From Psilocybe cubensis (taxonomy: Eukaryota), in the NCBI GenBank assembly GCA_017499595.2, contig CM039006.1, positions 558,001 through 622,000 of the forward strand: a stretch of DNA of 64,000 bases, read 5' to 3'. The notes below the pieces were generated by a model, which did no database searches, was not told the origin of the DNA, and saw only the letters and a program-made list of their open reading frames with translations. Numbering within the stretch: position 1 is the first letter of the stretch; every line of letters starts with the position of its first letter. Below, in pieces: positions 1 to 64,000 of the stretch. The translations under genes and the position numbers were made by a program.

Positions 1-651
1 TACAACAAACTGCAAAGGAGAATAATTCTGATGTTCGAATTGTCAATGTATGTCTATTAAGTCTCGAAACTCTTCCACAAGTTGACATTCCCTGATAGGT
101 CACATCGATTATGCACAAAATGGTTTCGGTCCCCAATTTAAAATTCGATGAACCTGCAGACTTCAATCTTGATTTCCGGGGGAAGTATTTTGCAGGTCTC
201 CAACGCTATGGCAAGTCAATACACAGTATTTTGGTGAAACTTCCAACCGTTTACCTTGATTATCATAGGCTACTCAAAGCTGATAATGTCTTTATGGACC
301 AAGTCCCTTCATCGACGATTGAATGCAGACAAGACGGCACCTATTACTGTGATTGCAGTACATCCTGGAGGAGTCGACACCTTCTCCCATAATTGGCCCC
401 TTCCCAAAATTACGGGATTTCTAGCCCGTTTGGCTATCTCGACCACAGATGTAGGAGCGTACACATCAGTATTTGCTGCAGCTGGGAAGAAAGTGGCGGA
501 TAACAAGCAGGTGTATCAAGGAGCCTATTTAGAGAACAAACCAACTGGCAAAATCGCGGAGCCGTACAAGGCAGTTTTGGACGAGGCTCTTGGAGATCAA
601 CTGTGGGAGACTACCGTGAAGTTTTTAGGAAATATCGGTGTTGTAGTTTGA
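1..651 (+). CDS. Short-chain dehydrogenase/reductase (retinol-dehydrogenase/WWOX-like), 3' part; 5' end outside window
   Basis: Spliced reading gives ..DVRIVNVTSIMH..RYGYSKL..(YxxxK catalytic motif across a probable GC-AG intron ~211-268)..IAVHPGGVDT..GAYTSVFAA..LWETT; stop TGA 649-651. Confidence 0.85.
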
Positions 652-845
652 TTCACATCTCCCATTTATGTACCCTCCCAAGTCCTCCACGTCGGAAAGT
701 CCTAACTGCAAGAAAGCTTCCCATCTACAGACCATCCCGACATCCAGGCAGGATCAGCGGTATCAACTGTTACCCGCTATTCAGCTCTTGTTTTCTCGCC
801 ATCCCTCGCCAATGCACTTCCATTTTTTCATTCAGGATTATCATT

Positions 846-1018
846 TTATGCATCTATCATCGTACAACTGAAAACAGGAAAGTGGCAGCTTACAGTCGCA
901 CAATTTTAATTCCACTCTGTAAATGCGAAATCACAGACAGAAAATCAAGGACTCGTACCGCCGTGCGAAGCGACGGCCTTCAACTCAAGTTATGCATCTA
1001 TCATTGTACAACTGAAAA
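846..1018 (+). repeat. 29-bp direct repeat upstream of RRF1
   Basis: TTATGCATCTATCAT(C/T)GTACAACTGAAAA at 846-874 and 990-1018. Confidence 0.8.
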
Positions 1019-1176
1019 TGTTCTAATATGTTTTTCAATCCTGAGTCTGCAATATTTAAGCTCTATAATTCTCTGCCGAAGGTTACCGAGTTGCTTGTTC
1101 CCAAGGAAATTGTCAAACATGAGTTTCATAATTGGAACCTTTTCTGAAGGTTTGCAGTTTGCTTTCCGCTTCTCCG

Positions 1177-2132
1177 ATGTTCTCTGCTGCTGTGGTGTTG
1201 CGAAATGCGCGCCCGAATCTAGTTCGCTCATTAATGTACACGACAACCACCATTGCAGGTGTCAAGGCTATCTCCTCATTGTCCCAATTCTCTCCCAAGC
1301 TCCTCAATGGCAATGGTCACCGGGGCTACGCCACCGAAAACAAAATAAAATCCACCTCCTCCTTCGTACCGGGGTCCAAGCAGCCTATCACCGACGAGGC
1401 AGCCCAGCAGGAATATGCTAAAGCAGAGGCAGCCATGAAAACTTCCGTCGAGTGGTTCAGGAAGGAGTGTGCAGCTTCCGAGGCGCGTGCCCTTGGACGC
1501 GTTACGCCCGCGTTGCTGTCCCCAGTGCGGGTCAAGCTCCCCGACACGGACAAGTCGGTGAGGTTAGAGGAGCTGGCGACGGTCGGCGTGCGGGAGGGCT
1601 CGACGCTGCTCATCACGTTGTATGACGAACATGTGAGGTTCATCCGAGTGCTGGCATTCTTTCCTCTATCATGAATACTCACCTTGTGATATTAGTAGTC
1701 CATAAAACATGTCGAAGCGGCGCTATATGACTCGGGTATTCCGGGAGTTGTCCCACATCGACAGGACAATCGGACCATTAAAGTTCCTATTCCCAAGTAA
1801 GTCCGCTACCTGCGTCCAGAAATAATTCTGATAGATATCTACTCGTCCATCCAGACCAACAGTGGAAGCACGAAAGGAACTATTCACAATTGCAAAACGA
1901 AAAGCTGAAGACATCCGGGTCCAAATCCGAAAACAGCACGCTGCCAGCTTGAAGCGCGGCAAATACGAGAAGCATTCCGTTGAACTAGAGGAGGTAATTG
2001 CTTTCGTCTATTTATTGTACTGCGTAGTATCTGATGCTTATTCAATTCCAGTTCCAGAAACTGACAGACAAATACATCAAGGAGACCGACAAGGTTCTTG
2101 CTGATCTCCAAAAGGCGACTGGGGGAAAGTAA
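1177..2132 (+). CDS. RRF1: Mitochondrial ribosome recycling factor (multi-exon)
   Basis: Basic, Ser/Leu-rich presequence-like N-terminus, then GRVTPALLSPVRV, LEELATVGVREG, IKVPIPKPTVEARKEL and VQIRKQH typical of RRF; three GT-AG introns; TAA 2130-2132. Confidence 0.85.
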
Positions 2133-2847
2133 CACTTGCTTCCATCTGCCACTTACTCCGACCCCTTCGAAGCTGTCGCTTATGCAAGAATAGTAGATTC
2201 CGTTATTTACAGGCATGTTGGATACATATAGAAAGCGGAAAAGTTGGGACCCCGATTGAATTTGTGTGGTATCATGAGATTCTGGTGATTTTCCGAGCGA
2301 CTCTAGCAAGATGGTATGCATTTCTAAACTCGTCAAGTTTCACCCAGTCCAAGCATGCAATCGAAGTTTACTTCAACAAAAATGAGCGAGTGCCATTAAA
2401 AAATCAAGCTGCATGCCAAACCAAAACCAAGCCGAATTGCTACGCGTAGCCCATGTTCTGTTTGTTTCTACTGTTATTCTGTGACCTATCGTGCTAATTT
2501 CCAACTATTTTCAAATATCAACTATCTAAATATCAAGATTTATCAACTACTATAAATGAAAGAGAATGGCATGATTTCGGGTGACAGATTAGAAAGCGAC
2601 GTCAATCTCTAACATAGCTGCACTAAAACTGCGTCTCTCACTTTCCATAGTTGTAGTTTTTTGAGATTGTCCACTTCCTTGTCATAGGTAGGTGTTACAA
2701 CAATATTACAACGATTTATTAGGCTGACTAGATACATAATCTAGAATAATTGAGCAAAGAGTGCGAGAGAATACCAAAAATACCAAAAAACAAAGCAAAT
2801 TAATAGCGATTCAGTGCATGCGGAATGTAATGTAGGAAAGGTATAAA

Positions 2848-5800
2848 TCAAAGAAGACGACCCCGGGCGTCGAGTCCAAAAAGATTGGCTGCAACGCGGA
2901 ATCAGTCTGGTTATTAATGAGGCAAAACGAGTCATAACCCACCAAGTTCTTTCACAGAAAGTTCTAAAAAGGGTTCATGCATCAGCACCGACAACTTAGG
3001 AATGTAAAAACCACTTACTGCCCATCTTCTTGGCCGTACCCTCTCCCAGACTTCCATCAGCAAGAGTTTGCTAATTATGTCCAATGAGATCTTGATGTCC
3101 ATGTATTGATATAGACATACCTTTCGTTCCTGCATCTTCAAGATGCGGTCTTCCACGGTGTCAGCGATGACGACACGCTGCACCAGAACCTTTCTCTCCT
3201 GACCCACTCGATGCACACGATCGAACGCCTGCGACTCGACCGCCTGTGACCAACCAAGGTCAAGAGATATGACGTTGTTCGCTCGGGTGAGGTTCAGGCC
3301 CACACCTACATCAAGATCAGGAACAAGAAACACGGAAACATGAAACTACCCAACTGACCTCCACATTTGAGCGACATCAACATGACGCGAGCCTTCTCCT
3401 TTGACATGAAAATCTGAACAGCTTGGTCACGCTTAGTTCGGCTCATATCGCCCTGATACCTAGAGTGAAGAGTCAGCATTGGCGCAGGATGACAAGTGAT
3501 GAACAGCCATACTTGACGTGAGGTATGCCTTTTTCTGTAAGATAGTCCGAGATGAGCGACAGGCATCCAGTCCATTGAGAAACGAGTAACGTCTAGAGAA
3601 CAATGAACACAAATACAGTGTTGACAATGAGGGCAGCGTACCTTTTCATCTGGATGAGCCCTCGCAAGATTCTGGAGCTGGTCCATCATGTACTGCATGT
3701 AAATCTTTAGTAGATGCTAAATGTGAGTCAAAGATATTATACCTTCATCTTGGTGGAAGGCAAGAACTTTGGCATAAGTTTGATATCCTCTGTTGGGACG
3801 TGTTTCTTGCGGACGCCGAAGATTATCTCCTTTTCTTCAGGCGTGTCAGGCTCATCATCAGAGTCGAGGATGATGTTGGCCCTTTTCTTGCCGAGGCGTT
3901 TCTTCAAAGCACGACGGGCGTCCTTCTCTTCTTCGTCCTCGTCGCTTTGGACGATGAAGTCGCTCATGTCGTCATCATCAGAGTCCGACTCGGCCGGTCT
4001 TGCAGTAGCTTTCCCTTTCCCCTTGTCCCTCTTAGGAACACACTCCTCGACGTCACTCTCGATGTCTGGATCAAGCTCCTTATCCGTGGGTTCGAAAGCT
4101 TGACGAGAGAACAAGGTGTTCTCGGAGATACCTGCTCGACAGACAGGGCCTGTGGAAGGGAAACCTAAATATATGCGCGATAATAGTGAATGGAAGATCA
4201 CTCACAAAGAGGAGCGTCCGCTGCCCGCTTCACAACGTCGCCTGTGATATTGATGAGAAATGTGGCAGTTGGGAATAGGTTGATACATACAGATACATTC
4301 CCGACAGAAGGAATGGGTACAGCCTGTGACGACAGCGTCGGTCATGGCATCGTAGCAGATCGGACAATCTTCTTCTTCGAATGTAGCTTCAGCAGACTGA
4401 GAAACCCGTCAGTGTCGCACAACGTGATGCATTTGAAACAAACGCACGTTTTTCTCCGCTGCTATGCGGTCCAAGGCGTGCTGCAAGAACCTCTCCTTCA
4501 TTTTTGCAACAAACTCTGGAGACACCAGACGGGCGGCACGAGTTAGCTCAGTCGACAGTTCGGGCTTCACATGGGCTTCTTCAGGGGGTACAAAAGCTTC
4601 TCCGCCTTCTTGTATCAAGGATGGGTGCGAGCAGATTTGCCGGAGTCGAAGCAAAAGGACTAAGACTTGGTGGTAGTTTCTAGGAGTATATGTCAGATTA
4701 GGAATGAGACGAGTAAGGGGCGAGTTACTTCAAAACAGTACCGGCCCGTAGGTATCGATTGAATCTAGCCTGACTGCGCGCTTCGACCTAACGCAAAGGT
4801 CAGCATCCCAGTCGAAGGAAACCCCGATATAACAAGACACACCATGTTGTAGATTTCTCGCTCTTCTTCGGAGAACTCCAACCTGACGAGGTCAATCTTC
4901 TTCTCTGGCAGTTCGATGAGATTCCTCCCGTCGAGTTTGGAGTCCTTTTTTCGGCGCAAGAGGAAGAGGGCCATGACTTTCTGCAGCCGTGCAACAGCAA
5001 GGCCAGCTATGGCAAAAGGCTATATCAGCGTACGGGTTAGAATACACTGCACAGCGACGTACGATTCTTCCTTTCAAGTATCCCGATCTTGCTTTGAAAG
5101 TGCGTCCAATCATACCAGGGCCTAAGCTTTAAGAACCTCAGCAAGCCGTATACGTCTGCGAGAGAGTTGACAATCGGAGTGCTAATGTTGTTGAAAGATG
5201 TCAGAATCTTTGCAAAATGCACACCGAGACGTTAACGCACCCAGTTAAACACCAGCGATAGGTGCTTTGGAGGTCAGTGATAGCCCTCGACATCCCTAGT
5301 TCGTAATATAAGCAATCATCCGTCAGATATTCACACGTTCAGTACTGACTAGTACGTCTGTTCCTAATATTCTGACCCTCATCGGCGATGATCCGGTAAA
5401 ACTGAAGGGGGGAGTAAGAGAGGCATATTATGGAGACGACAATAAGGAAACAATTGACCTCAACTTGGAACAAGATTCCAGCTGAAGCGAACAAGGAAAA
5501 CGTCAGTTGGTTCCACTCCATACAATAGAAGGCCTGGCCAAGAGGATTCTAACCTTGCTGTTTACGTTTATTGGAACGGTAAGTGTGATTGCACATCTCA
5601 TCTTCATCCGAGTCAACAATGAAATCTTGTCCATTCTTTTTGGCTTTAATTTTCTTCTTCATCTGGGTCTCGTAATCAGGCCATTCGTGCGCCATCGTCT
5701 TTGAGGTCATCCAGGTCAGTAAAAATAAGGCAGACGAAGAATCAACATCGCATACATGAAAGGTGGTTAACACAACGTCATATTTCATCAACTCTGATTT

Positions 5801-8310
5801 GCTTCGAGTCCTTCCTTGACCTAATAACCCTTATCAGCCCCCGCGGTTGAGGATCAAAAGCCAATGTTACTTACCATGGTAAATATGACATCGCAAACCG
5901 AGATTGGTCTTCGTCTCAATCTCTTGCTTCCATTGGTCCAACAACGCCAAGGGTGCAATGATAAGATTAGTTTTACAGGCCGGGTCTTCTGACCGATTCT
6001 GGATCAGAGTGGCTATCCTGAAGGTTGTACGTAAAATTAAAAATATCAAGAGAACGGACATTAAGTGAGGATCGACACAAGGTGAGGTGAGCAGAACGTA
6101 CATTTGCACAGTCTAACGTCATAAATTATAGTCAAAATGGGATTCAAATAAAGAGATAAATTCAGGCAGACCTTGCCGAGACCCATTTCATCTGCTAGGC
6201 AACCACCTTTCAAACTGCTCCGCTCTTTCTCCAACATCCATGCTACACCCATCACTTGATGAGGCATGAGGCTAATCTCCAAACCGTGCAGCTTCTGCTG
6301 TAGGTTTTGAAGATTGAGATACTTGAGAGCTTTGTCTACGCTAGCATTGCCATCGAAAGATTCCGCATTACCAGCTTCGACCAAGAAGGTTTCGATGCTG
6401 TGTTTAAGAAACCAACAAATATCATTGATGTACAGCCTTGACAACTAGAAAAAGAAACACATACTCGTTTGCATTGGCTAATGGGCCGACAAAGATGTCC
6501 CGACCACGACCGTGGTAATCGCCGTTGCTATCATGAGAATCGTCGTGTATGGGCGCCGGAACATTGATTCCAAGTTGCGAAACGAATGCATTTTCATTCT
6601 CCACATGCAACTCAACCTCGCTGTCCTCATCGTCAGAGTTGAACGGGCTGCTCATGGGTACATCCGTAGACGGCTTGATGTCTGGAATTGAGAAAGGGGA
6701 GGACCTGGAGCTCGAGGCTATTGGGCTACTGCGAAGGTTGAAAGGTTCCGCCTTGATAGGTTCGGGCTTTACAACAGATGAACCTGAAATATTGTAGCGA
6801 TCTCCCCAGCCATTCAGCGATGACGGTCCGGCATGGTTTGTGAATGGCTTGACCTCATTGAACCTATTGACGGGCTGCCGATCTATGTCCATAGGGGAGG
6901 GAAACGCGGTTGAATTGGTGGAAGGTCTGTCAAATTGGGGTTGGGGATAGCGAAGGTCGACGGGCTCGGGTTTCACCAGGAATGGGCGCTGTGCTGACTG
7001 CATGATGCTAGGTCCTGAGTAGATATCCATAGAGTGGCGAACATACTCCTGCTCCAGTGCTCTTAGTCTCCTCAACTCATCTTCGCACTCCTGAATTTTC
7101 ATAAAGTCTTGGTGGGAAACATTGGTGATAGGATAAAATTTGCGAAGTAGTAACTCTTGCCCAGAGATAGCTACACGCACGTTCTCCAACATACTTTGCG
7201 GATCTTGTAAACCATTGACAGCGTAGAGAAAACTCATATCGGAAGAAGAGCGAGACCCACTAGCGATGGGTGTGTTGGTAACTTGCGCCAAAGGTATTTT
7301 TGTAGCCGAATCTTCTGTTTTCACTTTCTTTGACGGGATATATGTTAGAGCGCCGCGTTGGGATGCGTCAAGCACCACCGATCTATCAGCGTCAAAAGCA
7401 ACGTCTGACAGGCGCTTGCGAGGGACTTGGGCTTCTTGTGGCTCAAGTTTGATACGAACAAATGGCTGTTCGTTTTCTTGTAGTTTCGAGTTGGATGATG
7501 AAGATAAAGGACGACTGATGGATTTGCTAGTTGGCAGCTGGCTGTTTGATGACTCTTTCTTCACAGGTCCAGTAGATATATGTAGTGAATTAGCTTTCTG
7601 GGAAAATATCGATCATTTAAGCGCCTTCTTAAAATATGATGATATCGCACATACCGTGGCAGATGCGGCTGATAGAACTGTGGGTTGTATGCGGTTGGAC
7701 TTGATATGAGATTCCTTGTGTTTGACGGAGGACAAATGGCTCTACGAAAGGTCAATAAATAGGGTGTTAGTGAGAAATAACGCGTCAAACGCGTGTAGAC
7801 GTACTCTATAAGCCGATAAAGATCCTAACCCATCTTGTATACCCCCATCTGGGGCACGTAATCGTCGACTCAGAGGGATAACCGTGTTACATCCTTCTTT
7901 TAGGCAAGTAACCGAACCATCTGATAACAAAAAGGGAATTCGATGGGTACACGCGGGTATAGAAGAGGGCGTACATGAACTTACATCCAATGTTGGGTTG
8001 CAGCGTCACGCGAAACTGTTATTGATTCGGGATGTCAGTGATATTACTTGCCTTAAAAAAGGCATGCGGAGCGCCTACGTGATTCTCCTCAGGGTATAAA
8101 GCGTGGTGACGCCGCAGTTCCTCGAGGTAGCAGTTCGGCACATGAGTGTCCTATAAAAAAACTGTTAGCACACTCACGCGTATTTATGGGAGCCCCTAAG
8201 GCCGGTCTCCCGGACACACGAAAAGGACTTACCGGTGCGGTTGTTGGAAGGCCTAGTTGCAGTTTCGCCGTTCCAACCAGGGAATTGGGAAGTATATGGT
8301 CAAGAGACAT
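2848..8310 (-). CDS. SNF2-family helicase with internal RING finger (RAD5/RAD16/ULS1-like), multi-exon
   Basis: Motifs GGCLADEMGLGK, IIADEGQNIRN, LLRLRQICSHP, RING CPICYD..CTHSFC..CPVCR, SLKCGGVGLNLTRANNVI, QAFDRVHRVGQ. Last exon NLFGLDARGRLL* ends at 2848. 5' exons traced by splice sites to ATG 8310 (less certain). Confidence 0.88.
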
Positions 8311-8965
8311 AGGATACCACAGTTCTGGTTGAGGGCAAAAGTCAGGTACATTTAGCGCACACCGCTTTTTTACTTATTCAACGTTCCCACGCTCATTTGA
8401 ACGCGACAACGTGATCTCAGTTCAGGGGAAACGCCACACAAAAAGGTTAAACAATGAGGTTGCTAGACAGTAGTTTTCGGCCGTCTAAATCTTGTTTTTT
8501 TCTGTGCCACGGTCCTCCAAATACTACCGCCAAGTAACCACCTCGTTGTAGCCTCGTTTTGCCTCGTTCTTGTGGCAATTTTGCTGCGATTTGCAATGCC
8601 ACATGTTGGCAGCATCCACGATGTTTGAATGTCACAATGGGGATAACACTCTTTTGTGTCGTCTGATATTGTCCTTTTCTATCTATCCTCGATGTTCCGC
8701 TAGAATCTAAGTATATTGTGTAGCCACTCAGTGGCACTAGTACGTTTTCGTTGATGGTGACGAAACAAAAACAAAAACAAAACAAAGGAGCTCGTAGAGA
8801 GCCATAACATAGACTAACTACCACATAAATCAATGAGCAAGCGCTAATTATTGCATTCTGAAACTGTGACGTTTCATCGATGCTTCGTTTATTGCCCAGG
8901 ACATACTTTCTTGATCTCTTCCCACCAAATTCCGAATGATCACCGAGAATCCTCAACAACTTTGT

Positions 8966-9150
8966 TTAAATGATAACACCAGTCTCTATCAAAATTTTTG
9001 CAGTTGTCTTCCATAGCTGGTCTCCGAGTGCTTTGTCAAACACTGCTTGATGAGGCTCCGCAATCTTACCAGTAGGTTTACTCTCCAAGATAAGCCTGTT
9101 TGTTATCTGCAACTCTCTTCCCAGCTGCTGCAAGCACTAATGTGTACAAT
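8966..9150 (-). pseudogene. Relic 3' fragment of an SDR paralogous to the gene at 1-651
   Basis: Reverse strand reads YTLVLAAAGKRVADNKQAY/ESKPTGKIAEPHQAVFDKALGDQLWKTTAKILIETGVII*, matching YTSVFAAAGKKVADNKQVY..ENKPTGKIAEPYKAVLDEALGDQLWETTVKFLGNIGVVV* with a frameshifting deletion; no upstream exons seen. Confidence 0.85.
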
Positions 9151-9234
9151 CCGCCAACCACCATAATATAGACAAGAAGAAATTGAACGAGAGTCCATGA
9201 TGGGTTTTAAAACATGAGGTGATGATGATCTGGA

Positions 9235-10902
9235 TTAAATCGCAATTTTTGAGGAGAAAACAGAACTGTAAACTGTTTTAAACACAGATGACAGACACGA
9301 GAGGTAGAACCGGGTCTTAGGGAGGATATAGGGGTTCAATCTTGACAAGTGTCGGTCCAAGAAGCGGAATGTTCGTAGATGCCAAGGGATGGGTGGTGTC
9401 CTGTATGATTTCCATTCCTCTGCAAATTCTGCAGGAACATCTTCCCATATGTCCCATTCTAAATAGGCCTTATGGGGGCTAATGGCTCCGCTGTAATCAC
9501 AGAGTTCCTCTTCTGGAACTTCCGCTAGACGTTCTTCAAAAAATATGAGAGCCTCCGATGCCGTGAATCGTTGACTGATATCCCATGTTGTCATCTTATC
9601 GATCAATGGTGCCAGAAAGTGAATCTTGGCTGCTAAAAGCTAGAGATCAAATTATTGGTCAACAATCTCATTTAATAATACGCGAAATGAAACAAAACCT
9701 ACGCCAAATCTCTGAGCAAATTGTACACCAAGCCCACCCACATCCAAGGCAAACGGATCATAGTCGTACTCCCCACCTGCTGTATCGTAGCTTAGATTGA
9801 ACGTGCCCCAGGACTCGTAATGGGGGAGTCGGCATTCCTTTTTATTCGCTGTAGGCGGAAACATAATCGAGATATCGTAGTCGCAGAGGGCGTATCGGAT
9901 TAGCCTATCCTCTCGACGCTCTTTACACCATACATTTATAACTTTGAAATCTTCATTTGACATGTTGGAAAAATGGCTTAACAACACGTTCTCAAACCTG
10001 ATGTCCTGGTGTTAGTGTTAGTACATGGTTCATCCGGATTATCAGAATTGAACAAAACGTACCCCGTGAACGATATTATGTTCGTGAAGATAGCTTAATC
10101 CCTATGTTGTATATTAGAAAAATGAATAAAATGAGGTGGCGGGAATTTAACGCACCTTCAAGCATGAATGCATGATATCAATGATTTCGAACCTATAGGT
10201 AAAGGAAGGACGAAAAAGATTCGACCCCCATCTCAAAGTCAAAACCATTCATCAGGTGGGAGTGAGGTACAGGTCAACGAACGGCCTACCTCGGCATAAC
10301 AGCAAACCAGAATCCATCATTGGGTAGCAAATCCAGGACAGGAAGGATGCAGTTCTCCTTCAACACCTCGAGGTTCTGTTGGCTCAAAAATCGTAGCACA
10401 CGATACTCGTCCGTGTCAGCATGTACAATTTTAATCGCAACATGTCGCTTATGCGTGTCTTGTGCAAACACAACTTTTCCCTATTTGTTTGGTTTTCGTT
10501 AATTGAAAGGCAGCAACTCTAGTTGTACTCACAGTCATCTCACGGGCGCCAAGGGGAGGTTGAGGTGGGCAACCCTTCCTGACATTGAACGTAATGTCGT
10601 ACGATGAATATGGATACTCGACATCAACAAATTCGCTGTCGGACTCCGGGGGGAAGACAGGATACGACGAGTCCGTTGGCAATGTTGCCCCCGTCGAATA
10701 GGTAGCGTATCCACGCCGGTACAGAGTGTATCCTCGGAGCTTAAACCATTCGATAGTATGAGGGGAGTCCCAGAACTCCTGACGCTCTGGATCGTCAGAA
10801 CCTCCTTGTCCTGCCTTGAAAGAAAATGTGACTTTGAGGGGAGGTGACTACCAGAATTTAGCAGCTTTGATAGAATACACATGAAGTAAGTCTCACCTCC
10901 AT
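9235..10902 (-). CDS. Protein kinase-like paralogue K1 (7 exons, apparently intact)
   Basis: ATG GAG micro-exon; exons give FWDSPHTIEWFK.GYTLY, GKVVFAQD..HVAIK, NCILPVLDL..MPRWG, YLHEHNIVHG|DIRFEN, YALCDYDIS, YDPFALDVGGLG, RFTASEAL. Confidence 0.85.
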
Positions 10903-11162
10903 AATAAAATAGGGCTTTTTCAAGGTATTGTCTTATAACTACAAGAAGTCTGCTAGGAGTTGAGCTTGCGTTGAACTTTGGTTGGACTTCGTATTTGTGA
11001 AATTGTTGATGTTGATGAGCAAGTTGATGCCGATGGATTGGCGAAGTTTGCCGAACCTTGCCTGATTAAAAGTCAGACAGTATGAGCCAATCGTGGCCTT
11101 GCGCCTACCCATCGAACAACGAAGAGTAAAATTAACAAGATTGGCTACAGGTTGTTTTTGGC

Positions 11163-12846
11163 ATGGAGGTATGCTTTTTTGATTTTGCAGTCACCGGTAG
11201 CGTATAAAACATCATGACACCATTGCCCATGTAGCTCCCTACCCTCAAAATCACATTCCCATTTGAACCTGGTGAGCCGTACGACAATGAGGAGAGATTC
11301 GCCTTCTGGGACTCCCCCGATACCATCCAGTGGTTCAAGCTTAAAGGATACCATCTATATCGACGGATATATCTTGGTTGGGATCCGGAAGGATTGGAAC
11401 TAGAACCAACCGAAACTATGGGGCCCACCTTGCCTCCGGACTCAAATGAAGAATTTATAGAGGCTGAGTATCCCTATGCATACCACGATATGACTACTAC
11501 AGATGCTCCAGATGAAAAGTACAACGTTCCCTTGCGTGTGATAGAATCAACTGTTAGTTGGCCCGCTTTCTTTGCCTTGACGAGTCAAATTTCTCACTTT
11601 TGCTTTACGGTCACACAGGGTAAAGTCGTGTTCGCTCAGGATTCCTGTAAAAGACACGTTGCAATCAAACTTGTACGCGACGACACGGACGAATACCGTA
11701 TTCTACGGTTTTTGAGTCAGCAAGACCAGAAAGCACTGAGGGACAACTGCATCCTGCCTGTTTTGGACCTTCTACCTATCGAAGGATTTTGGTTTGCAAT
11801 CATGCCGAGGTACTTTCCTAAAAAAAACTCAGTTTTCTAACCACATTTTTATTGTCAAAGATGGGGAACAGATATCTACGAACCTGCGCCCGGAGTTTTA
11901 AGAGAGGTTGTTGATATCATGCATTCATGGTTAAAGGTTCGTTATTTGGAAACTACAGGGCCTTGTGAAATCAATGAACACATTTATTATAGGGATTGAA
12001 GTACCTTCATGAAAATAATATTGCACATGGAGTCAGCACTTCCTGCTACATGACACGATTAATCGCGTGCTTACGTTTCTATCTTCATGCTGGCAGGACA
12101 TTAATAGGAGTAATATTCTTTTAAATCATTTTTCGGACGCCTACCTTTCATGCAAGCGGCGTGAAGGTCTTCGCCACGGCGGAAAAATTCTGTACGGCCT
12201 CTATGACTACGACTTCTCCGTTATGCTACCAGCTGGAGTCGACCGACGGGATTTCCGACTTCCCTATGATAGATCTTGGGGAACGTTCAATATTGTCTAC
12301 GACACCGCCGGGGGAGAATGTGATTATGACCCATTCGCGTTTGATGTTGGGATCCTAGGCGCAACCCTTTGCAAATATCATCAGGTATTTAATGAGTCAT
12401 TATTGGTTTTCATCTTGCGATCTTGAATAACATTTTCCCAGCATCTGGCACCTGTACTTCCGCTTTTGGCCCCGTTACTTGATAAAATGACAACTTGGGA
12501 CATCATCAATCGTTTCACAGCATCCGAAGCCCTGCAATTTTTTGAAGAGAGACTGGCAGAGTTCCCAGAACAACTTCTTGAAGTCGGCATACCCGAAGAA
12601 ATGATTACTGGAAAATATACGACATGCAATAGATGGGAGAACATTCCCTGCAAGGTGGTGGAAAAATGGAAATGTTACAAGACTCCGCCTGTTTCCTGGA
12701 GGCTAAGGATACTCCGTGCTTTATACCGTCTCACAGCTAGTAGGTTTCCCCACCTCATGCCCAAAACATGCTTGTTCTTTATCCGTACCAAATCGTTGAT
12801 CTCCCATGCTTACCGGTCAATATTCCCTTCCAAGATTGCAATCTGA
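11163..12846 (+). CDS. Protein kinase-like paralogue K2 (7 exons, apparently intact), divergent from K1
   Basis: ATG GAG|gtatgc micro-exon; HVAIK, YLHENNIAHG|DINRSN, LYDYDFS, YDPFAFDVG, RFTASEAL; same intron positions as K1; ends SKIAI*. Confidence 0.85.
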
Positions 12847-15800
12847 CCTCTGATTTTGTGTTATACTTTCTTTTGCTTATGATGATCATTGATACAACCA
12901 AAACAAAGAAAAACATTTGTCCGCCTCCGTGCACTATAGTATACCTAACACCGTACCCGTGTATTTATAAAATACTTCCGTAGACGAATATTTCTTTGCT
13001 GAATCGCCTACATCGCTTTCACTGGCAGATCTCAAGATGGAAATGCACACTAATGCCAACACCAACTACATTCAATCATCCTCCGTCACCGCCAGATCTT
13101 TGGCCACCTTATCGTACTTTCGGCGCTATTTTTGCAGGTCTGGTTGCGTGCGGGTACGCCGCAGAGTAAGGCACTGGGGTGTTCTGGATCATGCTCACTG
13201 CACCTGTTCTCTATGTGCAATGATCGTTCAAGATTCGATAAGAAACTAACTGGGATAGCCAGGAAAAGGCGAAGCCCTGGAAAGTGTTGCCAATGGATAT
13301 CTGAGGATGGACAGGTGTTCCGCTACGGACACCACAGCACCTAGCCGAGACAAACGCAATAGACATATTAACAAAAAAAAATTGCCCAAGAGGGTCGATA
13401 TTGTACAACCCCGTAGCATCACAAAATGGGTACGATGACAAAAGTATTGGGCCAATGACACAGGGCATGCTGGATACAGATGATCATAGTATGCGCAGTT
13501 CAGTGCAACGAAGTTTTCGGGATTTTGGACCAACTGTTCAGGGGCACTTACTTAGTGTATCACACCGGCCAAGTTGCCAGAATTGCTAACGTTGGATGGT
13601 CGGGATTTGTCGAGTGACAACATACCCGTATCAAATCCTGATATCTGGCGTAAAATGTAGCGTCTGACGCGGCTTTGAAGAAATCGACAAAAATGAAAGT
13701 TGGCTTCTGGCACGGTGTCCCGGTGGTATAATACAGTAATGCTCAGCGCACGCGATGTTGTTACAAACACTTGCCTAAGCATTAGCATAGCATAATCAGC
13801 TAGATTGAAGGCAAGAGCACAGTTTTGGGACCAAAATCCGTCCAGTTCACGGCGAAAAAGTCAGGATTGACAGTGAGTGACTAAGTGAAACGAGAGCAAA
13901 GCCGAAGCCGGAAGACCGAACATGGGTAAACGTTGGGTAAAAGAGAGGACCAAAGTTACATTTGGCATAGCTAGTTGCTCCAGGTTAGAATAGTCCGATA
14001 TCGGATACTACTCAGCGCCACCATGACACTGGGGTATCCTAGTGGCCAGTAAAGAGATAAATGCAGGTTGAGACAGGCAGGATCGTCTGACAAATGCAAT
14101 GCTGACGGTATTTGGTTGCCTTTATTTGTATCTAATTATCAAGACCTGTTCATCTTTCGGGACGTATGCCGGTGTAATGCCGGTGACATCGTTGGCACTG
14201 GTGGGTGCCCCACCATTCACCTTGTCATATCATGTTATTGGCAAGCTACAATCAGCGAACAGATTCATTTTCGCCTACAAACAAGATTATTTTTCAGAAA
14301 AAATGTTACCCGATGGAAAAGAATTCTCACTGCGCATGCTTATATAATAATGTAAGCCGGCCAAGGCTTATTTGCATCGGAGCGTGAACTACGGGATTTC
14401 CCGTTCAAACAGCTCCGAATGCAGCCTGAGCTAGGCTTTTGCTCAAGCTTCCAGATTCAAGGGCTCGAAACTCAGTTATGAGTACGCCATGTACACTAAA
14501 ATCACTTTTTAAATGCGAGTCAGCCTGGCCTGGAAGTCAGTTCTTTTCTGTTGTCTGCCCCTTCACTCCACTGGACTCGGAGGCAGAAAATTTGCCTCAA
14601 TATTTAGGACTCTGACCTTCCATCAGGGATTCGGTGGAATGCTGGCATTAGAATATATTCACTGTAATCTGGTATATTTGATATAATGATTATAACCAGT
14701 AATGTGTTTCCAGCTCAAATTCGTATTCTACTACATTATGATGAAATTATTTTGGCAAAACGGCGACATTGGTATATTATGATGCCTCCATATATTATCA
14801 CCGTGTTATCGGCAGCAAGGTTATGATTTCGGAATATTAATTACATCTGAATGCAGAATTAATGTCGTTCCTGCAGCAATCCGATATGCAGTATACACTG
14901 TCTCACTGGTGACTGGGGGGGAGGCGGCCTCTGGTTTGGTACATCTTCTGGATCTTATCCATCTTTAGAATCTACTGTAACGAGTCTAACGACAGCTGAG
15001 AATGTACGCAACAAACCCGCATCTAGCGGGCCAGGATGGCATTGAGCGCTCAATTCGACTTTGAATACTTCAATGATTCATGAAATGTCTCAGCATTGTC
15101 AGCAAGGCGGGTAAGATTTGGCGAAAGTGTATCATCGTACAGGTTAACATGGTTTAATCCATCGGGAACGGAGCACTACCGTCTATCTGTCTAGCTAGTG
15201 CTTCTCCTCTCTTCCGGGTCTTTCTGTGCTAAAGAAATCCCAGGACTTGTATGCGGACAACTAGGCTTATCCTAGTGTACTACGGCTTTCGCCTTCTGCC
15301 CACGAGGACAACAGAGTCATCATCTAAATTTGGTTGCTCTTTAGTCGAATTGAAATTCCCGATAATAAGTCCTCTCGGGCATCAGTGGATACAATACCAT
15401 GGAATCCGACCTACTGCTCCCAGGAGGCCATTTTATTCTATCTTATCAATATCATAATCGGAGAAGTGCTTGTACATCCTTCATTAGCGAACGGATCTGC
15501 CTGCCTTCGTGATCGGACTCGGAAGGGCTTCAATTCTCCGTTCCGCTACTGCATTACAACACGCCTCTTGACATCGTGCGGGTGTGGCGCTGCAGGCGGC
15601 GCATACCTGGTCCAAAATGTGCGGAACACATATGCATCTATGGGATATAGTCCCCCCGCGCGCTGCATTACTCGGAAATACTCTCTCCTTGCTCATAGGA
15701 GGCGTGCAAATGCTTTACGGTGCAAGAGTGCTTTAAGGGGATCCCAAAGCAAGCGCTCACAGCTCTGCGACATCGGTTGTGAACCTCGTGTCAAAATTGT

Positions 15801-16309
15801 GCAGATCACTGTGACTTTGCTCGACCCACTCTACGCACCGTGTTTTATGCTAGCATCCGCGCACTCGTAGCGTGCGTATGACAGGACAAATACGACTTAA
15901 CTCATATGTCAAAATATGTCTCTGCGGACGTTCCGATGACACCGTGATTGGCCATGTTAAAATAAAAATTTGAGGCTTGTTGGATTGATCAAGATCGCCT
16001 TGATATGTTGTAGATCACAGTTGTTATCGTAGGTGATATGTCTGGAGCAGACATGTCTTCCAATTCACAAACGAGGTAACGGTCAATGGTGTGATGATTG
16101 TTGTACAAAATGCTGGATGTAGTACAGAATAGTATATGTTATGAATAAGATATAAATAAAAAATCGTTAAAGTTCGTGGTATAATATGTCCCGTCGTAAA
16201 GATTAATGCCCAGCAGAATTATAAAATAGAGACCGCGTCCCAGCGACCAAGAGAAGAAGGAAAGTCCAAGCAACAAAACCCCCAATAGTGAACAACGATA
16301 AGAGCACAT

Positions 16310-17760
16310 TTAGATGGACATAGAGCGACCCTTGACATGGTAGCGCCTGGCATCAACAAAAGAAGTTGGCGCAGTAGTTGCAACAACACTTGGCTTGAAG
16401 TCCTTCTTGGTGACTTCTTTGGCCACGATGCTTCGGAGCTGCAGATCCCGACAGAAGTCCTGGAGGCGCTTTGTCGCTTCCAGACGTTCTTGGGTCTCTT
16501 TGTCGGTTGGGGTGTCATCATCTTCATCCTCATCGGCGTTGTTGGTAACAGATACATCAATCTGCTTGAGCTTGTGATAAAATTCAGGTCCGCGCTCGAC
16601 GCGGAGCGAAAGGAACTTCTCCAGCGCTGAACAAATGTCGACCATGTCCTCCTGGAAACATTGGACTGATATTTTCTCAACCGGTGAGCCAGCAAGGTTA
16701 GCCATGGTCTCGACTACGCTGTCGACAGGGAAGAAAGGTGTGATGTGCAGTTTGCGGAGCCTGGCCAGAGGCGTCGCGGTGGGTTCGGAGAACACAGAGT
16801 CGGATACGGCGGCTGTCAGCGAGAACTCGTCTACTGTGGGGCCTACAGCGGTCATGATCCGTTCGGTGCAGCGCGTGTTAAATCCATCATCTCCGTGGTA
16901 GCAGCTACCGATGTCCAGTACCTGCAGACGGCACGCTACCGGGATAGAGGTCCACGCTTCGTGTCCAAGGTGTGTGTCTCGGATAGTGAGTTTTCGGAGA
17001 GTAGGTATACGGAGCAACGATGGAAGCGAGAGCTCCGATCCGAGAACTGGGTGGTCCGGGATATCATCGTCATTTAAAGCCAAAGGGGGACAAGGATAGG
17101 CGCCTTCGAGCTCTGGAGCGTGCATTTTAGACCGCGTAATACGATCGAGGGATAACTCCTCCAGGTTGCGCGTGTTAATAGCGATAGACACAACCAGCCT
17201 CTCGCTCCTAGGACATAATCAAAACCCGAAGCATACGGAAATCACCCAAGACTGGACTTACAGTGGTGCCCTTTGTTCATCACCGCAATTAGCGATAGAA
17301 ATTGATTTTAAATTTTGAAGATAAGGGAAAGGGGAAATGATGCTCTTGTCTAAAGAGCCTGACACTCGCATTACAAGTTTTGAGAGACGCGGTGAAGAAG
17401 ATAGGAGCGAAATGACGGTGTCTGCCCTGACGCGTGGAAGAACTGGCATGCAATTGGTGGCATGCTGGGTACTGATTTCCAATTCTTCGATGTAACTGCG
17501 GTAATCGCGAGGTACGTTTTCAATGAAGCTTTCGATGGCCTCATAGTCATCGAGCTTGACTTTCTAGAAATGGCAGAAGTCCTGTCATTTTAAAGCACGC
17601 GGTGCTCACACAAGAAGCTCACCTTGAACAAAGCCGGTACACAGGCTTGATATGTCCGTTGGTCAACCTTGGAGAGTGAGTGGACGTCTTCGGGCTCGAG
17701 AATGTCGATGATGGAAATCATCATCTCGTTGGGGAGGGTGAGCCATGAGCAGGTAGACAT
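16310..17760 (-). CDS. F-box protein with LRR/RNI-like C-terminal region
   Basis: Exon 1 reads MSTCSWLTLPNEMMISIIDILEPEDVHSLSKVDQRTYQACVPALFK (F-box-like LPxE motif); later exons have LxxLxI repeats (LSKLVMRV, LKSISIA, LEELSLD, LRKLTIR, LRKLHIT); two introns. Confidence 0.75.
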
Positions 17761-20700
17761 TGCAGCCTAGATCTATTTTAGAGAGGAGGTGGAGAGCGAA
17801 GTAAGTTAATGATATAACACTAGGAGGCACGTTGGTTTTAAGAGATTGGAGAGGCAAGGCTTAAGAACTTTGGAATCTTCCCGACAAGGTCGCGAATCGA
17901 TGACCTCGGAGTAAAGTCACTCAAACCTGGGGAGAAAATAAATATGAAAATCAGAAATTAGGGTCAAACGGAGACCCCGGAAACTTGCTAAGAATCTTAT
18001 TGGTGCGTGCTGAGCGAATAAGCCAGAATCACACGCAACCATCCGCTTTTGGGATAAAATCAGGGCGAATCCTGTGATGACGGCATCAATTCGTGTAAAT
18101 CTGGGCTATCTTGAGTTTCCGGGTCCCGGCTCTGAGATGCAAGCAAACCTGTGCGTCTGTCAAGGCAGGGCGTCCTCTCCGTTGCTCCGATGCCCCAGCA
18201 TCTATTGACTTGTCGAATTATCGATGTGTGATCGAAGTATCTATGCGATGCCCTGGCTCATCACTTTGCTTCTCATGAGTTTGTATGTCGAAAGAGGAGC
18301 TTCGGACAGGATTCCGTTCCTTACTCGTTTCATCTTCTTCCCCGATGCCCTGCAGTCTTCTGGCCATCTCTACGGTGAGCTGGCCAAAACACACGGTCAC
18401 CCGCCATCTGCCCAGTTTTTCTTTGTCACCGAAGCATTTCATCAGCAGTGTCCTCAGAATTGCTCTCTCCGGTGCGATCAGGAGCGTTTCTCAGTCCAAG
18501 GCCATCATGATTGAACGCGCGGTATCCCACCGGCTGACGGGCTTCAATTCGCCTGTTCCATTTTTTAACGAACAGTGTTCTGTCTTGTCCTGATCTGTCG
18601 GGCAGTCGTCGCTGTCGAGTAACCATTTGCCGCCTTTGTCATTTGTACGCAATTGAGTGCATGGCGTTCAAACAAGTGTCATGCGGCGAAAGTCATCTAT
18701 GAATAATGAGTCCATCAACGATACACGACGCTCGATCCCAAGACTTTTCTCAACTGATCCTATGCGGCGCCTAAGAGCCTCGTGTTGTAGAATGCGAAGC
18801 GTCAGAAGCCAACTAGACAAGAAATGCCCAACACATGCACTAGTTGTGCGGGCCTCATTATGATATCCGTGTGTGTAGTACGCCATAATTTTGGACCGCG
18901 TAGTCATGTAACCGGCGGCTACGAGATCAGTGCTTACCGCAGCTCCTGAACGCCTACAAGTTCAGACCCTCGACGAATTTATCATAGTCGGGGTAGAAAA
19001 ACGTTTCATTGCAACGAAGGCAACAAATTGGAAGCAACTCGACTATCGAGGGGCGCATGTCAGAAATAAAATGTTGCCCGCCACTCGCGCTCCCGCCTAG
19101 TACGGAAAATAAGTATTGAGCAGCAGTCTATCGAGATCCCGCTCCCGCTTGCGTTCCTCAATATACTGGACCGCGTACATCCCGTCTCCAGCGCAGAATA
19201 AGGATGCTGAGTTACCTTTGTAGTGTTTCTATCTCAAGCTTGTGCTGTTTCCATTCTATCGCATAGTCACTCCCTTACTGATGAAGTATGCAGATGGTTT
19301 TGGGCATGCAGAATACCTTGTTCCACCTTCTTTCACAACAAGAGTTTTGCCGCTGATCTAAGCTCTTCTTAAAGATCACCACTGAATCTGAAAACGTTCT
19401 TGTGCAAACCACAGTGAAGATCCATTATGCATATGTCATTTAGGAAGAAGATCACCAGATAGCGTCCGGATGATACTTGGAACGTTTAATTTGAGTGGAG
19501 TGCATCCGATATTACTATCATAGCTAGTCCAATTGAGTTTACCTCAATTCAACGGCCACAAAATCTCTGGGAATCTCGCCGCCGTCCTTTTGCACTACAC
19601 CAAAAGTACACTATCGCGCTGACTTTGGCCACCGATCATCGATTTTGTGACAGTGCTATTTGAGGTCGCATCAAGGCTGTGCTCTTAGCTCCAAGCATGA
19701 GCTGTAATCTGGCCTATGTATATTCCGGTCCTGTCGGTTTATTCGCTCCCACCCTATAAAATACACCGAATACACAGACAACGATGGGTGGAAGACGAAT
19801 AAGAGGTGTGTACAAAATGTAGCGCCCATCAAAGATGATTGATCCTGGGTTTATCCAATCTTGACAGAAATTTAAGCTTTTTGTCCTCGTCAAGAAATTC
19901 TTGACTCTTGAGTGACTCTGGACATTGAATCTCCAGATTCTATTTATAGCCGTGGCGTTTGGGATCGATCTATAAATAAGTAGGTATCACATCACCTCAT
20001 CCTTTGATCTTTGCTGTGATCAGTGCTCCCAGCCTTCGTTATCAGGCGGAGTGATACCTGTACCGTGAAAAGAGATGAAGTAAGGTTGGTACAATTCCCA
20101 TGACCTCTGAACTATGGTTAGCTCATAAAACATGAATAAAGATGTGATGTACCCCTGAAGATTCGTTCCGTAGTTGCGCAATCTTTTAATTATATCGCCT
20201 TGATTCAGATGTAGGCGGGTTACGACAGTACAGCGGCGTCAGCTAAATAAGACGTTTATCCGGTACGACTTCATTTGATTTGTGAATCTAATCCTCCTAG
20301 TTCTGCTAGTCTAGATCTTTTATTGTCTGATCCATTTTAATTATGATGAAATTCAAGACTAGTAAGGTTAAAGAAACTGCCAGTGTTGAGGGTTCAAAGT
20401 TCAAAAGTAACTGCTCATGTGTGATACTTACATTTTAAAGATCTGAAGATAGGGGCTTTGTTGATCCTAGATAATGGAGACGCATCTTGCACTTGATCAC
20501 GGTTACCCATGCTGTAATTGTGGTTATTTGAAGAGCCTACGGGATCACTCTGGCGCATAACTGCTACTGACCCGCCTGATTTAATGACAGCCCCTATGCA
20601 GTGCCTATCCAACCTTTGATCGATGACACCGCAACCACCAAAACAAGGCCGCGTCCTCCGAGACCCAGCGCGGCAGAGCCCCCACGTGTTTACAGTGCGC

Positions 20701-22509
20701 TTTTGCATGTCGGATAACGCGTGAAATGATAATTGGAAATTTAGAGAGAAAAAACGCGTGAATTGGCAGACGGGAATGATAGATGATGAACAGTCCTTCA
20801 TCACTTGAAGAAGCACGAGCGCTGACTGTGAGTACGTCTGGCGGTGACCTATCGCTCTTTGGAGATAAGCAAGCTGAGTTATTTCCCCACGAATAATTTC
20901 CCCAAAACAAAGGCCGAGTTGGAACAAGAAATGTAGTAGTATAATCATCAGTGTACTGAAGCATTGGATTGCCCTTGTGAATGCTAAGGCTTATAGCCCC
21001 TGTTTATCGATTATCGCCTCCTCAACAATCATCATCGTATCGGCGGCCTGTGCAAAGACTATCAAAATTATACATAGACAACATGTTGTCGCTTTTACTG
21101 AAATTAGTAAATTTCATACGCTGGACATCTACGTGCGTGTCATATATCATGAAGCAGCATGAAGCCCACATGTCGAACATCTTGGCTGACAATGCTAGCA
21201 GAATGCCATATGAAAATTAAGTATATCCTTCGGAATGCTCTTGCAGCATTCCCGAATGCCCTTTTAGAGTACCGCGTACAACAGCGTTAAAACCAGGTCT
21301 AACTGCGCCACATTGGAACCGTGACGACAGTAGATAAAAGAGGATTTTGCGTCTATCACCGGAAAAAAGAACGCTTCCTTTGGAAACCACCTAATTCCAA
21401 AATCATGCGTCGTTGTGTCGGAATCGGCAACTCCGGGAGAATGACAATGAGCGCTCAGGTGAGAATGCTTTCTTCTTTGAACAGATTCCATAAGGAGTCA
21501 AAATTTCTAATTCTGGTAGTACAGTTGGAGATGGGCTGCATGTGGTGGTTGAAGCCAGAAAGCCGTACGGCTACACTGAACCGAGTACTGTTATAAAAAT
21601 ACTGCAATTTGCACTCACAGTCGCTGATTCAAGGTGGATAATATATGAGGGTTACATCGTGGATTAACCGTTCCGATGACGATTCAGAGTGCTAATTCCT
21701 GCTTCTGAAGTGATGAACATGCCTCGATTGTTCTTAAACAGCTAGGTTTAGGTACTGTGCATCATTGTACGACCTCGAAACTGCTTTACTCCACAAGTCA
21801 CCTCGCATATTGGTGATCTTCGCCTCCGATGAGCCTATTTTCGGATTATCTGGAAAATAATGGATTTTGAACGCCGCTTTGCAAAATATCATATTTCGCA
21901 TGGCTGGTGGTTTACTCTACTCCCATGTGAGTAACATCAGTGTGGCAAAATTGCTGATTGACACCTTTTAATCTAATTTTTGTTGTTCGTAGCTTGATGG
22001 GTGTGATTAAAACGTGCGTTGCGGAGAAAATGGGGCTGATTTCGCATAGGCATCGGCTCCCAGCTTCCCATTCGACGCGTTAATTCCTTACAGAAAGGGC
22101 ACTGTCAGCTGGAACGACAACGGTGCGGAGGTCACCCAGGTACAGATGTCCATTCATGGCCAAGCACCCCGTCCGCACAAGCCGTATGAACTTCGCGGGC
22201 GTTTGTCATTTGATGACCGAAGTTCCGGAAATAGGCTTGGAAGTGAATTGGGAATACAGATGTGCATGAGACAGACGAAAATGTAAAAAATGGACATTAT
22301 ACTTGCATGGGTGCACTTGTCAAGCAGCGTGACGTAGGTTTGATCGAAGTGAGAAATGGGAACAGCCCAGTGGGAAAATGGTATCCAATTTGTTCTCTTC
22401 CATCTTAAACTCTCATGTTCAGTGACGGCACTTATTGGTTTCTTCTTATACTCCCTTGTTTCACCATTTAGATTACATTTGAGCATACCCTCTCTTTCGG
22501 CGGAATACC

Positions 22510-24944
22510 ATGCCAGAGTCTCGTGTAACAACACGACTATCCCCAGACGACAATGATCCCCTTTCCATTCATCCTCCCATCTTCGAGACGAGCGAAGAGC
22601 GCGCGGCACGACTTGCAAGCGAGCAACATGCTAAGGAGGTGTCGGACAATATTGACGAGGAGCTGGAGCAGCAGCGCGTGTTAGAGGGCAAGGGGCCTAA
22701 ACCTATCAAAATTCTCCTACTAGGTGAGTTTCGCTCATAGTTCGTTACTTCGCAGTTGACGTAAATGGGCATAACGATAGGACAGAGCGAATCTGGTGCG
22801 TCTTCTCTTTCAATTTTTTTTACTTGAGCTTACTATTCGATTCAGGCAAATCTACGACTCTCAAAAGTTTGTCAAGAAAATATTCGAAATATGTGAAATT
22901 TCTGATCATGAACGCTGCTTTCGCATGACCCACAGATTTTCAGCTGATGTATGATCCCAAGGTGCGTTGCTAAGTCTCGATGTCGACAATTTGAATTACG
23001 GTGTTAAGGAGACATGTGTTGATTGAGCTAGGCATTTCGGGAGGAACGCGCTTCTTGGCGCGCCGTGATTCAACTGAACATTGTTCAGTCCATTCGTACC
23101 ATCTTGTTGGCTCTGGCAAGGCTAGAAACCGTTCAAAGCCAACACACCTCAAGTTCTTCGAGTCTGAGTCCTAAACGATCTCATCCTCTTCTGTCTCCGG
23201 AGCTCTTGACTATCAAATCGCGATTACAACCTCTGGCTGATGTCGAACAGAACCTTGTTCGGCGCCTAACTGGATCTGGAGATGGGTCCTCGCAACGCTC
23301 TGGCTATGGTGTAACATCCGACACTACATCGACGAAAGGTGCTCTCAAAGAAATTGCTATTAACGCGGCTATACCCTGGAAGAATGCCTTTAGTAGACTC
23401 AGAAAATCTGAAGAAAGGAGCAGCCAGGATGATTCGGATGGGATTGACTGGGAAGATCCTGATGACCCCTGGCCTATCCTAAACACTTGCGCCCCCGACA
23501 TGATTGCACTGTGGAATAATCCCAATATAAAACAGTTATTGGTGAGGCAAAATTTAAGAATAGAGGACCTATCTGGATAGTACGTCCGACCTTTCGCCTA
23601 AGTTTCGAGCAAATCTAATCAGCTTACAGTTTTTTGGATTCACTGGAACGCTTGACGGCTCCTCGATATGTCCCCACGGATGGTAAGCACAAATCAAACC
23701 CCACTCGGGGAATAATGTGGTACCAATGAACATCACGCTCGCTACAGACGATATTCTCCATGCTCGGCTAAAAACGCTAGGTACGTTTCGAACCCAAGCT
23801 CAGTAATGTACTGGTTAATGAACTGAGGTTTTTATTTAGGTGTTAGCGAATACATCTTCAAAATATCTACCAGTGCGTACTCGACATCATTTTAACTCGG
23901 TAACAGGCATCTGAAATTGAGGTTTATCAGGTGGCACAGTGAGAGATTGGAAGGTTTATGATGTCGGCGGTCACAGATCCCAGGTGAGTATTTGATATGT
24001 GCAATAACTTTTGCGTTGAGCAAGTATACCGACATTATATTCTTTCTATAGCGAGGTATGGCCTTATCCTGCTAATGCTAACTCTCGGCACTCATCTACC
24101 CCATTAAATCATTCCTAATGTTAGCTGCCTGGGCTCCCTACTTCGACGATATGGATGCTATCATTTTCCTTGCGCCAATAAGGTGGGTGCCTAGTCATTT
24201 GTAAGCCTAACCTTTTCTGAATCTCATGGGATCCGGCAGTTGCTTTGATCAGGTTCTTGAGGAAGATCACAAAGTCAATAGATTGGTGCGTTGGGGACAC
24301 CCACTGGATCTTTCCCGGCCCGACTTACTCGAGTCGTTTCACAGGAAGATTCCTTTAAGCTGTGGACATTGATTGTTTCAAATGAACTTCTCAAGAACAC
24401 CAACCTGATATTATTCTTAAACAAGATCGACATTCTGCGCACGAAACTCTCATCTGGAGTTCTAATGAAGGACTATGTCGTGTCATATGGTGATCGTCCA
24501 AATGATGTCGACCATACAGCGGCATGTGAGTCATCTGTCTTCTCTCCATCTACTTTAATAGAACGTTTTGCGGCATACGCTAATCAAAGTTTGGCAGACC
24601 TGCGGAGGAAGTTTGGTAAGCGAGTTTTACTGCGCTCTATTCTGTTTCTTCGGGTCTCTTGACATTTTTACTCTCAGGGGGTATTTTACATGAGCGATCC
24701 CCATCAACTCGTGTTTTCTATTGCCATTTTACGACAGTCACAGTGAGTATAGCAATAAGCCTCATACGGGTAAAGAACTCACATATCTGTTATCCCTTTC
24801 TCCAGGATACCAAGTCGACAAAGTTGATTCTCACAAATCGTGTGTATTTTTGTCTATTTTCATCTGTCAGTGACCTTAATAATTTTCGTAGTTAAAGACA
24901 TGTTGATGCGGCAAAACCTACTGAAAACCAATCTTATTAACTGA
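22510..24944 (+). CDS. Heterotrimeric G-protein alpha subunit, non-canonical type (~17 exons)
   Basis: Spliced motifs KILLLGQSESGKSTTLK (G1), DILHARLKTLG (G2), DVGGHRSQR (G3), LFLNKID (G4), HFTTVTDT (G5); TGA 24942-24944. Confidence 0.88.
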
Positions 24945-25254
24945 GTCAATTTATCGAATATTTACCCGGGCGTACTATCGTTATATTTTCACTTGTAGTA
25001 TATATAAGATGCATACAGACTTCACGAGGTCCTACAGCAAGTATATGGTATCGGAGGTAGGTATGAGCATTCTCTATAGTATGTTTGGAGCATGGGAATT
25101 GTATTGAAGGCCTACCTGTCAACAGTCAAAACGAGGGTGAGTGTTTGGAGGGAGTCAGTCGATGGAGTATGAAGTGAAACGGCTGTAAGTCCATTCGGAG
25201 AAAAGATAGCTCCAGATAATCCTTCAGTTTGCTGGCTCCCTTAAGGAACCGACC

Positions 25255-26070
25255 TCATGATTCACATCTTGATGCATCTACGCTCGCTTCAAGCGGGTCC
25301 GTATAGGGTATCTGATTCGGTAACCTTGTATTTCGCCACCATAGTGCTGGACGACCGTGTTGCCCTAACATATGCCTTTCCCAACGTACTTCCATTTGAC
25401 CCTGTAAAAGTCCTTGAGCACCCGATAGAGCAGGGTTGCACACCGCTGCACCGGGACCAACGAAGGTTTGGGGAGACTCGAGTCCACCTTCTGACTCAGG
25501 ATCTGAAGTACGGTTATCATCCACAGGAGGTAGGTGCAGCATAAAGAAAGGTATCGGCGACGAGTGAGCACGCAGGAGCGCGGATTTGGTGAAAGGCGAT
25601 TCGGAAATCAGGAGGGCCACCATCGGAATATGGGCTTGCCCAGGAATAGACACGTCCGGCTTTTCTTCATCAACAAGCCCAGGGAGAGTCGACGGCATGG
25701 TTATGAAGCGGTACAGAACGCCTTCAAGCTCGCGAACGAAACTCGGTCCCATTTTCTTCTTTTCCGCTTTGCATTGTCCCAGGACGCGTATCCGTCGCCT
25801 TTTGGTATATGCCGTTGAGCCTGCCGTATCGTCATCATACGGAAGCCACCACCAGCCCACAAGGTCAATTCCACCGTCTTCTTTCCCTCCAACGCGTTTG
25901 AGAGACATGGACATCGTCTGTTCCAATAGTGCAAGGGATCGTTCTTCAAACGCAGTGCCTTTGTGGACTGTACTGACTTCGGTCGAGAACAAACATTTCA
26001 ATACGCGTTTGCAGCATACAGACCGAAAAACTCGATGGAGATTTAGCAGGGTTCCCCCTCTTCTGAGCAT
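25255..26070 (-). CDS. RRG7: Required for respiratory growth protein 7-like (DUF2034, PD-(D/E)xK nuclease-like fold), mitochondrial
   Basis: Single ORF with STVHKGTAFE, RVGGKEDGGIDLVGWW, VLGQCKAEKKKMGPSFVRELEG; presequence-like start MLRRGG (upstream in-frame ATG at 26091 also possible). Confidence 0.8.
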   Translation of the reverse strand: MLRRGGTLLNLHRVFRSVCCKRVLKCLFSTEVSTVHKGTAFEERSLALLEQTMSMSLKRVGGKEDGGIDLVGWWWLPYDDDTAGSTAYTKRRRIRVLGQCKAEKKKMGPSFVRELEGVLYRFITMPSTLPGLVDEEKPDVSIPGQAHIPMVALLISESPFTKSALLRAHSSPIPFFMLHLPPVDDNRTSDPESEGGLESPQTFVGPGAAVCNPALSGAQGLLQGQMEVRWERHMLGQHGRPALWWRNTRLPNQIPYTDPLEASVDASRCES

Positions 26071-26554
26071 GCTGCAAGACTCTAAGAACATATTTTTGGG
26101 TTAGCAAAGCTGTCGTTTCGCTGGGATATGCGGATAAAGACAGAAAGCACCTGATTTTCCAGCGTATGAAAACGGTATATGTTCACTCAAAATGGTGGGA
26201 CTTCCCCAAAGCACGGAACAGAAGAGATTTATGGCAAACGCGAGGGAGATTCATGGTCAACACTCTTTGGCGACACAAAAAGTTCATCCACGACAAATTA
26301 GTCACATGTGATCAGTTTGAAATATCACATGACTGTGCCGCGTGTCGCGTCGACGAAACACGCCGCCCATAACAAATCATCGGAGTGCGCGTAACTTGTT
26401 TGCAGTACCTGCATTCTCTCAAAAAAGAGTTACATTTTGTTTATAATGCAATGACGCTCGGTCGAGCAATTAAACATTCAATAGGCGGACCATTAAACGA
26501 AGTACGAGTACCGATTATACAAATAAATAACAAATAAAGTCAAAACCACAGATA

Positions 26555-27979
26555 CTAAATTAATTGAACCCGGAGGCCAGCCTTGTGTGACTCTCTAAAT
26601 ATCTCTGAAAGATCAGGAGTTGGAAACGTATCGCCGTTCTGAAACCGAATCACGCAATCTTTAGGAAGTTGCATACGAGCCAGCGCGCTGTCTACGCCTC
26701 CCCAAAAGATTAATTTTAAAACTTTATTTGAGGAAGAATCTGAGGGAATATGTGCAGCGACTTCAGCGGGGCTGACGGCGTGTACGAAGGATATAAGCTT
26801 GAGCTTCGTGGGATTGGGGACTGTCGCAAGTATGTTCATGATTCGAGTAGCAAACACGAAAGTATCGATACCAGTTTGTGAACCATGGATTGAAAGTGAA
26901 GTGAGATTGGAAAGCATGTTGAGACTGATATATTCAGGGACAGGAATTCTGTAGCCTGGACATATTGATATTGAATACATTACTCAGTGAAACCACAGGC
27001 CAGTGAACATGGAAGAAAGCTGACCTTCGACTCCAGGTAGCCTCAACCGTATGGAAAATTTGGTCATGTAATTTAGGGGAAGCAAATCCGGCCTGTGGCA
27101 TAACCATTGCCATGGTCCTTCGTGAACATCAAGATGTCTGATACTATCAAGGACGAACACAGTTGGGAGGCTCACGGTCGCCGAAGAGACGGCCGCCATG
27201 TTCCTACACTTTAAGAGAGATTGGAGAGATCTTCCTGAGCCGAGTACCAAGCTTGTGAGGGAAGGAACCGAGCTACTGTTTAAGACAGGATACGATAACG
27301 AAGGTGAAAGTGTTGAGCCCCCGGAAAGCTCTAACCGAGTAAGCGTCGAACAGCTTGAAATGAGGAGTGGATCGAAGTTAAATATTTCATGGAGGACGAT
27401 TGTCTCTACCGGGAATGAACCAAGGATCGAAGAGACTAGGGATCGCGAATGTTCAGAAATGTCCCAATTTTCCTTCAGGTTTCCGGAAACGGCACCTTCG
27501 GTGGCGACTGTGAGTGCCTTGACATTTCTGAACATGGTCACTATGTCGAGGATGGGATGGGGATCGCTGGAGTATGTACTGACATTGCCGCCACCCCTTT
27601 CCATGAGACGAAGTTTCAGAGTAACGTCCACGGCTCTGACATAGGTAATAAGGTACGGTGTGCCCTTTAACGTTGACACGAGATCGCACTCCCGAGAAGT
27701 GACAGGAAGTGCGAGTTTGATTCTGGAAAAAAGATGAAATCGCGTTCGAGGAGAAAAAGAGCGAGAGACGTAAGAGCATGCTTTGAGTGTGTCGTAGTCA
27801 TCCCAAATCTGGTCGATGATATGGTCAATGAGCTCCTGTGGGAGATGTAAAGGGTGCTGTTGACGCGGCTTCCGAAAACGGGCCAAGAGACCATTTGAGT
27901 TGTATTTGGGGGGATATTCGGGATCCCACTGGGACTGCTGTCCACCGAGCAGTTGGAATACTCGAAATTTGCTAACCAT
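26555..27979 (-). CDS. F-box domain protein, lineage-specific type (2 exons)
   Basis: HLPQELIDHIIDQIWDDYDTLKACSYVSRSFSPRTRFHLFSRI; a 69-nt GT-AG intron at 26956-27024 joins the two ORFs in frame (..VEG|YRIP..). Confidence 0.8.
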
Positions 27980-28749
27980 AATTAGATTGATGTCGATTCA
28001 CTAGTGGATTGCGGTGTTTCGCGGTAGGTATGGTAAAGCCTAGAGCTAGACTTGGAAAGTGAGATAGCAGAGATATCTGGTGAAGTAGAGTTTTCAGAAC
28101 TTGCAATAGATTAGTCGGGTACCGTAAATCATGAATCAACTGGATTCCTTCGCAAAGTCGCAGTCGAGGGGCTTGCCAAAGGGAAGCGGCCAAGGGTTAT
28201 GATTTTTAGGATGAATATAATCTTCACTCCTGACTCCGATTAAGGCGGCGCCTCTAACAAAACTTACCCCTCTCGGTGTATGTCTCGGATCCTTTCTCAT
28301 AAACCTTGACGTTGACAATGACAGTTCGCTTCATTTTCTGCCATGTTTACAGGGAAGTGCCGATTCGGCTAGGTTTCATTGCAACCACTTGTGGTCTCTA
28401 AATTCAGCCATGAAAATCATATCAATTAAATATAAAGGTATGTATACACTTGGTATCAGTTGAAATCGGAAAATCGCACCCTCCAGCATTATTAGGAATC
28501 GTCTTTGGGCATTGCTTTTTGTATTTGTGCTCCTGCAAATTTACTATACGGCAGACACGGGGCTAGAGATGTTTTTGCCAGTGACGAAATAACTTACGCA
28601 ACTTACCTTGGCCGAATGCTTTCATCAACCCTGAATCACTTGCAGCATGCTCACGCGACTAAAATCCAGGGACAAGGAGTACAGGACAATTTCAAAGCTA
28701 TCTTCGCTGACTTAATATTTAATACTAAACGAATTTATAATTAGAGTTA

Positions 28750-29143
28750 CAGTTGAACGTTGAACGTTGAACCCCTCATAACCCATACTTTTCGGTGGAC
28801 GGCTCAGGGTATGGGTTAATTACTTGCCGAATGATTGCCGAAGTTTAAAAGCCAGTTGAGCCTCCGGCGAAATTTTCTCATTTTTTGTAGCTATGAGGAG
28901 GTTTCAGTGGTACATTACCCAAATAAGCCACCGGTGTACTAAATTTTGACACAAAATTAAAGGTCCCAGCCTATATATGGTACATAAAACCTATGGGTTT
29001 TGAGAGCGAAGGGGTATGGGTTATGGGTTATTGCGGACTTATGGGTTATGGTGTGCAATTCCCTGCGAACCAAGTTGGTGGACAGCTGATGCTATGGGTT
29101 ATGAGGGGTTATGGGTTTTGAGAGGTATGGGTTAAGAGGGGTT
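28750..29143. mobile_element. Degenerate MITE-like element (Tc1/mariner-like left terminus) with internal TATGGGTT repeats
   Basis: Left TA|CAGTTGAA..CCCCTCATAACCCATAC is inverted relative to right GTATGGGTTAAGAGGGGTT; many internal (T)ATGGGTT copies; right terminus eroded, no intact TSD pair. Confidence 0.55.
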
Positions 29144-29659
29144 AGTCCAGCCACCATAGACCATTGTAACTTTACACCACTGATGCATTTTGACTAACTT
29201 CAATAAGTTGGAAGGCTTTATTCCAACTTTTCCCTAAATCAGCAAAAAAAAAAATAAACATGGTGCTCTTGAATTTTGTGTGATGGTATTAGGTTGAGTC
29301 TAAGATATAAACCACCTTGTTACACTTCTCAGATCGCAACGGGAGTCATGGACATTTCGATTCATAAAACAGAACTACTCAGATGATTGATTAGATTAGA
29401 TGATCATGATGTCCTATTCAAATGCTACATCAAATTGGACAAAAAAAAACACCTATGAAGAGTGAAGATTGAAAGGGAAGATGTTTTGTGGTGACTTGGT
29501 AGAAAAGAAATAAAAATACAGCAGAAAAGGAATTCAAATAGCATCGCAGAGTCAAGCATACTGTGTATGTACTTGATGTCTTCATCATGAGCCTCAATGT
29601 TTTGCATTAGTTTTCGCATCGTAAACCCTCTGACTACAGGAGCTACCGTCCGGTATAAT

Positions 29660-31366
29660 CTAGGTCGATTTGCTTGAACTCGCAGTTGCATCTACTAGTG
29701 CTATTGGGACGAAGTCTCTCGATGCATTACTCCCCTCCATGTTTATGGCAGACTTTGTGAAGGGGCTCGGGGTCGTAACGGAATCGGAAATGCTGGCTAT
29801 CCTGTGAGATGACACATTAGAGATACTGAGAATCCGTTCTTTATTTTCCAAGCACCTTGCTGTATTTTGGGAATGAGCTCGTCGATAAAGAATACTCATA
29901 GGTATCAATCTGGGCGGAGGAACAGTGCGAGCGGTTTGGATGTCTTTGAAAGAAGAATCAATATCAGCAGACACAGTCGGTGAGGTGCTGGGTGGCATGT
30001 CAGAACTAGCCGAAGCTCCAAGTTCTGCATGCGTTGTTGAATTAAATCGCGTTTCACCATCGTTACTGCTGTTATGATGAAATTCTGGGACCGCGGCCGC
30101 CGAATTAATATGCGTGCAGTGTACAAAGGGTACATGCGCCGGCGATGATGCAGCAGCTGGCGAAGCGTCGTCGTCGAGGGGGCCTGCGGATGTGTCGGTA
30201 CGTATTACGCCTGTGATACTGTCAAACTGGAGGGGCATCTGGCTCTTCACAGATATTGTTTGCATGGCGTTCGTGTTCATGAAGCTCGAGCTTGGTGTTC
30301 GAACACTGGCGGACGCCGAGTTGAGGTCAGCGCCAGTGTATGGCACGCCGCTGGCCAGTGCAAGATGTGTTAGAAAAAAAAGAAAACTTGCATGATCATT
30401 CGTGCACGGGGTTTTATTTAAGTAGACAATATTTACCTTATTGTAGAATGGCGGTTACTGGGACGCCGCCATTCGGATAACCCGCTCATAGAACGTTGCA
30501 AGCCAGGCCGCGAGCCTGCCACGCGTGGTGTGTGCACGGAACCAGGCTCAACAACAAATTTCTCGGTGCTTGTTGGACTTAACCTGTCAGGAAAAGTAGA
30601 ATGATGAACTCTTTTTAAGCTTCTCCTTTTTATTTTTATATTCTTATTTGAATATAAATATGGTTCAGGAGATGGGAACCATCCTAGTTGTTCTACCGTG
30701 CCAACATCAGCTTCCAGGCGATATATGAAAGCCATGTACCTAACAACATGATCATTCTTAGATGTTCAAGTTTCATAGATCTTTGTACTTATACCTAGTA
30801 ACTCTACTTACCGTTTCAACCTTTCAATTCTAGCTTCGAAGTGCGGCGGCGATGGCTGGGTAACACAAATTCGACATATGCATGTTTCACCTGACGTTAA
30901 TTCCTGTTCGCAAATTTTGCACAATTTTGGTAATGCATATGTTGACATGGGGAGTGGTTTGGGTAGCTTTGGCTCTCTTGAACGATCGGGGCTTGTCTCT
31001 TCCAGATTGTTGCGGGAGAGTGATTTTTTATCCAAAGGTAACTCTGGAGGAGCCTGTGAACCGTGTAACTCTGAAGGATCGGTCTTCTCCAAGTTGGCCT
31101 TTGTGCAAGTACAAGCTATGGAGGCCTTGTCTCCGGAGCCCTGCTGAACCACACACATATAAATATACAGGACGCAACGTAAGTAAGGGACATCTGATTT
31201 ACGAGAAGTAAAGATACTTCACTTTCAAGCGATTGTAGCATACAAAGCATTCCTTCCTGAGATCGTTGATGTCATCTGGGACTGCATGATCCTTTGGGAG
31301 TCGTCGTCTATATGGTTCAAAGTTCACTTGGTCCTTTTGCGCTGGACTGGACGTATCTTTGAGCAT
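29660..31366 (-). CDS. Hypothetical multi-exon protein with Cys4 motif (family Z, copy Z1)
   Basis: ATG 31366 MLKDTSSP..ECFVCYNRLK|..KLCKICEQELTSGETCICRICVTQPSPP..KR|YMAFIYRLEA..SMSGLSEWRR..IR|Ser/Pro-rich last exon; GT-AG boundaries; paralogue at ~46008. Confidence 0.6.
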
Positions 31367-31915
31367 GGTGGAGAACCACTGTTAAGGGAGGTGGGGCATT
31401 CAGATGTACGTCCATAGTATATATACAGGTTGTATAATTACATGCAAGGCAGTGCCTCCAAAATTGGCTATCTTAATGGGTGCAATAGTGTATACAGAAC
31501 AATAAGTACCAATTCTTACATGGGCGGAATTCCCGTGTCGAGCGATATAATACAGAGAACGTTACATGTGGGTGGAGATACTTCTTTCTTCTCTTTTTGT
31601 TCCCAAGAAGATAAGCCCTGCCCTGTGGGATTACAATACTGTTACACGAGTCTGAGGATGTAAAATATTTTTCCCGAGGTAGGTATAGAATTGATTAGGT
31701 CATTATTGTGAAAGTGCGAGTTCCGATTAGATAAAAGAATAAAAACAACTATGAACAGTGAGGAAGAAAAAGGAATAGGAAAGTGGGTGTACCGTATTGA
31801 CCACATAGTACAGAAAGAATGAATGAAAGAAAAATAACAGACAAGGAGAAGTAAAATCACAAAAAGTAAATTATAGTATAACTGCAAGTATCTTAGTTTA
31901 AATCATGACGCGCGT

Positions 31916-34900
31916 CTAAGCAAAAGTCATCTCCTCCTCAACATCCAGAGGCATAGAGAGCATCTCCTCCGGGTCAACTGCGTCCTCAAACCCAACAGAC
32001 AGCGCCTCCGCTTCTGTCCCCACACTTTCCACCTCCACCTCCCCCTCAGCTTCTATGTCTCCCGCATCTGCATCGCTCCACGACGTACTCTCCGACTCAA
32101 GGTCGCGCTCAGATCCCTCTGGTTCACGATAATCATACACATACACCTCCTCCTTCATCTCCTCCTCACGCAACCTCGCCTCCTCCTCCTCATCGCGGTC
32201 CCCTTCCTCATCCACACCCTCTCTATGAGTATGAATAGAACCGGTATGCTCATGCTCACCCTCACCCTCGCCAACACCCTCCTGTACACCCAACAAACCC
32301 TCCAGTTCCCTCACCCTCTTCTCCCACCCTTCAACCTCCTTAAGCCTTTCCTCTAGCACACCAATCTCCTTCTCGAGAGACATGCGCTCCTCTTTCGTGC
32401 CGACACGCGCGAGGGTCCAGCGACCAGGAGAGGTGGGGTCCGTGGGGCCGTGTAGAGTAAGTAGCTGTTTGTGGTATTTCATCAAGGATGGGCTGGTGGT
32501 TACAGATTAGGGTTAGGGTTAAGGTTGATGAAGGTTTCGAATGAGGAGGGGGATGGGGAGGGAGGTTGAAGATGATATTCCAAACCGATGAGAATGGGGA
32601 ACAGGGTGGAAAAAAATGAGGAAGACATTTCGTCAGCTTTAGTTCCTTGGTCACAATTTTTAAAGAGAGTAATATGAAATACCCGTGAACCAGACAAAAA
32701 GGGAGCCGGAAAGAACGGAAAAGAAAGGACGAAACACGCTCAGAATACAAGAAAAAGGTGAACAACAAAATCGGTGATGAACCCTGGTTTAGGAACATTA
32801 ATTTCCCAAAGGAGGTACAATGACCTTCTTATAAAAACGCCGATTTATGACGCAACCACAGGGACACAATGGCACGGATAGGGAACTTCTCAAGTTCAAA
32901 ATCAAAGAGAAACGAAAAAAAGAATAAAAGCAGCGGGAAGGAGGAAAAACACAAAACACAGAAAACAAATCACATACCGGAGTGAAATCGTGATGAGCGT
33001 GATATCCAGCGCCTTGGCCGCCTCGTACATTCTTCCTTCCACATCGCTCGACACCGCACTTGTGCACTCTAAACAATAGGTTAAAAATGTATATCCAAAG
33101 ATAAAAAGGAAAAGAGAAATAAATAAATAACACATACCATCCAAAACCGCAAACCTAGGCCTCCACCACAACACTCTTGCCATCGCCATCCTCTGCTTCT
33201 CCCCACCACTCAACACATCTCTCCACTCCTTCCTGACATGCAGCCCTCCCTCTCTCCCCACGAGGTACCCTAAGTGCACCTTCTCAAGGATATTATGGAT
33301 CTCCGCTAGCGCTGCATTGCTGGGCATCTGCACAAGTGAGGAAGGGGGTGGGGGGAGAAGCGTGGATGAGATAAGATTTGTGAGCGATGCGACGGAGGAC
33401 GAGCGCGAGAGCAGTGTGGGACGGGTCGGGGTAGCGGGTGTAGGCGGGTACGAAGGGTCATTCCAATGCGACTGCGATTGCTGAGCGTTGGCGCTGAACA
33501 TGGACGTCATGCGCACGAACGACGCGTATGAGCATGGGTAGATGATCTGCTCGAGCAAGCTCCCCGCGACCATGTACGCGCGCTGGGGTACCACGTACAG
33601 CGTCGGGCGTGGCCTCCAGTGCTCCCGCTCATGTTTCAGCGCCTCCGCTCCCTTACCTCCTGCCCCAGCTCCAACTGCACCACCAAATCGCGCTCCAGCG
33701 TCCACCTCCCGTGCGCGCAAGAACGCCGCACGGCGGAACAACACATCCGCCTCGGTCTCATCGCGTGGCATCTGCACATGAGGTTCCCCCTCCCCATTTA
33801 CACCATCAGACGAGGGAGCAGGATCCCACAGCCCAGCAAGCACGCGCGCAACAGCTGTTTTCCCAACCCCATTGCTTCCAGTGATCATAAGATGCTCGCC
33901 ACGTGCGATACGCAGCGTCAGGTTCTTCACTAGCGGCGGGTCCTCACGCGCACCTTCGCCTCTGCCTTCTTTGACTTCGTCTTGTTGCTTTTCCTTCTCC
34001 TTCTCCTTCTCCTTCTCCTTGCCCTTACCTTTACCCTCATGCTTCTCCTTATCATTATCGGAGGCAAATGCAGCACTCTCCAAAGCGCCCCTCACAACCC
34101 TCGGCACACGCACATCCACCCCGGTCAAACTCACCGCTTCCACCTCCTCCACCTCCACTCCCATTGCTTCTCCTTCGGCGTCACCAACACCCGCACCATC
34201 AACGCACCGTACACCCCGCCCGCTCGGCATGTTCAACAGCGTCGACACCAAGACATACAGTCTCGCTGTCAGCCCCGCAAGTTCGAGCAGGTCCTTGTAC
34301 GCATACATCAGCCGCCCGCCCGCGTCGGCTAGGGAGAGCAGCAGCCGACGGTTAGATATGTATGCTATTTGCGGTCACGTTCGCATTTTGGATTTGTAAG
34401 AGTAGGGCATCATCGTGGATGGTGTAGGGTAAGGGGGAGGCAGGAAGGAAGGCAAAACAAGAGATGGATAGGAAAGGGAAGGATGGGAAGAAATCAACAC
34501 TCATTATTTCAATCAAGAAACAGCCAAAAAACTCACTCTCCGTTCGTCCAGCGACCGCTTCATCCCGGTCTCGCCTCATCCTCTCCGCTCCATCAGCACC
34601 ACGGACATTATCACCAACACCAACTCCCAACGAGCGTTTCGCACGCGTGTACAAAATAGGCACGGCAATGAGTGCATATCCGGCAGCGGACCAGAGGTAC
34701 TTGATCACATAGTCCTCTGTCCATTCATACGCGATGCGGATCTGTTGAAAAATAACGATACGAGATACACACCGCGCAGATGAGCATTGGAGACCAAGAT
34801 TAAAGCAATAACCGTGAAAACGGAGAAAGGAATGAAAATGAATAAAAAAACACACCTTGTAAACTTTATTAACATGTCTAATTAACTTCGCATACACACC

Positions 34901-36294
34901 CAGCACAATCTCCTTCTCCCTCTTGCCGCCATCATAAAACGCCACCTCTTCCGCCTCCCTCCCGACTCTTCCCACACCCATGCGGTACTCGCCTTCAAGA
35001 CGTGCTTCCGTAGCAGCGAGGGCACCGAAGGAGGGTGTCACAAAGCGAAGGATCGAAACGGTCGTGTAGTAGTTAAGGAAGAGGAGAATTGTTCCGCGTA
35101 CACCAAGAGAACGGGAGAGCTGGGAGGTGAACAGGAGGAGGTCGAGGGAGGGTTTAAGGACATTGCCGCTGTGTTTCGGTAAGGTTGAGGCGCCAGGCGC
35201 AAGGTGCAATGTCAAAATCAAATCAGGTTCGATTGAGATACCAGAAAAAAGAAAGATAGAAGAAGGATATACGCACTATACACCACTCAGCGCGTTCGCC
35301 CACGCGTCGACATCCGCGGTCAGATACTGGTCTACCCCGTCAAGATATCCCGGCGCGCGGAAGTAGCGCAGTGCTGGATGCGACGCCAGGTATAGGTCGT
35401 GCAGGTACCGCGTCATGCGCGTGCGGAGGCGCAGCGCCAGGAGCGACTGGAAATGCCGGATCTGTGTACATGTTGACATGTGCGTATGCGTGTGAGGGGG
35501 GGGATAGATTAGATTTCAGGTTTTAGGCAAAGCTAAATGTAAAGTAAAAGACCACTGACCATCGAGTTCGTAAACGTGCTGGGTATCGCCAGCACAAACC
35601 ACCACCCCAAACCCCTCAGAAACGCGCGCCCATCACCCTTCACCAGATCACGCACAATCCTCCCATCCAGCCTCGCAACCAAGATGCTCAGTACGGTCCG
35701 CAGGACGAGGAAGCTAGAATGTAGAACGACGATGCCGGCCTCAGGAGACGTTGCAGATGGAATGGCGATGCGGCCAAGAAGTGCTGTGAGCTGGGAAAGG
35801 AAGGAAAGGGAGAGAGAGGGTTTGCGGAGTGTTGATTCTGATAGAGGGGGGAAGAAGGGAGTGTCGGATGTGAATTTTGATGTCGGGGTGGTGTGTATTG
35901 GAACCTAGAGAAAGACATGTCCATCTTCAGTGGATTTGGAATGAGCACGAAAAGAACCCAAACGCACCTTCAAAATCCGCTCGCGATACGGGACCAACAG
36001 TGTTTTACCCCCACTCCCATCCGGATCCTCGACATACACCTGCTGCAACACCCGGTCCATCTCCTCCCTCGTCAACTTGCGCTTCAGCTTCATGCGCAAC
36101 TTGTCTCTCAACTTCTTCACATTTTCCTGGATCGCAGTGTATGCAGAGAAGGTGAGGCCTGCGGCGCGCGAGCGAAGCAGGATGAGGACGAGAAAGGCGA
36201 GGACGTATGGGCGCCGTGTCAGCGTTGGCGGAAGCGGGAGGGGATGTATGGGGACGCGCATGCCGAGGATTGGTTTGGAGTGGACGTTCGTCAT
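31916..36294 (-). CDS. PXA1: Peroxisomal ABC half-transporter (ABCD family, Pxa1-like)
   Basis: TM domain with LDGRIVRDLV and EAA-like EEVAFYDGG; Walker A GSNGVGKT, signature LSGGEKQRMAMAR, Walker B FAVLDECTSAVS; acidic coiled-coil tail. PXA1 versus PXA2 assignment is from recalled similarity only. Confidence 0.85.
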
Positions 36295-37319
36295 TGTGCT
36301 GGGTGCTTTTAGGTGGGTTTTAGTATGTTGCTGTAGTATTATAGTTGGTATATGCGCCCTATATTTTGCTGACGCAAATAAATTGTCGTGTAAATCGACG
36401 CAATGAAACCTAAAATTTGAGACTTGGACCCCCGCGCAGTGAAAAGTGCAAAATGACGAGTGGTAGATGTCGATATGGCTGTCTCCCGTGTGGCAGAAGC
36501 AATACCAATGCAATCGTTACCGCCCGCACTCCAGAATCCAAAATCCCAGAATCGATGGCCGGAACTAGAAACTCGAAAAACTTGAAGATTGATCGCTCTA
36601 TACACCAACTCTTAAGACTGGTTGTACTCCAATGATCAGCTCTGCTTTCCGTCTGCAAATCCAAGTCCGGGGTCAAAAACACGCCTCAGACACAAGAGAA
36701 GCCTGCGATACGATGCGATGAGATCAGAATAAGCCTGATTCCACCTGTTCCGCTCAGCTATTACAGGAATAGAAACTGAGGGGGATCCTGGGTGATAGTG
36801 GTGGTGGAGGATACGAGAGATGGGTTGCGCTACACTCTTACCCGCGAAGCCTCGAGTGGGGGACGGGATTTACATGTGAAATCGCCCCCGGTTCTTGGCG
36901 TGCGCGTGCGTATGGCACGTGCGTATGCGTCATGTGCCCGGGTTTCGGGACGGATATAACTGCCGCGGTTTGCCGAATTTGTTTAATGGGGCTATTATTC
37001 GCGTGGCTGAACAACTTCCGACACCCCACATTGAGTGCACTATACAAATATCGGTATTCCGCCACATACTGATCTAGGTACGTTATTTTTCGCCCTCTAT
37101 TATTTAGTTATGGCCTGTAAGAAAGGCAATAAATTCAATACTTTGCATAACTAGAATGACCGCGGTGTTTGGCCTTGGCTAGCACATTGATGACACGAGA
37201 GGAAGTGAACTAGGATAGGTAAGCTGCTTGTAAAAAGATCCAGAGTGCTTACGCTCACCCATTAAACCCAAACCAAATTTTGGTATGCGCTCAGCACGGC
37301 GGGCGGTTGAATAGACATT

Positions 37320-37707
37320 ATAACACACACCAGAGAACGAGAGCTAGAATCTCCAAGTGAAGATAGAAGCAAAACAGACACTGGGTGTAGATATATCAGA
37401 AAAAGATATATGGCAAACGATAAGACGAAAGGATTTAGCACGAACCACAAGGTACTTCCTGTGTATGCTGATGCACGACGCATATATCATAGGTACGAAC
37501 TGGCTACGCGACGGATTCAGTGAGCAATACAGGGCGAGAAGCCGGTGTAAAATATCTGACTTATTAGAAACCATGGACCACATCCTGTTTGAATGCAACT
37601 CAGCTGAGCGTCGCAAAGTGTGCACTCTGGCAAAGGAACTGTGGGACCTCAGGAAAGATGAATGCGAAAACGAGTGGCCAAACCCATCTTTAGGAGCTTT
37701 GATATAG
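37320..37707 (+). mobile_element. Non-LTR retrotransposon relic (L1-like ORF2 C-terminal zinc-knuckle region)
   Basis: DIWQTIRRKDLARTTRYFLCMLMHDAYIIGTNW..RCKISDLLETMDHILFEC resembles the zf-RVT/CCHC tail of fungal LINE ORF2; no RT domain, poly(A) or TSD seen. Confidence 0.7.
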
Positions 37708-37888
37708 CAGCCAACAAGGTGGTCTTCAAATCACACCGGTGGAGAGACACCTCCCCGACGACACGTCTGTACGGACATCAGGCAAGCAAAAAATCGCCGA
37801 ACCTGGAAAATCTTTGATGAAATGTACAAATGACGGACACAGTTGTAGCAATGTAGTAGATACACCCAGAGAAATTTTAGATATGATT

Positions 37889-39737
37889 TTACGACCGAAA
37901 TAGGAGCTTGCAGCGAAGTTTGAATACCATGGACATAACGCCCGAAAAAAATCTCCGGATCCGAGGTATAATGTGGGGATTATATCGTGCTGAGCGTCGG
38001 TATATGGCACGAAGGGTTTTCAGATGCCAGGGAATGGGCGGCGTCCTATACACCTTCCACTTTTCCATCAAGGCCGGAGGCATCTGCCGCCACCTATTAT
38101 AAGTCGAGTAATCTTCGTACTTATAACGACCTTGGCAAATTGCGACTTCTAGCTCCTTCTGCGTTAACTCTGAAAGGTTTTGCTCGAAAAATTTCAAAGC
38201 TTCAGCCGCAGTAAACCGTCGTTTAAGATCCCAGGTTGTCATCATATCTAGCAGAGGTGCTAAGACAGGAAGATACTCTGTGTGGTACTATAATTATACT
38301 CTTTAGCGCCAGCACAATATAGAAGTAAACACAGAAGTGTACCTGATATTCTAAACACAATGAAACACCCAAAGCCCCCACATCACCAACAAATGGGCTA
38401 TAATCGTGTTCCCCAGCAGCCGTGTCATTACTTACGTTGTATGTTCCCCAAAATCGCTGGTAAGGCAATCGAAATTTAGTCCTATCAGCGTCTGGTGCCA
38501 GCATGACTGAAAAGTCAAAGTCAATGAGGGCGTACAACAGGCGCCTTTCGGTGCGCAGTGTACCACGCTGATGGTACCCATCCGGTGAAAATCGTGAATC
38601 TGCAAAATGGTTCACTACAACGTTTGCATCCCTAATGTCCTGTCAAAAGTATGTCAAAAATCTAGAAATTGAGCTTGAATTGCTTTAAAGCTAACCCCAT
38701 GCGAGATGTTATTATCATGGAGATAGGCTAGACTCTGTCATATAGCTAGGTTACACTGCTGGCGCTGATACATATTTGATAGAAAAATATGTATCGGTAA
38801 TTATGTTTCCTGTTGGTTTTTGACGTATTTTTCTCGTATATAGAGTTCGGGGTTACCCAATTAGGGAAGCCCGAAGTCTATATTCCAATAAAATACGTCA
38901 AAAAAATGTAGGAAACATAATTATTGGGTCTTATTTTCTTTGAAAATATGTATGAGCGCCAGCGGTGTTAGCAAGGTCGCCACCAGTTTATCATTCAAAT
39001 ATACCTTGAGTCTCGAATAAATAATATCGGCAATCTCATACACATACCGTGGTAGAGGCTGATAAATACCAGTGCCCCATCTGCAAGCCACTTTGAGAAC
39101 ATACCAAAGTTGTTAAAGCAAACCAAGCTTACCTTGGCATCACCGCGAGCCAGAACCCCTCTATTGGTAGGAGATCCAGTACAGGAATAACACAGTTCTC
39201 CTTCAACGTATCCATACTTTGCTCGCTCAAAAACCGCAGTACTCGATACTCGTCTGTGTTGTCTGGCACAAGCTTGATTACAACATGTCGTTTCAGGGAG
39301 TCCTGAGCATATAGAATTTTTCCCTAGAGATGTAATATTAGAAGATTATAATGATAGTTCACAACATCCACCTACAGATGTATCAACACCAGATAGAGGT
39401 GGGTCTGTTTGGTATTCCTCAGGAATCTCCATGGTATCCATATCATGGTGAGCATATGGGAAATCGGCTTCAACAGGTCCACTTTGAGGGTCTGGTGGGA
39501 ATATGGGAAACGTGGCCAATTCTTCGCCTCTGTAAACGCTGCGCTTGTACAGGGTATAACCGTGATCCTTGAACCATTTGACCACGTCGGGAGAGTCCCA
39601 GAAAGCAAATCGCTCCAATTCATCGACTTCAACGCCTTGTTCAAATGAAAAGGGAATCGTGAGCCCCGAAGACTGTTATCCATTGTTTCATGAAACTGTT
39701 CCATGTACCAATTATCATAAGGGAAACTTACCACCAT
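37889..39737 (-). CDS. Protein kinase-like paralogue K3 (7 exons; MITE in intron 4)
   Basis: ATG GTG|gtaagt micro-exon; FWDSPDVVKWFK, HVVIK, YLHDNNISHG|DIRDAN, YALIDFDFS, YSPFVGDVG, RFTAAEAL; exons open. Confidence 0.8.
38754..38967. mobile_element. 214-bp MITE, PIF/Harbinger(Tourist)-like, TTA target-site duplication
   Basis: Absent from the duplicate copy at ~44670; flanked by TTA (38751-38753, 38968-38970); TIRs CACTGCTGGCGCTGATACATATTT / CACCGCTGGCGCTCATACATATTT; further internal inverted similarity. Confidence 0.9.
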
Positions 39738-40412
39738 GGCGAATTAGTTTACAGCACAGCGTATCTGATTAATTAATGGTAATTAGAGTTTCGGTTCGAA
39801 TTGTTGTGCGACGTGGAATGACGCGTCAAGCTATGTGGAAGGTATCCCGAGGTGAAAACTGAAATAGTAACCAAACGGTAACAGACGGGAACACAGCAAG
39901 GTAATCTGTCACATCATATGCCGGGTCAGCCAAAAATGTCACGGGTAGCACTTTACAAGTGCCCTGCACCAAAATTAAAATATAAGATTGATTTCCAGCT
40001 AAATCAGATAGGTATTTACGCTACATGATCTGACTAATTGAGTTGCAGCATGTCTTTTAGTTTAACTAGAAGAACTTCAACTATTTTGTTTTCCAGTTAA
40101 TATATGACAATTTCCTACAATTAATTTGAGTATCAACAGATTCAGAGATACGCTACCGGTGACTGCAAAATCAAGAAAGCATACCTCCATGCCAACAACA
40201 ACCTGCAGCCAATCATGTTAATTTTACTCTTCGTTGTTCGATGGGTAGGCGCAAGGCCACGATTGGCTCATGCTGTCTGACTTTTAATCAGGCAAGGTTC
40301 GGCAAACTTCGCCAATGCCTCCGCAAAGTCCAACCAAAGTTCGACGCAAGCTCAACTCCTAGCAGACTTCTTGTAGTTATAAGACATTACCTTGAAAAAG
40401 CCCTATTTTATT

Positions 40413-43184
40413 ATGGAGGTGAGACTTACTTCATGTGTATGCTATTGAAGCTGCTAAATTATGTTAGTCACCTCCCCTCAAAGTCACATTTTCTTTCAAG
40501 GCAGGACAAGGTGGTTCTGGCGATCCAGAGCGTCGGGAGTTCTGGGACTCCCCTGATACCATCGAATGGTTTAAGATCCGAGGATACACTCTGTACCAGC
40601 GTGGATACGCTACCTATTCGACGGGGGCAACATTGCCAACGGACTCGTCGTATCCTGTCTCCCCGCCGGAGTCCGACAGCGAATTTGTTGATGTCGAGTA
40701 TCCATATTCATCGTACGACATTACGTTCAATGTCAGGAAGGGTTGCCCACCTCTATGGCTGTCCATTTGCACATTTAATACCAATCATTAAACTTTTTGT
40801 CCCATACATATAGAGAACAGTTTTATACGATCCCCACTATATATATTAATGTCTCACTCATAGAGAGCTAGTTTCCGAGCATAGAGGAAATCATCCCGAT
40901 AATTGTATTTACAGAATCTTCAACTTTAATGAATGGTACATACATATATACATCTCACCCCTATATATGACATCCCGTACCATACTTTGTAATCCCCTCC
41001 CCATATATCTAACATTTTTTCCAAAGACATAGAGTTGTCGAGATGACTACCCTGCGTGCCGGCACTGCCGAATCCGTGTGGGAATTATATTTGTACCCCG
41101 CTTTGGGGTGGATAGCTACTCCTGAAGCAGCTAGGGGAATACTTTAAGTTCAGATATGCATTAAAAATTTCGAGTTTGATGATGAAACACAAAATTTGTG
41201 CGTATAGCTGACCCTGAGTAGATTGACCACCTATAACCTCAACTTCAGGTGTATTTAACCTTAACCAAACTTAACATATCTGCTACTGGCTGTTATCACA
41301 GCGCTTGGCTCAGAAAAAACACTCAATAATGCTGTATTTAGCTTACATTATAGCATTCACAATCGGTTAGTATTTGAAACTGTGTCAGTGCTTACTCTGC
41401 CTGTGTCAAGGTGAAAAAACAGCAATGTGCTGTGATTCGTCTGGCTGATTGCCGAGATATGCCGAATTCGCACGAAGGCAAGCTTGCCACGGCAGGAACG
41501 AATGCCGAAAATCACCTGTATTTCTTCGGGACGACGACAGGTAAAATCTAAGATTGCCGGAACCAGTAGATATATGTGGGGGAGCAAAAAATGTATGAAA
41601 CGGCATGGGTTTCCTATGTAAGGGATTCTAATATATATATATGTGGGCTCCAAAACTATATGTATGGTACTCAAAGTTGTACCTAAGGTTGCAATATACA
41701 AATGTGTGGATATGAGATCTTTATGATTGGAAGCCTTTTCTCTATCTTCGGACACCATAAGATATAGTTATTGGAAGACTTAGTCCAAGACTTCTAAATA
41801 TGGGACAAAAAGTTTAATGATTGGTATTAAATGTGCAAACGGACAGCCATACACCTCAACCTCCCCTTGGCGCCCGTGAGATGACTGTGAGTACAACTAG
41901 AGTTGCTGCCTCTCAATTAACGAAACCAATTCAAATAGGGAAAAATTGTGTTTGCACAAGACACGCATAAGCGACATGTTGCGATTAAAATTGTGCATGC
42001 TGACACGGACGAGTATCGTGTGCTACGATTTTTGAGCCAACAGAACCTCGAGGTGTTGAAGGAGAACTGCATCCTTCCTGTCCTGGAATTGCTACCCAAT
42101 GATGGATTCTGGTTTGCTGTTATGCCGAGGTAGGCCGTTCCTTGACCTATACCCCACTCCCACCTGATGAATGGTTTTGACTTTGAGATGGGGGCCGGAT
42201 CTTTTTCGTCCTTCCTTTACCTATAGGTTCGAAATCATTGATATCATGCATTCATGCTTGAAGGTGCGTTAAATTCCCGCCACCTCATTTTATTCATTTT
42301 TCTAATATACAACATAGGGATTAAGCTATCTTCACGAACATAATATCGTTCATGGGGTACGTTTTGTTCAATTCTGATAATCCGGATGAACCATGTACTA
42401 ACACCAACACCAGGACATCAGGTTTGAGAACGTGTTGTTAAGCCATTTTTCTAACATGTCAAATGAAGATTTCAAAGTTATAAATGTATGGTGTAAAGAG
42501 CGTCGAGAGGATAGGCTAATCCGATACGCCCTCTGCGACTACGATATCTCGATTATGTTTCCGCCTACAGCGAATAAAAAGGAATGCCGACTCCCCCATT
42601 ACGAGTCCTGGGGCACGTTCAATCTAAGCTACGATACAGCAGGTGGGGAGTACGACTATGATCCGTTTGCCTTGGATGTGGGTGGGCTTGGTGTACAATT
42701 TGCTCAGAGATTTGGCGTAGGTTTTGTTTCATTTCGCGTATTATTAAATGAGATTGTTGAACAATAATTTGATCTCTAGCTTTTAGCAGCCAAGATTCAC
42801 TTTCTGGCACCATTGATCGATAAGATGACAACATGGGATATCAGTCAACGATTCACGGCATCGGAGGCTCTCATATTTTTTGAAGAACGTCTAGCGGAAG
42901 TTCCAGAAGAGGAACTCCGTGATTACATCGGAGCTATTAGCCCCCGTAAGGCCTATTTAGAATGGGACATATGGGCTCGTGTTCCTGCAGAAGTTGCAGA
43001 AGAATGGAAATCATACAGGACCCCACCCATCCCTTGGCATCTACAAACATTCCGCTTCTTGGACCGACACTTGTCAAGATTGAACCCCTATATCCTCCCT
43101 AAGACCCGGTTCTACCTCTCGTGTCTGTCATCTGTTTTTAAAACAGTTTACAGTTTTGTTTTCTCCTCGAAAATTGCCATTTAA
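40413..43184 (+). pseudogene. Protein kinase-like paralogue K4 (recent inverted copy of K1) interrupted in exon 2 by a TIR element
   Basis: Near-identical to the reverse complement of 9235-10902; the codons for RKGCPP|QPPLG are split by a 1098-bp insertion that stops the frame. Confidence 0.85.
40754..41851. mobile_element. 1098-bp non-autonomous DNA transposon, 53-bp TIRs, 6-bp TSD CACCTC
   Basis: TIR TATGGCTGTCC(A/G)TTTGCACATTTAATACCAATCATTAAACTTTTTGTCCCATA at both ends (1 mismatch); CACCTC at 40748-40753 and 41852-41857; empty site visible in K1; no transposase recognised. Confidence 0.92.
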
Positions 43185-43808
43185 TACAGATAATCATCAC
43201 CTAATGTTTTAAAAGCCTCGTTCAATTTCTTCATGTCCATATTATATTCCTAATTTGCATTGGCAATCCATTGGGCTGGGATACGTTTGGTTTCCTCTGC
43301 CATCTCCAGATTTAACTCAGATAATTATGTCAAACATTCATTATGTTGATAGAAATCATTGGCTGTTCTGGTGGGTCGAAAAGAAAGGTGTAAAAGGTGT
43401 CCCGAAACAGTATGCACAGAGCGTTATAAGTCGATATGCCGCAGGTGGGCTGGCTATGCAGACCATGCCAGTGTGCGCACGGAAGACTCTCATATTATTC
43501 TTTTTTCAATTTCTTTGGCCCAATCACCAATTGGAAAATTTGACATTAACAGCACCATTCATTACTCCGACTCATCTCCGAGACTCTGCGAGCAGGAGCA
43601 GCCTCTGGTACTACGAAGACAAATATATTCATTTATAGAATCCCACCAGCCAAGCGGATACCTTTGACCGGAATACGAAGGACATCAGACAAGCGAAAAA
43701 TCGCCGAACCAGCGAAATCTTTGATGAAACGTAAAAATGACGGAACAAAAGTAAACTACAGTTTTAGCGATGAAGTAGACACATCCAGATGAATAATTAG
43801 ATATGATG

Positions 43809-45439
43809 TTACGACCGAAATTGAAGCTTGCAGTAAAGTTTGAACACCATGGACATAACGCCCGCAACAAATCGCCGGGTCTGAGGTATGATGTGGAGAT
43901 TATATTGTGCTGAGTGTCCGTATATGGCACGAAGGGTTTTCAGATGCCAGGGAATGGGCGGCGTCCTATACACCTTCCACTTTTCCATCAAGGCCGGAGG
44001 CATCTGTCGCCACCTGTTATAAGTCGAGTAATTTTCGTAATGGATGCTTCCGGAAATTTCAACTTCTAGCTCCTTCTGCGTCATCTCGGAAAGGCTTTGC
44101 TCAAAGAATTTCAAAGCTTCAGCCGCAGTAAACCGTCGTTTAAGATCCCAGGTTGTCATCATATCTAGCAGAGGTGCTAAGACAGGAAGATACTTTGTGC
44201 GACACTATAATCATACTCTTTAGCGCCAGCACTATATAGAAGTAAACACAGAATAGTGTACCTGATATTCAAAACACAATGAAACACCCAAAGCCCCCAC
44301 ATCACCAACGAATGGGCTATAATCGTGTTCCCCAGCAGCCGTGTCATTACTTACGTTGTTTGTACCCAAAAATCGTTGGTAAGGCAATCGAAATTTAGTC
44401 CTATCAGCGTCTGGTGCCAGCATGACTGAAAAGTCAAAGTCAATGAGGGCGTACAACAGGCGCCTTTCGGTGCGCAGTTTACTACGCCGATGGTACCCTC
44501 TCGGTGGTAATCGTGAATCTGCAAAATGGTTCACTACAACGTTCGCATCCCTAATGTCCTGTTAAAAGTATGTCAAAAATCTAGAAATTGAGCTTGAATT
44601 GCTTTAAAGCTAACCCCATGCGAGATGTTATTATCATGGAGATAGGCTAGACTCTGTCATATAGCTAGGTTAGCAAGGTCGCCACCAGTATATCATTCAA
44701 ATATACCTTGAGTCTCGAATAAATGATATCGACAATCTCATACACATACCGTGGATTTGGCTGATAAATACCAATGCCCCATCTGCAAGCCACTTTGAGA
44801 ACATACCAAAGTTGTTAAAGCAAACCAAGCTTACCTTGGCATCACCGCGAGCCAGAACCCCTCTATTGGTAGGAGATCCAGTACAGGAATAACACAGTTC
44901 TCCTTCAACGTATCCATACTTTGCTCGCTCAAAAACCGCAGTACTCGATACTCGTCTGTGTTGTCTGGCACAAGCTTGATTACAACATGTCGTTTCAGGG
45001 AGTCCTGAGCATATAGAATTTTTCCCTAGAGATGTAATATTAGAAGATTATAATGATAGTTTACAACATCCACCTACAGATGTATCAACACCAGATAGAG
45101 GTGGGTCTGTTTGGTATACCTCTGGAAGATCCGTCGTATCCATATCATGGTGAGCATATGGGAAATCGGCTTCAACAGGTCCACTTTGAGGGTCTGGTGG
45201 GAAGATGGGAAACGTGGCTAATTCTTCGCCGCTGTAAACGCTGCGCTTGTATAGGGTATAACCGTGATCCTTGAACCATTTGACCACGTCGGGAGAGTCC
45301 CAGAAAGCAAATCGCTCCAATTCATCGACTTCAACGCCTTGTTCAAATGAAAAGGGAATCGTGAGCCCCGAAGACTGTTATCCATTGTTTCATGAAACTG
45401 TTCCATGTACCAATTATCATAAGGGAAACTTACCACCAT
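43809..45439 (-). CDS. Protein kinase-like paralogue K5 (direct duplicate of K3, apparently intact)
   Basis: Same exon structure and motifs as K3 (HVVIK, HG|DIRDAN, DFDFS); lacks the MITE. Confidence 0.85.
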
Positions 45440-46007
45440 GGCGAATTAGTTTACAGCACAGCGTATCTGATTAATTAATGGTAATTAGAGTTTCGGTTCG
45501 AATTGTTGTGCGACGTGGAATGACGCGTCAAGCTATGTGAAAGGTATCCCGAGGTGAAAACTGAAATAGTAACCAAACGGTAACAGACGGGAACACGAAG
45601 TTGTTTAGTCGCACCAGCAAGGTAACCTGTCACATCATATGCCGACGGGTCAGCCAAAAATGTCACGGGTAGCACTTTTTACACCCTCTTTTTGACTCTC
45701 CAAGCCCTTCTCCCTTCTCCCCCATTCTCAGACAGATTCAAAGATGTTACAAACTATGCCTATCCGATAAACACCCCTTCAAGAGGCAGCGGGAAGTCGG
45801 CACGTATACTACATAAAAATAGCGTCCGGTATTCGAGCTAGCCAGCAGGTTCCCAACTCACTTCTCACAAGCAAGAAAGAAGTATGATTATGGCTAATTA
45901 TAATGCCATTTATAACACACGTACAAGCGTATGATATCTTCAATCCCTAACTTACCCACCCATGTTTCTCTCGACGCAGTAACCGGGCCCACTTCATTGT
46001 CACCATC

Positions 46008-48226
46008 ATGACAGTAGGCGCTACACCACCGACGCACGTAAAACTAAAATTATGCACGATTTGCCAAACGGAACTCGAGTTTAGCGATGGGTGGCTTGGT
46101 ATATGTTGCTATTGTGCTTCCCTGCCGCCATCACCGCCACCCTCCCTCACAGATGTTGAGTTCATTATGATTCAAGCGGAAGAGTAAGTAGCAATATTCA
46201 ACAAATTCTTTCATCAATTATACAACAAAGGATGCTGTTAGGCAACAAATGGCTTACTACCTTATACCGGAAGCGGGCAAGCGGAAAGTGGATGTTTCAT
46301 CGAGGTCATGTTCACACACGACATGGGACTCTCTGTCTGCTGATTCTTATACCACTGCCGCTGTTAGCGCTCATAGGCACAAGCCATCTGATTTAGGCCC
46401 ACGGCACGACTTGACTTCTATGAGCGGGTTGCCCATGTGGAGGCCTTTCACCAGAACGTTCTATACCCCAAAAAGGTAAGCATACCCTACTCTACGACTC
46501 AAATGGCATAGATCTCCCGCTTTTTTATTTTATGAATTTGTCAACTCATCTCTCAACAGCATTGATACGCAGGCAAACTCCCACTCGGAACCAGCAAATG
46601 CTCATGCACCTACATACAGCTCAAAAATACACCGTCTTTCTTCTGCACTCGTACGATGATCTAGCTTTCTTCTTCTTTGATGGGGCATATATACTAACTT
46701 TTGTTGTATTATTTGTACGTGTCTGTAGCCATCAGCTTTGACTGAATTAACGAATAGCTCAGTACCGACTTCTTCATTGTTCACCCATGTAACAACCGAA
46801 GACGAAAGGCGACGCTTTCAGCTGGCCCAAGCTGCGGTTGCTCAAAATAAGCGCGTTAATTTACCCCAGCCAGTGAAGACCGTGGTCAATGATCAGGGCC
46901 CCATGGTATCAACCGAATCGGAAGAGGTGCCAGTCAATACTGTCGGCGGGGGCTCGAGCCATGCGAGGAACAACTCCGATCTCAAGCCTTTGTCCAAAAG
47001 CGGTGGCTTGAAGTCCTCCTGCCCCGCACTCTTCACAGATGACACCAGCCGTTTTCTAGAAGCAATTTCACCGAAGCCAGTCAATCCGGTGCATGTGACG
47101 TTTGCAGACCATCCATATCCACCCCGTCTTCCAGCGAAAAGTGCGCCAATTGTGCCCAAGTCATCCTTCATTAGGTTACGCCCTGAGTTGCGTGGTCAAT
47201 CATCTGCTGTTGCACCTCCGCCTCCACCGTTGGTTCAGGCCTCTGCAGGCGGGAACAACATTGTGACACATTCGAAGGAGACGGAATTGCTAGGGCGGCA
47301 GTATGAGACGCACAGCACAAGCGAGTGCCCTCATCCAGCTGCGAACCGGTCATGCACCACTCAACTCTCACCTCAGCAAGTTCGACAGAAACTTCAGCAA
47401 ACACTGCCCAAAGTGCCGGGAGCGAAGGGGAGGGGCACGAGCGACAGAGACCGTGGAACACTTCGTTTTTGAATGTGCTGCACATCGAGAGGTAAGAGAG
47501 GAGATGTGGAAAGAAATCGGATACAAAGCAACAACCTTGGAAGAACTCACGACGAAGACGAAACAAGCAAGAGCACTGGCGCGTTACATTGCAAGGACGA
47601 AACGTTTACGATACTACAAGGAGGATATACTGTTAAGAGGGATAGAGGAGGTCGACAGAGAGTGAAGAGAAGGAACAACACGAACCAAGACGCCACAGGT
47701 TGGCGCAAAGGAAGAAGAGAGCAACGAAGAAGACGTAAAAGGGAAGAGAAAACTCACCGACAAAAACGCTGGAGGTGGTGCACTAAACGACCAATGGAAA
47801 GGCCGGATCCAGCAGGGGGACGTGAGGGCCCTCCGGGAAGCAAGTGCAAACCTAGGATAGCGTAAGAGGCTCAGGGAGCCGATAGGTAGATAAGTAGTAC
47901 AAGGCCAAGGGAGGGGCCCTCCCCTCAGAGGCAATAACATAAAACAAAACAAAAAAAAAAAAAAAAATGAGACGCACATGGAGAACCTGTCCAGATCTAC
48001 ATCCACGCCTGCGTCTACTGCTTTGGAGCAGAAAAATCAGACCCAGCAAGCAAGAGAAGCGGGAAAGCGTACTGAAAAATATTCAAGGAGGTTCATGCGG
48101 AAAAAGTTCAAGACACAACCAACAATCTCAGTGCCCAGCGTCTCCCGATCCTCGGTGAGTGTAACCGTGAACCCAAACTCACTGGATGATCCCGTCGCCG
48201 GTTGTAATGTCTCTAATATTCAATGA
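46008..48226 (+). pseudogene. Hypothetical Cys4-motif protein (family Z, copy Z2) disrupted by a LINE insertion; start uncertain
   Basis: KLCTICQTELEFSDGWLGICCYCASLPPSPP..|QQMAYYLIPEA..SMSGLPMWR..KR|; the long exon ..GRQYETH resumes in frame as MENLSRSTST.. after the LINE is removed. Confidence 0.6.
47315..47966 (+). mobile_element. 5'-truncated non-LTR retrotransposon (Tad1-like ORF2 3' end, 3'UTR, poly(A)) with 12-bp TSD
   Basis: QASALIQLRTGHAPLNSHL..CPKC..ETVEHFVFEC; A-rich tail ~47941-47966; ATGAGACGCACA at 47303-47314 and 47967-47978. Confidence 0.9.
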
Positions 48227-48898
48227 AAATATCCAAGTCCTAATTGTGTAGCTATAATAAGTAAATGTATTGGAGCTTGGTGGAAGAGAGGCAAGAGACG
48301 ACGGGGATAGAAATCGACGGAAGGCGTGTTCTTATACCCTACCGTATGTGGTCAAACAAGTTCGCAAAGTTCTGGAAAAGGAAATGAGCTTTCCGAATTG
48401 GGTAGGCATCTGTTTCAGTTACTAGGACAAACAACAGACAACTAAAAGAGCAGCTGGCGGCAGCCATAACCTCGCCGTTGTCTCGCACATGCTCGACATA
48501 AACGATTCCTTTGAGCCTGGAGAAAACGGCCGCGATTTCTCCCAATACAACGATGGTCATAAATGGTGTGCACGAATCCGCCTCCTGTAACAAACTTTTA
48601 ACACTATACAGATGACTTTTGTCTATAAGAGTATGATAGAGGCTTAATGATTACCCAACTTCATTCAAATTTACATCGGAATGGTTTACCACGCGAAGTG
48701 GTGCTATGTCAGATTCTGGTGGATATCTTTGATCTTGGTCTAGCATTGAAGAATACTCTATCGCTGCCCAAATCTATACCATTACATTGATTCTGAACAG
48801 TAATCAAATATACGTGCATTAAATTCAAAAAATAAAAATAAAAACAAACGAAATAAAAAGCTCAGAAAAACAGTCTATAAGCATCCAACAAAAACAAA

Positions 48899-50257
48899 TC
48901 ATCCAAAATGCTTCCTCAGCCCATCATAAATCAAGAAAATAATAGCGCTGCTAGGTATACTCCTCGCAACCGTGATCCCACACCCAGCATAGAGCCCCTT
49001 GATCCCCTGTGCACGATACATCGCCATAAACGTCCCACCGAAAGTGGGTTTGGGCGCCGAAGCACCTGCAGGCCTCAGCTCCTCCGCAGTCTGCATCGCA
49101 CTCTTCACCGTATCAGCCGGGAACAGCGCAAAGTTGAACGCCGCTCCCGCACAGGCGCCCGAGAGCGCCGACTCCCATGGGCGGAGTGTCATCGACGTTT
49201 GACCTGATGCGCCCGATGACTCTTCCAGACGCCGCCGTCTAGCCAGGAGGACACCTGCGATGTACTCCTTCGTGCCGAACCATGCTGCTGTTCCGCCTGT
49301 CTCTCGGATGAGAGTTCCTGTTTGTCCCAGCCATAGCCCTCGTAAACCGGTTGTGCGAATGACGGAGAAGAGGATGGAGAATGGGCCTGGTAGGCTGCGG
49401 GGTGTCGCAGGGGAGGCAGTCGCCGGGACGAGCATCTGCACTTGCATTTTACATTTCACCAGTTCAATCGGTGTGCTGTTTATTTAATCAAATCAACTTT
49501 AAGTGAGCATGCGAATCAAACTCTAAAGAAAGAACGGGAATATAAAAGATATGACAGGTGAATGGCACACGTACAGGATAAAGCTGGTTACAGCTCCGGC
49601 ACCTGCTGCTGCAAGTGCTAGGTGGTAAAGTGGGAGCTTCTCGTCAGAAGTACGATTCGTGACGCGGCGGATGACGTTTTGGAATTCGCCATAGGCGACG
49701 AAGAGGGAAGCGTTCTCAGCCATGGCACCTACGACGGGTGCTGGCAGGCCCTACACAATCCAAAGCATATCAGGTTAGAGACAGTACGATCTTGCAATCA
49801 AAAGTAACAATCTCATAACGCGGAACCAAAATAGACACAATGACGACACCGCCAAAATAGAGCAAAAAAAAGAAACAAAAACAACACCAAGGGATAAGAA
49901 AACGACTACGCACCCTATACAGACCCCTAACCCCCTCCTTCTTCCATGTCTGCGTGAGGCAGTCAATAGGACCGCTAAACCTCGCCGTCGAGTCGAGGAC
50001 CTGAGATTGGAGCCGGACTTTCGTCAGGTCAAACGGGTGTTCGAAGACTTTCGACACCATGCCTGCAGCCTGTATGTGGAGTGGAAAGGGATGAGCATCG
50101 TGGCTGTGTTCATGTATGCATGTAGGAAGGCAGGAAACGGGGAGGTGGTGTGATAACACGAAAGACGTACGCTACCGTAGGCAATGTCTTTCACAGCGCG
50201 GATGAGCGTCGACTCGTTGGCTAAACCATCTATCAGCGCGTCTGGGGATGTCTCCAT
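48899..50257 (-). CDS. ORT1: Mitochondrial carrier, ornithine/amino-acid carrier-like
   Basis: Three PX[D/E]XX[K/R] signatures (PFDLTKVRLQ, PIELVKCKMQ, PADTVKSAMQ), plus GAMAENASLF and LIRETGG; 3 introns. The substrate assignment is by recalled similarity. Confidence 0.85.
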
Positions 50258-51090
50258 TGTTATTGGGGTATATCAATATGCGTAAGGGTGTTCTAGTGGA
50301 GATTGGTTTTCTTCGAGCCTGCAGAGGTTGGCCTAGGTTTGCTGGCGTTGGCTAAGATATGTAGAGCCCGATTTCCTTGAAGTGGAAAAGAGATCGAAAA
50401 GGTTAGATGTCGTGGGTCGCCGAAGTAGTCCTTAGAACATCGTCTGTGGTATCCTAGCTATATACAAAGGGAATGACAGCACAAAAGATGTGCAAGGTGC
50501 TATGCAATGCGAGCCGTTCGGAATTTCGAGGTTGTACGTAAAATGCTGTGGAGGTTCGTATTTGTATTCGGTTCCGAAGAACGACCAATGGACGTACAGA
50601 GTAGGATCCCTTCGTCAACCAGCACCGTTGAAGGAATAAAAGTCTTCTAAAGCTACAAGAGAGGAGACAGGGACGAACACTCGGAGCATAGCATGGCAAA
50701 CATCGACATGTCGGACCTTGCACCTTCTGGTCAGGCAAAGCACTTTTCACGCGCGTTGTTGATCGCACGTGGCTACCATCTTATCAGTTCCGATATCTTC
50801 CTGATTTGTTTTATCAGATAATGCTTTCATCCTTGGCGCTACTTTGCCCCTATTGGCAGGGAAGGAGGACCATGCTGCTTGACGAGTTGATACAGAGAAA
50901 TAATATTTGAATGTCATTTACTCTGAGTCTCTTACACTATCTTACAGCGCAAAAGACCTTGAGCGTATTTCGAAGGTTTTGGTCGTTTATAGAGGAGTTT
51001 TCACGCCGAGGGGAAACTGCGCGTTCTTGGTATAGATACCCAAGGGATTCGGAATGGCCTGATTCCAGACGCTTCAATCAGCAAGTTAGA

Positions 51091-51954
51091 TCAAGCTCTT
51101 CTTCTCCACACAACAAGCCTCTCCTTGTCTACATGTGAAGGCGAAGAGACCTCTGGAATTTTATCCAATAGCTTCTCAAAGTTGTCCGAGAGCAATTCCT
51201 CGTAGTGCTCTGGTCTGATATAATATGGGGGGCCATCAGGGGTGTAGCTTAGCATCGGAAAAACAATCACGATGAGATGTCCTCCTGGCTTGACGAGCTT
51301 CGACATCTGACTTCCCCACGCCTTACGCGTCGAGGGTGGAATAGCGCAAAAGAATCTGAGTGACATTCGCTTCATTCCATCGCCATGCAAAACAATCAAG
51401 ACTTACGTATGGTCATACACCAGGTCAAACCTTTCGTTCTCCGGAGGGTCAAACGTGAAGAAGTCCTGGTTACTGATACTGGCTGAAATCTTGGGATTTA
51501 CAGATTTGGCTTCATCAATCAACCTAATATCCAGCCAATGTGTTTGCTTCACGATCAAACTTCAAAAACAAGTAACACGACGCACTTATTTGCTCGCTTG
51601 AGTGCAGTTTCAGCAATCTCCAACCCAAGGACGCTCAGACCAGTCGCCTGTGCGATGTAGGTGAGATCGTATCCAGACCCACATCCCGGAACCAACGCCC
51701 TTCCTGTCTTTGGAAATTCCAATCCGCTTTTCTCGACTGCTTCCTTGAGCGACGGCTGCGCCTCGCCAGCGTCCCAAGGGGTAACGCCTTTCTGCCTTGA
51801 GTGTCAAAGATTAGCGATGAAGGAGACTTTCACGAAGATAAGTGACAATTCAAAGAAAACTGGATTCCCACCAAGCTGTTTCCCAAGTCGACTGATCATC
51901 CGGTTTAACGATGTGTTTGGGCTGAAGAGGTTGGTCTGGTCCAGGTTGTGACAT
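51091..51954 (-). CDS. SAM-dependent thiol/halide methyltransferase (TPMT/HOL-like)
   Basis: WETAW..VTPWDAGEAQPSL, RALVPGCGSGYD, GLEIA, DFF, FDLVYDHTFFCAIPPSTRKAWG, GPPY; multi-exon. Confidence 0.85.

Positions 51955-64000: not shown

Follow-up and report, generated by a model that had tools for sequence, protein, structure and literature searches.

Peaks of divergence between duplicated genes that undergo conversion are described by the Teshima-Innan model and exemplified by the red and green opsins of primates (PMC3924837); in the available part of that report, the genes are tandem neighbors with homogenized introns and with exon peaks around amino acid differences, and the same features are found in the kinase genes analyzed here. 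Conversion rates that vary within a gene, again as here, have been reported for the three near-identical copies of HMA4 in Arabidopsis halleri (bioRxiv 10.1101/2025.10.29.685298, abstract). A likeness of another kind exists to the somatic incompatibility locus somA of Coprinopsis cinerea, for which the available text of bioRxiv 10.64898/2026.06.24.733965 describes repeated, variable mushroom kinase genes, like those of the present cluster, and at which every kinase has as its partner a NACHT gene that adjoins an LRR gene, with alleles that are less than 50% similar.

The present study concerns AgaK1, a mushroom-specific kinase family on whose sequence evolution or function our literature search found no study, in a 64,000-nt window of Psilocybe cubensis (GenBank assembly accession number GCA_017499595.2, contig CM039006.1, positions 558,001 to 622,000 of the forward strand), to which all coordinates refer. 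A preliminary description of this DNA had read clustered differences between the copies K3 and K5, and between K1 and K4, as diversifying selection. The K3/K5 pattern is a gene-conversion mosaic, and the question of selection is considered against this background.

The AgaK1 cluster

The cluster comprises 15 AgaK1-family kinase copies and one fragment, counts that, like all others given here, leave aside two matches located on C8 and a more distant cluster of kinases on C3. Among its intact members are K3 (37889..39737, minus strand; 434 aa) and K5 (43809..45439, minus strand; 433 aa), each with seven exons and GT-AG introns (K3, 39737-39732, 39672-39376, 39323-39133, 39080-39005, 38734-38696, 38639-38343, and 38287-37889, with an open frame; K5, 45439-45434, 45374-45078, 45025-44835, 44782-44707, 44653-44615, 44558-44262, and 44204-43809). 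The K5 model agrees with the database protein P0069 (compared by eye), and its splice joints are present in a K5/K8-type contig of the probable RNA run X10. Gene models were also obtained for the intact kinases K1 (9235..10902, minus strand; 444 aa) and K2 (11163..12846, plus strand; 440 aa), which stand head-to-head. The same arrangement links K3 to K4 (40413..43184, plus strand), a K1-type kinase that is a mosaic of the K1 and K1c types and whose exon 2 is broken by a 1098-bp transposon (40754..41851) with 53-nt terminal inverted repeats, TAYGG...CCRTA ends, and a 6-bp target duplication, i.e., the signature of IS3EU (PMC12730594). K6 and three X copies are likewise broken. Another insertion, which the preliminary description did not mention, is a 214-bp MITE in intron 4 of K3 (38754..38967; CAC...GTG ends, 3-bp target duplication) that is absent from K5 and from the third copy of this subfamily, K8, and occurs in at least 40 distinct places at 88 to 100% identity (40 of 58 candidates scored).

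Membership in AgaK1 is indicated by 38% identity over 400 aa to an other/AgaK1 protein of C. cinerea (E 4e-80) and by 41 to 44% identity to other/AgaK1-named proteins of Gymnopilus, Pholiota, and Lyophyllum. The name is borne by 5 of the 66 homology-search matches, all of which are named from agaricomycete genera; the best homolog outside the source species among these 66 is 52% identical. A kinase fold is predicted by the model of K8 (mean pLDDT 92.7), for which Foldseek returned CHK2, PASK, and CaMKII (E of about 1e-9) and which aligned with CASK over 240 residues (Z 17.7, rmsd 3.2). The Pfam Pkinase score lay under the cut-off (23.4 vs 31.7 bits), and no kinase domain was matched when five exons were scanned singly against Pfam. 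The beta3 lysine (K117), the catalytic Asp and Asn (D203, N208), and the metal-binding Asp (D242; K8 numbering) each reach a conservation of 90% or more among 58 homologs, and all four are also present in K3 and K5. In its motifs and kinase fold the cluster matches the other/AgaK1 kinases of Agaricomycetes, with no difference at the family level.

K3 and K5 are separate loci

K3 and K5 have the high identity and the common orientation that would be seen if a dikaryon assembly had mis-joined two alleles of a single locus, an alternative that the preliminary description had itself put forward. Their homology is limited to about 2.2 kb, and the outer flanks are unrelated. In the raw reads of run X14, for which a mean depth of about 35x was expected (1632 Mb on 46.6 Mb), the K3 exons were covered 29-34x, i.e., as a single copy, and unique flanks 27-39x; K5 reached 52-71x (K5 plus K8) and the K4 exons 119-144x (four copies). 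In contigs of runs X1 and X7, each of the genes K3 and K5 continues without a mismatch into a 3' flank of its own, and the two flanks differ. Read depth and differing flanks thus identify separate loci, and the probability left for a mis-join is negligible. The K3, K4, and K5 types are near-identical where they appear in four runs, which had been chosen for holding this sequence. The variant rows covered were 40 of 451.

Two further observations were made on the reads. In X7, a contig of about three-copy depth crosses the first of the patches described below in the K5 form while the bin of K3 is empty, which may represent a converted allele or a collapsed bubble. In X14, the K8 letter was found in 56 of the 65 reads placed at 39240, with read placement among the copies being ambiguous.

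Identical tracts and divergent patches

The K3 and K5 proteins are 91% identical, with replacements in 38 of 433 aligned codons and one gap codon; another 22 codons differ purely synonymously. Every patch quoted in the preliminary description is present, the differences come in bursts, and exon 3 and intron 3 are identical, as it had stated. The longest identical run (287 bp; 39072..39359, minus strand) covers the end of intron 2, exon 3 with the VxIK motif, and intron 3 and was matched in none of 5000 uniform shuffles. A tract of about 287 bp (39551..39837, minus strand), read from the alignment, includes the 5' flank, exon 1, intron 1, and the start of exon 2. Within exon 7, the two genes are identical in two stretches of about 87 nt, which encode conserved helices and alternate with segments that hold seven and four purely synonymous codons, whereas the pooled synonymous rates are uniform among regions (0.22-0.33).

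Seven patches were mapped, all on the minus strand. Patch 1 (codons 82-88; 39415..39435, K5 45137-45117) falls in the loop before the first N-lobe strands and has six changes, four of them replacements, with K8 equal to K5. Patch 2 (codons 168-184; 39023..39073, K5 44775-44725) follows the hinge and includes the alphaD equivalent and the start of alphaE, and patch 3 (codons 220-230; 38559..38591, K5 44510-44478) is the beta7-beta8 insert, where six codons are replaced and none is purely synonymous. In patch 4 (codons 264-270; 38439..38459, K5 44378-44358), located in the activation segment, the Trp of the family consensus is lost in K5 and K8. Patch 5 (codons 299-306; 38276..38354, K5 44273-44193), which had escaped the earlier list, lies at the end of alphaF, spans intron 6, and reads YHTE in K3 and CRTK in K5 at the start of exon 7, whose acceptor is backed by a spliced contig of the probable RNA run (joint 44204/44262). 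Patch 6 (codons 335-369; 38087..38191, K5 44108-44007) covers the end of alphaI and the post-kinase linker with a 3-nt indel, and patch 7 (codons 399-431; 37901..37999, K5 43919-43821) the C-terminal helices. Nearly all K5 patches are present in K8. The term "specificity surfaces" used earlier for such segments is to be read as putative, based on homology mapping. A mapping to the MAPK docking groove was also considered, as a profile alignment to p38delta puts patches 2, 3, and 6 on docking-site elements named in PMC4370755; it was set back to an alternative only, since the 50 structural rows include no MAPK and favor a CaMK-like linker path.

K1 and K4 vary at the places named in the preliminary description and encode the same protein in exon 6, where a single synonymous change is followed by an identical run of 308 bp that extends into intron 6 (42453..42760, plus strand; P=0.002). 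They do not form the independent pair it had seen in them, however. The 35 informative sites of K1, K4, K1b, and K1c fall into runs (17 grouping K1 with K4, 15 K4 with K1c, and 3 K4 with K1b), and at a four-base change with linked neighbors K4 equals K1c and K1 equals K1b. The differences between K1 and K4 are blocks that these genes share with the K1b and K1c copies outside the window rather than independent new mutations, and K1/K4 is therefore no independent replicate. Within this subfamily, conversion would also move patches among the four copies. Patchy gene conversion, which had been offered earlier as an alternative, is thus the part that was demonstrated, by significant identical tracts and incongruent informative sites.

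The introns of K3 and K5 are more alike than their exons: apart from a 2-nt indel, there are 5 differences in about 327 aligned intron bases vs 26.7 in 313 to 365 synonymous sites. K3-specific changes number 63 in 1296 exon bases vs 3 in about 327 intron bases (hand Poisson p of about 0.001, rising to about 0.02 when exon 7 is omitted); the changes, being clustered, are not independent of one another, and the introns are only six and short. Between K1 and K4, 15 of 333 intron bases differ, a rate equal to that of the synonymous sites, and slow evolution is therefore no inherent property of these introns. K3/K5 divergence climbs from 5' to 3', and the 112 bases aligned in the homologous 3' flank (37773..37888, minus strand) hold about 17 substitutions (15%; counted by eye), which is probably the unconverted level. 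If classical diversifying selection had acted on a duplicate of very recent origin, the intron divergence of 1.5% would give the true age, and the patches would be fast adaptive point substitutions. The similarity of the introns and 5' flank, the significance of the plain site tests reported below, and the purely replacing changes of patch 3 agree with this view; nevertheless, the synonymous divergence of 7-8.5% and that of the 3' flank are far above the introns, which protein selection cannot produce, and this largely refutes it. In addition, synonymous changes adjoin the patches, and the sharing of patches between K8 and K5 and between K4 and K1c also speaks against it. We consider this scenario very unlikely.

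Alternatively, the patches might have entered an otherwise young duplicate, either in short conversion events with a more distant paralog or allele as the donor or as complex multi-base mutations. Nine K3/K5 codons with two to three differences each, codons 353-358 with differences at 9-11 of 15 bases beside the indel, and the block transfer in the K1 subfamily would fit; on the other hand, a DNA search with K3 exons 6-7 found no donor in the genome, its four candidates, all of them scored, being K3, K5, K8, and one match of 70%, and derived states occur on both lineages (by eye vs K2, K6, and K6b). An import is accordingly rated as highly unlikely.

Possible selection on a conversion mosaic

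The pairwise dN/dS values above 1 that diversifying selection had been expected to leave were not found: whole-gene values were 0.54-0.67 for K3/K5 and 0.47-0.59 for K1/K4, and below 1 in all 23 pairs (0.23-0.81; the rate tests omit K7 and Y1, which have no close sibling). Synonymous changes cluster with the replacements, 13 of 22 lying within three codons vs 5.9 expected (P=0.001). It is this combination, at the level of the whole gene, that the preliminary description had itself named as evidence against its claim. The K5/K8 type is not simply decaying, given a pairwise dN/dS of 0.33 and a K8-type copy that is spliced in the probable RNA run.

Counts by region, in which the pooled and held-out figures omit the three broken X copies, concern the columns marked as variable by the respective other subfamilies. 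For K3/K5/K8, pN in the columns so marked by five other subfamilies was 0.155 vs 0.025. Held-out pN/pS in hot columns was 1.24 for K3/K5/K8 (0.70 when smoothed over five codons), 1.01 for the K1 subfamily, and 0.69 for K2; K6/K6b reached 3.55 with one broken copy and two synonymous changes, and the two older subfamilies about 0.6 (uncorrected). Synonymous changes were enriched in the hot windows of K3/K5/K8 (0.171 vs 0.075) and slightly in K2, with no such enrichment seen in the other four subfamilies. Against the 15% unconverted baseline, patch 3 has a pN of about 0.15 and an omega near 1 (hand estimate).

Site models, run in our own implementation and uncorrected for multi-nucleotide changes or regional rates, were significant for K3/K5/K8 (M1a/M2a, p=0.004; M7/M8, p=0.004; M8a/M8, p=0.001), with M2a placing 7% of sites at an omega of 6.8 and M1a fitting 42% of sites as neutral. 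M2a gave p=0.004 in the K1 subfamily and p=0.0004 for four subfamilies jointly. Six of the eight M2a-flagged sites are codons with two to three differences, and three adjoin the indel; multi-nucleotide codons raise false positives of M2a and M8, according to the available part of PMC6332903.

Two readings of the mosaic have to be weighed. Conversion may have been patchy by chance or blocked by local mismatch, with tolerant surface loops (omega near 1) gaining mismatches and escaping. The low whole-gene omega, hot-column ratios of about 1-1.2 in those two young subfamilies that were sampled best, the large neutral class of M1a, the 5'-to-3' gradient, and the frequent pseudogenes of the cluster are in line with such a neutral course, as is the fact that the patch regions are the least conserved across the 58 homologs and all subfamilies. 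Under a mismatch block, however, introns should escape at least as much as loops, yet with three K3-specific changes they are the most homogenized; moreover, the region that holds the activation-segment changes is otherwise conserved (pooled pN/pS 0.23), and the site tests are significant in two subfamilies separately. A neutral mosaic with relaxed loops is the main rival, and we would tentatively place it on the less probable side.

The other reading, to which we give an even chance, is a conversion mosaic in which selection keeps the divergent patches, as in the primate opsins. The duplication separating K3 from the K5/K8 lineage would be old enough for about 15% neutral divergence, judging from the 3' flank and exon 7. 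Interlocus conversion between nearby copies has overwritten introns, 5' flank, and conserved kinase-core exon segments, as the identical tracts and mosaic sharing show, leaving about seven short exon segments in which the proteins differ and synonymous changes are trapped. There, selection may purge converted alleles, the K3-type and K5/K8-type proteins presumably no longer being interchangeable. More tentatively, the differences may lie on a C-lobe face joining alphaD, the end of alphaF, the activation segment, and the post-kinase linker; such changes might alter substrate choice or autoinhibition, and partial chimeras might be misfits. Conversion does not rule out selection, as the divergence stays in variable exon loops and hardly in introns. 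What had been proposed earlier is therefore not supported in its plain form, i.e., selection on fresh point mutations replicated independently in K1/K4, in view of dN/dS below 1, clustered synonymous changes, and conversion tracts; selection combined with conversion stays plausible, given the variable-loop divergence, the recurring columns, and the uncorrected site tests.

If selection guards the patches, a 91%-identical protein pair yields a short list of residues for specificity or regulation, and a fungal kinase joins the few documented cases of divergence held against conversion. If the neutral rival is true, the cluster illustrates cleanly that positive selection in tandem gene clusters can be mimicked by conversion mosaics together with multi-base changes of codons.

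Comparison with known systems

The likeness to somA is a lead toward a possible role of the cluster in non-self recognition. The candidate assignment as a somA-type kinase-NACHT-LRR locus was rejected, as a NACHT gene per kinase was not found: none of 59 NPHP3_N matches lay in C9:530-722 kb (a lower bound, as divergent NACHTs may be missed), and the 21 of 29 long window ORFs scanned gave no NACHT-type Pfam match. Unlike the alleles of somA, K3 recurs nearly unchanged in other samples. In a more far-reaching reading, the AgaK1 cluster would be a birth-and-death recognition locus of mushrooms in which conversion evens the catalytic core and exchanges short specificity patches among the copies. 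Selection would preserve sets of co-adapted patches that sit together on a single regulatory face, made up of alphaD, the end of alphaF, the activation segment, and an autoregulatory linker like that of CaMK. Taken as a joint claim, this is speculative and rather unlikely; if true, the NLR clusters of plants would have their counterpart in a kinase locus that acts in defense or non-self signaling.

Closer parallels come from conversion itself. HMA4 differs from the present case in being a plant metal pump under known dosage selection, and the abstract of that study makes no mention of protected protein patches. The opsins, in the available part of the report, have one peak vs about seven small peaks in K3/K5, where the functional difference and the age and fixation of the peaks are putative. 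Both the phenomenon and the kinase family are known, and K3/K5 is a new case.

The AgaK1-type kinase cluster

Self-comparison of the window revealed repeated kinase-like genes, and 15 kinase copies plus one fragment were located within 192 kb around it in the 46.6-Mb genome (21 contigs); eight further copies were modelled elsewhere on contigs C9, C6, and C11. Gene models of seven exons separated by GT-AG introns show K1, K2, K3, K5, and K7 to be intact; of the 15 copies in the cluster, five are disrupted, some by single-base frameshifts that could be assembly errors. K4 is interrupted by a transposon. In K6 (59462-61085), the catalytic Asp is replaced by Asn, two residues are deleted ahead of the DFD motif, and a run of G carries a +1 frameshift; the sibling copy K6b (C9:550.7-552.3 kb) is intact. 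Of 66 homologs, all agaricomycete kinases, 5 bear the name other/AgaK1, and K5 has 38% identity over 400 aa to AgaK1 of C. cinerea. The predicted model of K8 (C9:639-641 kb) reached a pLDDT of 92.7 and a kinase fold in structural comparisons. Two database proteins matching K5 (P0069) and K8 (P0002) carry the name Psilocybe cubensis.

The eighth kinase copy of the window, X1 (57538-59095), is frameshifted. All three copies of this type are broken, two by frameshifts and one by a stop (the others at C9:678.8-680.4 kb and C9:707.6-709.2 kb); their pairwise dN/dS is nevertheless 0.27 to 0.29, so the breaks are recent or assembly errors. The 5' end of K8 (C9:639322-639382) is unrelated to that of K5, with a different exon 1 and intron 1 but nearly identical exons 2 to 6, and a spliced K8-type contig is present in run X10. 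Intron 3 ends in an unusual GAG acceptor in all four K1-type genes (10232-10234 and 42185-42187 in the window). Head-to-head pairs with short common upstream regions are K1/K2 (260 bp, 10902-11163), K1b/K2b (260 bp, C9:554319-554580), and K3/K4 (675 bp, 39737-40413); the first exon of K2 was carried along with the K4 duplicate, and K1+K2 and K1b+K2b represent an inverted 4-kb duplication (94%). A 310-bp direct repeat (91%; 56599-56907 and 63253-63562) lies on either side of the X1-K6-K7 block. About ten weak matches to an AgaK1 query (27 to 34% identity) at C3:951-1016 kb probably mark another tandem kinase family.

The element within K4 (40754-41851; 1,098 bp) has inverted repeats of 53 nt and TAYGG...CCRTA termini, and 6 bp of the target are duplicated; this is the IS3EU signature given in PMC12730594. 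No ORF of at least 170 aa was found inside it. Its high read depth indicates more copies; the empty site also occurs in reads, representing other K1-type copies or K4 without the element. The EnSpm-like MITE in intron 4 of K3 (38754-38967; 214 bp, CAC...GTG ends, 3-bp duplication) occupies at least 40 genomic places, many 95 to 99% identical, and 33 reads of run X14 link its end back to its start, which suggests head-to-tail copies or circles.

A probable conversion mosaic between separate loci

K3 (37889-39737, minus strand, 434 aa) and K5 (43809-45439, minus strand, 433 aa) indeed differ in bursts, as the preliminary description had stated, with 38 amino acid codons and one gap codon in about seven patches, including one at the start of exon 7 missing from its list, and 22 purely synonymous codons. 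The introns are near-identical, with 5 differences in about 327 bases (an alternative count of 9 includes a misalignment at the MITE). A mis-joining of two alleles is rejected on read depth and gene-specific 3' flanks. In raw reads of run X14, with about 35x expected, depth was about 30x for K3 and unique flanks, 60x for K5 (together with K8), and 125x for K4 (four copies). Each gene is tied to its own 3' flank in contigs of two other studies, one of them represented by run X1, possibly the very sample used for the assembly.

K3/K5 divergence amounts to 7 to 8.5% at synonymous sites, 1.5% in introns, about 1% in the 5' flank, and about 15% in the 3' flank (flanks counted by eye). Protein selection does not produce such an excess of synonymous and flank over intron divergence, but intron homogenization can. 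Identical runs of 287 bp in K3/K5 (P < 0.0002), 276 bp in K5/K8 (P = 0.001), and 308 bp in K1/K4 (P = 0.002) exceed a uniform expectation, and 13 of the 22 synonymous changes lie within 3 codons of a replacement (5.9 expected, P = 0.001). K8 carries the K5 letter at 63 positions in exons and 3 in introns, and the K3 letter at only 8 in exons (every one of them in exon 7) and 2 in introns. Patchy gene conversion, which the preliminary description had named as an alternative, is thus supported by identical tracts and mosaic site sharing, and the K3/K5 pattern is very probably a conversion mosaic. K1/K4 had been regarded as an independent replicate, which did not hold: across the 35 informative sites of the four K1-type copies, runs joining K1+K4 alternate with runs joining K4+K1c, and the patch in exon 7 that the preliminary description had quoted is one block common to K4 and K1c, including a linked synonymous change. 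What this pair displays is therefore exchange rather than mutation in parallel.

Possible selection on the patches

The proposed diversifying selection fared unevenly. Whole-gene dN/dS stays below 1 (K3/K5, 0.54 to 0.67; K1/K4, 0.47 to 0.59), with synonymous changes clustered beside replacements, yet plain site models, uncorrected for multi-base changes and regional rates, return a provisional omega > 1 class. For K3/K5/K8, our own implementation, which assumes one rate along the gene, placed 7% of sites at omega 6.8 (M1a/M2a, p = 0.004; M7/M8, p = 0.004; M8a/M8, p = 0.001); for the K1 subfamily, M1a/M2a gave p = 0.004, with the tree held fixed in spite of the mosaic, and a joint fit of four subfamilies gave p = 0.0004. 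Six of the eight flagged sites are multi-base codons, to which M2a and M8 are reported to be very sensitive (PMC6332903), and three adjoin an indel.

In columns marked by five other subfamilies, replacements in K3/K5/K8 are six times denser than in the remaining columns (0.155 versus 0.025). A neutral mosaic with relaxed loops, a tentative but serious alternative, equally predicts such recurrence in the same columns, and it agrees with pN/pS values around 1 in these hot columns (K3/K5/K8, 1.24, smoothed 0.70; K1 subfamily, 1.01). Purely mechanical escape from conversion should, however, spare introns too, whereas the escaping segments are variable exon loops: K3-specific changes supported by K8 occupy 63 of 1,296 exon bases versus 3 of about 327 intron bases (Poisson p by hand, about 0.001, or 0.02 without exon 7, both optimistic because changes are clustered). 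K1/K4 introns diverge by 4.5%, similar to synonymous sites of the pair, and are therefore not constrained. On balance, we give conversion combined with selection on the patches an even chance.

Location of the patches

The patches were placed by the secondary structure of the K8 model and a profile alignment to p38delta. Patch 1 lies ahead of the N-lobe strands, patch 2 after the hinge (alphaD and the start of alphaE), patch 3 in an insert between beta7 and beta8, patch 4 in the activation segment (a consensus Trp is lost in K5/K8), patch 5 at the end of alphaF, patch 6 in the post-kinase linker, and patch 7 in C-terminal helices. Among 50 structural alignments, 33 reach model residue 354 or further and 17 end at 339 to 346; 29 of the 33 long ones are CASK, CaMKII, DAPK, or DCLK1, and those to CaMKII, CASK, and DAPK end near chain residues 293 to 299. 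The corresponding CaMKII segment forms the inhibitory helix that occludes the substrate site within an alphaD-controlled groove (PMC2910593). The end-points of these ranges suggest that the linker patch may lie against patches 2 and 5. By sequence alignment, patches 2, 3, and 6 would instead fall on elements of the MAPK docking site (PMC4370755). By analogy, the patch positions would correspond under either mapping to regulatory surfaces of other kinases, although variable loops are common to most protein families. The two long C-terminal helices of K3/K5 (residues about 388 to 434), rich in basic and aromatic residues, fall beyond the range of most structural matches and are possibly membrane binding.

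Proposed mechanism and relation to known systems

Kinase copies were duplicated into separate loci, conversion tracts connect them, with block exchange in the K1 subfamily, and divergence is focused in patches of the exons, where synonymous changes are trapped as well. K3 and K5/K8 may originally have differed by close to 15%. The patches would have been preserved by selection against their conversion, slightly better than an even bet; they may alter substrate choice or autoinhibition, and, more speculatively, partial chimeras might misfit.

The AgaK1 family is already known, as are divergence peaks under conversion. In a literature search covering few subscription journals, no study of AgaK1 selection or gene conversion came to light. 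PMC4704728 lists induction of one C. cinerea AgaK1 gene by E. coli as well as by B. subtilis, and bioRxiv 10.1101/349894 mentions the family only in the legend to a figure. The somA incompatibility locus contains variable kinases, each paired with a NACHT gene (bioRxiv 10.64898/2026.06.24.733965); in contrast, no NACHT match was found in the Psilocybe kinase cluster, the neighbors of which are housekeeping genes, e.g., a G-alpha-like fragment, an ABC transporter, and a mitochondrial carrier. Primate opsins combine homogenized introns with divergent exons, which has been read as selection restricting conversion (PMC3924837), and K3/K5 show the same signature. The pair adds a new instance of an already described process, in a family that has so far gone unstudied.
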